Shown here one piece after another: positions 1-64,000 of a stretch of DNA of 64,000 nt (the stretch's first letter is position 1; every line of letters starts with the position of its first letter). Position numbers and translations under genes: made by a program. Source of the stretch: Dehalococcoidia bacterium (GTDB lineage: Bacteria; Chloroflexota; Dehalococcoidia; Plut-88900). Where the stretch lies: positions 1,856,001 to 1,920,000 of the forward strand of contig CBDBLV010000005.1 in the NCBI GenBank assembly GCA_965207225.1. Direction: 5' to 3'. The notes below the pieces were generated by a model that saw nothing but the letters and a program-made list of their open reading frames with translations, was not told the DNA's origin and made no database searches.

Positions 1-105
1 GTGCGAAAAACAGCGGTGGGTGATGATGGAACGCATCTTTATCCGGTCGATTAATCGTTGCCTGAGCTAAGGGCCCCGAGCTATCAATCCAAAAGGCGGA
101 GCACG

Positions 106-795
106 TTGAATACTGATTCTCTGATAACTCTTCTGGACTCCCTGCACTCCGGCGCCTACGCCGTATCCCTAGACCAAACAATTATGTTTTGGAATCGGTC
201 AGCGGAGCGTATCCTGGGACTCCGGTCTCGAGAAGTCGTAGGGCGGCGGTGTTACGATGTGCTGCAGGGCACGACGTCGGGTAGTTTGACTCCCGAGTGT
301 GTCGGGGGATGCCCTTCTATTCGGTATCTGCGTGCCGGCTTGGTGCCAGCCACAACGAGATTGAGGATGCTAACGGCCTCGGGCGAGCGGAAATGGGTGT
401 ACGTGACACCATTGGTAATTGGGGGCGCGCTCAGAGATGCACCTGTAGTGGTCCACTTATTTGACGACAGCGCGGAATCGGAGGGGCTGGACAAGGCAAA
501 GGATATCTTCAGAGACACTCTGACGGAGAGCGGGTCAGAAGTGCTGTCTTATCAGCCGCCTGCCTCAGTCGCGGCAGGAGAGGGGTCTGACCTGTCTCGT
601 CGTGAATTGGAAGTTCTGCGCCTGGTGGCCCTGGGATGGGAAACTCCGAGGATTGCCACGGACCTAGGGATCAGCCGACACACGGTACGCAACCACATAC
701 GGAATCTGCGTCACAAACTCAATGCGCCCACCAAGCTGGACGCGGTGGTTAAGGGAATTCGCATGGGGATTCTGCCCATGGGCAGACAGTCCTAG
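106..795 (+). CDS. PAS-domain LuxR-family transcriptional regulator
   Basis: N-terminal PAS (FWNRSAERILG..EVVGRRCY) and C-terminal LuxR HTH (LSRRELEVLRLVALG..IATDLGISRHTVRNHIRN); TTG at 106 after GGAG chosen as start. Confidence 0.85.
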   Translation: MNTDSLITLLDSLHSGAYAVSLDQTIMFWNRSAERILGLRSREVVGRRCYDVLQGTTSGSLTPECVGGCPSIRYLRAGLVPATTRLRMLTASGERKWVYVTPLVIGGALRDAPVVVHLFDDSAESEGLDKAKDIFRDTLTESGSEVLSYQPPASVAAGEGSDLSRRELEVLRLVALGWETPRIATDLGISRHTVRNHIRNLRHKLNAPTKLDAVVKGIRMGILPMGRQS

Positions 796-1023
796 CAATA
801 CATGCCCTTTAGCTGCGAAGCCACGGGTTCGGTGGCTGGCAACCGGAACGTCTCCGCCAACAATCTATGGATGAATGCGGCACTGTTTTCGCGGGAGGCC
901 GGGCCGTCACGAGGACCCCGAGCAGAGTGAACTACCAACTCGACGACTTCAGCCCGCTGTCATAGGCTCGTCTGCAGCAAGTCAGCCGCTCTTCTGCATG
1001 GCCTTGTGTTGCGGTCAATCCGC

Positions 1024-1051
1024 TTGACGCTTCTCTCTGTTTCCTTAGAAT
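1024..1051 (+). promoter_or_regulatory. Putative sigma70 promoter of ppcA
   Basis: TTGACG-16 nt-TAGAAT. Confidence 0.5.
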
Positions 1052-1111
1052 TGCGCTAGTCCAGATTGAACGACCCAAAGCCCCAGGATAGTGCCCCAGG
1101 AGGGAAATCCC

Positions 1112-2590
1112 GTGTTCTTTGTTCCCAAGGTGATGAGCACGCAACACCCCGACAATGCGGCCCCCGCGCCCTTTGCGGATGAGGAAGGGGTGCTGAGGGC
1201 CAATGGAGAGGTAAACGAAGCGTTCCAAATCTTCTCGTTGGGGTGCGATGAGCAGATGTGGGACTCGGAGGGGAAGGAGGCCGACAATCACGTCGTCCAG
1301 AAGCTGCTAACGGGGTACCCGGAGTTTTTCAGAGAGAGGCGGCGCCTGGGTCGGGACGTTGCGCTCACACTACGAGTCCCCAACCCGGGCATAGAGAGGG
1401 ACATGCGTAAGTCGATGGTGGAGGCTCTGCAGAGCGTACCCTCGGCGTGGGACATTGCGCATAGCTTCTACGGCGAAATCGGGGACGATTCGGCACCAAT
1501 TCAAGAGGTGATACTGCCGTTTACAACATCTGCAGAAGAGATCTCGCTGGTAGAGGCGTACTATCGGAACATAATCGTTGGGCAGGAGGGGCAGACGCTG
1601 CCCAATGGCAACCTGGTAAAGGACTGGGTGGGGGAGTTTTATCCGAAATGCCTGCGAGTCATTCCCCTGATCGAAGACATGGAGCACCTGTTCAACTGCG
1701 ACCGCATCCTGGAGGAGTACCTGGAAGGAAGGGACTTGCCGGGTCAGAGGGTGTTCTTGGCCCGCAGCGATCCTGCGCTCAACTACGGCATAGTTGCTGC
1801 GGAACTGGTGCTGAAAGTGGCGCTGGTGCGGCTGCGAGAACTGGAGACGCGTATCGGGGTGCCGTTCTTTCCGATAATCGGGGCGGGGTCGGTGCCTTTC
1901 AGGGGCCATTTGACGCCGATAAACGTAGAGAGGGCGTTGAGGGAGTATCCGAGCGCGTACACGTTCACGGTCCAGTCCGCCTTCAAGTATGACTACGACA
2001 TGGAAGAGGTGAAGAGGGGAATCGACCAGCTCCGGGAGCACAGACCCTGGGAGCCCGTGCCGGTAGATGAGGAACGAGCCATGCGGGTGATTGACAAAAC
2101 GACTGCGGAGTACCAGGAGCGAGTTCGCGACTTGCTGGAAGTTATCAGCACAGTGGCGGGACACGTGCCAAGACGACGGGAGAGGAAACTGCACGTGGGG
2201 CTGTTCGGGTACGGGAGGTCGTTGGGAGGGTTTGGTGGAGCTACGCTGCCTCGGGCGATAGGCTTTGCGGCCTCTCTGTATTCAATAGGGGTACCCCCGG
2301 AGCTGCTGGGGCTTGCGGCCCTGGACGAGGATGACCTTGCGTTCGTACGGGAGACCTGTCCGAGCCTTGACGAGGACTTGCGGGCAGCACTGCGGTTCGC
2401 CAACGAACGGCATGTAATGGAGCTGCTCGGCGAGGGCTACATGCGGATAGTGGCGCAGTTCACGGACGAGCTGGACCGGGTCCACGAGGGATTGACGGGG
2501 GCAGTCTGGGCGGGCATCAGCGGGGATGCGCCGGTGAACATCCAGAACTACGTGCAGGAAGCCGCACACCTAAGGCGCTTCCTGGGGTGA
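1112..2590 (+). CDS. ppcA: Archaeal-type phosphoenolpyruvate carboxylase
   Basis: About 490 aa; PKVMSTQHPDN, MWDSEGK, FLARSDPALNYG, GSVPFRG, TVQSAFKYD, LPRAIGFAASLYSIGVPPE; GTG start after AGGAGG. Confidence 0.9.
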   Translation: MFFVPKVMSTQHPDNAAPAPFADEEGVLRANGEVNEAFQIFSLGCDEQMWDSEGKEADNHVVQKLLTGYPEFFRERRRLGRDVALTLRVPNPGIERDMRKSMVEALQSVPSAWDIAHSFYGEIGDDSAPIQEVILPFTTSAEEISLVEAYYRNIIVGQEGQTLPNGNLVKDWVGEFYPKCLRVIPLIEDMEHLFNCDRILEEYLEGRDLPGQRVFLARSDPALNYGIVAAELVLKVALVRLRELETRIGVPFFPIIGAGSVPFRGHLTPINVERALREYPSAYTFTVQSAFKYDYDMEEVKRGIDQLREHRPWEPVPVDEERAMRVIDKTTAEYQERVRDLLEVISTVAGHVPRRRERKLHVGLFGYGRSLGGFGGATLPRAIGFAASLYSIGVPPELLGLAALDEDDLAFVRETCPSLDEDLRAALRFANERHVMELLGEGYMRIVAQFTDELDRVHEGLTGAVWAGISGDAPVNIQNYVQEAAHLRRFLG

Positions 2591-2632
2591 AGGGGCCGGA
2601 GATCAACCATCGTTAGTCGCCCCGCCAAAGTA

Positions 2633-3106
2633 GTGGTGGTCCTGGCAACCACGGTTATGGTTGCTATGGGGTGTAATGCAGCCCCGAAAGGCGAGGGGCT
2701 CGTCGCGACGGCTGAACTACGCTCGGGGCGAGAGACATTCGCATCGGTGTGCGCGGCCTGCCACGGGGTCGGGGGAGAGGGCCAAGCCGACTGGCATATC
2801 CGCAAGCCGGACGGGACACTGCCAGCGCCACCGCTCAACGGCGAAGGTCATACATGGCACCACGGCGATGGCCTCCTATATCGCATAGTCAACGAGGGCG
2901 GGCAACTCTGGGAAGACCCGGACATACCCCAGTTCAAAAGCGGGATGCCCGCATTCGGCGGGCAGCTGTCTCACGAGGAGATAGTTGACGTAATTGAATA
3001 CGTCAAAAGCCTCTGGGCTGATAAGGAAGTACGTGACGTATCGATTATCGAGCACCAAGCCCTAATGAGCGAGACTGACCCTTTCCCTACGGCTAACGCC
3101 CAGTAA
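2633..3106 (+). CDS. Mono-haem cytochrome c lipoprotein
   Basis: Hydrophobic N-terminus with lipobox-like AMGC, CAACH haem motif, PAPPLNGEGHTWHH, distal MPAF. Confidence 0.85.
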   Translation: MVVLATTVMVAMGCNAAPKGEGLVATAELRSGRETFASVCAACHGVGGEGQADWHIRKPDGTLPAPPLNGEGHTWHHGDGLLYRIVNEGGQLWEDPDIPQFKSGMPAFGGQLSHEEIVDVIEYVKSLWADKEVRDVSIIEHQALMSETDPFPTANAQ

Positions 3107-3174
3107 CGATCTCAATGGCATTGTGCCCTTAGAGTTGTTGCTGTCAGTCAGCATTGACCGGCGTTCAATTCCTT

Positions 3175-5382
3175 CTAGGCAGGTCCTGCGACGGCGCCTT
3201 CTTCCTCTTCCACTAGCATCTCTCCCTGAATAGCACCGGGCGGGGGCTCCAAGGGGAGGTCAACAATCATGGTGGTGCCGACCCCGTCCTCGGTTTCCAC
3301 CCGAATGGAGCCGCCGTGTCGTCTCACGATGTCGTTGGAAATTGCCAAGCCCAAGCCGGTGCCCTGGTCTGTGGGCTTGGTAGTGAAGAACGGATTGAAG
3401 ATCTTCTCCACGACGTCGGGAGGCATGCCGGTGCCGTTGTCTCCTATGCGAACTTCTATTCCGTCTTCTTTGCGCCTAGTCGTCAGCGACAGTATTGGAG
3501 CGTATCCACTTTCGGCTTCCCCATTCCCCTGGGCGGCGCGGCGCCGTTGATCAGTGGCGTAACAGGCATTGCTCACCATGTTTAGAAATACACGGCCGAG
3601 TTCCTGGGGAACTGCTTCTATGGTTCCGACTGCAGGATCGTAGTCCTCCTTGATTTCAACCTGGAAATCCTGGTTGGTGCCACGGGCGCTGTGGTATGCA
3701 AGCCGAGAGTGCTGTTCCAGCAGGGCGTTGATGTCGGTAGGCTGCCAGTCTCCGGAGTCTCTGCCCATGCGCAGCATGTCGTGGACTATGCGATTGGCAC
3801 GTTCGCCGTGGGAGCGGATCCGGGTGACGTTGCTGGTAAGGTCGCCGGTAATCTCTTCGACGAGGTCTCGCTGCTCGTCTGGCAGCACTACACCTTCTTC
3901 TTCCAGGATCTCCTTCAGCTCATCGATCAACTCTCCCGAGGCCTCCGAGAAGTTGTTAACGAAATTCAACGGGTTCCGGATCTCGTGGGCGACGCCTGCG
4001 GTGAGTTCACCAAGGGCTGCGAGCTTTTCCCTCATCACGATCTGGTCCTGGGCCTTCTGGAGCTGGGCCAGGACGCCTTCCAGTTCTTCGTTCTTGTCCT
4101 GGAGCTGGTTGGCCAGCTTTTCCACCTCGTTGAGGCGGATGGCTTCGAGGGCATGGCGTCGGAAGACTTCCAGGGCGGCGGCCATGTCGGCCACTTCGTC
4201 CTTGCCCTTGATTTCGACCTGGGCCTCAAGGTCACCCTGGGCCATACGCCGCATCCAGCTTGAGAGCAATCCGATGCGGCGCATAAGAGATCTGCCGATG
4301 AAGAGCCAGATAATGAGCAGTGCCCCGACGATACTGAATGCACTAATCACCAGAAGCAATGTCCTGCCCGTGAAGATTGCCTGGGTAGAGGCGGCCGTTG
4401 CGGTGGCGGCGCTGGCCTCGGCGGCGCTTACGAGGCTGTCGACTTCGTCAATGAGATCGACGGAGATCTCCCGGTTGAAACCGAGGAGTCCCGCTTGCAA
4501 GTCGGCGATTTCCAGCTCTCGGGCGAAGACGTTGAAGATGCTCTCCTCGCTGGTGCCCAGCTCGAAGAGCCTAGTGTAGATTGGTGAAGCCTCATCGTAG
4601 AAGTCCAGAGCCCTCTGGGCCTGGAGGTTGCGGTCTATCCTCTCTACGGCGGCCTCAAACCTTTCCCTGAGCGGTTCTATGAATGATTCGTCGGAAAGGG
4701 TGAAGGCGTTGGCAAGGAGCTCGGTGGCGATATTGGTGTCGGCCTGCAGCTCAGAAAGGCGCCGGTATGTGTTTACCTGGTCCTCTGAAAGATGTACGGA
4801 CCGGGAGGCCGGGGATTCATCTACGGCGACATGTCCCGTGAGTACGAAGAATAGCTGATCGTCAATGGCGGGCGACAAGAGGTCATCCAACCGGCTACGC
4901 AGACTGGTGAGTTCTTCCTGCAGAGCCTGCCTTTGTTGAGCCAACTGGAAAACCTCGGCCATACTGAACTTGAGGTCATCGATGTTGGATTTCAGGGTGT
5001 CGCCGTGAGCCCTGATGACGTCTGCCCGGTCCTGGCCTGCGCTTTCGCTTCCCTCCAGGACGGTCACCTGCTCCTCAAACAGGAGAAAGGTATGGTCGAT
5101 ATTGCTGGCGCTGACGGCCAGTTCTCGGGGGTCGGTGGCGGTGGTGAGGCTAGGGGCGGCGGCGACGAGGGTGCCGCTGTACTGTGCGACCTCGAAAGCG
5201 GCGGCAAGCTCCGGCACGCTGCCCTCGTTCACACGGCTTTGCACCTCTCCCACCCTGTTAAAGGAAAACCAGCCCACCAGACTGGCCGCAATGGTGAGCA
5301 TCACAGCCCCGCCGATGGCGAGATATAGTTGGGTTGATATTCTGAACCGGAGGGCCAAGGCCCTTTTTAGTAGCTCGACCAC
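3175..5382 (-). CDS. TorS-like membrane sensor histidine kinase (helical extracellular domain, HAMP, HisKA, HATPase)
   Basis: Two TM segments, HAMP (DEVADMAAALEVFR), H-box AGVAHEIRNPLNF, N-box NMVSNA, DNGTGM, FFTTK, GTGLGL. Confidence 0.9.
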   Translation of the reverse strand: MVELLKRALALRFRISTQLYLAIGGAVMLTIAASLVGWFSFNRVGEVQSRVNEGSVPELAAAFEVAQYSGTLVAAAPSLTTATDPRELAVSASNIDHTFLLFEEQVTVLEGSESAGQDRADVIRAHGDTLKSNIDDLKFSMAEVFQLAQQRQALQEELTSLRSRLDDLLSPAIDDQLFFVLTGHVAVDESPASRSVHLSEDQVNTYRRLSELQADTNIATELLANAFTLSDESFIEPLRERFEAAVERIDRNLQAQRALDFYDEASPIYTRLFELGTSEESIFNVFARELEIADLQAGLLGFNREISVDLIDEVDSLVSAAEASAATATAASTQAIFTGRTLLLVISAFSIVGALLIIWLFIGRSLMRRIGLLSSWMRRMAQGDLEAQVEIKGKDEVADMAAALEVFRRHALEAIRLNEVEKLANQLQDKNEELEGVLAQLQKAQDQIVMREKLAALGELTAGVAHEIRNPLNFVNNFSEASGELIDELKEILEEEGVVLPDEQRDLVEEITGDLTSNVTRIRSHGERANRIVHDMLRMGRDSGDWQPTDINALLEQHSRLAYHSARGTNQDFQVEIKEDYDPAVGTIEAVPQELGRVFLNMVSNACYATDQRRRAAQGNGEAESGYAPILSLTTRRKEDGIEVRIGDNGTGMPPDVVEKIFNPFFTTKPTDQGTGLGLAISNDIVRRHGGSIRVETEDGVGTTMIVDLPLEPPPGAIQGEMLVEEEEGAVAGPA

Positions 5383-6644
5383 TCTTTCGCCTCACTCAGT
5401 GTGTCCACGGCATGATACGCTCCGTCGGCGCCTATCACCGTGAGGAACACCTTGTCTGAGCCCTGGTTATCCCCGGGGCCGAACCGCAGCTCGAACCCTT
5501 CCAGGTCTATCCTTTCGGAACCAAGGATGCTGTTTACGAAACATTGCCTGTCCACGTCCCTGCCGCACATTTCTAGGCCAGCTATGGCCATGCGACCGGC
5601 GAGATATCCCTCAAGCGATACAAATCCCGGAGAGGTGCCGGGTTGATAGGCGTCGAGGGCGCTCTGATAGGAAGCGACGACGGGCAGGGAGGAGTCCCAG
5701 GGAAAGGGTACGACCTGGGTGACGATCACCCCGGCTCCATCGCTTCCGAGTTCCTGCTGAAGTGCGTTACTGCCGACAAAGGATACGTTCAGGTACATGG
5801 CGTCAAGGCCGAGGTGGCGACCCCAGAGAATCAACTGGGCACAGGGTTCATAGGCGCCGATCATAATTACGGCCTCGGGCTCGCCCTCCATCAGATCGAG
5901 CAGGGCCGTCTTTACGGCGGTAGTGTTGCGCTGGTAGAGGCCCACGGCCACGGGTTCCATCCCGTGGGGCTCCAAGGCGGCCAGGACTCCGCGATACCCG
6001 CTTCGGCCATAGGAGTCGTCCTGGTACATCACGCCGATCCTGGTGATACTCAGGTCTTCCATCAACCGGGCCACCATCTCCGCCGTTTCCTGCTGGTAGG
6101 ACGAGCGGAGGTTGATGATGTTCTGCCATCCGGGGTCCCGAAGGAAGCCTGCGCCCGTGAAAGGGCCTATGAAGGGTACGCTGGCCAGGGCGGCAATCGG
6201 GGTGGCGGAGCGGGAGGTCGGAGTGCCTACTTCACCGATGAGAGCGAAGACGTTGTCCTCTTCAATCAGCCTGGTAGTGTTGGCAATCGAGGCCTCGGGT
6301 TCGTAGGAATCGTTGTAGGAGACCAACTCGAGCCGGCGTCCGTGGACTCCGCCATTGGCGTTGGCCTCGGCGAAGGCGGCCTCGATACCGAGGCGCATGT
6401 TTATGCCCAGTTCCTGAGCGGGCCCTTCAAACGCTGCGGACTGGCCAAAGAGCACGCTGTCCTCCGAGACGCCGGTGATAACTGCTTCAACGGGTGGGAT
6501 GGTGGGAGTCGGGGAGCTGTCAACGCTGCCGTTGGGGCCGGCACCATTCTGCGAGTCTCCGCAGGCCGCGATCACGAGCAGCATCGCAGCGATCAAGAGA
6601 AGCACGGCCATGAAGCGACGGCGGGTGTCAGGCAGGGTGCTCAT
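5367..6644 (-). CDS. Type-1 (Leu/Ile/Val-like) solute-binding lipoprotein
   Basis: Lipobox IAAC, FGQSAAFEGPA, NANGGVHGRRLELV, ALIGEVGT, FVSLEGY. Confidence 0.85.
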   Translation of the reverse strand: MSTLPDTRRRFMAVLLLIAAMLLVIAACGDSQNGAGPNGSVDSSPTPTIPPVEAVITGVSEDSVLFGQSAAFEGPAQELGINMRLGIEAAFAEANANGGVHGRRLELVSYNDSYEPEASIANTTRLIEEDNVFALIGEVGTPTSRSATPIAALASVPFIGPFTGAGFLRDPGWQNIINLRSSYQQETAEMVARLMEDLSITRIGVMYQDDSYGRSGYRGVLAALEPHGMEPVAVGLYQRNTTAVKTALLDLMEGEPEAVIMIGAYEPCAQLILWGRHLGLDAMYLNVSFVGSNALQQELGSDGAGVIVTQVVPFPWDSSLPVVASYQSALDAYQPGTSPGFVSLEGYLAGRMAIAGLEMCGRDVDRQCFVNSILGSERIDLEGFELRFGPGDNQGSDKVFLTVIGADGAYHAVDTLSEAKEWSSY

Positions 6645-6701
6645 GATTGCGCGCTTGCTTAGTCGAGACGTGTACGATTTCCGAGGGCTTTAGCATTGGG
6701 A

Positions 6702-7883
6702 TCAAACCTTGAAGCACCCCAGAGTCAAACAGGTTATATCATCGAACTGGGGGGCATCCTGGGCGAAGTCGACCACGGCTTTGACAACCTCCATCCCCAC
6801 CTCTTCCGCGTCGGCGGGCGGCGCCTCGGTAAAGATACTCCGCACCCTGTTGATGCCAAGCTGGATGCCATCCATGTTCATTGCCTCGGTGACGCCGTCG
6901 GTGTAAAGGACTATGGTGTCGCCGGGCGACAGTTGGACGGTTTCCTGTTGATAATCGAAGTCTGGGAGAATGCCGAGAGCGATACCGTTGGTCAGGGGCA
7001 GAAGGGTGGAGGTGCCGTCGCTGCGGACGAGGAGGGGGGCGTCGTGGCCGCCGCTGGAATAGGTAAAGGTCCTGGTTGTCGGGTTGTATATGGCGTAGAG
7101 CATCGTCACGAACATCTGGGCGCTGTTATCCTCGTGGAGGAGGTTGTTTACCTCGGAGAGCACGGCACCCGGCCCCTCGACCCCGATGGCGGCGCCCTTC
7201 AAGAGGGTTCGGCTGGACATCATAAACAGGGCAGCGGGAACTCCTTTTCCAGAGACGTCAGCTATGGCCAGCCCGACCTGTTCACCTTGCAGTCGCATCA
7301 CATCGAAAAAGTCTCCTCCCACTTCCCTGGCGGGCTGCATGGTACCGAACACCTTGTAGGTATCTGAAGATGGGAAGGAAGTGGGGAGAATTGACTGCTG
7401 CATGGTGCTGGCGACTTCGAGCTCATTCTGGATGGCAACCAGCTTGTCTCGGGCATTGAGGGCTTCTCGAAGCTCTTCGACATGCTGAAGGGTGCGGTCT
7501 ATGGTGAAGCGGAGGTCGTCGAAGTCCACAGGCTTGGTTACGAAGTCGAAGGCGCCGCGGTTCATGGCGGTGCGGATGTTCTTCATGTCCCCGTAAGCGG
7601 AGATAATGACTGACCTCAAGTTGGGGCTGACCTTGGGTATCTGATCCAGCAGCGTGAGCCCGTCCATCCGGGGCATATTGATATCGGACAGGACCATGTC
7701 GATGTCCGGGTCCGCTTCGAGCATTTGGAGGGCCTCGACGCCGTCCCGGGCGAAGGTCATCTTGTAGCGACCCGAGCGGATGTCCCGACGCATGCGCTGG
7801 AGCATGAGGGGTTCAAGGTCGGGCTCGTCGTCGACGACCAGGATGTTGTAAGTTTTCGGCTTATCGTCGGAAGTCATGGCCAA
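6702..7883 (-). CDS. Receiver domain + PP2C/SpoIIE serine phosphatase (RsbU-like)
   Basis: ILVVDDE, SDINMPRMDG, FVTKP; EVGGDFFD, IADVSGKGVPAA, YTDGVTEA, DDIT. Confidence 0.9.
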   Translation of the reverse strand: MAMTSDDKPKTYNILVVDDEPDLEPLMLQRMRRDIRSGRYKMTFARDGVEALQMLEADPDIDMVLSDINMPRMDGLTLLDQIPKVSPNLRSVIISAYGDMKNIRTAMNRGAFDFVTKPVDFDDLRFTIDRTLQHVEELREALNARDKLVAIQNELEVASTMQQSILPTSFPSSDTYKVFGTMQPAREVGGDFFDVMRLQGEQVGLAIADVSGKGVPAALFMMSSRTLLKGAAIGVEGPGAVLSEVNNLLHEDNSAQMFVTMLYAIYNPTTRTFTYSSGGHDAPLLVRSDGTSTLLPLTNGIALGILPDFDYQQETVQLSPGDTIVLYTDGVTEAMNMDGIQLGINRVRSIFTEAPPADAEEVGMEVVKAVVDFAQDAPQFDDITCLTLGCFKV

Positions 7884-8202
7884 TGCAGGTCACGGGCGGG
7901 AGCGCGTGAGCCTTTCAACTACGTAATCTGCCCTTAGTTTCGGCGTCAGGCTTGACGTTTATCTCCCTTGCTTGGTCGGACGATCCCCGGCACTCGGACT
8001 CGGGCTGCATGGGTGAGGGCTGGGAAATTTGAGGGACGCCACACACTTTAGCCGTGACAGTCTACAACATAGCCTTGAAGTGCGACAATCTGTAGCCATG
8101 CCAAGTGCAGTGATAGCATGTTGCGCGCCCGCAATCGAGAGTCTAGAGTTTCAGGGTGACGTAAAATCCGCGGTTTGCGGCCTCCGGGAAGGGAGCAAAA
8201 GG

Positions 8203-9750
8203 ATGAGATACGATCAAATCATCGTAGGTGCGGGGTCCGCGGGCGCTGCCCTGGCAGCGCGGCTTACCGAAGATGCCGACCGCTCGGTGCTGCTGCTGGA
8301 GGCAGGCGGGGACTTCCCGGAGTTCGAACGGATACCGGAAGAGGTCAGGCTGGCTTACGGAAGCAAGATCCCGGTGTGGGACTCCGACCACATCTGGAAT
8401 TTCAGTGCACGGGCCACGGATTTGGCGCGGATAGACATACCTCGGGGGAAGATTACGGGCGGGTCCAGCGGGGTAAATGGGGCGCAGTTCCTGAGGGGCG
8501 TCCGGGAGGACTATGACCGGTGGGCGGAGTGGGGAAACGAGGAATGGTCTTTTGAAAACGTTCTGCCCTACTTCAAGCGGATGGAGGCGGACCAGGACTA
8601 CCGTGACGACTACCATGGGAACGACGGGGCCATCATGTGCCGTCGTTATCCTGAGGAGGAGTGGCCTCTTCACGCCCACGCCTTCTACGAGGCGTGTCGG
8701 GATGCGGGCTTTCCGGACTGCCCCGACCACAACCGCCCGGACTCGACGGGCGTAGGGCCCCTGACGTTTAACATCATAGACGGGGTCCGGATGAGCACGA
8801 ACATTGGGTATCTCAATCCTGCGCGACACCGGCTGAACCTGACCCTCCGGGCCAATTGCCACGTGCACGGGATAATCTTTGATGGGAACCGGGCTGTGGG
8901 AGTACTTGTCATAAGCGGACGGGAGATGTTTTCGGTGTACGGTGATGAGATCGTACTGTGTGCGGGGGCGGTGGGGACGCCTCATATCCTGCTGCTGTCG
9001 GGGGTAGGGCCGGGGGGGCAGCTGAGAGAACTCGGGATTCCGGTGGTGCAGGACCTGCCGGGGGTGGGGAGAAATCTCCGGGACCATCCGGATGTTCCCC
9101 TATGCTGGATTACGAAGGAAGATTATCTGCTGGACGTGAACCAGACAACGTCGGGGACGGTGACACTGAGGTACACGGCGGAGGGCTCGCCTTTCGTAAA
9201 CGATATGATCGTCTATATGGCGAACTACCTGGCTGCAAGGCCCTTCCGGGGCCTGGATGAAAAGGACCCCGTGGGCATTGGGGCGAGCCAGTGCCTGTAC
9301 CTGGCGCTAAGCGAGGGGGAGTTGAGGCTGCAGTCTACAGACCCGAGGCAGCAGCCAATACTTGACTATAACCTCCTGGATGACCCCTTCGACCGGAAGA
9401 GGATGCGCGACGGGCTCAGGCTGTGCGATGAACTGTTCCGCCACAAGGCCTTCGGCGACATAGTCGAGAGACGGGCGGGGCCTTCAGATGAGGTTATGGA
9501 GTCGGACGAACTGCTTGATGAGTGGATGAAGGCGGAGGTGGTAACGGCGCATCACATCTCGAGCACGTGCAAAATGGGCCCGTCCAGCGATCCGCTGGCG
9601 GTGTGCGACCAGTATGGTCGGGTGTACGGGCTGGATGGACTGCGTATTGTCGACGCGTCGATCATGCCGGATACGGTGCGGGCCAACCTGAATGTCACGG
9701 TGATGACGATGGGAGAGAAAGTTGCGGATTTCATAAAGCAGGGCAGCTAG
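8203..9750 (+). CDS. GMC oxidoreductase (choline dehydrogenase/MftG-like)
   Basis: YDQIIVGAGSAG FAD motif, RGKITGGSSGVN, LPGVGRNLRDH, HISSTCKMG, LRIVDASIMP; ATG at 8203. Confidence 0.88.
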   Translation: MRYDQIIVGAGSAGAALAARLTEDADRSVLLLEAGGDFPEFERIPEEVRLAYGSKIPVWDSDHIWNFSARATDLARIDIPRGKITGGSSGVNGAQFLRGVREDYDRWAEWGNEEWSFENVLPYFKRMEADQDYRDDYHGNDGAIMCRRYPEEEWPLHAHAFYEACRDAGFPDCPDHNRPDSTGVGPLTFNIIDGVRMSTNIGYLNPARHRLNLTLRANCHVHGIIFDGNRAVGVLVISGREMFSVYGDEIVLCAGAVGTPHILLLSGVGPGGQLRELGIPVVQDLPGVGRNLRDHPDVPLCWITKEDYLLDVNQTTSGTVTLRYTAEGSPFVNDMIVYMANYLAARPFRGLDEKDPVGIGASQCLYLALSEGELRLQSTDPRQQPILDYNLLDDPFDRKRMRDGLRLCDELFRHKAFGDIVERRAGPSDEVMESDELLDEWMKAEVVTAHHISSTCKMGPSSDPLAVCDQYGRVYGLDGLRIVDASIMPDTVRANLNVTVMTMGEKVADFIKQGS

Positions 9751-9831
9751 AGAGTGATTCGCACCGGTTCGGAGGGACTGTTTACATAGAGGTAAACGAG
9801 GATGAACTGAAGGAATTTCAGAAATTTGTCG

Positions 9832-9860
9832 TTGACCGGGGTGGGGGGTGGGGCTATAAT
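9832..9860 (+). promoter_or_regulatory. sigma70 promoter of the pur operon
   Basis: TTGACC-17 nt-TATAAT. Confidence 0.75.
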
Positions 9861-9942
9861 CGGGGCGCGGGTCCCGACCCAGGAGTTTGAGGGAGAGACC
9901 GTATCCGAGACCTTCGTGACCGCATACCGGCATTGCGATCAG

Positions 9943-11343
9943 ATGGTTGACAAGCCGAAAGAGGCGTGTGGACTCTTCGGGATTTACGCTCCCGGAGAAG
10001 ATGTAGCCAGACTTACGTTCTTCGGCTTGTTCGCTTTGCAGCACCGAGGCCAGGAGAGCGCGGGCATTGCCGCGTCCAACGGTCGGGGCATTTCGGTGCA
10101 CACTCACATGGGCCTGGTCGCCCAGGCTTTTGACGAGCAAGCCCTGAGCAGGCTGTCGGGGCACGCCGCCATCGGTCACACCAGGTATTCGACCATGGGG
10201 TCGAGCCATATCTCCAATGCGCAGCCCACGCTCGTGGATGGCCCCTATGGCCAGGTGGCTACGGGACACAACGGCAACGTGATCAATGCCGGGGAACTGC
10301 GGATTGAGCTGGAGGATAGAGGGATCAGGTTCGAGGGGAGCACGGACAGCGAGGTGATGGCGCACTGGCTGGGGCAGGCCCCGGGGGCCACGTGGGCGGA
10401 GCGGATCCGCTATTGCATGAACCGCTTCCAGGGCGCCTACAGCATGGTTATGCTGACCAAAGACCAGCTAATCGGCATCCGAGATCCGATGGGTGTCCGG
10501 CCCCTGTCGCTGGGGAAATTGAATGGCGGTTGGGTTATAGCCTCGGAGAGTGCGGCGCTGGACCATATCGGTTCAGACGTGATACGGGAAGTGGAGCCCG
10601 GCGAGATGGTAACCATCGATGCGTCGGGGGTGAAGTCCGAGCAACTGGTGGAACGGGAAAAGCACGCGCTGTGCATATTCGAGCACATCTACTTTGCCAG
10701 GCCCGACAGCATAGTCGGGGGTAAGCTGCTTTACTTGGCGAGACAGAGGATGGGGGCGCAGCTGGCAAGAGAGTGGCCGGTGGATGCGGACATGGTTATC
10801 GGGGTGCCGGACTCGGCGGTGGCGGCGGGGATAGGGTATGCAAAGGAGTCGGGGATTCCACTGGGCGAGGCAATCCTAAAGAACCGGTACGTGGGCAGGA
10901 CGTTCATCCAACCGGACCAGAGGATCCGGGAGCTAGGGGTACGGCTGAAATTCAACGCTATGAGAGAAGTGCTGGAAGGGAAGAGGGTGGTGGTAGTGGA
11001 CGACAGCATAGTACGGGGCACTACGACGCCCCACGTAGTCAATCTGCTGAGAAAGAACGGGGCGACCGAGGTGCACATGCGGATATGTGCACCGCCGATA
11101 CAACACCCCTGCTTCTTCGGTGTTGACCTAGCGACCAGGGCCGAATTGCTGGCTGCGAACAACAGTGTAGAGGAGATCAGGCAGCATATCGGGGCGGACA
11201 CGCTGGGTTACCTGAGCCTGCCGGGGCTGGTGGAGGCGGTGGGGATGCCGAGAAACGAGGTATGCACCGCCTGCTTCTCCGGAGACTACCCGATACCGGT
11301 ACAGCTTGAAATGGACAAGCTGGCCCTGGAGTCGCGCCAATAG
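9943..11343 (+). CDS. purF: Amidophosphoribosyltransferase
   Basis: Propeptide KPKEACGLFG, LQHRGQESAG, GHTRYST, CIFEHIYFARPDS, VDDSIVRGTT, CTACF. Confidence 0.97.
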   Translation: MVDKPKEACGLFGIYAPGEDVARLTFFGLFALQHRGQESAGIAASNGRGISVHTHMGLVAQAFDEQALSRLSGHAAIGHTRYSTMGSSHISNAQPTLVDGPYGQVATGHNGNVINAGELRIELEDRGIRFEGSTDSEVMAHWLGQAPGATWAERIRYCMNRFQGAYSMVMLTKDQLIGIRDPMGVRPLSLGKLNGGWVIASESAALDHIGSDVIREVEPGEMVTIDASGVKSEQLVEREKHALCIFEHIYFARPDSIVGGKLLYLARQRMGAQLAREWPVDADMVIGVPDSAVAAGIGYAKESGIPLGEAILKNRYVGRTFIQPDQRIRELGVRLKFNAMREVLEGKRVVVVDDSIVRGTTTPHVVNLLRKNGATEVHMRICAPPIQHPCFFGVDLATRAELLAANNSVEEIRQHIGADTLGYLSLPGLVEAVGMPRNEVCTACFSGDYPIPVQLEMDKLALESRQ

Positions 11344-11419
11344 ACGGCATGATCTGCCTGGGCGGACATCAGCAAATGACTGCCCGTCCTCTTTTGAGAG
11401 AAGTTCCGGAGATTTCCAA

Positions 11420-12439
11420 TTGACCACTGACAGCAGCTACCGGGCCGCGGGCGTAGACCTGAACACGGCGGCACGGGCCACGGAGAGAATCTCCGAGCAC
11501 GCAAGGTCTACATTCAACTCTCGGGTGTTGGGCGACATCGGATTCTTTGGGGGGTTGTACCACCTGGAGAATTACCGTGATCCGGTGTTGGTGTCGAGTG
11601 CGGATGGCGTCGGGACCAAGGTGCGAATCGCTGCAATGCTGGATCGGTACAACACTGTCGGGGAAGACCTGGTAAACCATTGCATCAACGATATCCTGGT
11701 AGGCGGAGCCAAACCCCTCTTCTTCCTGGACTACATAGCGATGGGGAAACTGGACGAAGAGGCGGCGGAGGCGCTGGTATCGGGGTTGGCGAAGGCGTGC
11801 CGGGAGTCGGGGGTGGTGCTCATTGGAGGTGAGACGGCGGAGATGCCGGGCGTGTACGAGGGCAAGGAGTTCGACCTGGCGGGATTCATTGTTGGGATTG
11901 TGGAGAGGGATGAGATTATCGACGGGTCGACGGTAGGTGAGGGGGATGTGATTGTAGGGATTCCGTCGTCGGGACTGCACACGAATGGATATTCCCTAGT
12001 TCGGAAGGTTTTTGGACTGGACGAGGACCCGTCAGAACTGGAGAAGTTCTACCCGATGCTGGAACGCACGCTGGGCGAGGAGCTCCTGGAGCCTCACAGG
12101 TGCTATCTGGGTGAGGTGAAGGGCCAACTGGACAAAATCAAGGGGATGGCCCATATCACGGGGGGAGGGTTCAGGGAGAATGTGCCAAGGGCGCTTCCGG
12201 GAGGGTTGGGGGCGCGGATAGACGCATCGTCGTGGCCCGCGCCGCCGATTTACAGGCTTATCCAAGAGGTGGGAAGCGTTAACCATGACGAGATGTTCGA
12301 TGTGTTCAATATGGGGATTGGGATGGTGGTCATGGCATCGGGGGGGGACGCTTCTAGTTTGCTAAAGGGAATCGAGGGTTCGGTGGTGATTGGGGAGGTG
12401 GTGAAGGACGAGGGGCCCGAGAGGGTAACGATCAATTGA
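11420..12439 (+). CDS. purM: Phosphoribosylformylglycinamidine cyclo-ligase
   Basis: SYRAAGVD, DGVGTK, PLFFLDY, GGETAEMPG, SSGLHTNGYSLVR, AHITGGG, FNMGIG. Confidence 0.97.
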   Translation: MTTDSSYRAAGVDLNTAARATERISEHARSTFNSRVLGDIGFFGGLYHLENYRDPVLVSSADGVGTKVRIAAMLDRYNTVGEDLVNHCINDILVGGAKPLFFLDYIAMGKLDEEAAEALVSGLAKACRESGVVLIGGETAEMPGVYEGKEFDLAGFIVGIVERDEIIDGSTVGEGDVIVGIPSSGLHTNGYSLVRKVFGLDEDPSELEKFYPMLERTLGEELLEPHRCYLGEVKGQLDKIKGMAHITGGGFRENVPRALPGGLGARIDASSWPAPPIYRLIQEVGSVNHDEMFDVFNMGIGMVVMASGGDASSLLKGIEGSVVIGEVVKDEGPERVTIN

Positions 12440-12441
12440 GC

Positions 12442-13962
12442 ATGAGAGCGGTAATCAGCGTATCGGACAAGTCGGGGCTGGGGGAGTTTGCGCGGGCACT
12501 GGCTGGGCTTGGGGTTGAGATTTTCTCGACGGGGGGCACGCAGAAAGCCATAGCTGAGGCCGGTGTCCCGGTGCGGAGCATAGCGGAGATGACGGGCTTT
12601 CCTGAAATCCTGGATGGTCGGGTGAAGACCCTGCATCCAGCGGTGCACGGGGGAATCCTAGCGAGAAGGGATGTGCCAGACCACCTGGGACAGCTGGAGT
12701 CACACGGGATTGGGTTGATAGACGTAGTAGTGGTGAACCTGTACCCGTTTGTCGAGACTATCAGCAGGGAGGGTGTGGACCTGACGGAGGCACTTGAGAA
12801 TATCGACATAGGGGGGCCGACGCTGGTCCGGGCGTCGGCGAAGAATTTTCCGCACGTGCTGGTGATAGTCGACCCGGAAGACTATGAGGAGACGGCAAAA
12901 AGACTAGGAGACGGGATGCTGGATGAGGGCTTCAGGAAACAACTGGCCCGGAAGGCTTTCAGGCACGTGGCCCTGTACGATACCGCTATAGCCGACTACC
13001 TTTCGGAAGGGCCAGGGGACTTTCCCGAAGAGTTAACTATCGGCATGGTGAAGGCACAGGGCCTGCGTTACGGGGAAAACCCTCACCAAAAAGGCGCTTT
13101 CTATGCGGGTACTCTCGCTCGGGGGGCGGGCATTGCCGGGGCGAAGCAGCTTTGGGGCAAAGAGTTGTCCTTCAACAACATCGCTGATGCGGATGCGGCG
13201 TGGAGTGCGGCGTCGGACTTTGACGGTCCTGCGGTGTCGGTGATCAAGCACATGAACCCGTGCGGGTTGGCGAGCCACGAGGACTTGACGGAGGCCTACA
13301 GGCGGGCGCTGGCAGGGGACCCGGTGTCGGCGTTCGGGGGGATAGTGGCGTGCAACCAGAAGATTGATGGTGAGACAGCCGAGGAGATATCGAAGGTCTT
13401 TTACGAGATCGTAATTGCGCCGGAGTTTGAAGAGGACGCGCTGGACATATTGAAGAAGAGGAAGAACTTGCGGATCCTGGAGATGGGGTCGGCTGGAGGG
13501 GGAGTGGGCTTGGAGGTGAAGACGGTGGAAGGTGGATTTCTCGTGCAGACGCGGGATACGGGGGGAGATGATCCATCGGGCTGGAGATGCGTGACTAAGC
13601 GTCAGCCTACGGATGAAGAGATGAAGGACCTGGAGTTTGCGTGGAAGGTGGCCAAGCACGTGAAATCCAACGCGATAGTTCTGGCCAAGGATAGGTCGCT
13701 GGTAGGTATGGGTGCGGGTCAGCCCAACCGGGTGAACAGCGTACACCTGGCACTGAGGGCCGCCGCCGAGCGAGCTAAGGGGTCGGCGCTGGCGTCGGAT
13801 GCGTTTTTCCCGTTTGCGGACAACGTGGAATTGGCAGCGGGGGGTGGGGTGGGGGCCATAGTGCAGCCTGGGGGATCGGTAAGGGACGAGGAAGTAGTCC
13901 AAACAGCGGACACTCTAGGGATAGCAATGCTCTTCACCGGGGTACGGCATTTCAAGCACTAG
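12442..13962 (+). CDS. purH: Bifunctional AICAR transformylase/IMP cyclohydrolase
   Basis: SVSDKSG, GRVKTLHP, IDIGGPTL, LRYGENPHQ, KHVKSNAI, ASDAFFPF, RHFKH. Confidence 0.97.
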   Translation: MRAVISVSDKSGLGEFARALAGLGVEIFSTGGTQKAIAEAGVPVRSIAEMTGFPEILDGRVKTLHPAVHGGILARRDVPDHLGQLESHGIGLIDVVVVNLYPFVETISREGVDLTEALENIDIGGPTLVRASAKNFPHVLVIVDPEDYEETAKRLGDGMLDEGFRKQLARKAFRHVALYDTAIADYLSEGPGDFPEELTIGMVKAQGLRYGENPHQKGAFYAGTLARGAGIAGAKQLWGKELSFNNIADADAAWSAASDFDGPAVSVIKHMNPCGLASHEDLTEAYRRALAGDPVSAFGGIVACNQKIDGETAEEISKVFYEIVIAPEFEEDALDILKKRKNLRILEMGSAGGGVGLEVKTVEGGFLVQTRDTGGDDPSGWRCVTKRQPTDEEMKDLEFAWKVAKHVKSNAIVLAKDRSLVGMGAGQPNRVNSVHLALRAAAERAKGSALASDAFFPFADNVELAAGGGVGAIVQPGGSVRDEEVVQTADTLGIAMLFTGVRHFKH

Positions 13963-14007
13963 GGCTTACAGCTGCCGAGTGCAACAGACTGAAAGAAGTA
14001 AAAGCGT

Positions 14008-14751
14008 TTGAGAAGCGTTGACATAATCATTCCTGTATATAACGAAGAGGCGACCCTGCCGAAGTGCGTGGCAACGCTATCCGAATTCGCCGAGAAAGAA
14101 CTCCCTTTCTGCGATTGGCGGATAGTAGTGGCCGACAACGGTTCTGTAGACTCAACGGGGGAGGTGGCGGAGCGCCTAGCGAGCGAGAACCAGAAGGTTG
14201 CGCTGGTGCACCTGACTGAGAAGGGTCGGGGGAGGGCGCTGTTCAAGGTGTGGATGGAAAGTGAGGCGGACGTAATCTGCTACATGGACGTCGACCTTTC
14301 GACTCGGCTTGATGCTTTGCCCGCACTGGTGGGATCGATTGAAGATGGTAACGACGTTGCGATCGGGACCCGGCTGGCGAGGGCCTCGAGGGTAGAGAAG
14401 CGGAGCGTGAAGCGGGAGTTTATTTCGCGGTGCTATAACCTGCTGATCAAGCTGATGTTTCAGACCAAGTTTTCGGATGCGCAATGCGGGTTTAAGGCGA
14501 TAAACCAGAAGGTCTCCAAAGAACTGGTGCCATTAATCCGGGACAAGGGTTGGTTCTTCGACACGGAACTCCTGATCCTTGCGGAGAAGAATGGTTACCA
14601 GATGAAGGAGATCCCCGTACACTGGGTGGACGATCCCGACACTCGGGTCAAAGTGGTCTCGACGGCCTGGAAGGACTTCAAGGGGCTGCTGAGGCTGCGA
14701 TTCGGGGGTGTGCCGAAGCCTCGATTCCGGGTGAGCGACACTGATTCTTGA
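14008..14751 (+). CDS. GT2 glycosyltransferase (polyprenol-phosphate glycosyltransferase-like)
   Basis: IIPVYNEE, DNGSVD, YMDVDLST, DAQCGFKA, WFFDTELL. Confidence 0.85.
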   Translation: MRSVDIIIPVYNEEATLPKCVATLSEFAEKELPFCDWRIVVADNGSVDSTGEVAERLASENQKVALVHLTEKGRGRALFKVWMESEADVICYMDVDLSTRLDALPALVGSIEDGNDVAIGTRLARASRVEKRSVKREFISRCYNLLIKLMFQTKFSDAQCGFKAINQKVSKELVPLIRDKGWFFDTELLILAEKNGYQMKEIPVHWVDDPDTRVKVVSTAWKDFKGLLRLRFGGVPKPRFRVSDTDS

Positions 14752-14815
14752 ACAGGTTGGGGTGGGGGGTTAACATCTCTTGTAGGATGGCAACAGGCCG
14801 CTAAAGGAGGAGGAC

Positions 14816-15349
14816 ATGTCAAACGCAGTGCTGGTAGTGGACATGGTACGCGGTTTCTGCGAAGAGGGTGGGAATCTTTATACAGGGGAGACGGCGCGGA
14901 AGATTATCCCGGTCGTGAGAGAACTTATAGAGCGAGAGAGCAGGAATGGCAGCAAGATTATCTTCCTCTGTGACAATCACGCGCCCGACGACCTGGAATT
15001 CGAGATGTTCCCCGAGCACTGTGTCCGGGGCACGGCTGAGACGGAGATAATTCCCGAACTGGCGGGCCTAGAAGGGGACGTGATTCCGAAGCAGCGATAT
15101 AGCGGTTTCTTCAACACGGACCTGGACGAAAGGCTCCGGGAGCTAGAGCCTGAGAAGGTTATTGTCTGCGGGGTGTGTACCAACGTTTGCGTGATGCACA
15201 CGGTCGCAGATGCCCGAAACCGGGACTACCGGGTGGAGGTGCCGGCTGATGCTGTGGCGACCTATTCCGAAGAAGCGCACCGGTTTGCCCTGGACCACAT
15301 AGAGAAGGTACTCGGGGCGAGGGTGGTGCAACCTCAGGCCGTCGGCTGA
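14816..15349 (+). CDS. pncA: Nicotinamidase (isochorismatase family)
   Basis: VVDMVRGF, FPEHCVRGT, KQRYSGF, GVCTNVCV; adjacent to pncB. Confidence 0.8.
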   Translation: MSNAVLVVDMVRGFCEEGGNLYTGETARKIIPVVRELIERESRNGSKIIFLCDNHAPDDLEFEMFPEHCVRGTAETEIIPELAGLEGDVIPKQRYSGFFNTDLDERLRELEPEKVIVCGVCTNVCVMHTVADARNRDYRVEVPADAVATYSEEAHRFALDHIEKVLGARVVQPQAVG

Positions 15350-15367
15350 GCGGATCCAAACAAAGCA

Positions 15368-16408
15368 ATGGCAATTATTCAGGACGATATTCCGCTTTCC
15401 TCCGACATTAGCATCCGTTCAAAGTTCCCGCTGCCCGACTGGGTAATTTCAGGGGAAACGACGGACATTTACTTCCGTCGGGCGCAGGAGGTGCTGGAGG
15501 CCGAGGGTCTGAACCCGACGGTTACGGTTGAGTTCTTCACGTCCAAGCCCGGGGTGCTCTGCGGAATAGATGAAGCTTTGCAGCTGATAGAAGAGGTTGT
15601 GCCGTCGGGTGAGAGGGAGGTAGAGGCGCTGGAAGAAGGGTGGAAGATCGAGCGGAAGGAGGTGGTACTGAGGGTCCGGGCGCCCTACCGGCCGTTCGGG
15701 TTGTATGAGACGCCATTGCTGGGGATTCTTTCGCATTGCACGGGATGGGCGACAGCGGCCCGTGAGTGTGTCAGGGCTGCGGAAGGCAAGCCGGTGGTGA
15801 GCTTTGGGGCTAGGCACGTGCACCCGCTGGTGTCGGGGAGGATGGAGTATGCGGCGGTGGTGGCGGGGTGCGTGGGATGTGCGTCGATTGACGGGGCGGC
15901 GCTTGCTGGGATCGAACCGACAGGGACGATGCCGCACGCCCTGATCCTGGTGGTCGGGGACACGCTGGAGGCGGCGGAGGCGTTCGACCGGAGCCAGGGC
16001 CCCGAGGTGCCTCGTATAGTCCTGGTGGACACGTTCAAGGATGAGGCGGAGGAGAGCCTGCGGGTGGCCCGGGTGATGAGGGACAGGTTGACCGGGGTGC
16101 GGTTGGATACGCCGCGGGAGAGGGGTCGGGTGACGGCGGAGCTGGTGAAGGAGATAAGAGCTCGATTGGACCTGGAGGGGTTTGAGTCGGTGAGGCTCAT
16201 AGTGAGCGGGGGGCTGGACCCCGAACGGATACGTTATTTCATTGAGAACGATGCGCCGGTGGACAGCTTCGGGGTGGGGGGATACATCAGTAACGCTGGG
16301 CCGATCAATTTCACGGCGGACATCCACGAGGTGGAGGGGAAGGCGATAGCGAAGAGAGGTCGGATCCCGGGGCTGACGGAGAATTTGCGGTTGAAGAGGG
16401 TGATGTAG
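15368..16408 (+). CDS. pncB: Nicotinate phosphoribosyltransferase
   Basis: TTDIYF, SFGARH, GTMPHAL, LVDTF, GVRLDT, VSGGL, FGVG. Confidence 0.88.
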   Translation: MAIIQDDIPLSSDISIRSKFPLPDWVISGETTDIYFRRAQEVLEAEGLNPTVTVEFFTSKPGVLCGIDEALQLIEEVVPSGEREVEALEEGWKIERKEVVLRVRAPYRPFGLYETPLLGILSHCTGWATAARECVRAAEGKPVVSFGARHVHPLVSGRMEYAAVVAGCVGCASIDGAALAGIEPTGTMPHALILVVGDTLEAAEAFDRSQGPEVPRIVLVDTFKDEAEESLRVARVMRDRLTGVRLDTPRERGRVTAELVKEIRARLDLEGFESVRLIVSGGLDPERIRYFIENDAPVDSFGVGGYISNAGPINFTADIHEVEGKAIAKRGRIPGLTENLRLKRVM

Positions 16409-16478
16409 GGGCGTTTATGGGAACCAACTATGGACCTTTAGCGGATGCCCTGACAGAGTTCCAGAAAACCCAAATGCG

Positions 16479-17243
16479 ATGACAGAATTCTTGACTACTG
16501 CGAAAACGACTGTAGCGATTGAAGACATAATCAGGCAGGCTGATGAGTGGGTCCTACTCATCAGCCCATATTTAAAGTTTGACGAGAACTTCAGACGGCG
16601 TATTGAAAACAAAAGCGGCTCGGCTAATGTCACCGTCATATATGGTAAGAAAAAACTGCAATCTAAAGAAGACAATTGGCTCAAGGCACAGAAGTGGATC
16701 GAGACGAGGTTCTGCAAGACCTTGCACGCGAAGTGCTACCTAAATGAGAAGGAGGCGGTTCTGACCTCTATGAACCTCCACAAATTCTCCCAGGACAATA
16801 ACAATGAAATGGGGATACGCGTTTCTAGAGAGAATGACCGGGAGCTTTACGAAGAAATTCTTGAAGAAGCGAGGGACATAGAACGAATCAGTGAGGTGGT
16901 TGCACATGCCAAGAAAAATAAAATCATTAAGGAAGCCGCGGCAGTCTATTCAGTAGCCAAGCAAAGTACCCCAAAAAGCCAACTTCAAACAATTTCACCA
17001 AGCGCGGGCTATTGTATTCGTTGCAAAAAAGACCTAAATGCGAATCCAAGTAAACCCTATTGCGATCCTCATTTCAAAACTTGGAACAAATTTAAGAACG
17101 ATAAATTTGAAGAGAAACACTGTCACCTTTGCGGCAAGAGATGGAAGACCAGTCGGGCGAAACCTGTATGCAAGCCTTGCTGGGATAAGCACACAGAATT
17201 CGTGGAGACCGCGTTATATGCGTTAAAGCATGTAGCAGACTGA
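16479..17243 (+). CDS. PLD-like (single HKD-type) protein with C-terminal Cys/His zinc-binding region
   Basis: LISPY, LHAKCYLNE..TSMNL..NEMG; C-terminal CIRC..YCDPH..HCHLC..CKPC; visibly A-rich versus neighbours. Confidence 0.75.
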   Translation: MTEFLTTAKTTVAIEDIIRQADEWVLLISPYLKFDENFRRRIENKSGSANVTVIYGKKKLQSKEDNWLKAQKWIETRFCKTLHAKCYLNEKEAVLTSMNLHKFSQDNNNEMGIRVSRENDRELYEEILEEARDIERISEVVAHAKKNKIIKEAAAVYSVAKQSTPKSQLQTISPSAGYCIRCKKDLNANPSKPYCDPHFKTWNKFKNDKFEEKHCHLCGKRWKTSRAKPVCKPCWDKHTEFVETALYALKHVAD

Positions 17244-17331
17244 CAGGCCTAGGAGAAGAGTGGGGGTTTTCTGTGGCGGTGCTTGGTGCGGAGAGGGGTG
17301 AGGTTTTCGGTCCGGGGTCGGGGGCGAGGAG

Positions 17332-18834
17332 CTACTCTTTGAGGCCGGCAGCAGATTCCTTCTTGGAGCAAGCTTCGGAATCGGTTTTCTCGAACTGCAA
17401 CTTTAGCCCCCTTTGAGTTGACTCCGTAATCTTAGAATGGTCGCAGGTGCGGTGGCCAACTAGCCAGATGATTTGGTCTCCGGAGAGGACTATGGGGATG
17501 GAGTCGCGGAGGTGGCGGGGGACTTTGGCGTCGGTGAGGAAGTCCTGGAGTTTTTTTGAGCCGGACATGCCGAGGGGGGTGAAGCGGTCGCCGGGCTGAC
17601 GACGTCTTACTGTGAGGGGCCCGGATAATTGGTCCATGTCGAAGAGGGCTGAGCAGGGGTCGGGGTCAGGTACGGTTGGGACGGTTTCGTCGATGACTGC
17701 GGTAATTCTCCAGCCGGGGATTAGAGTCTGGCCGGGTATGGCGATGAGTTGAGGTGCGTCAGGGAGGAGGATGGATTCCTGCCTCCGCAGGAATGACGGA
17801 GGGGCAGGGTTCCGGCTCAGGTAGAGGTTTTCGTAGCCAAGGGTGGCGTGAACTCCTTTAGGCAGGTTCAATTTCGCGCCTGTGTCTGCCGTGAGAAGGG
17901 AGTCGAGGGCCTCTACGTGAACGGCCTCAATGTCAATGGGGCTGCCGGACAGCGACTCCAACGCCTGTGAAAGGATGCGGCGGCGCAAAGCAGGGTGGAT
18001 TTCGGACAGGTCCCGGCGGGAGATGGATAGGCTGGATTCGCCGCGTTCCACAAGCTTCGCTGAAATCTCGTCGACGTGGGACTGGATAAGGGAGAGGTCA
18101 AGGGCAGCGGATTCGGCTAGGCGGATGAGGGAGTCGGAGATGCGGGAGTTGTATTCTCGAAGCAGGGGCAGGAGATCCAGCCTGATGCGATTCCTGAGGG
18201 TCTCGGGGAGGAGGTTGGTGTAATCGATTCGGGGTTCGAGGTGCAAGGTATTGCAATAGGCCTCGGTCTGGGCCCGGATCACCTCCAGGAGGGGACGGTA
18301 CAGCGAAAAGGTGTGGCCTGAGACCGAAGTAGCCTCGGAAACCGGCTTCATTCCGACGAGGCCGCGGAGCCCCGTTCCCCTGATCAGGTGGAGGAGGACG
18401 GTCTCGGCCTGATCGTCGGCAGTGTGGGCGACGGCAATTCCGAAGGCGCCTTGCTCCTGGGCGACGCGGGCGAGGAAGTTGTATCGGGCTTCACGGGCTT
18501 TTTCTTCCAGGGAGCGGCTATGACCACCGGGACGGGACTTGACATTTTCCTTGGCCGTGGAGAAGGGGAGGCCCAGGGATTCGGCCTGGGCCCTTACGAA
18601 GTCTGCGTCGGAATCGGAGGCGGGGCCTCGGAGGCCATGGTTGAAGTGGGAGACGTGGAGGTTAAGACCTAGCTTGTGTGATAGACGGTGGAGGGCATAG
18701 AGGAGGGAAAGGGAGTCGGGGCCGCCAGATACGCCGATGACCAGGGGACGAGGGGCACGGGCCAAGTCGTAAGCAAGGATGAACTTGCGGACGCGGGACT
18801 CCAGGGTGGAGATGGCTCGCCTGTTTGCTGGCAT
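17332..18834 (-). CDS. tilS: tRNA(Ile)-lysidine synthetase
   Basis: SGGPDS PP-loop, HFNHGLR, AREARY, AHTADDQAET, RNRIR, C-terminal KKLQDFLTDAKVP. Confidence 0.96.
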   Translation of the reverse strand: MPANRRAISTLESRVRKFILAYDLARAPRPLVIGVSGGPDSLSLLYALHRLSHKLGLNLHVSHFNHGLRGPASDSDADFVRAQAESLGLPFSTAKENVKSRPGGHSRSLEEKAREARYNFLARVAQEQGAFGIAVAHTADDQAETVLLHLIRGTGLRGLVGMKPVSEATSVSGHTFSLYRPLLEVIRAQTEAYCNTLHLEPRIDYTNLLPETLRNRIRLDLLPLLREYNSRISDSLIRLAESAALDLSLIQSHVDEISAKLVERGESSLSISRRDLSEIHPALRRRILSQALESLSGSPIDIEAVHVEALDSLLTADTGAKLNLPKGVHATLGYENLYLSRNPAPPSFLRRQESILLPDAPQLIAIPGQTLIPGWRITAVIDETVPTVPDPDPCSALFDMDQLSGPLTVRRRQPGDRFTPLGMSGSKKLQDFLTDAKVPRHLRDSIPIVLSGDQIIWLVGHRTCDHSKITESTQRGLKLQFEKTDSEACSKKESAAGLKE

Positions 18835-18858
18835 GACTGCAATCTCCTACGGAGCCTG

Positions 18859-19470
18859 TTACTCAAGCCCCGATAGATGGCACCTGTCGTTCAGGGAGCG
18901 GAGGACGGGGTCACCATTGGAGAAATCGAGTTCGGTTATGGCTGCGAGGTCCTGGCGTATGCGCTGGAAATTGCGCAGGTCCATTCCCAAGGCCTTAAGG
19001 AGGATGCTCTGTATAGCGAAGTTGTGGCTGACGGCGACAACCGTGCCCGTGGGGTGGCTGTCTCGGATGTGGAGGATTGCGTTCCAGGCACGTTCCTGGA
19101 GCCCGATGATGGACTCGCCGCCTGGCATGGTGAGGGCGCCGACGTTGATCCGCCATTGTTCCAGGATGTGAGGATAGCGTTCACGGAGGTCGGGGCCCTG
19201 GAGGCCATCAAGCTCGCCGATGTCCAGCTCCCGGAGGTTTTGGACGGTATCGACGGAAAGGGCATGGGCCTGAGCTATCGGAGAAGCAGTTTGCAGGGCA
19301 CGGGTCTGGGGACTGGAATAGACGACGTCCAGACTCTCAGAGGAGAGACGGCGTGAGAGGGCTTGGGCCTGGGACTGGCCCACCTGGTTGAGGGGGGCGT
19401 CGCTGGCACCCTGGAAGCGGCCTTCCTTATTGGCGTCGGTTTGTCCGTGTCTTACGAGGATGATGCGCAT
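18859..19470 (-). CDS. Histidine phosphatase family protein
   Basis: LVRHGQT, SSPQTRALQTA, LRELDIGE, PGGES, VSH. Confidence 0.88.
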   Translation of the reverse strand: MRIILVRHGQTDANKEGRFQGASDAPLNQVGQSQAQALSRRLSSESLDVVYSSPQTRALQTASPIAQAHALSVDTVQNLRELDIGELDGLQGPDLRERYPHILEQWRINVGALTMPGGESIIGLQERAWNAILHIRDSHPTGTVVAVSHNFAIQSILLKALGMDLRNFQRIRQDLAAITELDFSNGDPVLRSLNDRCHLSGLE

Positions 19471-19502
19471 TTCGAGATTCAAGGAGGAAAGGAGGAGCAC
19501 TC

Positions 19503-20759
19503 CTAGCGCTTATAGACGAGGAGCTTTTCGATCTTAACACCCTTCATTTCGGCGACGGTGATGCGGCGACCCTGGAAGCGGAAGGTCTCGCCTTCGGAGG
19601 GTATGTGGGAGAGCATTTCGAGGGCGAAACCGGCGAAGGTCTCGTATTCGCCGTCGGGGATGCTGAGGCCGAGGGTCTCATTGGCCTCGTCTATGGGCAT
19701 GCCGCCGTCAACTTGAAAGGCGCCGGACTCGAGCTCTTCTACCTCGTCGCGGGTGGTCTCGTCGTCGGCGACCCGGCCCATGATGGAAGCGACGAGCTGC
19801 TGGTTGGTGACCAGACCCGAGACGCCACCGTATTCGTCGACAACGAGGTACATCTGATGGCCGGAGGAGCGCATTTCGAAGAAGAGGTCGCCGAGGCGCT
19901 TGGTCTCGGGGACGAAGGGGACCTGGCGTACGAGCTCGATTAGCTTGCTTTCGTACTGGACCTGACCGTTGTGGAGGGCGCGGATGACGTCTCGGGTGTG
20001 GAGCAAGCCGACGACGTTGTCATAGGACTCCTTGTAGATGGGGAATCGGGAGAGAGGGGAGGACTCGTACTCGTCGAGGAATGCCTTCAGGGTGATGTCT
20101 TCGTCGAGCCAGACCATCTCCGTGCGAGGGGTCATAACTTCTTTGACCAGACGTTCCCGGAAGACAAGGACGTTCTGGAGCATCCTGGCCTGCTGACGGT
20201 CCACGGCACCTACTTCCCGGCTTACGTGGATAACCGAGCGGAGGACCTCGGGGCTGACCAGGGTGCGGGAGCCGACGCGCCCGCCACTCAGGTTGATGAT
20301 GGCGCGGCCAATCAGCTGTAAGCCAAAGGAGATGGGCATCAGGAGAATTTCAACCAGGGCGAAGGGCCTGAGGTAGGTGAATGCGAGCCATTCGGAGTGA
20401 CGGCTGGCGAAGGTCTTGGGGATGACCTCGCTGAATATGAGGAGGAGGAAGGTCAAGCCGGCGGTTGCAACTATTACGCCGGTATTCTCCCCCAGCCAGC
20501 TCACGGCGAGCGCCGTTCCGACGGAGGCGGCGGCGATGTTGACGAGATTGTTGCCGAGAAGCACCGTTGACAGGGTGCGCTCGGGGGCATCCAGACGCTC
20601 TAACATCTTTTCGGCGCCGTGGCGGCGCACGTTGACGAAATGCAAAATCCTCACGCGCTCCAGGGACATGAAGGCCGTTTCCGAACTGGAAAAGAAGGCC
20701 GACAGCACCAGGAAAAGGGCGATGAGGGAAATGCTGATGATTGTGCCCTCGGTTGTCAT
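19503..20759 (-). CDS. CNNM/hemolysin-family protein (DUF21-CBS-CorC)
   Basis: SAFFSSSETA, LLGNNLVNI, EVIPK, EVMTPR, SRFPIY, VDEYGG. Confidence 0.9.
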   Translation of the reverse strand: MTTEGTIISISLIALFLVLSAFFSSSETAFMSLERVRILHFVNVRRHGAEKMLERLDAPERTLSTVLLGNNLVNIAAASVGTALAVSWLGENTGVIVATAGLTFLLLIFSEVIPKTFASRHSEWLAFTYLRPFALVEILLMPISFGLQLIGRAIINLSGGRVGSRTLVSPEVLRSVIHVSREVGAVDRQQARMLQNVLVFRERLVKEVMTPRTEMVWLDEDITLKAFLDEYESSPLSRFPIYKESYDNVVGLLHTRDVIRALHNGQVQYESKLIELVRQVPFVPETKRLGDLFFEMRSSGHQMYLVVDEYGGVSGLVTNQQLVASIMGRVADDETTRDEVEELESGAFQVDGGMPIDEANETLGLSIPDGEYETFAGFALEMLSHIPSEGETFRFQGRRITVAEMKGVKIEKLLVYKR

Positions 20760-20914
20760 TGTTGGTCTCCTGTTGGCCGCTGAATGGCGGCGTATCTGGA
20801 CATTATATCCGGGGCAGCCTACCGCTCGAAGAACAAGGAACCTGAAGTCTGCTCAATCATCTTTCCAGCTGACATTTGTTAGAATCTTCACTGCGGCTCT
20901 TGGAAATCAACCGT

Positions 20915-23900
20915 ATGGACCTATCGGGCCTGATCGAGTGTGTGATCCGGGACCCTGCTGTCAGGGGCCTGATTCAGACAGTCGCGTCCAGAAACCCGCT
21001 TTCGGCAGTTGTTCTGGATTCGGCCAAGCCCTGCCTGGTGGCTGCGCTGAGGCGAGAACTGGGCAGGCCTATCCTGGTGGTTACGGCACGGGGTGGGGGT
21101 GCGGTGGCGATGCAGGAGCAGATATCCCTCTGGTCTTCTTCCGGTGAAGAGGTGAGTCTTTTCCCGGAGCCCGACGTCCTGCCCTACGAGGCTCGGGGGT
21201 GGGACCCGGCGGTGGCGCTGGACCGGATAAGGGTACTGGACGTGCTGGTGAACGAGTCGCGTGGGGCTGGGCCGGTAGTCGTGACCAGCATTCCTGCAAT
21301 TGCACTGAAAACCCTGTCCCGAAAGCGCTATGCAGACCTTTGTTTCGAGGTGCGGGCCGGGGGTAGGATTGCGCAGCGAGAGCTTATCGAGCGGCTGCTG
21401 GCTGCTGGGTATTATTCGGATGGGCCGGTGGAGCTGCCGGGTACGTTTGCAAGGCGCGGCGGGATTATCGACGTTTATCCCCCAACGGAAGACCGGCCGG
21501 TGCGGCTGGACTTCTTCGGGGATGAGGTTGAGAGTGTGCGGGGGTTTGATCCGGGTACGCAGGCCTCGACAGAAAGCCTGAACAAGGTGAGGATAGGGCC
21601 GGCGAGAGAGTCGCTGCTTGATGAGGAGTCAGAGGTAGGGTGGAAGGACATTGTGGAATTGATAGACCTATCCGGATGTACGGCGGAGACAGTGGCTAAC
21701 TTCAGGAATGAAGTTGAAGGGTATGTGTCGGGGGTGGGGCTGGAAAGCAGGGATGCTTACTTGCAGCTGTTCCAGAAGGGGAGTTTCCTGGAATACCTGC
21801 CTAAGGACACAGTTGTACTGCTGGAAGGCGGGGCTTTACTGGAGAGCGCGTATGTCGAACTCCTGGAGCAGGCGGAGGAGGTACGGGCAGGCCGAGTAGA
21901 CAAGGGAGAACTGCCGAGTGCGATCCCGGCCGCATTCCCAGAATGGAAAGATGTCCGGATGTCGTTGGAGGAATCGGGGACGGTGGTGCGGCTGGAGGGG
22001 TGGGATAGGGCGGGGGAGCCGGATGCAGGGATGATGGATTTCGCACCGACTCCGAATTTCGGCGGGCACCTTCGATATTTCTTGAGAGATTTGCGTGGGA
22101 TGCTGGAGGAGGGGTGTCGGGTTGCGATTGTGAGTCACCAAGCGGAGAGGTTAGCCGAGCTGCTGGCCGAGGTGGATGTGTTCACACCTGTCTTGCCCGG
22201 CATTAAGGATCTCCCCACTCCAGGCGCACCTCTGCTAGTAAAGGGGTCGGTGGCCGAGGGTTGGACGTTGAAAGGTTCGGGCAGGGAGAAGCCGCTGGTC
22301 CTATTCACGGACAAGGAGATATTCGGGTACGTGAAGCAGCGGCGGACGTCAAGGCGGAGACCGGTCAAGAAAGAGGCTTTCGCCTCGGAGATAAAGGTCG
22401 GGGAGTACGTGGTACACGTCGACCACGGGATCGGGCGGTTCGTAGGGGTGACGACGATGAAGCGGGACGAGGGAGAACGGGAATACCTCACCATTGAGTA
22501 TGCGGATGCTGCCCGGCTGTACGTGCCGAATGACAGCGTTGACCGGGTGGCGCCGTACATAGGGTCAGGGGAGGGGCCACCGGTGATGAACCGGCTGGGG
22601 ACACAGGAGTGGAACCGGGCCAAGAAGAAGGTCAAGGAGTCGACGGAGAAAATTGCTCGGGAGTTGCTGGCCCTGTATGCGAAGCGGGAGATGAAGAAGG
22701 GGTATTCCTATTCGCAGGACAACTCCTGGCTCCAGGAGATGGAGGCATCTTTCCCATACGTGGAGACCGCGGACCAGATGGAGACTATCCGGGACGTGAA
22801 GCGGGACATGGAGCAACCCAGGCCTATGGACCGGCTGGTGTGTGGGGACGTGGGGTACGGGAAGACAGAGGTGGCGGTAAGGGCGGCTTTCAAGGCTGTC
22901 CTGGACGGCAGGCAGGTTGCAGTGCTAGTCCCGACCACCGTACTTGCTCAGCAGCATCTGCAAACGTTCAGGGAGCGGCTGAAGGCTTTTCCGGTGGAGA
23001 TTGAGGTACTGAGCCGGTTCAGGTCAGTGAAGGAGCAGAAGTCGGTGCTTGTGAGGCTGGAGGAGGGCAGCGTGGATGTTTGCATCGGGACGCACCGGTT
23101 GTTGCAGAAGGACGTGGAGTTCAAGGACCTGGGTCTGGTGGTTATCGACGAAGAGCAGAGATTCGGGGTGGCGCACAAGGAGAGGCTTAAGAAAATGCGG
23201 GAAGAGGTGGACGTGCTGACCCTGAGCGCCACCCCGATCCCGAGGACTTTACACATGTCCCTGGTTGGGGTGCGGGACATGAGCACCATGGAGACGCCCC
23301 CAGAGGAGCGGCTGCCGATCAGGACTTACGTACAGGAATACGACGACGATTTGGTGCGGGAGGCGATACTGCGCGAGATGGACCGGGGCGGCCAGGTCTT
23401 TTTTGTGCACAACCGGGTGCAGAGCATCGAAGTGCTAGCGCAGAGATTGCGCAAGCTGGTGCCAGAGGCCCGGGTTGCGGTGGGGCACGGCCAGATGAAT
23501 GAGACCCAGCTGGAAAGGGTAATGGTGGACTTCGCAGACCGGGACTACGACGTGCTGGTTTGCACTACGATTATCGAGTCGGGGCTGGACATGCCCAACG
23601 TGAACACGATTATCGTGCACCAGGCTGACAGGATGGGTTTGTCCCAGCTGTACCAGCTGAGAGGCCGGGTGGGCAGGGGGGCCGACCGCGCGTACGCCTA
23701 CTTCTTCTTCGACCGGTACAAGGCCATAAGTGAGGTGGCAGAGAAGCGGCTCAAGGCGATACAGGCGGCGACGGAGCTAGGGGCAGGGTTCCGTATAGCG
23801 ATGAAGGACCTGGAAATCAGGGGGGCGGGGAACTTGCTGGGGGTGGAGCAGAGCGGGCACATTGCCGCAGTGGGGTTTGATCTGTACTGTGCGATGCTGG

Positions 23901-24436
23901 GTCGGGCGATAGAAGAGTTGAGGACGTTGGGCTTTGACGGAATGGACGGGAATGGAGCTTCGAACCTGGTCCTCCCGCTGGACTCCCAAACGGCAGTTGA
24001 CATCCCGATACCCGCGTACCTGCCGGAGGACTATGTACCGGGTCTTGAGGTGCGATTGGCGTTGTACCAACGGTTGGCCAGGCTTCGGGAACTCGAGGGA
24101 GTGGATGCTATGGCACGGGAGATGGAGGACAGGTTCGGGGCCCGGCCGACGGAGGTGGAGAACCTCCTGTATCTACTAAGGCTAAAGCTGCTGGCTTCTG
24201 AACGGGGTATAACGAGAATAGCGCGTGACGGAAAGCAGATCGTGTTGTATCTGGGGCCGGAGGCGCGGGTGAACGGTAAAGACAACAGCACAATGGGGAG
24301 GAGGGTCAAGGTGGGAAGCAGGCAGGTGCGGATCGATGTGGAGTCGGGGGTGGGGGGATGGCAGAGGATTCTTGAGGAGGTTGTGGAGCGGGTCTATGTG
24401 GTGGAGGGGAGGGAGCTTGCGGGCACGCGCAGTTGA
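20915..24436 (+). CDS. mfd: Transcription-repair coupling factor
   Basis: RRGGIIDVY, VVHVDHGIG, CGDVGYGKTEVA, DEEQRFGV, SATPIPRTL, QLRGRVGR, DLEIRGAGNLLG. Confidence 0.97.
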   Translation: MDLSGLIECVIRDPAVRGLIQTVASRNPLSAVVLDSAKPCLVAALRRELGRPILVVTARGGGAVAMQEQISLWSSSGEEVSLFPEPDVLPYEARGWDPAVALDRIRVLDVLVNESRGAGPVVVTSIPAIALKTLSRKRYADLCFEVRAGGRIAQRELIERLLAAGYYSDGPVELPGTFARRGGIIDVYPPTEDRPVRLDFFGDEVESVRGFDPGTQASTESLNKVRIGPARESLLDEESEVGWKDIVELIDLSGCTAETVANFRNEVEGYVSGVGLESRDAYLQLFQKGSFLEYLPKDTVVLLEGGALLESAYVELLEQAEEVRAGRVDKGELPSAIPAAFPEWKDVRMSLEESGTVVRLEGWDRAGEPDAGMMDFAPTPNFGGHLRYFLRDLRGMLEEGCRVAIVSHQAERLAELLAEVDVFTPVLPGIKDLPTPGAPLLVKGSVAEGWTLKGSGREKPLVLFTDKEIFGYVKQRRTSRRRPVKKEAFASEIKVGEYVVHVDHGIGRFVGVTTMKRDEGEREYLTIEYADAARLYVPNDSVDRVAPYIGSGEGPPVMNRLGTQEWNRAKKKVKESTEKIARELLALYAKREMKKGYSYSQDNSWLQEMEASFPYVETADQMETIRDVKRDMEQPRPMDRLVCGDVGYGKTEVAVRAAFKAVLDGRQVAVLVPTTVLAQQHLQTFRERLKAFPVEIEVLSRFRSVKEQKSVLVRLEEGSVDVCIGTHRLLQKDVEFKDLGLVVIDEEQRFGVAHKERLKKMREEVDVLTLSATPIPRTLHMSLVGVRDMSTMETPPEERLPIRTYVQEYDDDLVREAILREMDRGGQVFFVHNRVQSIEVLAQRLRKLVPEARVAVGHGQMNETQLERVMVDFADRDYDVLVCTTIIESGLDMPNVNTIIVHQADRMGLSQLYQLRGRVGRGADRAYAYFFFDRYKAISEVAEKRLKAIQAATELGAGFRIAMKDLEIRGAGNLLGVEQSGHIAAVGFDLYCAMLGRAIEELRTLGFDGMDGNGASNLVLPLDSQTAVDIPIPAYLPEDYVPGLEVRLALYQRLARLRELEGVDAMAREMEDRFGARPTEVENLLYLLRLKLLASERGITRIARDGKQIVLYLGPEARVNGKDNSTMGRRVKVGSRQVRIDVESGVGGWQRILEEVVERVYVVEGRELAGTRS

Positions 24437-24495
24437 ATAGACTCTTGGTTTCTGTACCTAAGGTTCCACCGACGAGTATGTTTGCGATCGTTTTC

Positions 24496-24532
24496 ACCCT
24501 CACCTCAACCCTCTCCCGTCAAGGGAGGGGGG
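24496..24532. repeat. REP-like CCCTCACC..CCCTCTCCC..GGGAG palindrome
   Basis: Same family as copies at 38.87, 39.07, 39.24 and 40.35 kb; sits just after the mfd stop. Confidence 0.6.
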
Positions 24533-24546
24533 TTAGGCAGTAGGTT

Positions 24547-25368
24547 TTGCCGCCTCGGAGAGTATTGGAACATCTCAATAGCCTCTCTCGGATATTGAGG
24601 GCGGAGCGGGTGGGATTGTTTACGGACTTTGATGGGACACTGACACCCATCTTCGAAGATCCACGGGACACGGTGTTGGACTCAGCCATTAGGGAGAGTT
24701 TGAGTGTGCTTTCGGGGAGGCTGGAGATGGTGGCCGTAGTATCAGGGAGGAGGGTAGGATATCTGAGGGGGGCGGTGGGGTTGGGGGGTATTACCTACGT
24801 AGGCAATCACGGGCTGGAGGTGTGGCCGATGGGGAGGGAAGCCACGGAATCGCGGGCTGAGACTGTTACAGGACTCGAAGAGGATGTGGCAGTCGAAATC
24901 TCCGAGCTGGGCGTAGGTGGGCTGTACGTGGAGGGTAAGGGACCAATCGTCTCCGTGCACTACCGCAACGCTTCCGAGCCAGACTTGGCAAGGTCACTGG
25001 TGCTGGCGATGATGCGTCCATTCGCCGAGACTCGGAAGCTCAGGGTCAGAGAAGGGAAGATGGTCGTGGAACTGGCGCCCGATGTTGATGTCAACAAAGG
25101 CACTGCAGTCAAAGAGTTGGCTCGGGGGACGGGGCTGACCGGGATCATAGTGCTGGGGGATGACGTTACAGACTGCGACGCATTCGATGCGGTGCACACA
25201 TTGGCGGAGACGGAAGGACTCGGGGCGGCGGCGGTGGCAGTTGTGGACGGGGAGACACCTCCAGACGTTATTCTGAAGGCCGATTTCTGGCTGGATGGGA
25301 GGGGGGAGGTGGAGGAATTCTTGCGGTGGATGGCCTATGACTCACCGAGGGCGGAGAGGAAGCTGTAG
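24547..25368 (+). CDS. otsB: Trehalose-6-phosphate phosphatase
   Basis: DFDGTLTP, VVSGR, GNHGLE, SVHYR, GKMVVEL, NKG, GDDVTD. Confidence 0.9.
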   Translation: MPPRRVLEHLNSLSRILRAERVGLFTDFDGTLTPIFEDPRDTVLDSAIRESLSVLSGRLEMVAVVSGRRVGYLRGAVGLGGITYVGNHGLEVWPMGREATESRAETVTGLEEDVAVEISELGVGGLYVEGKGPIVSVHYRNASEPDLARSLVLAMMRPFAETRKLRVREGKMVVELAPDVDVNKGTAVKELARGTGLTGIIVLGDDVTDCDAFDAVHTLAETEGLGAAAVAVVDGETPPDVILKADFWLDGRGEVEEFLRWMAYDSPRAERKL

Positions 25369-26732
25369 GACCAGTCCTCGGCGGTGTGGCGGCTGATGCC
25401 ACTAAAGAGGGACTTCCAGCGACGCAGGCGCTCTTCCTCGGGCATGGTGAGGGCGCGGTAGATGACGGAAGCGGTGCGCTGGGTGTCGTAGGGGTTGACC
25501 ATGAGGGCGTCCTGCATGGACTCGGCGGCGCCGCAGAAACGAGATAGTACGAGGACGCCGGGGTCGGAGGTCTGGGAGGCGACGAACTCCTTGGCAACGA
25601 GGTTCATGCCGTCCCGGAGCGGAGTTACAAGACAGGCGTCGGCTTTCCGGTAGAAGTGGGCGAGGTCCTGTTGAGAATAGGATCGGTGAAGGGGGAGGAT
25701 GGGCATCCAGTGGGCCTCGCCGAATTTTCCGTTGATCTGGCCTACGAGGGAGTCGAGCTGGGCGCGTTCGTCGGCGTATTCAGGGACGTTGACCCTGCTC
25801 GGAGCGGCGATCTGGACGAGGGTTACGCGGCCTCGGAGGTCGGGGCGGGTATCCAGCAGTCGGTCGATGGCCTGCATCCGTTGGGCGATTCCCTTGGTGT
25901 AGTCGAGCCGGTCAACGCCGAGGAGGACTTTCTTGTCTCTGGTGAAGTCGTCCAGAAAGCGGGTGACAGGGGTTGGGGTCCGGCTGGAGGCCATCTGCCG
26001 GAAGGCTTGGGCGTCGGTGCTGACGGGGAACGGCCGTATTTTCAAGGCCTGGCCGCGGTAGTACACCCTGTCGCCGATAAGGGTGGCGCCAAGCTCGTCG
26101 CCCATGGACTCTTCCAGGTTATAAGCGTATCTGCGGGTCTGGAGGCCTACGAGATCGTAGGCAAAGAGTCGGGAGAGGAGCTTTCGGGCCCAGGGAAGGA
26201 TGCCGAAGATCTCGGAAGGTGGGAAGGGGCTGTGCAGGAAGAAACCGATTTTTCCGGTCCACCCCAGCTTCCGGAGGGCGTGGCCGAGAGGGAAGAGGTG
26301 GTAGTCGTGGACCCAGACGAGGTCGTCGGGACTGAGGAGGCCTATAAGGACATCGGCATATTTTCGATTAACGTCTCGATAGATGCGGTAGCTATCGTGG
26401 CTGATGGTGGCCTTGTCGGGGAAGGAGTGAAGGAGGGGCCAGAGGGTCTGGTTGGAGAAAATGGTGTAGAAGTGGTCGACCTCCCTGGGGGAGAGGGAAA
26501 CGGAGGCGAGCCTGATACCATCGACGTCGGAGAGGGAAGGGGATACAGGTCCAGGCGGGCCGTCAGGCAGGCCGTCCCAGCCCATCCAGAGGCCGCCGCG
26601 GCTCAGGAGGAGGGGTCGGAGGGCGCTGACGAGACCACCGACTGGGAGATTGCGTCGGTCTTCCGGTGTGGAGGGCACGGCGACGGAAGGCGCCCTATTG
26701 GAGACAACGACTACCCGGCCATTACCGCCCAT
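25335..26732 (-). CDS. otsA: Trehalose-6-phosphate synthase
   Basis: [52 protein letters not shown]. Confidence 0.93.
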
Positions 26733-26845
26733 AATCCTCCGAGTCGTGGTGCGGTCCCGTGGCTAAGGGATTGAAATTGGCCCACTGCGGTCCGTCCCGA
26801 CTAACCAAACATACTCTAGGTGAGAGAGGGATGGGGTGCAAGGGG

Positions 26846-27556
26846 TTAGGGGATGGATGTCAAGAGTGGCAGGCTGGGCAGTTCCACAAGGTTGGCGATA
26901 ACTGCGCAGTCCTGGTGGGTAGAGAGGCCCGTTCTGTCGATGAGGACTGGCGTGATGCCCGACCCTCTGGCCCCGGCTACGTCTGAATAGTATTGATCGC
27001 CGACGTGTATGGCTTCATCGGGTTGGACGCCGGCCTTGGAGAGGGCGAGTTCAAAGATTGCGGGATGGGGCTTTTCGGAGCCGGCTTCCTTGGAGGTTAC
27101 CCAGAAGTCGAGGGAGTCTGCGAGGCCGAGTCGGGTACAGGTGCGGTTAAGGTCAGAATAGATGTTGCTGATCATGCCGACGATGAGGCCTCGGAACTTG
27201 AGGGTGTCAATGCAGGGAAGGGCGTCGTCGTAGAGCGCGAGGTGGTAAGGGATGGCTCGGATCGCTTGAAAAATCTCACCGGCGAGTTGCAAAGGGACTT
27301 CTACACCCGCTCCACGGAGGATAAGGCGTTCGTATTCGGCGAAAAAGTCCCACTGTTCCTGTTCAGTTCGCTTGGCCAGGTGGAACTTGGCGTTTTCCCG
27401 GGCCATATAGTCGTCGGCTTCGACATATCCAGATATGATGCCTGCTTTGTCGACCTGGATGCTGTATTCGGAGCAGACCTGTTGCTGGAGGTCTTCGCGA
27501 AGAGGGTCGAAGTGGGCCAGAGTGTTATAGAGGTCGAAGAAGATGGCTTTCAGCAT
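26846..27556 (-). CDS. HAD-family hydrolase
   Basis: FFDLYNTL, ISN, EKPHPAIF, HVGD..SDVAGA. Confidence 0.85.
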   Translation of the reverse strand: MLKAIFFDLYNTLAHFDPLREDLQQQVCSEYSIQVDKAGIISGYVEADDYMARENAKFHLAKRTEQEQWDFFAEYERLILRGAGVEVPLQLAGEIFQAIRAIPYHLALYDDALPCIDTLKFRGLIVGMISNIYSDLNRTCTRLGLADSLDFWVTSKEAGSEKPHPAIFELALSKAGVQPDEAIHVGDQYYSDVAGARGSGITPVLIDRTGLSTHQDCAVIANLVELPSLPLLTSIP

Positions 27557-27644
27557 TGGGAGGCACCAAGGCGTATCAGGAATGTAGAGGTCGAGAGTAT
27601 ACAACGCTGGCTATAATTGGACTTGGGCCAGATCGACCTAGCTT

Positions 27645-28370
27645 ATGAAGGACGGGCGAGGCATCAGTCTTTCAACGTTTATAGCCACCGGCAAGGATTC
27701 CTTCCTGGACATGCTATTTCCGAAGCGCTGCGTGGCGTGTGACCGGCATGGAGCATTCATCTGCGGGGGGTGCGAGTCGGGGATGCAGGTGATCGGGGCG
27801 CCGCGATGTCACAGATGCGGGAATCCGGGCCCTGGCCCGTGTCTCTGCATAGCCGCAGCGGACCGTGTCTGGCCCCTGGACGGGATGAGATCGGGGTTTG
27901 AGTTTGAGACCCCGGTAAGGGAGGCGATCCTGGCTTTGAAGTTTGCCAACCTGCGGTCGGTAGGGAGCATCCTGTCAGCGTATCTGGCGGGGACGCTGAG
28001 AGAGGACGGCCTGAAGTTTGACGTGTTGATGCCTGTACCTCTACACAGGCGCCGGATGAGGCAGAGGGGATACAACCAATCGGAGATTCTGGCCGCAGGA
28101 CTTGGAAAGGAGATGGGCATCGAGGTAGACAAGGGATGCTTGCGACGGGTGACGTATCTCGGGCCGCAAGCCCGGGCTTCGACTGCTGATGAGAGACGGG
28201 CCAATGTGGCTCAAGCGTTTGAATGCAGGCCAGGTGGGGTGGAGGGGAAAAGGGTGGCTGTCATCGACGACGTGACGACAACAGGGGCGACGCTGAGGTC
28301 TTGCGCAGCGGCGCTGAAGAGGGACGGTGCAGTGGAGGTGTGGGGAATTACGGTAGCCCGGGAGCTGTAG
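27645..28370 (+). CDS. comF: ComF-family protein (zinc ribbon + PRTase fold)
   Basis: FPKRCVAC..CGGC..CHRC, PVPLH..RGYNQ, IDDVTTTGAT. Confidence 0.88.
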   Translation: MKDGRGISLSTFIATGKDSFLDMLFPKRCVACDRHGAFICGGCESGMQVIGAPRCHRCGNPGPGPCLCIAAADRVWPLDGMRSGFEFETPVREAILALKFANLRSVGSILSAYLAGTLREDGLKFDVLMPVPLHRRRMRQRGYNQSEILAAGLGKEMGIEVDKGCLRRVTYLGPQARASTADERRANVAQAFECRPGGVEGKRVAVIDDVTTTGATLRSCAAALKRDGAVEVWGITVAREL

Positions 28371-28379
28371 GGAGCCGGG

Positions 28380-29486
28380 ATGGGAAATTCGGTGTTTGCA
28401 ACATTTGTCGGAGGGTGGGGGGAGAGCGAACCGGAGCGGGCATTGGCATCGGCACAGTGTGCAATTGCTCTACATAACATCGAACAAGTTATTGCTTGTG
28501 ACGTTTTTGATCAGCATGTAATCGTTACAGATGAGCCTGAGCTACTGCACATAACGTGCGCCCAACCAGAAATTGAGAGATCTCCGGATCCCTTTCATTT
28601 CGGGCGGTGTCTGAAGGATGTTCTGGATGGTTACGATGCGGACAGGGCTTGCTGTTTGGGGGGCGGTTCGATGGTGTTGGCGTCAGGGTCGGTGTTCCGG
28701 GGGGTGGGGGAGCGGTTAATGAAGGGAAGAAACATCGTGATCACCAACAATTTGTACTCGGGAGACATGACGGCATTTACACCAGTGGACGCCCTAGAAC
28801 AGATCCCGTTACCGGAGATAGACAACCCCCTGCCCCGACTGCTGAGGGACTACGCGGGCCTCGGGGCGGTGGCGTTGGAGAAGGGCATCGAGACCATGTT
28901 GGATGTGGACACACCCACCGATCTGGCAGTGCTTTCCCTTTATCCTCACCTTCCCGATGGCATTAGACCGGCAATGACGGCAACAGAGCTGCAGAAGGGT
29001 CAACTAAGAAGGGTGATGGCCTGCTTCACAGATAAGGAAGCCCGGGTCACGGTGACGGGTCGGGTGAACAGCTACGTATGGTCCAAACTGGAAACGGACA
29101 CGGCGTGTCGGTGTCGAGTGGTGTCTGAAGGAAGGGGTATGAGGGCAGAGGGGTCGGGTGGGGGTGGCAGTTCGGTCATGGGTTATATATTGGAATCGGC
29201 TGGGGTGAAGGGATTCTTCGATAAGCTGGGGGAGATGGGAGACGCTGCATTCCTGGACAGCCGGGTGCTGTTTGCTCACATGGGCAAGAGATTCAGCACT
29301 GCTGACAGGTTCCATTCGGACATGCTGAAGCCCGACGAGATATCCGACCCCTGGCTGAAGGAGTTCACCCTCGGGGCGATGGAGGCGTCGATACCGGTTG
29401 TGTTGGGAGGGCACTCATTGGTGTCGGGAGGGTTGCTGGCGCTAATCGACGCTGCTTGGGAGGGGTTTGTGAGTGATTCGAATTGA
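28380..29486 (+). CDS. Hypothetical protein with CofC/MobA-like nucleotidyltransferase N-terminal region
   Basis: 368-aa ORF in operon position; LDVDTPTDL resembles the D[VI]DTPxDL motif of CofC/MobA-type GT-A folds. Confidence 0.55.
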   Translation: MGNSVFATFVGGWGESEPERALASAQCAIALHNIEQVIACDVFDQHVIVTDEPELLHITCAQPEIERSPDPFHFGRCLKDVLDGYDADRACCLGGGSMVLASGSVFRGVGERLMKGRNIVITNNLYSGDMTAFTPVDALEQIPLPEIDNPLPRLLRDYAGLGAVALEKGIETMLDVDTPTDLAVLSLYPHLPDGIRPAMTATELQKGQLRRVMACFTDKEARVTVTGRVNSYVWSKLETDTACRCRVVSEGRGMRAEGSGGGGSSVMGYILESAGVKGFFDKLGEMGDAAFLDSRVLFAHMGKRFSTADRFHSDMLKPDEISDPWLKEFTLGAMEASIPVVLGGHSLVSGGLLALIDAAWEGFVSDSN

Positions 29487-29511
29487 CGAGTTTCGAAGGC
29501 TGGAATAAAAT
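29483..29511 (+). promoter_or_regulatory. sigma70 promoter of glyA
   Basis: TTGACG-17 nt-TAAAAT. Confidence 0.75.
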
Positions 29512-29575
29512 TTACTGCTGACGGAAAGAGACATAGGGCCCTACGGCACGGGCGGGTCCAGGCTCCCGAACAGGC

Positions 29576-29607
29576 AGGCACTCTCTTCAGGAAGTGCCTT
29601 CTTTGTT
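29576..29607 (+). terminator. Intrinsic terminator/attenuator in the glyA leader
   Basis: AGGCACT (29576-82) pairs with AGTGCCT (29593-99), followed by TCTTTGTT. Confidence 0.55.
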
Positions 29608-29649
29608 GGGAATTGGCGGCGGCCCCGGGCCCCGGAAGCAGAGGCGATA

Positions 29650-30894
29650 ATGACGATGCTACTGGAACAGGACGCTGAGATAAAGCGGATCATAGATGCG
29701 GAGGCGGAGAGGCAGAAGCGAAAGATAGTGCTGATTGCCTCGGAGAACTACGCGAGCAAGGCGGTGCAGGAAGCGCAGGGGTCGATCCTGACCAACAAGT
29801 ATGCTGAGGGATATCCCGGGCGAAGGTACTACGGCGGGTGCGAGTTCGTGGACGAAGCCGAGAGCCTGGCCATCGAGAGGGCGAAGCAGCTTTTCGGGGC
29901 TGAGCACGTGAATGTTCAACCACACGCAGGGGCCCAGGCAAACATGGGGGTGTATTTCTCGCTACTGGAGCCCGGTGATACGGTCATGGGCCTCAGGCTG
30001 GACCAGGGCGGGCATCTGACCCACGGCAGCCCTGTGAATTTCTCGGGGCGGTACTACAACTTCGTGTCGTATGGGCTGGACCCGGACACGGAACTAATTG
30101 ACTACGAGAATGTGGCGAATCTGGCTCGGGAACATCGTCCAAAGATAATCGTGGCGGGGGCCACGGCGTATCCACGGACCATCGACTTTGCCCGATTCCG
30201 GGAGATTGCGGACGAGGTCGAGGCCCTGCTGATGGTGGACATGGCCCACATTGCGGGGCTGATTGCCGCGGGCGTGCACCCTTCGTGCATACCGCACGCC
30301 CAGGTTGTGACGACTACGACGCACAAGACGCTGCGCGGGCCCCGGGGGGCGATGATCCTGTGCAACCAGGACTTGGCGAGCTCCATTGACAAGGGTGTGT
30401 TCCCGAGGATGCAGGGTGGGCCGTTCATGCATGCAATAGCGGCCAAGGCCGTGGCATTTGGGGAGGCCCTGAGGCCCGAGTTCAAAGTGTACCAGCAGCA
30501 GGTGGTGGATAATGCGCGCATCCTGGCCAACCAGCTGCAGGAACTGGGTTTCAGGATAGTTTCAGGAGGGACGGACAACCACTTGATGCTGGTGGACGTG
30601 TCTACGTTCGGGTTGACGGGTAAGGAGGCGGAGGAGGCGTTGGATGCGGTGAACATCACGGCCAACAAAAACGCTATCCCAAACGACCCGAAGCCTCCCC
30701 GCATTACCAGTGGACTGAGAGTCGGGACTCCGGCGGTTACGAGTCGAGGGTTCGGGGCGAACGAGATGGCGGAGATAGCACGGCTGATGCACCGCGCAGT
30801 GACAAACATCGAAGACGAGAGGGTGAAAGCAGAGGTGACGGATGCCGTCGGGGCATTGACGTCACGGTTCCCGGTGCCGGGTATCGACTACTAG
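29650..30894 (+). CDS. glyA: Serine hydroxymethyltransferase
   Basis: [48 protein letters not shown]. Confidence 0.98.
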
Positions 30895-30977
30895 GCCTAA
30901 GCGGAGTAGCATGCACACCTATGCTATAATGCACGGCGGCAAAAGACGGGATTCTATATAAGAGTTGGAGTTCGCAC

Positions 30978-31577
30978 TTGCAAGGTTACGAGATCGTGAC
31001 CATCGTCGATCCGCAAATAGCGGACGAGGATGTTCCCAAGACATCAGATAAGATCAACGAATTCATCACGTCCAGGGGCGGCGCCGTGGCCCGGGTGCAG
31101 CGGTGGGGAAGGCGTCGGCTGGCGCACCCAATCAAGAGACAGGTGGAAGCCCATTACCTGCTGACTACCTTCGAGCTTGATCCAGCGAAATCCTCGGAAC
31201 TGGAGGCAGACCTAGTATTGGCCCAAGAGGTGCTGAAGCACATGGTGGTCAAGCTGGATGACGAGGAGTTCCAGAGGGCTTCCGAGGAGCCGCCTCCACC
31301 ACCAGTTGTGGCGGAACCTCCGGTCGCAAACACCGAATCTGCTGATACGAGCGATGCTCCGGCGGCCGAGGCATCAACAGCCGAAGCGATGCCGGAAGAC
31401 TCCGGTTCTGAGGAGGCTGTGGCGGAGGCTACAGCACCAGTAGCCGAGGACCCTGCACCTGAACCAGCTGCTGAGGAAACTGCAGAGCCGGTGGCAGAAG
31501 AAAGCTCGGAAAGTGATAAGGGATCGGGGGACGGGGGAGGGGCTGAGGCAGAGTCGGAGGATAAGGAAGGGTCATAG
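30978..31577 (+). CDS. rpsF: 30S ribosomal protein S6 with long acidic tail
   Basis: YEIVTIVDP, WGRRRLAHPIK, VLKHMVVK; rpsF-ssb-rpsR order. Confidence 0.92.
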   Translation: MQGYEIVTIVDPQIADEDVPKTSDKINEFITSRGGAVARVQRWGRRRLAHPIKRQVEAHYLLTTFELDPAKSSELEADLVLAQEVLKHMVVKLDDEEFQRASEEPPPPPVVAEPPVANTESADTSDAPAAEASTAEAMPEDSGSEEAVAEATAPVAEDPAPEPAAEETAEPVAEESSESDKGSGDGGGAEAESEDKEGS

Positions 31578-31579
31578 CC

Positions 31580-31984
31580 ATGGTGGGCTTGAACAAGATA
31601 ATAGTGATCGGGAATCTGGGCACCGACCCTGAGATGCGGTACACGCCCAACGGCAATGCGGTGACGTCCTTCCGGCTGGCGGTGAGCAGGTCATATACGA
31701 CAAGGGACGGGGAACGCCGGCAGGAGACGGAGTGGTTCAGGATAGTGGCTTGGAACCAGCAGGCCGAGTCCTGTAACCAGTTCTTGCAGAAGGGCAAGAA
31801 GGTCTACGTCGAAGGCAGGCTGAAGAGTGATACCTGGGAGGGTCGGGATGGCCAGACGAGGTTCACTAACGAGATTATTGCTGACCGGGTCCTGTTCCTG
31901 GACCGCCAGCCCGTAACTACTATGCCGGGAGAAGAGTCTTACGGTGATGATGGCGGGATGGATGCGGAGGACCTGCCGTTTTAG
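31580..31984 (+). CDS. ssb: Single-stranded DNA-binding protein
   Basis: LNKIIVIGNLGTDPEMRYT, TEWF, VYVEGRL, C-terminal EDLPF. Confidence 0.97.
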   Translation: MVGLNKIIVIGNLGTDPEMRYTPNGNAVTSFRLAVSRSYTTRDGERRQETEWFRIVAWNQQAESCNQFLQKGKKVYVEGRLKSDTWEGRDGQTRFTNEIIADRVLFLDRQPVTTMPGEESYGDDGGMDAEDLPF

Positions 31985-32056
31985 GGCCGTTCACCAGTTG
32001 ATGATTTGACTCAGACAGTCGAGCTGAGTGACAGCAGCAGAAAGGGATAAGCCAAA

Positions 32057-32365
32057 GTGGTTCAGTCAAGGCCGAGAACGGGTCCACCCAGGGAGAGGCG
32101 AGGAGGCAGGCCGTGGTTTGCGCGCCGCCGGAAAGTCTGCTCTTTCTGCGTCGACAAGGTGAAGAGCATCGACTACAAGGACCCTGTGAAACTGAGGCGT
32201 TTCATTTCGGACAGGGCGAAAATAGAGCCCCGACGAAAGACGGGTACGTGCGCAAAACACCAGCGCATGCTAACCAGGGCCATCAAGAGGGCCCGTACGA
32301 TAGCCCTGCTGCCCATAGCGGCCAACCACATTCTGGACACCGGCCCGATAGTCGTCTCCGCATAG
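32057..32365 (+). CDS. rpsR: 30S ribosomal protein S18 (zinc-binding form)
   Basis: [31 protein letters not shown]. Confidence 0.97.
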
Positions 32366-32451
32366 GGAGGCGACCTGACTTGACAGACATGTCTCCAGGG
32401 ATGATATCCGAGAGACGTGGATCCTTCTGACAATCCAACTGATCGCCACAC

Positions 32452-33765
32452 ATGAGCACCCAACCAGTTGCCCCATCGAAGAAGATTGGGATTGGACTAA
32501 TGGGCGTCGGGGTGGTGGGGAAGGGGGTGGCGGCCCTGTTGAACGAGAAGGCTGGGGCGCTGGACGCGGGCCCCGGCCGATCCCTGGAGATTCGTAAGAT
32601 TCTTGTCAGAGACCTCGCCAAGTCGCGACCCGGCTTTTTGTCTTCTTCGCTTTTAACCACGAACCCGGACAATCTGCTCCGTGACCCGGATATAGACATA
32701 GTTGTTGAGGTGATGGGTGGGGAGGAGCCGGCTCGGGGGTATATCAGCGAGGCGTTGTCCCAGGGGAAGCACGTGGTGACGGCCAACAAGGAGGTGATGG
32801 GGAAGCACGGACCGGACCTGTCGGGAATGGCCCAAGAGAAAGGCGTAGCGCTGCTATACGAAGCTAGTGCGGGGGGCGGGATTCCCCTTATCAGCACACT
32901 GCAGCATGATCTTTCGGCCAATGAAGTCCAGGGCATTACGGCTATCATCAACGGGACGACAAACTACATCCTGACTAGGATGTCCAACGAGGGCATCGAA
33001 TACGGGGAAGCGTTGGCCCAGGCCATGGAACTGGGTTATGCGGAACCTGACCCATCGGCGGACATTGAAGGGACAGATGCGGCGCACAAGCTGGCCCTGA
33101 TTGCCAGCCTGGCATTCCACTCTGAAGTACGTTCTTCGGATGTATATTGCGAAGGGATATCCCGGCTCGCGGCTCGGGACTTCCAGTACGCCCGGGAACT
33201 GGGCTATGCAATCAAGCTGCTGGCCATTGCGAAGAATGACGGGGAGTCGATCCATGTCGGAGTTCACCCGACGCTGATATCCGAAGACCTGCTCCTGGCC
33301 AAAGTGGACGGGGTGTTCAATGCCATCCAGATAGATGCCGACGTGGCAGGCCGCATTCTGCTCTACGGACGGGGCGCGGGCCCCGAGCCGACAGCCAGCG
33401 CGATAATCTCGGACGTACTGAGAATTGCGAAGGCGATGTCGATGGGGCAGGCGAACGGATGGCCGGCGTCGGTGGCTGCTCCGAAGGCGATCAAGCCGAT
33501 GGAGGAGACCGAGAGCCAGTTCTACGTGCGCATGACGGTGGACGACACTTATGGCGTGATGGCACAAATTACGCACATTTTCCAAGAGCTGAAGATCAGC
33601 CTGGCTTCAGTGATCCAGAAGCGGTCGGATCCGGTGAACAAGACTGCGGAGATAGTATTGATGACCCACCCGGCGCCCGAGAAGGCGATGAGGAAGTCGG
33701 TGAAGATGATGGAGGGGCTGAACGCAGTGAGGGAAATTGGCAACGTGGTCCGGGTGGAAGGCTAG
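32452..33765 (+). CDS. hom: Homoserine dehydrogenase with ACT domain
   Basis: GLMGVGVVG, VVTANK, YEASAGGGIP, NGTTNYIL, GYAEPDP, GRGAG. Confidence 0.95.
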   Translation: MSTQPVAPSKKIGIGLMGVGVVGKGVAALLNEKAGALDAGPGRSLEIRKILVRDLAKSRPGFLSSSLLTTNPDNLLRDPDIDIVVEVMGGEEPARGYISEALSQGKHVVTANKEVMGKHGPDLSGMAQEKGVALLYEASAGGGIPLISTLQHDLSANEVQGITAIINGTTNYILTRMSNEGIEYGEALAQAMELGYAEPDPSADIEGTDAAHKLALIASLAFHSEVRSSDVYCEGISRLAARDFQYARELGYAIKLLAIAKNDGESIHVGVHPTLISEDLLLAKVDGVFNAIQIDADVAGRILLYGRGAGPEPTASAIISDVLRIAKAMSMGQANGWPASVAAPKAIKPMEETESQFYVRMTVDDTYGVMAQITHIFQELKISLASVIQKRSDPVNKTAEIVLMTHPAPEKAMRKSVKMMEGLNAVREIGNVVRVEG

Positions 33766-33779
33766 GGATGGGGATACGG

Positions 33780-34850
33780 ATGGGACAGGGAGTCCTGGGC
33801 AGATACGGCGAATATCTCCCGTTAACGGATAAGACGCCGATGATCACCATCGGCGAGGGGAGCACACCCCTGGTGCGTTCCAGGGTCATTGAGAAGGAGC
33901 TGGGGGTCGGGGAGCTGTATTTCAAGCTGGAGGGGTGCAACCCGACAGGATCGTTCAAGGACAGGGGTATGGTGGTGGCAGTGGCCAAGGCACTGGAGGC
34001 GAAAGCGGAGGCGATAATGTGCGCCTCTACGGGGAATACGAGCGCCTCGGCATCGGCTTTCGGGGCCCGGTTCGGACTGGCGACCTACGTCCTGGCACCG
34101 AAAGGAAGGATAGCAAAGGGAAAGCTATCACAGGCACTGGTGCATGGGGCCAAGCTGGTAAGCGTGGACGGCAATTTCGATGAAATCTTGAGAATAGCAC
34201 AGGCCTTGACTGACAAATTTGAAGTGGCTTTCGTCAACTCTCTAAACCCTCACCGAATAGAAGGGCAAAAGACAGCGGCGTTCGAGATTGTGGATGAACT
34301 GGGGTCGGCGCCCGACTACCTGATGGTTCCGGTAGGCAATGCGGGAAACATCACAGCTTACTGGAAGGGATTCAAGGAGTACGCCGAGCTCGGAAGGGCA
34401 TCGAGCAGGCCGCGCATGATGGGCTTTCAAGCCGCCGGAGCGGCGCCAATAGTTGAAGGAAAGCCGGTGGAAAACCCTCAAACTGTGGCCTCTGCGATCA
34501 GGATAGGGAATCCAGCTAGCTGGGATGGTGCACTGGCGGCGGAGAGGGAGTCAGGAGGGGCCATTAGCAAGGTCACTGATGATGAAATCCTGGATGCCTA
34601 CGGTGCAATGGCAGAGAAAGAGGGGATATTCGGGGAGCCGGCGTCTGCGGCCTCTGTGGCGGGGCTGTATAGTATGGTGGGAGATGGGCAGGACCTACGG
34701 GACTCTTCGGTGGTCTGCGTAATCACCGGAACCGGTTTGAAAGACCAGGAGATAGCGTTGCAGAGCCGGGGCACATTCTTGGAGGCGCCATCGACAGTAG
34801 ATGGGGTGGAAGGGGTGTTGGGGTTGAGCCGGGTTCGGGCCTCCGCTTAG
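33780..34850 (+). CDS. thrC: Threonine synthase
   Basis: GEGSTPL, NPTGSFKDRG, CASTGNTSAS, EGQKT, PVGNAGN, AIRIGNP, TGTGLKD; start 33768 or 33780. Confidence 0.95.
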   Translation: MGQGVLGRYGEYLPLTDKTPMITIGEGSTPLVRSRVIEKELGVGELYFKLEGCNPTGSFKDRGMVVAVAKALEAKAEAIMCASTGNTSASASAFGARFGLATYVLAPKGRIAKGKLSQALVHGAKLVSVDGNFDEILRIAQALTDKFEVAFVNSLNPHRIEGQKTAAFEIVDELGSAPDYLMVPVGNAGNITAYWKGFKEYAELGRASSRPRMMGFQAAGAAPIVEGKPVENPQTVASAIRIGNPASWDGALAAERESGGAISKVTDDEILDAYGAMAEKEGIFGEPASAASVAGLYSMVGDGQDLRDSSVVCVITGTGLKDQEIALQSRGTFLEAPSTVDGVEGVLGLSRVRASA

Positions 34851-34859
34851 GAAATACAG

Positions 34860-35420
34860 TTGATAGACAAGGAAGCGATACAGGGTGCGGTCGAGCGGAT
34901 AATATGCGGGCTTGGGGTTGAGGGGACCAGCGATGGGTTGAAAGACACTCCCGCAAGAGTGGCTGCGGCGTACGAAGAGCTGTTTTCGGGGGTGGGTCGG
35001 GATCCGAGGGAGGACCTGGCTGCGTGTTTCATGGAGGAGCACGAAGACCTGGTGATGGTAAGAGACATGCCCCTGTACTCCATGTGTGAGCATCACCTGC
35101 TGCCATTCTTCGGCACGGCACACATCGGATATTTGCCCAGCGGAAAGGTGGCAGGCGTGAGCAAGTTGGCCCGGGTGGTGGAAGTGCTGTCACGGAGGCC
35201 GCAGATGCAGGAACGCCTGACTGAGCAGGCGGCGGACACGATATATGACGCAGTATCCCCTGACGGGCTGGCGGTGATAATCAATGCGGAACACCTGTGT
35301 ATGACCATGCGTGGAATACAAAAGCCCGGGACCCGGATCGTTACGCTGGCCGCGAGGGGAAGGTTTGAAAAGGGGCGGTTCAGCAAAGAACAACTCATTT
35401 CGATACTCCAGGGGAGTTGA
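34860..35420 (+). CDS. folE: GTP cyclohydrolase I
   Basis: LKDTPARVA, SMCEHHLLPF, SKLAR, QERLT, HLCMTMRG. Confidence 0.95.
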   Translation: MIDKEAIQGAVERIICGLGVEGTSDGLKDTPARVAAAYEELFSGVGRDPREDLAACFMEEHEDLVMVRDMPLYSMCEHHLLPFFGTAHIGYLPSGKVAGVSKLARVVEVLSRRPQMQERLTEQAADTIYDAVSPDGLAVIINAEHLCMTMRGIQKPGTRIVTLAARGRFEKGRFSKEQLISILQGS

Positions 35421-36400
35421 TGTCGGGGCTGCGTATAGAGCGGGAGACATTTTCGGGGTTGGGGCCTCGGTGGGAGGAGTTGTTGGAGAGGGCGGCAGCG
35501 AACAACATTTTCCTCAGTCCACAATGGCAAAGTCTCTGGTGGAACTCACTAGCGGATGACGAGGAGATGATGCTGTTAGCCTGTCTGGACGAGAACGATC
35601 TGGTAGGAGTGCTGCCCCTCAAGAGAAAAGAGGGGCATCTTTCATTCATTGGCAGTGCAAACGTGTGCGACTACATGGACTTCGTGGTAGCGGAGGGTCG
35701 AGAGAAGGAGGTGCACCAGGCTATTGGGGAATACGTGCTGGGTTTGGAGTGGAAGACGCTGGAACTCAATGGGGTTGATGGCAAGTCTGCGACGATGACG
35801 CACCTGGTCGAATGTCTGAGGGGTTGTGGGGTGGAGGTGACGGTGAGGCCGGAAGAGGTGTGTCCGACGGTGAAGCTGCCCGGGAGCTGGGACGAATATC
35901 TGTCGAGACTGAGCAAGAAAGACCGGCATGAGCTGCGCCGGAAGCTGCGTCGTCTTTACAGTGCAGGAGACGTGAGATATCATATCGCCGCTCAATGTGA
36001 CGAATTTCCCAATGACTTGGAGGTGTTTCTGAGGCTGCTGGAGGGCAGTCGGGCTGATAAGGCTGCATTCATGACGCCGAGGATGAGAAAGTTCTTCGAG
36101 AACAGTCTCAACGGGTTGGCAAAGACGGGCTCGGTGCGGCTCAGCTTCCTGGAGGTGGACGGAGAGCGGGTATCAGCGACCGTGTGCTTCGACTACGACA
36201 ACCGGTATTTCCTCTACAACAGCGGGTTCAATACGGAGTATTCGCACCTGAGCGTTGGGCTTCTTCTGAAAGCGTTGTGCCTGAAGACAGCCATAGAAAC
36301 GGGCAAGACAGAGTTCAATTTCCTGAGAGGCTCCGAGCCGTACAAATATCACCTGGGGGCAGTTGACGAAGTTGTATACACGATATCAGCAAACCGCTAG
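35420..36400 (+). CDS. CelD/BcsL-like GNAT acetyltransferase
   Basis: FLSPQW, DYMDF, SWDEYL, RRKLRR, SVGLLL, FLRGSEPYK. Confidence 0.8.
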   Translation: MSGLRIERETFSGLGPRWEELLERAAANNIFLSPQWQSLWWNSLADDEEMMLLACLDENDLVGVLPLKRKEGHLSFIGSANVCDYMDFVVAEGREKEVHQAIGEYVLGLEWKTLELNGVDGKSATMTHLVECLRGCGVEVTVRPEEVCPTVKLPGSWDEYLSRLSKKDRHELRRKLRRLYSAGDVRYHIAAQCDEFPNDLEVFLRLLEGSRADKAAFMTPRMRKFFENSLNGLAKTGSVRLSFLEVDGERVSATVCFDYDNRYFLYNSGFNTEYSHLSVGLLLKALCLKTAIETGKTEFNFLRGSEPYKYHLGAVDEVVYTISANR

Positions 36401-36436
36401 GGAGCCGTACTCCTTTTCCATTCAGTACGTTCATTC

Positions 36437-37660
36437 ATGTCCATGTCCACGGATACTCTGCGGGTAGCGCTAGTCAGCGTCCACGGTTGTCCCCTCGCCC
36501 GATTGGGAGAGAAGGACACCGGGGGCATGAACGTATACCTGCTGCAACTGACCAAGGAGCTGGGCAGCCTGGGCATCACCGCCGACGTATACACCCGATT
36601 CCACGACCCGAACGATCCCGAGATAGTTCAGCTGGGCCCCGGGGCACGGGTCATTCACGTCAAAGCGGGCCCCTGGTACGAGACCAAGGACGGGATTTAT
36701 CCTCTGCTTCCGGAATTCGTAGAGAACATGCTGCGCTTCCAGCGTGAGCGCGGGCTCTCTTACGATCTATACCATAGTCATTACTGGCTGTCGGGGGAGG
36801 TGGTGGCGAGATTGAACCGGCGGGAGAGGCTGCCACATGTTGCGAGTTTCCATACGCTTGGGGAAGCGAAGGTAAGGGCTCGGGCGGAGGAGAGCGAGAG
36901 CGAAGTGCGAATACGATCGGAAAGGGACATTCTGCACAGGGCTGACCGCATCGTGGCGGTGAGCGAACACGAACGGGGCAACATGATCGACTTCTACGGG
37001 GCCCCGGGGGAGCGGATACAGGTGATCCCGTGCGGTGTGGACATGGACATCTTCAAGCCAATGCCCAGGAGCCAGGCGAGAGCGGAGCTAGGGTTGGGCA
37101 GCGAAAAGGTCCTGTTGTACGTCGGGAGGGTGCAGCCTCTCAAGGGGCCCGAGTTTCTCCTGGAAGGAGTTGCGAGGCTGGGGGTGCGGTCCGGGTTGAA
37201 GGTGTTGATCGTGGGGGGAGCCGTGACAGGCGACGATGAAGTGGACAAAGTAAGGCGCCTGGCGGAGGAATTGGGAATCGGGCGGATGGTCTCCTTTGAA
37301 GGGACAGTGCCCCATAAGAAACTGGTGCATTACTACAACGCCGCAGACCTGTGCGTTGTGCCATCTTTCTACGAAAGCTTCGGGCTGGTGGCGGCAGAGG
37401 CGATGGCCTGTGGCACGCCGGTGGTAGCCACAGCGGTCGGGGGGTTGCCGGAGACCGTGAAGGATGGGCTGAACGGCTGCCTAATCCGGGAGCGAAGGCC
37501 GGAGGCGCTGGCCGAGAAGGTGAGCTTGTTGCTGGATGATCCGCAACTACGAGGCTTGCTGGCATCGAAGGCACGGGAGTCGGTGGCGGGGTTGGACTGG
37601 CCGCGGGTAGCGGGTCGGGTGGCGGGGCTTTACGAGTCGGTGTACCGGGCGGTCAACTAG
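36437..37660 (+). CDS. MshA-like GT4 glycosyltransferase
   Basis: HGCPLARLGEKDTGGMNVY, HSHYWLSG, FHTL, VGRVQPLKG, ESFGLVAAEAMACGTPV, matching MshA-type signatures. Confidence 0.8.
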   Translation: MSMSTDTLRVALVSVHGCPLARLGEKDTGGMNVYLLQLTKELGSLGITADVYTRFHDPNDPEIVQLGPGARVIHVKAGPWYETKDGIYPLLPEFVENMLRFQRERGLSYDLYHSHYWLSGEVVARLNRRERLPHVASFHTLGEAKVRARAEESESEVRIRSERDILHRADRIVAVSEHERGNMIDFYGAPGERIQVIPCGVDMDIFKPMPRSQARAELGLGSEKVLLYVGRVQPLKGPEFLLEGVARLGVRSGLKVLIVGGAVTGDDEVDKVRRLAEELGIGRMVSFEGTVPHKKLVHYYNAADLCVVPSFYESFGLVAAEAMACGTPVVATAVGGLPETVKDGLNGCLIRERRPEALAEKVSLLLDDPQLRGLLASKARESVAGLDWPRVAGRVAGLYESVYRAVN

Positions 37661-37666
37661 GGCCGA

Positions 37667-38572
37667 CTAAAGGATCCGCTCGTACCAGACGGTCACGGCC
37701 TGTCTCCTGAATCCACCGGCACGATAGATCCTGTGCGCGCTCGGGTTGAGGCTGTCGACGGTGAGGTCGATGCGGGAAGCGCCCGAATCTCTCAGGTACT
37801 GGACGCCGGCCCGCATTATCGAGGTGCCGAGGCCCTTGCCCCGGTATTCGGGGTGGGCACCCATCATTCCTATCCAGCCCTGGGTGCTCTTTTCACTGCG
37901 TTCCAGCCGGGTCCAATTGAAGCCGATGGTGTTGTCGCCGTCCAGTACGAGAAGGATGTCGTTGAAGGAGAAGAGGCCCATGCGGACCTTGTAATAGATG
38001 TCCTCGGGGCGGTTGGGGCTGTAGCCCCAGTGTTTGGCGAAGGAGAGGTTCTGGATGAAGCGGAGCCGGTCTTCGTCGCCTTCACAGAAGTGGCGGAGCT
38101 GGAAGCCTTCGTAGAGGTCGGGGTTGGGGACGGACGTGGGGTCGTTGAGCTTCATCTCCCAGAACTTGCGGATGAATCGGAAGCCGCAGCGCCTGGCAAG
38201 TCTTCGTGCGTTGAGTGCTGCGTATGGAACGGCCATCTGGATGATTTCGTAGCCGAGGTCGGATGCCCGATCAGCCGATGCTTCGACGAGTCGGGTGCCG
38301 GCGCCCTGGCGAAGGTGGTCGGGGTGGACGGCTCCTTCGAGGACGACGCGTTTCAAGGGCGGCTCGAGGTTGGCGATGAGGTAGCCGATGGGAGAGTCGC
38401 CATCGAGGGCGAGGAATACGTCACGCTCCGGGTCGATGGTGGGTTGACCTAGCCAGACGGAGAGGTTGTCGAGTGAACGGCCGGCCCACCAACCCTTGTC
38501 GCCGTGGATGGAGTTTGTGAGAGACCAGAGGCGGTCCAGGTCTGAGTGTTGGTAGCTTTTGACGGTGATTAT
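37667..38572 (-). CDS. MshD-like tandem-GNAT acetyltransferase, ATA start
   Basis: Two GNAT motifs (VHPDHLRQGAG; HPEYRGKGLG), SFAKHWG, GFNWT; frame open 72 codons upstream of the ORF-track TTG to an ATA 8 nt after TAAGGAGG, giving 301 aa. Confidence 0.75.
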   Translation of the reverse strand: MITVKSYQHSDLDRLWSLTNSIHGDKGWWAGRSLDNLSVWLGQPTIDPERDVFLALDGDSPIGYLIANLEPPLKRVVLEGAVHPDHLRQGAGTRLVEASADRASDLGYEIIQMAVPYAALNARRLARRCGFRFIRKFWEMKLNDPTSVPNPDLYEGFQLRHFCEGDEDRLRFIQNLSFAKHWGYSPNRPEDIYYKVRMGLFSFNDILLVLDGDNTIGFNWTRLERSEKSTQGWIGMMGAHPEYRGKGLGTSIMRAGVQYLRDSGASRIDLTVDSLNPSAHRIYRAGGFRRQAVTVWYERIL

Positions 38573-38710
38573 GGTATGGGCCTCCTTATGTGATTTGACG
38601 CTGGATGTGTAATTCTCAGGTTACATATTGGGGGGTGGAGGGGCAAGGGGTTGGCTCCGTCGATAGGCCGGAGGAATACGGGGTCGTTGTCCAGTTGTGG
38701 GGGTGGGGTT

Positions 38711-38854
38711 TTGATTGAACGTTGATTGAACTCGTAGCTGGTTTGATTGAACGATGCCTAGAGGGATTTCTGGGGATTTCGCGTGTCGCTGGGGGCAAGG
38801 AAGATGGGCGAGTTTTTGATTGTTTTGCGGTTTCAGGCACGGCTTTGATTGTTT
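38711..38854. repeat. Phased TTGATTG repeats
   Basis: TTGATTGAAC at 38711, 38722, 38743; TTTGATTGTTT at about 38815 and 38844. Confidence 0.7.
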
Positions 38855-38866
38855 AAGGAACACGGA

Positions 38867-38994
38867 GGGAACCCTCACCCCCTTTATCCCCCTCTCCCTT
38901 AGGGCCTTTAAGGGAGAGGGGGAAGGAAAAACAGAGGGAGCAGTTGGCGCGCCTGCGCCAACTGCTCCCTCTAGTTTCAATACTGGGGGAGGAA
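38867..38994. repeat. Double-hairpin repeat, copy 1
   Basis: 15-bp stem 38887-38923 plus 18-bp stem 38933-38972; direct repeat of 40345-40471. Confidence 0.85.
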
Positions 38995-39478
38995 AGGAGG
39001 GATTCTTGACCGGAGTCGGGGACGACAGAGAGGGGCGCCTCAGTCTCAGAAGAAGGAAGGGAACGCTCACCCCCTTGGTCCCCCTCTCCCCCTCGAGGGG
39101 CTCGGGGCAGGCGCTTCCCTCTAGTTTGGTACTGGGGAGCGGGGAGGGGGCACCACCCCAGATTCCTCGCGGGGCATCGGAATGACAGTGTGAGGGGTGT
39201 TGGTTTGTGATTACAATCCCACACGCTGGGGAGGGGATCACCCTCACCCCAGCCCTCTCCCCTCGAGGGAGAGGGGGTAGGACTCCTCCCCTCGACTCCG
39301 CCCGTGGGGTGGATTCTAGATCGGGGGCGGGAGTGACAGTGTAAGAGTCGGGGCGGAGGGAGAGGGGGAGGGGGAGGGGGTGGAAGGTCCCGGACGGTTT
39401 GCGCAGGATGTCGGCGACGCCTGTTCCGATGCGGGGTGTCCGCCCCCGGGGACGGTCCACACCAGCGTCGATTCTGCG

Positions 39479-39802
39479 ACAGCCCCACACTTCCGATAGG
39501 ATGTGGACGAGACGCGAGATATTCTCGCTCTGGGGCAGCCTCGTCCACCGGAAGCGCTCTAGCACCCCAAGGGGTGAGAGCATGGACCCGTGACCGCCGT
39601 TCATAGACCGGAACTTGCCGATGGTGACGACGGTGGAATCACAGCCCCATACTTCCGAGAGGATGTGGACGAGACACGAGAAAATCCCGCTCTGGGGCAG
39701 TCTCGCCCACTGGAAGTGCTCTAGCACCCCAAGGGGTGAGAGCGAGGACCCGTGACCGGCGTTCGTAGACCGGAACTTACCGGTGGTGACGACGGTGGAA
39801 TC
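39479..39802 (-). ncRNA. Two tandem 162-nt structured modules (candidate ncRNA)
   Basis: Exact 162-bp period, 16 substitutions, no indels; stems retained with G-U pairs on the minus strand; potential pseudoknot. Confidence 0.5.
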
Positions 39803-40278
39803 CATAAACGGTCTGTTTGTTTTGAGTCGGGCAACCTCCGACTGCTCGGATTGGCCGGCAAGGTGTATGCCGGGGAAGTCCAAGAAGGGCGCTATGGCCC
39901 GATGGAGCAACATTACACCGTGCTCCTTAGCGTCGCCTGACGGGGCGAAACCGTTGCGCCCAGAGAGTGGGGCGCGCACTTGGCAGCTCATAGAGAGGGC
40001 ATGCCGTGATTTGTCCGGGAACCTTCCTTGCAGGGGGCGGGACAGTGATTGATCGCTGCGAAGGCCGAGGCGTTGGGCCTTTGGGCAGCGCTTGTAGTGG
40101 GTGTTGGGGTGCAGGACGGTAAAGGGAAAGGGAGTGGGGCTGAGGCGCGTGCCGGGGGCCGGGCGGCGGAATGCTGTTCGGCTGAGACGGGGCCTATGTA
40201 GGCCGGTGCGGCTCATGGGACTCCTTTGGTCCTGCATTGTGATGGGCGCCGAGGTGTGAGGTCGGCGGCCTGGAGTGT

Positions 40279-40307
40279 AGTATAGCACGGAGGTTCAGGT
40301 AGGGCAA
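40279..40307 (-). promoter_or_regulatory. sigma70 promoter firing into the structured locus
   Basis: Minus strand TTGCCC-17 nt-TATACT with extended -10 TG. Confidence 0.7.
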
Positions 40308-40344
40308 ATGTCCAATTTCAGGGGGATGCCCTTCGGCCCCACAG

Positions 40345-40471
40345 GGGAACCCTCACCCCCTTGATCCCCCTCTCCCTTAGGGCCTTTAAGGGAGAGGGGG
40401 AGAGAAGAACAGAGGGCTACGTGGGTGCTGCGCACCCACGTAGCCCTCTAGTTCAGTACTGGGAGAGGAAG
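40345..40471. repeat. Double-hairpin repeat, copy 2
   Basis: Same 15-bp first stem as copy 1; 18-bp second stem 40411-40449 with different inner sequence. Confidence 0.85.
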
Positions 40472-40499
40472 GGGGAAGGAGGTAAAGGGTATGAGTGGG

Positions 40500-40880
40500 C
40501 AAATCCTAGATCCCTCGAGGGGCATCGGAATGGGATGGGAGAAGGGGGGTGGCCGTAGACTGAGGTGGAATATTGGCGGGGCGAGGGCCACGCTCCGCTC
40601 ATACTTCGAGTGGCCTCAGCATGAGTGGCCCTGCCCCAAGGCGACCCGCCGGTCGCCCCTACGGGAACCCAACCCCACTCCGCGGGATGGATTCCCGATC
40701 GCAGTTGGGAATGATGGTGTAGAAGGGGATGGATTCACGCAAGGGACATACGCCCATGTGCATCTTCGACATCTTCGGCCCGATCGGGGTCGGGGATGAC
40801 GGGATAGGGTGGGTGGATATGAAGTGGGCGTGTGGTCGGTCTACGCCTCAGATTCCTCGCGGGGCATCGGAATGGGATAG
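40500..40880. repeat. Cluster of mixed REP-like palindromes
   Basis: AGAT(T/C)CCTCG..GGGGCATCGGAATG (also near 39160), CTCATACTTCGAG..CCTCAGCA.GAG (also near 48677), GGATTCCCGATC..GGGAATG (also near 42558). Confidence 0.7.
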
Positions 40881-41021
40881 GGGGAGGTGGGGGAGGGATG
40901 AGGGATAAGCAAGGGGGAATTGTTGGGATTGACAGGGGTGTCGGGGTTGTAGGAAAGTAGCTTGCCGACCCGGGTTGCGAGATCCGGGCATCGAAACCCA
41001 TTCCCAGGAGCAATTCAGCCG

Positions 41022-41723
41022 ATGATTCCCACCCCCAACACCGTGCTAGTAGTTACCCCTCACCCAGACGATTTTGAGTTCGGGTGCGCAGGGATAGTGA
41101 CCAAATGGATAAAGGAAGGAAGTCGGGCGATCCTGGTGGTGGCAACGAATGGAGACAAGGGCACGGATGACCCGGAGATGACGTCGGAGAAGCTGGCGGC
41201 GATACGGCGGGAAGAGCAGCTGGATGCGGCCCGGGTGCTGGGGCTAAGCGAGGTGGTGTTCCTGGACTATCCGGACGGAGGGCTGGAGGACAGTACGGAG
41301 TTTCGGGGGAAGCTGGTGAGGAACCTTCGGCTATACAAGCCGGAGGCAGTTTTCACTACCTATCCGCACCGGAGGAGTTTCTACCTGCACCGGGACCACC
41401 GGATGGCGGGCCAAGTAACCCTGGATGCGGCATTCCCCTACGCGAGAGACAGGCTCCACTTCCCGGAGCACTATGAAGAGGGGCTCGAGCCGCACAAGGT
41501 GAAGCACATCCTGTTCTGGGGAAGTGAGGACCCCGACACGCATTTCGACATTTCCGAGACTATAGATCTGAAGATAACGGCGCTGAAGTGCCACAAGAGC
41601 CAGGTGGCCGATACGGAAGACTGGAACGTGGCAGAGAGCGTGAAGAACCACGCCCAGAACCTGGGTCGGGACAAGGGGATCCAATATGCCGAGGCGTTCA
41701 AGGTGATGAACCTGCGGGGCTAG
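41022..41723 (+). CDS. PIG-L/LmbE-family deacetylase (MshB/BshB/Mca superfamily)
   Basis: PHPDDFE, TNGDKG, RREEQ, DYPDG, HRDH, CHKSQ, AEAF. Confidence 0.88.
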   Translation: MIPTPNTVLVVTPHPDDFEFGCAGIVTKWIKEGSRAILVVATNGDKGTDDPEMTSEKLAAIRREEQLDAARVLGLSEVVFLDYPDGGLEDSTEFRGKLVRNLRLYKPEAVFTTYPHRRSFYLHRDHRMAGQVTLDAAFPYARDRLHFPEHYEEGLEPHKVKHILFWGSEDPDTHFDISETIDLKITALKCHKSQVADTEDWNVAESVKNHAQNLGRDKGIQYAEAFKVMNLRG

Positions 41724-41731
41724 GGCGCCGA

Positions 41732-42460
41732 TTGTTCGATCTGCACAGCCATATTCTGCCGGGTCTCGATGATGGGGCCAAGACCCTGGAGGAGTCCATG
41801 GCGATGCTGCGTGTGGCGGCGGCGGACGGAACCAGGGGGATGGCGGCGACGCCCCATGCGAAGGACGTGCGGGAAGCCTACGCGCTGCCAAAGGTCTCCG
41901 AGCACGTGGACACGCTGAACCGGCTGGTGAGGGACGATGGGATTGACATAAGGGTATTTATCGGGATGGAGAACCACCTTTCGGAAGACCTGGCTGAGCT
42001 AGCGGCTTCGGGGGAGGCCTTTTCCTATAACGGTGGTCTCTACATCCTGGTTGAGCTCCCGTTTGACTTGCTTCCCGACTATACAAACGAGGTGCTGGCT
42101 CGACTCCAGGGGCAGGGGCTTACGCCGGTGATAGCGCACCCGGAACGGCAGGCGGACATCATGAAGAATCCTTCAATCATGGGGGAGTTCGCCGAGCGGG
42201 GGATGCTGGGGCAGGTGACGTCGACGTGCATACTGGGGAGGTTCGGAGATGAGGAGCGGGACGTGGCTGAGACTCTATTGAGAAATGGCTGGGTGCATTT
42301 AATCAGCACGGATTGTCACAGGCCCACGGGGCCGCGGGCGCCGAAGCTGGCGGAGGCGGTGACGGAGGCTGGGAGGATTGTCGGGCAGGGGAAGGCGCGA
42401 GCCATGGCGGTGGACGTACCCGAGGCCATACTGTCGGGGAAGCCGTTAAGAGATCTTTGA
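41732..42460 (+). CDS. PHP-family tyrosine phosphatase (CpsB/CapC-like)
   Basis: DLHSHILPGLDDG, ATPH, YILVELP, IAHPER, STDCH. Confidence 0.88.
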   Translation: MFDLHSHILPGLDDGAKTLEESMAMLRVAAADGTRGMAATPHAKDVREAYALPKVSEHVDTLNRLVRDDGIDIRVFIGMENHLSEDLAELAASGEAFSYNGGLYILVELPFDLLPDYTNEVLARLQGQGLTPVIAHPERQADIMKNPSIMGEFAERGMLGQVTSTCILGRFGDEERDVAETLLRNGWVHLISTDCHRPTGPRAPKLAEAVTEAGRIVGQGKARAMAVDVPEAILSGKPLRDL

Positions 42461-42484
42461 GTAACTCTGAGTCGGGGGAAGGGG

Positions 42485-42590
42485 ACACCCCACCCATTCC
42501 GCTCTTGAGACCCTTCGACTCCGCTCAGGGCGAGCGGAATGCCCCACCCGCGAAGGATGGAGTCCCGATCGGGATCGGGAATGGCGGTTA
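42485..42590. repeat. REP-like palindromes between convergent genes
   Basis: CCCTTCGACTCCGCTCAGGG inside CATTCCGCTC..GAGCGGAATG, then GGAGTCCCGATCGGGATCGGGAATG. Confidence 0.6.
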
Positions 42591-42610
42591 TGCAAAGATC
42601 TCGCTAAGTC

Positions 42611-43744
42611 TTAGTTGAAGCCGAAGAGTCCTGCGACGTTTTCGCAGACGATTTTGCGCTGCTCATCCTGGGGGACATCTGCGAGGATCTCTGCGAGGAC
42701 TTCACGGGACTTGGGCCAGGTGGACTCGGCGTGGGGATAGTCGGAGCCCCAGGTGAGGCACTGTACGCCGATGAGGTCTCTTAGCTGGATTCCGATGTCG
42801 TCCTGCTGGAAGCTCATGGTGACGTTGCTGTGGAAGAAGTCACTGGGCATGGCGTCGCCCTGGAAGCGGTAAGGCGCCGTCTGGCTTAGTTCGGAGTAGA
42901 GCCAGTCCATTGTCCTCAGGAAGTAGGGCGCCCAGGCGAGCTCATGCTCGACGATGGCGACGTTCAGGTCCGGGTGCCTTTCGAAGACTCCCGAAAATAT
43001 CATGGAGGCTACTGACTTCCTGACCCAGTGGTCCTGGTTGACGCTGAATGCAGCGGCGCCTTCCTCGTCGCCGTTGACGGTGAATACGCTAACCTGCCCG
43101 GGGCCCGGCCTGTTGGAGGCGATGTGCATGCTGAGGACGATGCCGAGGGACTCGGCGGTGGTCCAGAAGGGTTCGTAAATGGGAAGCTCGTATTGCTTGT
43201 CGTCGCCGGGATAGGTGGTAATCATGGCGCCACGGAAGCCCATGCTGGCGCACCTCTCCAGCTCTCGGACGCCCTCTTCCACATCGTCCAAGGAGATGAG
43301 GGCGTTGCCTTTGAAGAGGCCGGGGTTGGCGGAGCAGAAATCGGCGAGCCAGTCGTTGCTGGCGCGGAAGGAGGCGGCAAGGAGGTCAGGTTGGAGGATG
43401 GTGTAGAGCCGGGCGCCGATGGTGGGGTATATGACCTCGCCGTCGACACCGTCGACTTCCAGGTCGTCCATACGGGGGGCGGGGTCAAAGGCGCCGGGTC
43501 GGACGTCTTCGAGGGCACCTTCGAAGGTGATGGCCTCGGGGTCTTCGTAGCGCTGGCCGGCCTGGGAGGGTGCGCCGACGGAGCCGAGGGGCTGGTCCCC
43601 TTCGACGAGCCAGCGGGCCATGCCATCGTCGTCGATGACCATGTGGGGGGCTCGATCCCTGTAGGCGGGATCGATGCGGGAGGTCCAGAGGTCGGGAGGT
43701 TCTACGATGTGGGAGTCGGAGGATATGACTTCCAGGTTAGGCAT
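42611..43744 (-). CDS. Amidohydrolase_2 family protein
   Basis: ISSDSHIVEPPDLW, EVIYPT, NDWLADF, SMH, GVFERHP, WGSDYPHAE. Confidence 0.88.
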   Translation of the reverse strand: MPNLEVISSDSHIVEPPDLWTSRIDPAYRDRAPHMVIDDDGMARWLVEGDQPLGSVGAPSQAGQRYEDPEAITFEGALEDVRPGAFDPAPRMDDLEVDGVDGEVIYPTIGARLYTILQPDLLAASFRASNDWLADFCSANPGLFKGNALISLDDVEEGVRELERCASMGFRGAMITTYPGDDKQYELPIYEPFWTTAESLGIVLSMHIASNRPGPGQVSVFTVNGDEEGAAAFSVNQDHWVRKSVASMIFSGVFERHPDLNVAIVEHELAWAPYFLRTMDWLYSELSQTAPYRFQGDAMPSDFFHSNVTMSFQQDDIGIQLRDLIGVQCLTWGSDYPHAESTWPKSREVLAEILADVPQDEQRKIVCENVAGLFGFN

Positions 43745-43792
43745 GGGTTTCACCCCCTTTGCAGCAAGATAACGAAAGGTCACGTAAAGTAA

Positions 43793-43872
43793 ATGGTAGG
43801 AAAGTGTTAAAGCGAATGTCAATGACTACGCGAGGGCAATCGTTGACACGCCGTTTCGAGCAAACCTATGAT
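43793..43872. promoter_or_regulatory. Back-to-back divergent sigma70 promoters
   Basis: Plus TTGACA(43843)-18-TATGAT; minus TTGACA(43822)-18-TACCAT. Confidence 0.6.
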
Positions 43873-43907
43873 TTCGGTCAGTCCAAGATGACCCCGGAGG
43901 CAAAACG

Positions 43908-44963
43908 ATGTCACCTTCAGAGAACGCAGGGAGAGTCCAGTCGGTACTGGGCGACATATCGCCGGATGAACTGGGCGTAACGCTCACGCATGAGCACATA
44001 TTCATTCACTTCAAGCCGCTTTACCAGGAGCCGGGGGAGGGGAGCCGGAAGGGTGTGGCAATGAACCCGGTAACTATCGACGACCTGGGATGGATCCGGG
44101 GCAACTGGGCGATGAACTATGCAAACCTCGGGCTGTATGACGAGGAGCTTATGATCAAGGAGGTGACCCGATTCTACCGGGCGGGGGGTCAGAGCCTCGT
44201 GGACGCGACGAATCGGGGAATCGGGAGGGACCCGCTGGCGCTGGCGCGGGTGTCCCGGGCGACGGGGCTGAACATAGTCATGGGGTCGGGGTACTACATA
44301 GAGCCGTTCCAGCCGGAGGGATGGACCGACATCGATGAGGAGCAGATGTTTGAGGAGATAGTGGAGGACGTAACGGAGGGTGTGGGGGACACGGGGGTGA
44401 AGTCGGGGATCATTGGGGAAATTGGGTGTTCATGGCCGTGGACGGAGACGGAAAAGAGGTCGGTGAGGGCCGGGGCACGGGCGCAGGTGAAGACGGGCGC
44501 GCCGTTGCTGATACATCCCGGGCGTCATCCGTCGGCGCCGATGGAGATTGTGCGGGGCATAGATGCGGCGGGTGGGGATGTGTCAAGGACGATCATGAGC
44601 CACGTTTGCCGGACGATATCCGACTACCCGACCTTGAAGGAGCTGGCAGACACGGGGTGTTACATCGAATACGACCTGTTCGGGGCTGAGCAGGCCTTCT
44701 ATCCGCTGGCGCCTTCATTCACTATGCCGAACGACGGGACTCGGGTGGACAACATCATCCGACTTATAGAGGATGGACACCTGAACCAGGTAGTCGTGGC
44801 GCACGATACGGCGTGGAAGACGAGGCTGCACAGCTACGGGGGGCACGGTTACGCGCACCTGCTGGAAAACGTGGTGCCGATTATGCGGGGCAAGGGGATG
44901 AGTCGGGGGCAGATAGACGCGATATTCGTGGAGAACCCGAAGCGTGTGCTGCAGTTCGTCTAG
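43908..44963 (+). CDS. Phosphotriesterase-related protein
   Basis: LGVTLTHEHI, VDAT..GIGRDP, GIIGEIG, IHPG, SH, IEYDLFG, HD, YGGHGY. Confidence 0.9.
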   Translation: MSPSENAGRVQSVLGDISPDELGVTLTHEHIFIHFKPLYQEPGEGSRKGVAMNPVTIDDLGWIRGNWAMNYANLGLYDEELMIKEVTRFYRAGGQSLVDATNRGIGRDPLALARVSRATGLNIVMGSGYYIEPFQPEGWTDIDEEQMFEEIVEDVTEGVGDTGVKSGIIGEIGCSWPWTETEKRSVRAGARAQVKTGAPLLIHPGRHPSAPMEIVRGIDAAGGDVSRTIMSHVCRTISDYPTLKELADTGCYIEYDLFGAEQAFYPLAPSFTMPNDGTRVDNIIRLIEDGHLNQVVVAHDTAWKTRLHSYGGHGYAHLLENVVPIMRGKGMSRGQIDAIFVENPKRVLQFV

Positions 44964-47383
44964 GGACTAGAGGGATCTCCGCAGACGACTATTTTGCGGG
45001 CGGTGAAGTCCTCGATTTGCTCCGAGGTGTAGCCTAGCTCGGTGAGGACGCTGGCCGTCTGCTCTCCGACTACTGTGATGGGGCCCAGGTTGGTGTCTGG
45101 GGTCTCGGAGAAGTTAATCATGGGGCCGTAGCGCTGGTATTTGCCGAGGACGGGATGCTCCTGATCGACTATCAAGCCGGCTTCCTTCATACGGGGATCT
45201 GTGTTGACGAATTCGCTGAAGTCGTCGGGGTAGACGGTAACGCAGGCGACGCCCTTGGGAACCAGGAGGTCCTGCCATTCGGAGGCGGGTCGAGTCTTGA
45301 ATACAGGTCCAAGGGCAGCTATGAGGGCTTCGTCGTTTTCGAGGCGGGAGTGGGGGGTGGAGAATCGGGGGTCTTCAAGCAAGTCTTCTCGGGTGAGGGA
45401 GAGGCAGAGGGTTGCCCATTCCTCCTGGGTATCGCAGGCGAGGAAGATCCAGCCATCTTCGGACCGGTACATTCGGTAGAGGGCATGGATGCCGAAGAGG
45501 TCGGGGTCCGGGAGCCGGCGGGAGGGTTTGCCGGGGAACTGGACGTAGTCGTCCGAATTGACGAAGAGACCAGTGCTGACCATGGTAGGCTCGACGTATT
45601 GCCCCTTGCCGGTCTTCTTCTTGACGTAGAGGGCCATGAGCAGGGAAACGGCGACGACCATGGAGGCGCTGACATCAGGGTTGGCTTCGTTGGAGACTGA
45701 GAGGGACTTGGCTATTCGGCGGGTCTCCTGGTAGGAGAGGTCGGAGTCGGGGGGAGGGGGGGTACCGAGCCCCGCCTGGTAGAGGGCACCACCCGCCACG
45801 GCCCCGGGAATGGGGTGCATGACCGAGCGGTGGGAGTAGGGTCCTTTAGAGCCGTAGCCCGCTCCGTACAGGTAGACAAGGCCGGGGTTGATCTTGCTGA
45901 GGGTGTGGTAATCGATGCCGAGGCGATCGGGGACGCCGGGGCGGTAGTTGTGGACGACGGCATCGGCGCGTTCGATGAGGCGGTAAATGATGTTGCGGCC
46001 CTCTTCGGTTTTCAGGTCAACGGCGACGGACTCCTTGCTTTGATGGGTTCTCAGCCCCATCAATCCGAATCCGCGCCAGGGTTCGCCGCCGAGGGGTTCG
46101 ACCTTGATAACGCGCAAGCCCAGGTCGGCGAGGATGGAGGGGCCGAGAGGGGTGGCAATCCAGGAAGCGAAATCGATGATGGTGAGACCTTCCAGGGGTT
46201 TTCGGGGGTGAGTTCCGTTAGGTGTAATGGAAGCAGATCGGTGGCCGTTACGGGAGAGGTCGAGAATCTCGTTGGTGTGCTGGCCGGGGGTGGGGGCGGG
46301 GCGGGTGATGGAGACCGGGGTTTGGGTGAAGGTCGCAATGCGACTTGGCTGTTTGATGAGGCGTCCATCGGGGGTTTCAACGGTCATGGTATGGGCGTTG
46401 GCAATAACCTGAACATGGCCGAAGGCTTCATGTGTTTGTCGGAAAGGCTCGGATGCGGCATCTACATCGGTCATGAATGTGTGGGTCCATTCGTCCAGCG
46501 TGCGTTCCTCCATCCGTTTGAACATACGCTGGTATAGCTCCTCTTCAACCTCCCTTGAGTCGGTATTGGGGAAATGGGAGAAGCGAGAGTCGGCGAGGTA
46601 GTCGCCCAGTCCTATACCGATAACCCAGTTGTAGAAGAGGTGCTCCATGGCGTTGGCCATCTGGAGCCAATGGCCATCACCGGTGGGACAGACGAAATAC
46701 TGGGGAGTGGGTTCGGTATCGGTATAGCCGAGCTGTGGGTTGAGGCCTCTGTGTTCCAGCTGCCACATAAGCCAGTACCAGTCATAGGCGATGAGGGACT
46801 GGAGCAGGCTAGTCTCGACTTTCTGGCCCCGACCCGTTTGCTCCCGGACCAGGAGACCGGAGAGGATACCCTGGAGGGCGAGCATGCCAGCGCCGAAGCT
46901 GGCGACGGGAAGGGCCCCGAACTTTGGCCCCTCGCGGTCAAGCTGCTTGCGGAAAACGTAAAAGCGGCCGGTGTGGGCGGCTACTACGGCATCATAGCCC
47001 TTGACGCCTTCGAGGCCCTTTAGCGGGCCGAAACCGGAGACGGCGCAGTAGACGAGACCGGGACTGACTTCTTTTAGAGTTTCATAGTCCGCGCCGAGGC
47101 GCTTGTCGGCGCCGGGCATGAGGGTGTGGAGGAGCACATCGCTCCTGGCGGCGAGACGTTTGAGGGTGTCCCTGCCGTCGGGGGTTTTGAGGTCGAGGAA
47201 GGCGCTCTTCTTGCCGCGGTGCCAGAGTGGGGATGCGTAGTGCTGCCAGGTGGGGTCGCCGCCGGGGGCCTCTATTTTGATGACTTCGGCACCGGCGTCG
47301 GCGAGGAGTAGGGTGGCAAGGGCGCCGGTCCAGGTGCGGCTGAGGTCGAGGACTCGGAGGCCGGAGCAGATTTCGGAAGTCAT
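44960..47383 (-). CDS. Fused double CaiB/BaiF class III CoA-transferase
   Basis: Two family-III halves (GLRVLDLS..LADAGAEVIKIE; LEGLTIIDFA..LADLGLRVIKVE), 807 aa. Confidence 0.88.
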   Translation of the reverse strand: MTSEICSGLRVLDLSRTWTGALATLLLADAGAEVIKIEAPGGDPTWQHYASPLWHRGKKSAFLDLKTPDGRDTLKRLAARSDVLLHTLMPGADKRLGADYETLKEVSPGLVYCAVSGFGPLKGLEGVKGYDAVVAAHTGRFYVFRKQLDREGPKFGALPVASFGAGMLALQGILSGLLVREQTGRGQKVETSLLQSLIAYDWYWLMWQLEHRGLNPQLGYTDTEPTPQYFVCPTGDGHWLQMANAMEHLFYNWVIGIGLGDYLADSRFSHFPNTDSREVEEELYQRMFKRMEERTLDEWTHTFMTDVDAASEPFRQTHEAFGHVQVIANAHTMTVETPDGRLIKQPSRIATFTQTPVSITRPAPTPGQHTNEILDLSRNGHRSASITPNGTHPRKPLEGLTIIDFASWIATPLGPSILADLGLRVIKVEPLGGEPWRGFGLMGLRTHQSKESVAVDLKTEEGRNIIYRLIERADAVVHNYRPGVPDRLGIDYHTLSKINPGLVYLYGAGYGSKGPYSHRSVMHPIPGAVAGGALYQAGLGTPPPPDSDLSYQETRRIAKSLSVSNEANPDVSASMVVAVSLLMALYVKKKTGKGQYVEPTMVSTGLFVNSDDYVQFPGKPSRRLPDPDLFGIHALYRMYRSEDGWIFLACDTQEEWATLCLSLTREDLLEDPRFSTPHSRLENDEALIAALGPVFKTRPASEWQDLLVPKGVACVTVYPDDFSEFVNTDPRMKEAGLIVDQEHPVLGKYQRYGPMINFSETPDTNLGPITVVGEQTASVLTELGYTSEQIEDFTARKIVVCGDPSSP

Positions 47384-47414
47384 GGGTGGATGACTCTATC
47401 GAAAGCCGGTAGCG

Positions 47415-48548
47415 CTAGTTAAATCCGTATAGCCGGGCGGCGTTGGAATAGCCGATTTTCTCTTTTTCTTCGTCGGTGCAGTCGGAGAGGATGTCGTTGA
47501 GGACCTGTCGTGAGCGGGGCCAAGTGGACTCCCGGTGGGGATAGTCGGAGCCGAACATGATGTTGTCCACGCCAATCACGTCCCGCAGGGCGATGCCAAG
47601 GCCGTCTTCCTGGAAGGAAACGAACATGTTGTCGTGGAAGACGTCGCTGGGGAGCCGGCCATTCTTGAAGGTGATCTCGGTGACGTAGCGGTGCTTTTCG
47701 TAAGCCATGTCCATCATCATGATGAAGTAAGGGGCCCAGGAGAGCTCGTACTCGACGACGCCGACCTTCAGCCTTGGGTGGCGTTCGAAGACGCCTCCGA
47801 ACATCATCTGGGCGATGGACCTGCGGGGCCAGTAGTCCTGGGTGGCCCGGAAGGCGGCGGTGCCGGCGACTGAGGCGTTGTTGGCGAAGGAGCCGATGCG
47901 CGCAGGCCCCGGGCGTGCGGAGCCGGAGTGGATGCCCACTGGGAGGCCGGCGTCTTCAAAGGCGGCCCAGATGGGGTCGAATTCGGGTTGATCGTAGTGT
48001 TCGTCCTCGGACTGGTAGGCGGGTATAACGAAACCGGAGAGGCCAAGTTTGGCGCAGCGCTGGACCTCCTCGACTGCTTCGGGGATGTTGTCAAAGCTGA
48101 TGACGGCTGTGCCCTTGAGCTTGTCGGGGTGGGCGGCGCCGAAGTCGGCGGACCAGTCGTTGAGGGCCCGGAAGCAGGCAGAGAGGAGGTCTCCACGGAC
48201 ATCAACGGTGAAGAGACGGGTACCGATGGTGGAGTAAACGACCTCACCGACAACGCCATCGACTTCCATGGCCTTGAGGCGTTCGTCGGGGTCGTAAGCA
48301 GCGAGGGGGGACTCTTCGTAGGAGCCTTCGATGGAGAGATTGTCGAGGTCGGTGTAGCGGCGTCCGGCCTGGGTAGGGCCTCCGACGGAGCCGATGAGGA
48401 TATCGTCGCCGACAACCCAGTTATCCACGTTGCCGTTCTTGACGACGCGAGGGGCCTTGTCCCGGAAGCGGGGGTGGGTGCGGGTCTGCCAGAGGTCGGG
48501 GGGTTCTACGACGTGGGAGTCGGCGGAGATGAGCTGTTCAAGGGCCAC
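47415..48548 (-). CDS. Amidohydrolase_2 family protein
   Basis: ISADSHVVEPPDLW, GIH, GGVFERHP, FGSDYPHRE; paralogous to 42611-43744. Confidence 0.88.
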   Translation of the reverse strand: MALEQLISADSHVVEPPDLWQTRTHPRFRDKAPRVVKNGNVDNWVVGDDILIGSVGGPTQAGRRYTDLDNLSIEGSYEESPLAAYDPDERLKAMEVDGVVGEVVYSTIGTRLFTVDVRGDLLSACFRALNDWSADFGAAHPDKLKGTAVISFDNIPEAVEEVQRCAKLGLSGFVIPAYQSEDEHYDQPEFDPIWAAFEDAGLPVGIHSGSARPGPARIGSFANNASVAGTAAFRATQDYWPRRSIAQMMFGGVFERHPRLKVGVVEYELSWAPYFIMMMDMAYEKHRYVTEITFKNGRLPSDVFHDNMFVSFQEDGLGIALRDVIGVDNIMFGSDYPHRESTWPRSRQVLNDILSDCTDEEKEKIGYSNAARLYGFN

Positions 48549-48773
48549 GGGCGGACCTTCCTCTCTAAGCAGGTGCCGAGGGCGTCGATTAGGCGGATAT
48601 TACCATACTGGGACAGTAGCGTAACTGTAGAGCCATGTCTTTCGGTCACACGTCTCAGTCCTGCGCCACCCCCCGCTCATACTTCGAGGGCCTCAGCACG
48701 AGCGGCCCCACCACCCGATGGGCAAATTGTGCCAAAGTCTCATAACTGGTGACCGCGATTCCAAATCGGGAGA

Positions 48774-49769
48774 CTAGCCGGAGCGGCGTTTGTGGGCGAG
48801 GGCGGCGATCGCTTCGACGACGACCCGGTGGGCGTGCTCGGCGGTGACGGCGCCGGGGCCGTCGTAGGGAGGGGAGACCTCGACGACATCCATGGCTACG
48901 AGGTTGACCCGTGAGACGATATTGCGGACGGCACGGAGGAGTTGGCTGGGGCTCATGCCGCCGGGCTCGGGGGTGCCGGTGCCGGGGGCGAAGCCCGGGT
49001 CAAGGACATCGATATCGACGGAGAGGTAGATCAACTCGGGGCCGTCCAGGGCCTCGTTGATTGCCTCGTCCATGACTACGTCGAAGCCACGCTCATCTAG
49101 CTCGGTCATCAGATGCCACCTCATGCCCTGCTCCTCCATCCAATGCCAGACCTCGGCAGGGGGCCAGTAGCCGCGGAGGCCGATCTGGACGAAGTTCTTC
49201 GCAGGAACGGCACCGCTTTCGATGAGACGTCGCATGGGGCTGCCATGGGCGATGAGGCTGCCACCAAAGCTGTCGGGGGCAGTGTCGGCGTGGGAGTCGA
49301 AGTGGATGATGCCGACCTTGCCCCGGCCCCAGGCGTCGGCGACGGCGGTGGCGGCTGGGAGAGTAATGGAATGGTCTCCGCCGAGGACGATCGGGAGGGT
49401 TTTGGCGGCGAGGACGTCGGCGACTTTACGGTTTATGGCCGCGTGGGCGAGTTCCAGGGAGTGGGGTGAGCAGTTGGCGTCGCCGAAGTCGACGACCTTG
49501 AGGACAGCGAAGGGCTGCACCTTGAGGGAGACGTGGTACATGGGCTCGACGGGGCTTCCACCGACGTAGCCCGCGGCCTGACGGATGGCCCGGGGTCCGA
49601 AGCGGGTGCCGGGCCTGATGGTGGTGCCCATGTCGAAGGGGGCGCCCATGATGGCGACGTCGGGGGAGAGGCGCTTCAGTTCCTCGGGGTCGGTGACATA
49701 AGGGAGTTTGAGGAAGGAGGGTAGGCCGACAAATAAGGGTTCTGCCTCGGGAGGGGGTTGGGTAGTCAT
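48774..49769 (-). CDS. Agmatinase-like ureohydrolase
   Basis: GAPFD, RPGTRFGPRAIR, GGDHS, HFDSHAD, HGSP, DIDVLDPGFAPGTGTPEPGG, VEVSP. Confidence 0.9.
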   Translation of the reverse strand: MTTQPPPEAEPLFVGLPSFLKLPYVTDPEELKRLSPDVAIMGAPFDMGTTIRPGTRFGPRAIRQAAGYVGGSPVEPMYHVSLKVQPFAVLKVVDFGDANCSPHSLELAHAAINRKVADVLAAKTLPIVLGGDHSITLPAATAVADAWGRGKVGIIHFDSHADTAPDSFGGSLIAHGSPMRRLIESGAVPAKNFVQIGLRGYWPPAEVWHWMEEQGMRWHLMTELDERGFDVVMDEAINEALDGPELIYLSVDIDVLDPGFAPGTGTPEPGGMSPSQLLRAVRNIVSRVNLVAMDVVEVSPPYDGPGAVTAEHAHRVVVEAIAALAHKRRSG

Positions 49770-49850
49770 ATATTCATTCCAAGAGGAAACATGGTACTGT
49801 TCTCACGGTGCATGACAAATTGTGCGCATAGCTCAATGTAACATCAAGAC

Positions 49851-51380
49851 CTAGAGCATCTCCCTGACCATTTGCCTGGCATGGACCATGTCTGCAGCCA
49901 GCCTATCATCCGATATATCGGCAAAACCTGACAACATGGCAGATGCCTCACCCCGTACCCCGGCGATGATTGCCGGCTTCCCGGCAACCATCTGTCCAAT
50001 AAGTGTCCCAGCGGTATCATCCACATAAGTAGTCTTGCTGAAGTCGAAGATAACGGCCTCGCTGACCTTGATGTCTCTTCTTAGAATTCGCTCCATCGAC
50101 CGGGCGGAGGCCACAGACACCCTGTCCGGCAGGATTACCAGAGCGACTCGGGAAGAGAAGGCGTCGGCGTCGGGCCAAATGATGATGTCAAGCAACGGAA
50201 CGGATATGAGACGATCCAGTTCCTGCCGTTCAGACCGGGCGGCGCCCACCAAAGCTGCCACCACCAGGCCTATCAAGATAGCAGTGACGAAGTCGACCAG
50301 CACCGCGAAGGCCACGGTAGTGAGCATTACGAATGCGTAGCCGAGAGGCATTCGCCGCAGCCTCCGCAGATATCGCCAGTCAATGATGCGGTAACCATTA
50401 ACCATGATGATGCCGGCGAGGGCGGCCAACGGAATGTGAATGGCCTGGAGGACCAAGAGGGACAACACCAAGAGAGAGGCGGCAGTAATGCCAGCAATCA
50501 TGGTCCTGCCTCCGGCATGGGCATTTATGAGGCTGGTTGAGCTGACGCCACCCGGGGTACCGCCGATCAGCCCGGCGGCGACGTTGCCGAGTCCTTGCGC
50601 CATCAATTCCCGGTTGGGCCTGTGCACTCCGCCGGTAATCGTATCCGTCTGCAAGGCCGTCAAGAGCGTCGTGGCGGCGGAGAGTAGCGCCATGGTGAAA
50701 GCAGGCGTAATGACTGCCGCATCGAACACCGGCAGGGTCAGGTCAGGCAAACCTCGGGGGATATCCCCGATTACAGGGGCGTTCTTCAGCCAGAGTATGC
50801 CCGCCAGGCTTCCGGCGACCAGGGCGGCGAATTGGGATGGGGCATATTTAGATAGCTTACGGGGCCAAAGAAACCCAACGGCTATGGTAATGATGGCGAT
50901 TGCGAGGGCCTCATAGTTCACGGAGGCGCCAAGCCACTCCCCGGCATTGCCGACGATGCCGCCCGGAGCCGTAGGCAGCCCCAAGGCAGGCAAGACCTGC
51001 GTTGCGATGAGAAGGATGCCAGCGGCGGTAAAGAACCCCGAAAGAAGGGAATGGGGAATATAGGTAATGAACCGCCCGAGGCGCAATACGCCGAAGGCCA
51101 CCAGGAACAAGCCTGCCAACAGGGCGGCGGTGAACGCGCCCTCCAACCCGTAATCGGCGACTACCGGGCCCATGACCACAGCGACAAACACGTTGGGGCC
51201 CGATATAAAGGCCCTGGTGCCCCCGGTTACGGCTGCCAGAAAACCAATGGCGATGGCGCCATAGAGACCCGAGGCAGGTCCGACTCCGGCAATGATGCCG
51301 TAGGCCATGGCGGTGGGAATCAGAATCACGCCGACTACAACGCCCGAAAGCAGGTCAGTTGTTATAACCTTCAGATTCAT
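49851..51380 (-). CDS. SulP/SLC26 anion transporter with STAS-like tail
   Basis: DLLSGVVV..IPTAMAY, GLYG, ISGP, NRELMAQGLGN, IPLAALAG, IFDFSKTTYVD. Confidence 0.88.
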   Translation of the reverse strand: MNLKVITTDLLSGVVVGVILIPTAMAYGIIAGVGPASGLYGAIAIGFLAAVTGGTRAFISGPNVFVAVVMGPVVADYGLEGAFTAALLAGLFLVAFGVLRLGRFITYIPHSLLSGFFTAAGILLIATQVLPALGLPTAPGGIVGNAGEWLGASVNYEALAIAIITIAVGFLWPRKLSKYAPSQFAALVAGSLAGILWLKNAPVIGDIPRGLPDLTLPVFDAAVITPAFTMALLSAATTLLTALQTDTITGGVHRPNRELMAQGLGNVAAGLIGGTPGGVSSTSLINAHAGGRTMIAGITAASLLVLSLLVLQAIHIPLAALAGIIMVNGYRIIDWRYLRRLRRMPLGYAFVMLTTVAFAVLVDFVTAILIGLVVAALVGAARSERQELDRLISVPLLDIIIWPDADAFSSRVALVILPDRVSVASARSMERILRRDIKVSEAVIFDFSKTTYVDDTAGTLIGQMVAGKPAIIAGVRGEASAMLSGFADISDDRLAADMVHARQMVREML

Positions 51381-51645
51381 GGGTGCGGATGTTAGGGAGG
51401 CCTAAAGTCACAAAAGCAATTCGGATGCGCCTTAGCTCCCACTCAGGTTGGCGCTTGAAAGTGCCTACACAGGGATTATCGATTTGGACACAGGTGGCAG
51501 CATTCCAAGCTCTATTGAATAGATCTCAGAATGACTTTGTCATTCTATGGGAACCGGACTGAAACCCACAAGAATGGGTTCTGTTGACCGTACGGCTGGG
51601 TGGGGTATAAATTAGCGTTGTTCTCAGCAACCGGAGGTATACATA

Positions 51646-52698
51646 ATGGCAGCGTCCAAGCCGGGCTACATCAACTCTTACGTGGGGTTCCCATCTTTCT
51701 TCGGGGCGCCGATTATCGGTCGGGAGGACGTGCAGGAGGGGATGACGGTGGTGGCGGGGGTGCCGATAGACGAGGGGATAAACATCGGGAGGAAGGGTGC
51801 GAGGTTCGGGCCACGGGGCATAAGGGAGGGCACGTACAAGTACCGAATGGTGCAGGAGATGGCGGAGGACAGAACGACGGTGGACCTGGACAGCCATCTG
51901 GGTTTCCGGTTCAAGGGGGACGGGCTGCTGGCAGACATTGGGGATTTGGACATTTCGCCACAAGACATAATGGTGACGACGGAGGGTGTGGCGTCCGGGG
52001 TGAGCGATATCGTGCGTCGGGGCGGGTCACCAGTGATCCTGGGCGGTGACCACTACGTTTGCTACCCGGGATTTCTCGGGTTTGCGCGGGGGATGGTGGA
52101 GAGGCAGTCGAATCCGAGGATAGGATACCTGCACATCGACAGTCACCCGGACTTCTGGGACGAGCTGCAGGCGGGGAGCCGATACAACCACGGGACCTCA
52201 GCACGGCGGATCAGTGAGAATGCCACGATAAATTACAAGAACATGGCGTGGCTCGGGCTGAACGGGGCGGTGCTGGACGCGGAGCAGTATCGCATGTACA
52301 GCGACCACAGCCTGAAGATGGTCACCGCCCGGCAGATGCTGGACAAAGGGATAGAAGAGGCGCTCAAGGAGGTGCTGGAGGTGGCGGCGGACAGCGTGGA
52401 CGCGGTTTACGTGAGCGTAGACATAGACGTTGTGGACGGGTCGGAGTCGCCTGGGACTACGGCTTGCGTGTACCAGGGGATCAGGGCGCGGGAGTTTCTT
52501 TCGCTGATGACGGCGCTGGGACAGTACGACATTATCAAGGGCATCGACCTCTGTGAAGTTGCGCCGCCCCTGGACCCGACGGACAGGACGATGCACCTGG
52601 CGGCGCTTGGTTTGCTGGCGACGCTCGGGCCCCGGATGTTCGAGACGATAGACATGAAGACCGGCAAGCCAACGGGAAGCGGAGGGTTCTCCTACTAG
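51646..52698 (+). CDS. Divergent arginase/agmatinase-family ureohydrolase
   Basis: GVPID, GARFGPRGIR, GGDHY, HIDSHPD, NHGT, DIDVVD..SPGT, CEVAP. Confidence 0.85.
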   Translation: MAASKPGYINSYVGFPSFFGAPIIGREDVQEGMTVVAGVPIDEGINIGRKGARFGPRGIREGTYKYRMVQEMAEDRTTVDLDSHLGFRFKGDGLLADIGDLDISPQDIMVTTEGVASGVSDIVRRGGSPVILGGDHYVCYPGFLGFARGMVERQSNPRIGYLHIDSHPDFWDELQAGSRYNHGTSARRISENATINYKNMAWLGLNGAVLDAEQYRMYSDHSLKMVTARQMLDKGIEEALKEVLEVAADSVDAVYVSVDIDVVDGSESPGTTACVYQGIRAREFLSLMTALGQYDIIKGIDLCEVAPPLDPTDRTMHLAALGLLATLGPRMFETIDMKTGKPTGSGGFSY

Positions 52699-52707
52699 GG
52701 ACTGCCC

Positions 52708-53850
52708 ATGGCAAAGATGCTCTTTGTGGATGTGGACGGACACATCCTGGAACCGGCGAATCTGTGGCTTGACTACATAGAACCGCGGTTTAAGGACCGG
52801 GCGATGCGCGTCGATACGGACCTGGCGGGGCTGGAGTGCTGGAGCGTGGACGGTGAGCCGATACCGTTCTTCTCGAGTGGAACGGCCGTGGATGCAGCTA
52901 CGATAGGCAAGGACCAGAAGTGGCGTCGGGAGAAGATTTTCGACAGCCACGAAGTGAACTGGGACGACGGCCTGGAAATGAATCCACCGGCGTGGAAGCC
53001 CGACCGGCGAATCGCGATGATGGATGATGAGGAGATAGACGGCAGCTTTCTGTTCCCCACGCTGGGGCTCACGCTGTCCCGGATAGAAGACAGGGAACTG
53101 AGTGCGGCCCACTGCAGGGCGTATAACAACTGGATCAGGGACTTCTGTGCAGATGGGAATGGTCGGCTGTTCCCTGCTGTGACGCTGCCCTGGGGGGACG
53201 TTCAGCGGGCCGTGGGTGAGCTAAAGAGAACTTCGGAGTTCGGGGCGAGGGCGGTGCAGGCCCCCAATACACCACCGAATGACATGTCCTACGGGAGGCT
53301 GAGATGGGACCCGCTCTGGGCGGAGCTGGTAAGCCAGGGGCTTCCTGTTTCGCTGCATGTTGGGAATGCCGGCACTACGTCGGGGAGCATCCTGTACCCG
53401 GAGTTCTCATTGCCAAGCTGGTGGGACCTGGTCACGGGGCCAATCGATTCCATGCTGAGCTTCCTGAGCTTCTTCCAGGGCGGGGTGTTCGACCGGTTCC
53501 CAAAGCTGAAGGTTGTTGTCCTGGAGTCAGGGGCGGCGTGGCTGCCGTGGCTGCTGATAAGGATGGACGATATGCGGGATGTAATGGGGTTCACGACGGA
53601 GTCGAAGCGGCAGCCTACGGAGTATTTCTCAACGCAATGCTGGGTCTCGGTGGACCCGGGGGACGAGCTGGGACAGTTCGTAATCGAGCAACTAGGCGCA
53701 GATAGAGTCCTTTGGGCGTATGACTACCCTCACTCGGACGGGGGCAAGGACCCGGTCCGGAATCTGAGGAAGCTTCTGCAGGGATTTACGCCAAGGGAGC
53801 GGAGATTGGTGTCGGGGGAGAATGCGGTGGGGCTCTACGGGCTCGAGTAG
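52708..53850 (+). CDS. Amidohydrolase_2 family protein
   Basis: DVDGHILEP, LFPTLG, AYNNW, LH, GGVFDRFP, YDYPHSD. Confidence 0.88.
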   Translation: MAKMLFVDVDGHILEPANLWLDYIEPRFKDRAMRVDTDLAGLECWSVDGEPIPFFSSGTAVDAATIGKDQKWRREKIFDSHEVNWDDGLEMNPPAWKPDRRIAMMDDEEIDGSFLFPTLGLTLSRIEDRELSAAHCRAYNNWIRDFCADGNGRLFPAVTLPWGDVQRAVGELKRTSEFGARAVQAPNTPPNDMSYGRLRWDPLWAELVSQGLPVSLHVGNAGTTSGSILYPEFSLPSWWDLVTGPIDSMLSFLSFFQGGVFDRFPKLKVVVLESGAAWLPWLLIRMDDMRDVMGFTTESKRQPTEYFSTQCWVSVDPGDELGQFVIEQLGADRVLWAYDYPHSDGGKDPVRNLRKLLQGFTPRERRLVSGENAVGLYGLE

Positions 53851-53931
53851 ACATAAACGCAGGATACATTGATTTCGAGGGGCTATACTGGGGCTTCAAT
53901 TAGCAGTGTTCAGACCAGGAGGTAAACGGGA

Positions 53932-55071
53932 GTGAACAATTCACCGATCATCGACGTGGACGGTCACATACTGGAGCCGTCAGACCTGTGGGTGAACAAC
54001 ATTGAGCCGAAGTTCAAGGACAGGGCGATGCACATGGGAGTCGGGGAGGACGGGCTGGAGCAGTGGTACTCAGAGGGAAAGGGCGACGTGTTCCTGAATC
54101 ACGGTACGAGCGCCAACATGGCCACTGTCGGCAGGACCAAGGAATGGAGACAGAAGAACATTTTCGAAAACCCGTCGTTGACCTGGGAGGAGGGGCGAGA
54201 GATAAACCCCGGGGCCCGGGACCCGGACGCACGGGTCGCATTGATGGATGAGGAAGAGATCGACAAGAGCATTCTTTACCCGTCGCTGGGGCTGAGCTGG
54301 GTTGCAACGAAGGACCCCTCCCTAGCTGCGGCCTATTGCCGAGTTTATAACGACTGGCTGGTGGACTTTTGCAGCGAGCATCCGGACAGGTTATACCCGG
54401 CGATAATTCTTCCGTGGACGGACGTTGACGAGGCGGTGAAGGAGCTGAAGAGGACGGCGGGAGTCGGGCCGAGGGCGGTGATGTGCCCGGCAAGCCCGCC
54501 CCATGACAGGTCGTATGGGTCTCGGTACTGGGACCCGCTATGGGCGGAATTCCAGGATCAGGACATGCCTCCGGCGCTGCACGTGAGCGCGGGAGGCACA
54601 CCGTCGAGCAGCCTGCTATATCCCGACATCACGATGCCTTCGTGGTGGGTATTCTCGACGTCCCAGGACATCCAACTGAGCTTCATGAGCTTCTTCCAGG
54701 GCGGCGTTTTCGATCGTTTCCCGAACTTCAAGCTGGTAGTGCTGGAGTCGGGGACGCTGTGGATGCCCTACATCCTGGACCGGATGGATGAGAAATACGA
54801 GGTGATAGGCTTCACCATGGAGTCGAAGGAGGAGCCGAGCACGTATTTCAAGACCCGGGGGTGGATATCCATGGAGCCGGAGGACGAGTATGGGGCATTG
54901 ACGGCGGAGCTACTGGGAGCGGACAGGATACTCTGGGCCTACGATTATCCGCACTCAGACTCGTGGACGGGGCCGGTGAAGACGCTGAGAGAGTCGCTCT
55001 CGAGGCTGCCAGAGGAGGACCAGCGCAAGGTGATGGGTGAGAACGCCCTGGACCTATACAAGATGAACTAA
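53932..55071 (+). CDS. Amidohydrolase_2 family protein (tandem paralogue)
   Basis: DVDGHILEP, LYPSLG, YNDW, GGVFDRFP, YDYPHSD; closely similar to the preceding gene. Confidence 0.88.
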   Translation: MNNSPIIDVDGHILEPSDLWVNNIEPKFKDRAMHMGVGEDGLEQWYSEGKGDVFLNHGTSANMATVGRTKEWRQKNIFENPSLTWEEGREINPGARDPDARVALMDEEEIDKSILYPSLGLSWVATKDPSLAAAYCRVYNDWLVDFCSEHPDRLYPAIILPWTDVDEAVKELKRTAGVGPRAVMCPASPPHDRSYGSRYWDPLWAEFQDQDMPPALHVSAGGTPSSSLLYPDITMPSWWVFSTSQDIQLSFMSFFQGGVFDRFPNFKLVVLESGTLWMPYILDRMDEKYEVIGFTMESKEEPSTYFKTRGWISMEPEDEYGALTAELLGADRILWAYDYPHSDSWTGPVKTLRESLSRLPEEDQRKVMGENALDLYKMN

Positions 55072-55082
55072 AGGCCTGAGTC

Positions 55083-55826
55083 CTAGAGGTAAGACTCCAG
55101 CCAAGCGAGGGTTAGTTGGAGGATGCGGTCCATGTCCTCGGGGCGGCGGAGGGCATGCTCGGCGCCCTGGATGATTTCGAGCATTTTGGGCTTGCGGGCG
55201 TGGGCGTAGAGTTCGCGGGCCTGTTCGACGGGGACGTCATCATCAAGGCTTCCATGGATGATCAGGACGGGTCGGTCCAGCTCGGCTGCAGCCTTGCATA
55301 AATTGTATTTCGCTCCGTCTTGGAAATAGTCGAGCTTCAGCCTCTTCCCTGAGGGCAGAGAGAAATAGCCCGTGGAATGACATTCGGCAAGGTGTTCTTC
55401 CGTGGGTGATTGGGGTCGGGAGGGAGTGGCGAGGAGGACGTAGACTTTAACCCTCTGGTCCTGGGCGGCGACGGGGACTTCGCCGCCGAAGCTGGACCCT
55501 AGGACGGCGATGCGGTCGGTATCGATGCCAGTGTTTTGGAGGAAATCCAAAGTGGCACGGTAGTCAGCGATGCGGGCGGACAGGGTGGTGTCCTCGAAGA
55601 GGCCGTCACTAGCGTCGGGTGGGTAGCCGCAGCCTCGGTAGTTGAACTTGAGGATGGCATATCCACGCTCTATGAGTTTAGGGGCCAGGAAAGACCACTT
55701 GGTGCCGTCCTTGCTGGCTTCAAAGCCGTGGGACATGAGGATGCATGGGGCGTTGGGAGCGGGGATGGCGAGGTCGCCGCGTAGGGTATCGCCGTCTACA
55801 GAGAATTCGACGCTGTTGGTTTGCAT
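55083..55826 (-). CDS. Alpha/beta hydrolase
   Basis: HGF, FNYRGCG, GSSFGG nucleophile elbow, IHGSLDDDV, GAEH. Confidence 0.88.
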   Translation of the reverse strand: MQTNSVEFSVDGDTLRGDLAIPAPNAPCILMSHGFEASKDGTKWSFLAPKLIERGYAILKFNYRGCGYPPDASDGLFEDTTLSARIADYRATLDFLQNTGIDTDRIAVLGSSFGGEVPVAAQDQRVKVYVLLATPSRPQSPTEEHLAECHSTGYFSLPSGKRLKLDYFQDGAKYNLCKAAAELDRPVLIIHGSLDDDVPVEQARELYAHARKPKMLEIIQGAEHALRRPEDMDRILQLTLAWLESYL

Positions 55827-55927
55827 GGCAGTGAATGGAGAGACTGGAAGGTTGGAGGCGAGGGCAAGGATACCATTTCCGGCCTCACATTGCGGGGTGG
55901 AGAGGGGTGGGATAGAATTAGCTATCG

Positions 55928-56002
55928 GGGCTCGTAGCTCAGCGGCAGAGCGGTCGGCTCATAACCGATTGGTCCCTGGTTCGAATCCAGGCGGGCCCAC
56001 CA
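55928..56002 (+). tRNA. tRNA with CAU anticodon, most likely tRNA-Ile2 (lysidine)
   Basis: Cloverleaf GGGCTCG/CGGGCCC, anticodon loop CTCATAA, TTCGAAT, encoded CCA; G1-C72 pair excludes fMet; GGGC..GCCCA acceptor looks Ile2-type. Confidence 0.88.
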
Positions 56003-57579
56003 CGCTTGACGGTAGACAGAACCGGGGCGTGGAGAGCCACCTCCTCTGTGTCCCTTCCCCCTATCGGAGCATCCTCCGGCATAGGGATGGAGTAGCGCAG
56101 CAAAGCATTGCCAGGCATCACCACGATCTCCTTCACGAAGGATTCGATGAAGGCCCTGCGCTCGGTCAACTCGCTCTTGTTGAGGAACACGCTCATGTCC
56201 AAGGCGTAGGCCGTGATGGTCTCCACGTCGTCCAGGATCTCCCTGCGCTGCGAGAGCATCGCCCTGGCCTCGGTAGCAGACGCCTCCAGCTTCTCCTGGC
56301 GCTCCCGGTGGTCTCTGATGCGGAGCTTGAAGTCCTCGATGTCCAGGTCGGTGGTCTCCGCGAGGTCGTAGAGCCGTCCCAGCCTACGCTTCACGTCCTC
56401 AAGCTCCGACTCGATAGTCTGAAGCTTCTGGCGCTGCTCCTTGGCGATGCCGTCCATCTCCTCGTCCACCAGCTTCACCAACTCCCGGATGTTGGACTCG
56501 GTGAGCACGTTCTCCCTGATCTTTCCCACCACCATCTCCTCGAAGCGCCGTGCGTTGAGCCTGGGGGTCTCGCAGGCGTGCCTGCCCCGCTTCATGATGG
56601 ACTGGCAGACGTAGTAGGCGTACCTCCCGCTCTTGGCGTCCTGGCCGCTAAGCGCCCCGTTGCACGTCCGGCACCTGACCAACCCGCTGAGCAGGTAGGT
56701 GCTTCCCACACGTCGGGGATGGGCCTTCCTGGGAGCCCGTGAACGCATTCGCTTGTTGACCCTCTTGAATTGGGCTTTGGTGACGATACCGTGGAACGCC
56801 TTGTCCACCCTGACCGGCTCGGCCTTATCCTTCCCTCCGACGCCCCAGAGGAGGGTTCCGGTGTAGGCTTCGTTTCGTAGGATGATGTGGACGCCGTTCT
56901 TGGACCAGAGCCTCCCCGTGGGGTTGGCGATGCCCTCGGCGTTGAGGGTCTGGGTGATGTCCAGGATGCCCCGGCCCGACTCGGCCATGGAGAAAATGCG
57001 CTTGACCACGGGAGCGGTTGCGGGATCGGGTTCCAGGGTGGGGCGTTTCTTGGCCCCGTCCTGCACCATGCGCTTCTGATAGCCGTAGGGCACCCTGCTG
57101 GCGACCCAGAAGCCTCTTGATGCGGCCTCCCGCATTCCCCGGCGAACTTCTTCGGCAAGATTTTCCGAGTAAAATTCGTCCACCGACTCGATGATGGCCT
57201 CCATGAGCCTGCCGGTGGCGGAGTCGTCGGCGTGCTCGGTGATGGAGACGACGCGGACTCCCTTGCGCCGGAGCATGGACTTGAAGGCGACGGCGTGTTC
57301 CCGCTTGCGGGTGAACCTCGAAAACTTCCAGACCAAAATCTCTCTGAAAGGGGCCTCGGGCTTGGCGGCCTCGTCGAGCATCTTGCGGAACTCCGGCCTG
57401 TCGGCGATGCGGCCGCTCTCGGCCTCGTCGATGTACTCCCTTGCGACGACGTAGCCGTTCTTGTCGGCGTAGTCCCTGAGTGCCCGCAGCTGGGCGGCCA
57501 CGGACAGGTCCACGTCCTGCCGGTCGCTGGACACCCTGGCGTACAGGGCCACGGGTATCAGGTCGGTTTGTTCACGCAT
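55939..57579 (-). CDS. Large serine recombinase/integrase
   Basis: ALYARVSS catalytic Ser, FSRFTR, VPYGY, LNAEG, Zn ribbon YLLSGLVRCRTC..YYVC..C, coiled coil; ATG after AAGGAG. Confidence 0.93.
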   Translation of the reverse strand: MREQTDLIPVALYARVSSDRQDVDLSVAAQLRALRDYADKNGYVVAREYIDEAESGRIADRPEFRKMLDEAAKPEAPFREILVWKFSRFTRKREHAVAFKSMLRRKGVRVVSITEHADDSATGRLMEAIIESVDEFYSENLAEEVRRGMREAASRGFWVASRVPYGYQKRMVQDGAKKRPTLEPDPATAPVVKRIFSMAESGRGILDITQTLNAEGIANPTGRLWSKNGVHIILRNEAYTGTLLWGVGGKDKAEPVRVDKAFHGIVTKAQFKRVNKRMRSRAPRKAHPRRVGSTYLLSGLVRCRTCNGALSGQDAKSGRYAYYVCQSIMKRGRHACETPRLNARRFEEMVVGKIRENVLTESNIRELVKLVDEEMDGIAKEQRQKLQTIESELEDVKRRLGRLYDLAETTDLDIEDFKLRIRDHRERQEKLEASATEARAMLSQRREILDDVETITAYALDMSVFLNKSELTERRAFIESFVKEIVVMPGNALLRYSIPMPEDAPIGGRDTEEVALHAPVLSTVKRGGPAWIRTRDQSVMSRPLCR

Positions 57580-57599
57580 TGGCTTCTCCTTGCTATCAA

Positions 57600-58754
57600 T
57601 CATACGGTTCGGTGTCTCAAAGAGCGGAGGCCGCTCACTGGGCTGGACTCGCCCCCCCAGCACTCCGTCAGGGCCTGTTCGGCATCGATGGACGGCACCC
57701 CGGCGGCCGGCTCCGCACTCACCAACGCCACCCCCGTATCGTGGAAGCCGAGGTCGGTTGCGGGCTGCGGCTTCTGTCCGGTCCTGACGAACTCGACCAC
57801 GGCCTCAATGCCCTGCACTGCCATCCGAACCGGATACTGCATGGCGGTGGCTCCAAGCTCCCCGGCGGCGACCCTGCTCACGCCGGAACAGGCCCCGTCG
57901 ATGGTGACGATCAGCACTTCGTGCTCCAGCCCCATGGAACGGAGCGCTGTGTATGCGCCCGCAGCCGCGGGCTCGTTGATGGCGTACACGAGTCGTATCG
58001 ACGGGTCCATGCGCATCAGGCGCTCCATCGCGCTGCGCCCGCCTGCTTCCGAGCCCATGGTGGTAGCGCTGCCGGCGATGCGCGGGTCATCCTCGTCATA
58101 TTTCCTCTCCGGGTCCTTGATGTCGATGCCGAAGCCGTGGAGGAAGCCCTGGTTGCGCATCACATCAACGGTGACCGGCGTCTCATAGCCGTCCAGCGTC
58201 GCGATCCGGGTCTGAGCCGCCAGCGGCCCCAGCCTTTGCCGAGCCCAAAGGCCGATCAGTTCACCGGCCCGCAAGTTGTCGGTGGCGAAGGTTGCGTCAA
58301 CCGTGTCCGGCAGGTCGAAGGGGGTGTCGAGGGCGATCACCAGCACGCCCTCCGAACGCGCTTGCGCGACCGCCGGTTCTAGGGCCAGCGGGTCCGACGG
58401 GGTGATGAGGATGCCCTTCGCGCCCGACTCTACCAGCTCCTCAATGGCCGCTAGCTGCGCCTGTGTATCCCCGTCGTAGGCGCCGCTGTAGGTGCGCAGC
58501 TCGACGCCAAGCCCCTCGGCGCGCTCAAGGGCCGCCTCGGTCATGGTGACGAAGAAGGGGTTGCCCTCGGTCTTGGTAATCAGCCCCACGATCACACGCT
58601 CGGACTCGGTGGAAGCAGGTTCCTGAGCGCAACCGATGAAAGTCACGACGATAAGGCAGAACGACATGGCGACGAAGGACGGCACCCTGGCAGACATGGC
58701 AACAGGCGTGCGGCCATTCGTCCGATTCATAGGTACGTTCTGCTCTCGGTTCAT
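57600..58754 (-). CDS. Sugar-binding (RbsB/FrcB-like) lipoprotein
   Basis: Lipobox-like FIGC, GLITKTEGNPFF, VIALDTP, FATDN, YAINEP, IDG, ATAMQYP; ATG overlaps the upstream TGA. Confidence 0.85.
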   Translation of the reverse strand: MNREQNVPMNRTNGRTPVAMSARVPSFVAMSFCLIVVTFIGCAQEPASTESERVIVGLITKTEGNPFFVTMTEAALERAEGLGVELRTYSGAYDGDTQAQLAAIEELVESGAKGILITPSDPLALEPAVAQARSEGVLVIALDTPFDLPDTVDATFATDNLRAGELIGLWARQRLGPLAAQTRIATLDGYETPVTVDVMRNQGFLHGFGIDIKDPERKYDEDDPRIAGSATTMGSEAGGRSAMERLMRMDPSIRLVYAINEPAAAGAYTALRSMGLEHEVLIVTIDGACSGVSRVAAGELGATAMQYPVRMAVQGIEAVVEFVRTGQKPQPATDLGFHDTGVALVSAEPAAGVPSIDAEQALTECWGGESSPVSGLRSLRHRTV

Positions 58755-58957
58755 TGCTGGTCGTCCCGGCGTGAACGCCTTCGCTGCATCCGCTCCTGGA
58801 TGCGCCACTCCCTTTCTTCCATGTACAGGCGGATGGCCTCCCGCAGCACTTCGCTCACGGTGCGGCTCTCGTCCTTCACCACCTGCCGCAGGTGCTGGGA
58901 CATCTCCGGGGGCAGGGAGAAGGTGATGGTGTCGGTGTTCCTCGGCTTGACGGGCAA
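58751..58957 (-). CDS. Ribbon-helix-helix (CopG-like) regulator
   Basis: TITFSLPPEM..L....ESRTVSEVLREAIRLY; TTG after GGGAG. Confidence 0.8.
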   Translation of the reverse strand: MPVKPRNTDTITFSLPPEMSQHLRQVVKDESRTVSEVLREAIRLYMEEREWRIQERMQRRRSRRDDQQ

Positions 58958-60241
58958 CGTACGCTCCCCATTTTTGTCCATTGATATAGTGTAGCGTCTT
59001 ACTCTTATCATCCCGCAACCGAAGCCCTTTCGTCAAGGGAGAGATGGCAGGAATTGCCCTGGGATGCCTTGAAACTGCGGCATTGCAGCGACACTCCAGC
59101 TACATCGATGCGAGCGATCCGGCGGCGCTGGTCGAGGCTGTCGCCGGGGCGGCCTGGGGCCGTCAACTGGCCCCTTGGAGGCTGGATGTAATGTCCTACC
59201 CGTGTACAAGGATTCGGCTCAGTTCCCAAAATGCAAGTCGGGGGTGTTTCCAAGCTGAAAGCGGGGGAGAGAGAGGGGAGGTTGGCAAGGGAGCAAGCAA
59301 TGTTTGGTCGGAGCGTGTTCCACGGATTCCGGCGGAGTTGCAGAAATGCAAGTCGGCAAAATAGCCACATTGGAGCGAGCAATGTCGATGCCCTCTGAGG
59401 CGGCGGCAGCGAGATTATTGACCGGTCACCGTGTCGAGAGCGTCGATCAAGACGAGAATGGGATGGTCGGTGATCCCGCCGGTTCTGCAACGAATTGTAC
59501 TTTTGGGAGCTGTTGGGGGCTGACACGGTGAGTGATGGGAATGCCCTTCTGGCCCCTATAGGAAGTCCTGGGAACGGCTCGGTGGGGAAGTTTGAACATG
59601 CTCCGGTGGCAAGTTGCGGCTGAGTCCAGGTGCTCCGAGTAAGACTGCTGTAGGCAGGAATCGTAGCTGTGAGACGAGGGAACCAAAGGGGTGTGACGCA
59701 TTGGCGAAAACGGCCTGATGGGTCAGTTCTGCAACGGATTGTACTTCTGCGGGCGTAAGGGGAGATGCGTGACCGGTCGCGTCTGCAAGTTGTCCCAGCA
59801 AGGCTGCTGGGACAGCCCCTATTGGAAGGGTTAGGAGCGGAAACGGCGGTCATTGCGCAGCCTGATGCATCAGGGCCTGCGAGCGTATTTCGAGGCAGGA
59901 TCGGAGCCTTCGAGCCGGCGGCGGCAACGGAGAATCGGCGGGCCGTCGTTCATGGGCTGATGCGTCAGACTACAATCGCCCATGGGAGGTTTTCGCCCTG
60001 AGAGGGCTGTAAGGAGAATCGGGGTACATTGCAGAATACAATCTGGGTGACATTCGTAGCTGAATGAAGGGGAACCAGGGCGAAGCGAAGGGAATCCATC
60101 GAGCAGTTTTACTGCGGGTCGGTGCTAAGTCTATTGTACTGATTGTATTGCACTTCATTGTGGTTTCCCATTTGATCTCGCCCACATGGTTGACCACGAT
60201 GAGCCGGTTCATGGGATGTTGCGAAGGATTCAGGAGACGGC

Positions 60242-61042
60242 GTGAAGGCCCTATCGGAGAGGCCCCTACCGGACCTGCTGGACGCTCCGGTGAATGACCG
60301 GGGCAAGGTGGCTGCGGCCGAGGCCCTGGGGGTGAACTACCGCACTATGGTGACCTGCCACGAGTCTCGTCACGTATCGCGGCGGATGCGGAAGGCGTTG
60401 GCGGAGTTCAGGGACAAGCACGGTGACGGCGGGGATGAGCAGGACGATGACGCCGGTGACATTGTAGGGAAGGTAACGGCGTTGGAAGAACGGGTGGCGG
60501 CGATGGAGGAAGCGCATGGAGCATTGGTGGAGACCGTCGAGGCCCAGGCGAGACAACTGACGGAGTTGGAGCGCAATGCTGGAGGGTCGGAGGGCGGGGC
60601 GGTGGAAGAGAAACGGGACCTGCAAAAACCTAATGCGGCGGATTATGACGATGACGGGCAAGGAACACAGTGGCGGCCTCCACGACGGGAGCACGGCCTT
60701 CCCGACGCCGGAGTGGTCACGTTGGAGGAACAGCCCGACGAAGGGCACGCCTTCGGCCCGGCTGCCCCGTTGGTGGCGGAATGGCGAGGGCTGAGGAGTG
60801 TCGGTGAGGCGTCGGGCGGTCGGGTTGACCGGGCGAAGGCTGCGGTGCGACGGTGGGAGCTGGAGGTCGCCATGCTCGGAGACTACGGCCTGACGCTGCC
60901 GCCGGAGACCGCACCCCTGGACGCATCGCGCAGGGAGGACCACCTGCGGTGGCGGAAGGAGGCGCTGGCAGCGGCCTTGGCGAAAGCAAGGCGGCTGCGC
61001 TGGCTGAGGCGAGCACTCACCCTGGGTCTGCGATGGGGGTAG
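60242..61042 (+). CDS. Hypothetical protein with N-terminal HTH-like segment and coiled coil
   Basis: AGGAG SD then GTG; AAAEALGVNYRT HTH-like; heptad region LEERVAAMEE. Confidence 0.6.
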   Translation: MKALSERPLPDLLDAPVNDRGKVAAAEALGVNYRTMVTCHESRHVSRRMRKALAEFRDKHGDGGDEQDDDAGDIVGKVTALEERVAAMEEAHGALVETVEAQARQLTELERNAGGSEGGAVEEKRDLQKPNAADYDDDGQGTQWRPPRREHGLPDAGVVTLEEQPDEGHAFGPAAPLVAEWRGLRSVGEASGGRVDRAKAAVRRWELEVAMLGDYGLTLPPETAPLDASRREDHLRWRKEALAAALAKARRLRWLRRALTLGLRWG

Positions 61043-61242
61043 CCGACTGAAGTAGCTCAAGGCGCCCTTCGCCGTCGGCCAGCAGATCGGACAGTCCGCG
61101 GTGGACTCGGCTCTTTCCAAGCGATGGACGGAGGTGGTAGAATGCAACTCGTAGAAGAATGCTCTGTTGGAGGAGCCTCGGAGTGGATGCGCCGGTGTCG
61201 GTTGGAGATGGCGCAGGCTCCGGGCCGATTGTCGGGTGAGAT

Positions 61243-61938
61243 ATGACGACGCCAGACACATTCACCAAAACCGCAGAAGTGCAAGGCGGCTTCCGGCTGC
61301 CCGACCCGCCGCAGCGGGAACCGGATGAGATGACGCAGTACGACCAGCTCTTCAAGTACGGCTACTCCCACGCCCTGGCAGTGCATCTGGGCAACCCGGA
61401 GACCACCCTGGTGGAGGCGGACCGCTGGATAGTCGCCAGGCCGGAGTTCAACAAGGCACGCGCCCGGCGTCCCGACCTCTTGGTGGCCTTTGGTGTTGAT
61501 CCCGAGGTGTATCGCCGGAGCAACGGGTACATCGTCTCGGAGCAGGGGAAGCCGCCGGACTTCGTGCTTGAGGTGGCGTCGGAGAGCACCGGAGCAATGG
61601 ACGTGGGGGCCAAACGGGTGGACTATGCCCGTTTGGGCATACCCGAGTACTGGCGGTTCGACGAGACGGGAGAGTATCACGGGGCGAGGTTGGCCGGTGA
61701 CCGGCTGGTGGAGGGCCGATACGAACCCATACCGATAGAGACCGTGTCCGATGGAGTCCTCCAGGGACACAGTGCCGTGTTGGGCCTGAATCTGCGATGG
61801 TCGGATGGTGAGCTGCTGTTCTACGACCCCGCCACCGGGGAGCCCATCGCCACCTTTGAGCGTGAACGAGCCCGCGTCGAGGCTGCTGAAGCCCGAGTCC
61901 GGGAGTTGGAGGAGCGGCTCCGTAGCCAGGGAGCGTAG
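61243..61938 (+). CDS. Uma2/DUF820 PD-(D/E)xK-like endonuclease
   Basis: RPDLLVAFG, PPDFVLEVASEST, KRVDYARLGIPEYWRFD, C-terminal ERARVEAAEARVRELEE. Confidence 0.9.
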   Translation: MTTPDTFTKTAEVQGGFRLPDPPQREPDEMTQYDQLFKYGYSHALAVHLGNPETTLVEADRWIVARPEFNKARARRPDLLVAFGVDPEVYRRSNGYIVSEQGKPPDFVLEVASESTGAMDVGAKRVDYARLGIPEYWRFDETGEYHGARLAGDRLVEGRYEPIPIETVSDGVLQGHSAVLGLNLRWSDGELLFYDPATGEPIATFERERARVEAAEARVRELEERLRSQGA

Positions 61939-62111
61939 CCTCACTGCCGGATCAGTAGGGCAAGGAGCAACAACACCGACCTTAAGGTTATCGAATGAGC
62001 GGATTGGCAGTCCAACTCACCCAAATTGCGGTCGCATCGGCTACCTTGTCTTGGGTCTTGCCCAAGACATTGGGGCGTAACCCTCGCCGCAGGCCTTTGA
62101 AAGCCTTGGAG

Positions 62112-62124
62112 CCCCCCCCCCCCC
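62112..62124. repeat. C13 homopolymer upstream of the surface-protein gene
   Basis: 13 consecutive C. Confidence 0.8.
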
Positions 62125-62164
62125 GCCTAATAGCTATTCTGTTTCCGGCCTGCGCGATGATGAC

Positions 62165-64000
62165 ATGATGAGCCGCGCCGCCGGGTTCCGACGCCTGCTC
62201 TCCTTCCGTTCCTTGCTGGCCGTGGCCGCGGTGTCGGCGCTGCTCCTGACCCTGCTCCATGCGCAGCAGGCGCAGGCCCAGTCCGGCGACCTGAGTCTCG
62301 CCGTGACCGAGCGCAGCGAAAGCAGCCTGACGGTGCAGTGGAGCCAGCTTGAAGACGTGGTTACCTATACCGTCATCCTCCTCGGGGGTGACGAGTTCCA
62401 GGTGCACACCGCCTCACCCGGAGAGGACACCTACGTCTTCACCGGCTTGCAGGCTGACTTCCAGTACGAGCTGAGCGTCAGTGCCTTCCGCAGCGACGCC
62501 ACCAGTGCCGGCGAGGTTCAGATCAGGGCGCGCACACTGCCGCCCATCAAGCCAGAGCCGACGCCGGTGGTGGAGCCCGAGATCGTCCCCCAAGTAAGCG
62601 TGACGGCTGGCCCTGAAGTTACCGAGGGCAGCGACGCCGTATTCACGATAACGGCAGACCCGGTGCCTGCCGGTGACATCACTGTGGAGCTGACTATCAC
62701 TGCCGGCGGCGACGTGATCGGCGACGGAGAGACCGGCCAACGGACCGTGACTGTTCCGGCCAGCGGATCAGCGACCTACGCCGTGTCCACCGTCGACGAC
62801 GGCGTGGTCGAATCCCCCGGAACCGTTACGGCGACGCTTGTCTCCGCCAGCGGCGGCTACGCCGTCGCGGATGCACCCAACGACGCGGCAACCGTGACGA
62901 TAACCAGCGAAGACTGGCTCCTCCGCACTCCCACGATCAACTTGGCCCGGCCTAGCCCCGGCATTACTGAATATATACCAACCGACTTTGTGCTGCACGT
63001 ATTCCCTGCACCGGACAAGCCGCTGCTGATCAACGTGAGATTGTCGCAGGAGAACGATTTCTACGATCCCGTGGACCTGGGGCTGAAACAGCTCCTAATT
63101 CCGGCCAAACATCACTCCCTGGTGCATAAGATCACTCCGATTGACGACAGCGTGGCCGAGCCCGACGGCAGCATCACCCTGGAGCTGCTGCCGGGAGCGG
63201 GATATCAGCTGGGCCCTTACAAGTCCACCACGGAAGTGATCATCGATAGAGACCTGACCGAGGAGGAGCGGAAGAACTACACTCCGGAAATCCAGGTCGT
63301 CGGGACGGTCGTCACGGGGGGAAGCTACGAAGGCAGCGATTACCGGTTCAGGTTCACGTCGAAAAGATCCCTGTCCAGTCCGCTCCCCATCACCGTTGAG
63401 ATCAGCCAGATTGGTGATTTCGTGACGCCGGAACACCTGGGCAAGCGCCAGTTGACCATTCCCGCCGCCCCTTCACACGCCTACTTGATCGTCCCCACGG
63501 TGGACGACCAAGTTGACGAGCCGAACGGCCGGGTGGTGGCACGGGTTCTGCCCGGCGACGGCTACGTGGCAGCTGGGTGGTACGACGGAGAGGAACACAG
63601 CGGGAGTGACTACGGCAGCCAGTGGATCCAGGACAATGACGAGGTGGAATTCACCCTCGCCACTGGGACGGACATCAGCGAGGGCGGCGAGGCGGAGTTC
63701 ACCATTAGCGCCTCGGAGTCGTCGCCGGCCCGAACGGAAACCATCAAGGCCCTCGTCAGCCAGAACGGCGACTTCGTGGGCGCGTCCAACGACCTGGGCC
63801 TGCGTACCCTCACCATCACCACCGGGCAGTCCATCACGCTGCGCGTAGCCACCGACGACGACAGTGCCGATGAAGCCGACGGCTGGGTGAGCCTGTCCAT
63901 CGAAGGCGCTACGGCGCAGGTCGTCGTATCCGACGACGACGGCGGACAGGTCGCGCAGGTCGGGGATTGCGCAGCCGATGTGTCCACCACCTGCACAGCG
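62165..64000 (+). CDS. Large secreted FN3 + Calx-beta repeat surface protein (partial, runs off the window)
   Basis: Not in the ORF track (no stop in window); MMSRAAGF..signal peptide AQA/QS, FN3 (LTVQW..FTGLQADFQYELSVSA), repeated VTEG..F..DD.V.E..G Calx-beta units. Confidence 0.85.
   Translation, partial: MMSRAAGFRRLLSFRSLLAVAAVSALLLTLLHAQQAQAQSGDLSLAVTERSESSLTVQWSQLEDVVTYTVILLGGDEFQVHTASPGEDTYVFTGLQADFQYELSVSAFRSDATSAGEVQIRARTLPPIKPEPTPVVEPEIVPQVSVTAGPEVTEGSDAVFTITADPVPAGDITVELTITAGGDVIGDGETGQRTVTVPASGSATYAVSTVDDGVVESPGTVTATLVSASGGYAVADAPNDAATVTITSEDWLLRTPTINLARPSPGITEYIPTDFVLHVFPAPDKPLLINVRLSQENDFYDPVDLGLKQLLIPAKHHSLVHKITPIDDSVAEPDGSITLELLPGAGYQLGPYKSTTEVIIDRDLTEEERKNYTPEIQVVGTVVTGGSYEGSDYRFRFTSKRSLSSPLPITVEISQIGDFVTPEHLGKRQLTIPAAPSHAYLIVPTVDDQVDEPNGRVVARVLPGDGYVAAGWYDGEEHSGSDYGSQWIQDNDEVEFTLATGTDISEGGEAEFTISASESSPARTETIKALVSQNGDFVGASNDLGLRTLTITTGQSITLRVATDDDSADEADGWVSLSIEGATAQVVVSDDDGGQVAQVGDCAADVSTTCTA

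Follow-up and report, generated by a model that had tools for sequence, protein, structure and literature searches.

A probable novel superfamily of terminase-derived structured RNAs in a genus of Dehalococcoidia

The stretch of DNA analyzed here (the window) is 64,000 nt long and comes from a Dehalococcoidia bacterium, the genome of which is available as a 4.03-Mb assembly of 5 contigs with 92% completeness. Tandem Repeats Finder reported an array in the window at positions 39479-39802 (period 162, 2.0 copies, 90% matches, 0% indels, score 536), which is a tandem repeat far beyond chance. A preliminary description, made from the letters alone, had counted 16 substitutions and no indel between the two 162-nt copies, and a direct comparison reproduced this count. 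Similarly, minus-strand frame 0 was found to be the sole stop-free frame across both copies. As described earlier, the copies differ in this frame by 12 nonsynonymous and 4 synonymous changes, and we note that 11 residues differ via the 12 nucleotide changes. A TR/VR pair of a diversity-generating retroelement was considered and rejected, since the 16 differences are of mixed types and not adenine-specific, and no reverse transcriptase is present in the window region. Four reverse transcriptase genes are found elsewhere in this genome; they are not linked to the element.

The repeat lies within a longer element, as homology among close copies spans positions ~39370-40631 of the window, well past the repeat. 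The features of this element, which we call type A, are listed in Table 1. It begins with a shared stretch, the 5′ module, in which an extended -10 promoter is followed by a hairpin, a purine-rich AAGGAG stretch, and the ATG start of an Arg-rich peptide. The same promoter-like layout is present in three other loci (L002, L004, and L005), and GTGCTATAMT is a frequent -10 context in this genome. The open reading frame starting from the ATG does not have a fixed end; in different copies, it runs 730-990 nt into unrelated REP sequence. In the window, its first in-frame stop, at 38621, lies beyond the terminator-like hairpin, and a terminator-like 19-bp hairpin with a T-run precedes the first in-frame stop in 4/4 copies examined. 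Judged by its sequence, the hairpin downstream of the domain is likely the 3′ end of the transcript. If this hairpin works as a terminator, the type A message would be without a stop codon. The neighbors in the window are a GNAT-like and a deacetylase-like open reading frame, and no constant neighboring gene was found across the element copies.

Table 1. Positions of the element's features in the window
Feature	Position	Strand	Remark
Terminator-like REP hairpin, 19-bp stem, T-rich tail	40410..40450	-	Just upstream of the promoter-like site
Promoter-like site TTGCCC-17-TATACT with TG (extended -10)	40279..40307	-	Sole such site in 38400-40700
5′ UTR hairpin of the 5′ module, GGCCGCCGA...TCGGCGCCC	40244..40270	-	Pairing variants between families, by eye
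AAAGGAG-N5-ATG, Shine-Dalgarno-like sequence and start codon	40214..40227	-	ATG begins at 40216
Open reading frame from the ATG	38621..40216	-	Crosses the RNA domain, then unrelated REP sequence
Long-range closing helix P1, 5′ strand, GGAAGGUUCCCGGAC	40013..40027	-	
Whole structured domain, type A doublet form	39382..40027	-	Colinear with terminase-like residues ~205-365
78-nt homologue of the GIDLAGESE region in the terminase-like gene	39803..39880	-	Ancestral
Unit copy, 5′ in the RNA	39641..39802	-	54 codons, DSTVV...VWGC
Unit copy, 3′ in the RNA	39479..39640	-	
Long-range closing helix P1, 3′ strand, GUCCGGGACCUUCC	39382..39395	-	
Terminator-like hairpin, 19-bp stem then TTTTT	38932..38973	-	Downstream of the domain

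The doublet occurs at 4 loci of its own genome with 93-100% identity. A fifth locus has a single unit, and two other single units, which are distant, show 71% and 67% identity. The element carries 1, 2, or 3 units in tandem, and many copies are single-unit. Among 14 doublets, the closest match of every unit lies at another locus (92-99% identity, vs. 83-94% with its own partner), and in G000, G005, and G008, it is often the same-position unit of another doublet. Thus, the duplication predates the spread of the doublet within G000, G005, and G008. Matches to the 945-nt element were obtained in 9 of 31 genomes, comprising its own genome and 8/8 others of the same genus, with 0/22 from other genera. 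The unit, earlier put forward as a candidate novel RNA, does have homologues, as it recurs in 8/8 other same-genus genomes searched. A covariance model of the unit, applied to 121 genomes of the class, gave matches in 6 of them: its own genome, 4/4 of the genus, and one marginal case (E 0.0099). The relatives bearing the element are uncultured Dehalococcoidia MAGs.

In its own genome, the 5′ module is also joined to two more downstream families, B and C. According to the covariance model, type B carries a diverged unit. A blastn and tblastn search of this genome for a parent gene of the type B/C cargo returned other element copies only. The covariance model also uncovered another family, type D, of which the window's own genome has 7 copies and two relatives have others. 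Furthermore, two loci of this genome are chimeras, in which the 5′ module is followed by a well-preserved terminase-like piece; the orthologous sites in two relatives hold ordinary type A.

Copies of the element are present or absent between species. Four sites filled in relatives are empty in the window's own genome, and three of these hold only 27-160 bp of intergenic DNA. An orthologous locus can have two units in one species and only one in another, and there are signs of gene conversion among copies. When filled and empty sites were compared, the flanking intergenic DNA was too diverged to place boundaries, TIRs, or target duplications. At an orthologous locus of two species, the element is 87.5% identical, whereas the flanks are 93.5-96.8% identical. 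The overall rate of divergence is, therefore, approximately that of neutral DNA.

The origin of the unit is seen in an intact paralogue (L006:649-2037, 462 aa), which contains a single instance of the 54-residue unit and aligns colinearly with ~160 residues of the window element. Thus, the repeat unit is a piece of terminase-like coding sequence in sense orientation. L006 itself has weak matches to PHROG terminase large subunits (E 1.5e-4 and 7.8e-4; PHROG 5713/5909) and no Pfam match of its own. Its database homologues number >3330, and some of them carry PF17289 (Terminase_6C, the terminase RNase H-like nuclease domain). The terminase-like gene is present in 65/101 Dehalococcoidia genomes searched and in 49/81 genera; it is mostly single-copy, with 2-4 or more copies in the window's genus. 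Although the whole domain, including the unit, is a sense-strand, colinear homologue of L006 and thereby resembles the PF17289 terminase large subunit, the window copy is devoid of the ATPase domain and of the C-terminal third of the nuclease domain. It also shows neither residue constraint nor a predicted fold, and its open reading frame matched 0 Pfam families and 0 PHROGs. The window element is a derivative of the terminase family and not a member of it. Some copies have additionally lost the 78-nt GIDLAGESE segment by a deletion between GGAYTCC direct repeats.

The residues encoded by the element vary freely. For 45 element units, frame 0 gave a dN/dS of 0.81 and the shifted frames gave 0.73 and 0.81; for the units of real genes and chimeras, dN/dS was 0.16-0.17. 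Variable columns by codon position numbered 12/13/30 in real genes and chimeras, as against 32/36/29 in the 45 element units. Over the whole open reading frame, these numbers were 165/181/170 of 254 each for 27 type A copies. In 30-codon windows of the same 27 type A reading frames, dN/dS ranged from 0.58 to 1.23 in frame 0 with no consistent gap to the shifted frames. AlphaFold2, run on the type A open reading frame with 36 sequences, gave no confident fold (pLDDT 39.8, pTM 0.14). Since dN/dS is alike in all frames, codon periodicity is lacking, and pLDDT is low, the identity of the residues is not under selection.

The reading frame behaves differently from the residues. In 28/31 type A copies and 2/2 chimeras, an uninterrupted frame leads from the start codon into the units in phase; the exceptions are L003 and L016, which are out of frame, and L024, which is without a recognizable start. 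The distance from the start to the unit takes 17 distinct values between 324 and 537 nt in type A, all of them multiples of 3. This spacing survives the 78-nt deletion, an 18-nt duplication, REP-like insertions, and indels of 3, 6, and 12 nt. No stop occurs in 29 open reading frames of 235-353 codons. On the tree, 4 stop-creating events were counted in frame 0 vs. 17.3 expected, while frames 1 and 2 had 43 vs. 38.9 and 43 vs. 43.7 expected, respectively; the four events in frame 0 may be reconstruction artefacts, as the stops occur in no extant copy. A weak coding signal is seen in the first 31 codons, where dN/dS between families was 0.44-0.80 in frame 0 vs. 0.74-2.7 in the shifted frames. 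Conservation of the frame means that translation matters, which a reading of the element as pure RNA does not predict. The earlier reading, which saw no protein-level selection, is, thus, correct for the identity of the residues, which is free, but fails for the reading frame, which is kept open. No frame is open across the type D core.

Most of the stems that had been read by eye in the two copies are legible in the sequence and recur in the consensus folds, namely, ACTTCCG/CGGAAG, GTGGACGAGAC/GYCTCGYCCAC, the inner GCGAGA/TCTCGC, GCTCT-CACCCC/GGGGTG-AGAGC, and the GCCCCA/TGGGGC pairing; the GTTC/GAAC hairpin does not recur. The GCCCCA and TGGGGC strands, which had been proposed to form a pseudoknot, are both invariant across unit copies. 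In the whole-domain fold, GGGGCUGU pairs with an upstream GCGCCCC instead of its pseudoknot partner.

For the 45 element units read on the minus strand, RNAalifold predicted 41 pairs with -39.5 kcal/mol. Canonical cells accounted for 99.1% of 1842 vs. 97.1 ± 0.2 in shuffles (0/500 reached the observed value), although this and the other pairing figures are flattered, as the consensus structures were predicted from the same alignments and then scored. Compensatory pairs numbered 6, a value equalled by 2/500 shuffles; the covariation tests here, including those on the whole domain, are shuffle-based and not corrected for phylogeny. When the partners were slid by 1-3 columns, pairing dropped to 42-50%. 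On the plus strand, the consensus of the 45 units has 26 pairs with -28.1 kcal/mol. The minus-strand pairs are only 87.8% canonical when placed on the plus strand because 214 G-U cells become A-C. The strand asymmetry noticed between the two copies in the preliminary description, therefore, extends to 45 copies. Furthermore, 55 tree events in paired columns keep the pairing and 11 break it, vs. a ratio of ~1:1 in the slid controls. Paired columns underwent 0.91 changes per column and unpaired columns 3.07, making the former 3.4 times slower. For single-unit folds, z-scores on the minus strand are modest, ranging from -0.4 to -3.9, and some units of real genes reach -2.0; these predicted values alone are no argument for structure.

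The units are embedded in a larger domain, which is closed by a 14-bp long-range helix (P1) enclosing ~650 nt. P1 is part of the MFE structure of the window domain and of its centroid structure, and the folding z-score of this domain is -7.9 (minus strand) vs. -3.6 (plus strand). The length of the domain is about 650 nt in the window doublet and 410-520 nt in single-unit copies. An alignment of 11 single-unit elements from 8 genomes gave a consensus of 131 pairs in 24 helices. In this set of 11, canonical cells (96.2% vs. 94.6 ± 0.2 in shuffles), compensatory pairs (14 vs. 5.4 ± 1.6), and further pair types (44 vs. 38.6) all exceeded the shuffles, with 0/500 in each case; in the slid controls, pairing fell to 36-45% and compensatory pairs to 1-4. 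Several helices, P1 among them, do not vary and hence carry no information on covariation. Overall, compensatory and wobble changes occur beyond the controls, and they do so on one strand. These observations bear out the earlier claim that RNA structure is kept and not protein, insofar as selection preserves minus-strand pairing and leaves the amino acid sequence free.

Type D folds with 88 pairs, among them those of a perfect 15-bp P1. Its conservation far exceeds that of the flanking DNA, and it varies too little to reveal covariation. The same P1 complementarity is found in the real terminase-like genes of this genus, with a duplex of -32.6 kcal/mol. A search for P1 in the terminase-like genes of other genera gave no pattern, with duplexes of -10 to -33 kcal. 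As the complementarity in real genes is confined to the window's genus, it may have originated by chance before the copying. A search of Rfam 15 with the window region, type B, type D, and L006 gave nothing at or above the gathering threshold, in agreement with the earlier impression that the unit belongs to no recognized family. The sub-threshold matches were miRNA-like and fell on REP hairpins, with none on the units, type D, or L006.

Considering these results, we regard the repeat as probably a duplicated sub-domain of a terminase-derived structured RNA domain, situated on the minus strand within a type A element that forms its own promoter-to-terminator unit. A segment from the middle of the terminase-like gene would have been copied in sense orientation to become a dispersed, genus-specific element, in which the old terminase frame was fused to a new Shine-Dalgarno-ATG module. 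The two 162-nt modules would have arisen by internal duplication of one three-helix sub-domain, and selection would then have kept the pairing, including G-U wobbles that exist on the minus strand only. From its sequence signals, the element appears to be transcribed and translated, and we infer that the RNA is functional. As the frame is kept open and fused to the Shine-Dalgarno-ATG, ribosomes most likely traverse the RNA while the polypeptide is unimportant. Type D keeps the fold without an open reading frame, suggesting that selection acts on the RNA. The type A RNA may still be translated into an irrelevant peptide, and translation may have been lost in type D. Taken as a whole, the element and its relatives are probably best described as a novel terminase-derived structured RNA superfamily.

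Other explanations deserve consideration. The element could be a decaying selfish or passively amplified pseudogene fragment, spread by recombination between REP-like repeats, in which the pairing reflects ancestry and GC-rich palindromes. The near-neutral divergence at the orthologous locus, the presence or absence of copies between species with empty sites, the gene conversion, the variable unit number, and the lack of a constant neighbor all fit such an origin, and this mobility-like pattern together with the near-neutral divergence keeps the selfish-repeat reading alive. We nevertheless consider it unlikely. A neutral relic would have gathered frameshifts and stops, whereas the promoter, the Shine-Dalgarno-ATG, and the frame are conserved across 9 genomes. 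It would also not account for the 55:11 excess of pairing-keeping events over ~1:1 controls, the 3.4 times slower paired columns, the 14 compensatory pairs that beat 500/500 shuffles, or the strand asymmetry of 99.1% vs. 87.8%. A fast-evolving protein-coding family would be another explanation. Its product would be disordered and basic, with many Arg residues at the N-terminus and a degenerate piece of the terminase nuclease domain, and the hairpins would be incidental to a GC-rich mRNA. The Shine-Dalgarno-ATG, the frame kept in 28/31 type A copies, the avoidance of stops in frame 0 only, the lower frame-0 dN/dS in the first 31 codons, and the 337 related proteins predicted by gene callers are all in its favor. 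Such a family is quite improbable, however, given that dN/dS is equal across frames without codon periodicity and that the open reading frame has no defined stop and passes the terminator-like hairpin in 4/4 examined copies. Its product shows a pLDDT of 39.8 and no Pfam or PHROG matches, the compensatory changes hit nonsynonymous sites, and type D has the fold without the open reading frame.

The preliminary description had favored free-standing tandem RNAs, each 162-nt module being an autonomous structured RNA such as an aptamer, a ribozyme, or a guide scaffold. Each unit is indeed a self-contained three-helix fold with conserved pairing, and the number of units varies from 1 to 3. Yet there is one promoter per element, and the units are internal duplicates lying inside the P1-closed domain along with other conserved helices. 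In addition, single-unit copies are common, the open reading frame continues through the units in phase, and neither an adjacent partner gene nor a regulated downstream gene is seen, so this part of the description is not upheld and autonomous modules are very unlikely. Similarly doubtful to a high degree is the idea that the hairpins act in single-stranded DNA, for instance as recognition sites of a transposase or rolling-circle enzyme that mobilizes the element; single-stranded DNA tolerates G-T wobbles as well. Strand-specific pairing, presence/absence polymorphism, and the abundance of REP-like palindromes in the genome speak for such sites. However, no Y1 transposase (PF01797, IS200/RAYT) was found in a search of the element's own genome, which is 92% complete, and neither TIRs nor target duplications are definable in the diverged intergenic DNA. 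The conserved promoter, Shine-Dalgarno-ATG, and open frame would also be left unexplained.

If the terminase-derived RNA is indeed the selected product, its role is a matter of speculation; it might act as a trans-acting RNA or as a decoy that mimics the fold in the terminase-like mRNA of the genus. We favor a role as a decoy for the terminase-like system or as its partner because the real genes of the genus carry the same closing helix. A more specific version, which we consider highly improbable, is that the RNA is a partner of the terminase-like ATPase-nuclease conserved across Dehalococcoidia. It would have arisen in the mRNA of this protein in the window's genus and been released as the stand-alone types A, B, and D, which would work with or titrate the protein. 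They would be analogous to a pRNA-like or omega-RNA-like cofactor of an RNase H-fold packaging nuclease, or to an RNA decoy regulating a domesticated, GTA-like packaging system. The packaging RNA of phi29 (pRNA) would be a functional analogue in being a structured RNA tied to a DNA-packaging ATPase system, but the element has neither sequence nor Rfam similarity to it.

The HEARO and OMEGA RNAs (associated with IscB and TnpB) are large, multicopy bacterial noncoding RNAs, the functions of which are unknown or were recently found. Like them, the element is a structured RNA of several hundred nucleotides with many dispersed copies per genome and a narrow taxonomic range, and it is related to a sequence that overlaps an RNase H-fold nuclease gene. 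In contrast to them, the element has no Rfam match, no IscB or TnpB is among the neighbors listed, no variable guide segment was identified, and type A carries an open frame. The tandem direct repeats of a pseudoknot-capable RNA module are reminiscent of ToxI, the RNA of type III toxin-antitoxin systems, which consists of tandem repeats. However, the units here measure 162 nt, number 1-3, and are embedded in a larger domain with an open reading frame; judged from the neighboring open reading frames, which are GNAT-like and deacetylase-like, no ToxN-like endoribonuclease is among the neighbors. Correia elements are intergenic repeats of the REP/MITE type with promoters and hairpins, and the element resembles these repeats in being dispersed, intergenic, present or absent between relatives, promoter-bearing, and hairpin-rich. 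It differs from them in that it is derived from an internal gene fragment rather than from IS ends, is much longer, has a complex multi-helix fold backed by compensatory changes, and has no definable TIR or TSD.

Few bacterial RNAs are large, structured, and without an assigned function, and several of these have led to new biochemistry. A literature search, covering titles and the beginnings of abstracts, returned nothing on such an RNA or on terminase-like genes in Dehalococcoidia. The element offers a traceable birth of a multicopy RNA from a phage-derived coding segment, in which the fold is selected and the encoded residues are not. As real genes, chimeras, types A and B with an open reading frame, and type D without one coexist, they constitute a natural series from coding sequence to structured noncoding RNA. 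It is unusual for a kept reading frame to be combined with unconstrained residues and a possible non-stop message. The finding also draws attention to a terminase-like gene with conservation across most Dehalococcoidia. A second copy of this gene in the window's own genome lies at C5:241269-242663, and the open reading frame downstream of it looks portal-like by eye.

Two loci of the window's own genome (G000) are chimeras, in which the 5′ module common to the element families, comprising an extended -10 promoter, a hairpin, an SD-ATG and an Arg-rich peptide start, is joined to a well-preserved terminase-like piece. Compared with real genes, this piece shows a dN/dS of 0.16-0.17 in both chimeras. 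The orthologous loci in two relatives, G007 and G008, hold ordinary type A elements, the dispersed, terminase-derived elements that carry one to three 162-nt units. Since the relatives differ in this way, the sequences suggest recent recombination or gene conversion at the chimeric loci. Neither present-day terminase-like gene of G000 was the donor of the terminase-like piece.

The terminase-large-subunit-like gene was present in 65 of the 101 Dehalococcoidia genomes searched, mostly as a single copy, with 2-4 or more copies in the genus of the window. A 431-aa ORF (C5:239473-240768), portal-like by eye, comes next after the copy on contig C5. Together, the gene and this ORF may represent a domesticated phage or GTA-like module.

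Types B and C are additional element families that likewise carry the 5′ module, from promoter and hairpin to SD-ATG and Arg-rich N-terminus, but with different sequence downstream. Type B contains a diverged unit, scoring ~52 bits with the covariance model built on the 162-nt units. The extended -10-like motif, GTGCTATA(A/C/T)(T/C), occurs genome-wide (for example at 45 listed sites); it lies upstream of many ordinary ORFs and not of elements alone. Type D, also found in G005 and G007, is a very strongly conserved, RNA-like core of ~345 nt without an ORF. It is closed by a perfect helix of 15 bp and has a promoter-like motif of its own; in the G007 copies, a hairpin of 26 nt is inserted in addition.

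Features in G000, by contig and position (type D copies are loci L075-L081)
Feature	Position	Locus
Chimera	C5:1616975-1617674	L007
Chimera	C4:456207-456913	
Terminase-like gene	C1:233687-235075	L006:649-2037
Terminase-like gene, second copy	C5:241269-242663	
Type B	C5:1004870	
Type B	C2:179327	
Type B	C5:1190356	
Type B	C3:256159	
Type B	C5:1736909	
Type B	C3:167685	
Type B	C5:1331075	
Type C	C4:589166	
Type C	C5:1626054	
Type C	C4:63381	
Type D	C3:141647-141819	
Type D	C5:701391-701563	
Type D	C5:67977-68146	
Type D	C5:528622-528791	
Type D	C4:508762-508933	
Type D	C4:373523-373692	
Type D	C5:1035608-1035779	
Reverse transcriptase	C2:158087-158773	
Reverse transcriptase	C5:1548409-1549095	
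Reverse transcriptase	C5:1671488-1672288	
Reverse transcriptase	C5:1553608-1554405	
~1-kb sequence	C4:457680-458727	
~1-kb sequence	C4:503777-504822	
~1-kb sequence	C1:39109-40134	
~1-kb sequence	C5:1204032-1205056	

REP-like palindromes form dense arrays throughout the genome, in the window at 38860-39340 and 40340-40460; examples are GGGAGAGGGGGATCAAGGGGGTGAGGGTTCCCC and, with a T-run behind it, TAGAGGG...CCCTCTG. Palindromes of the latter kind score as intrinsic terminators and give spurious, sub-threshold miRNA matches in Rfam. REP-like insertions were found within the type A ORF at three loci (L032, L035 and L024), that in L032 adding 87 nt with the frame intact.

Besides, G000 has four reverse-transcriptase (PF00078) genes, two being identical 586-aa copies, and a multicopy ~1-kb sequence, possibly an insertion sequence, with ~83% identity to the flank of locus L037 in G008.
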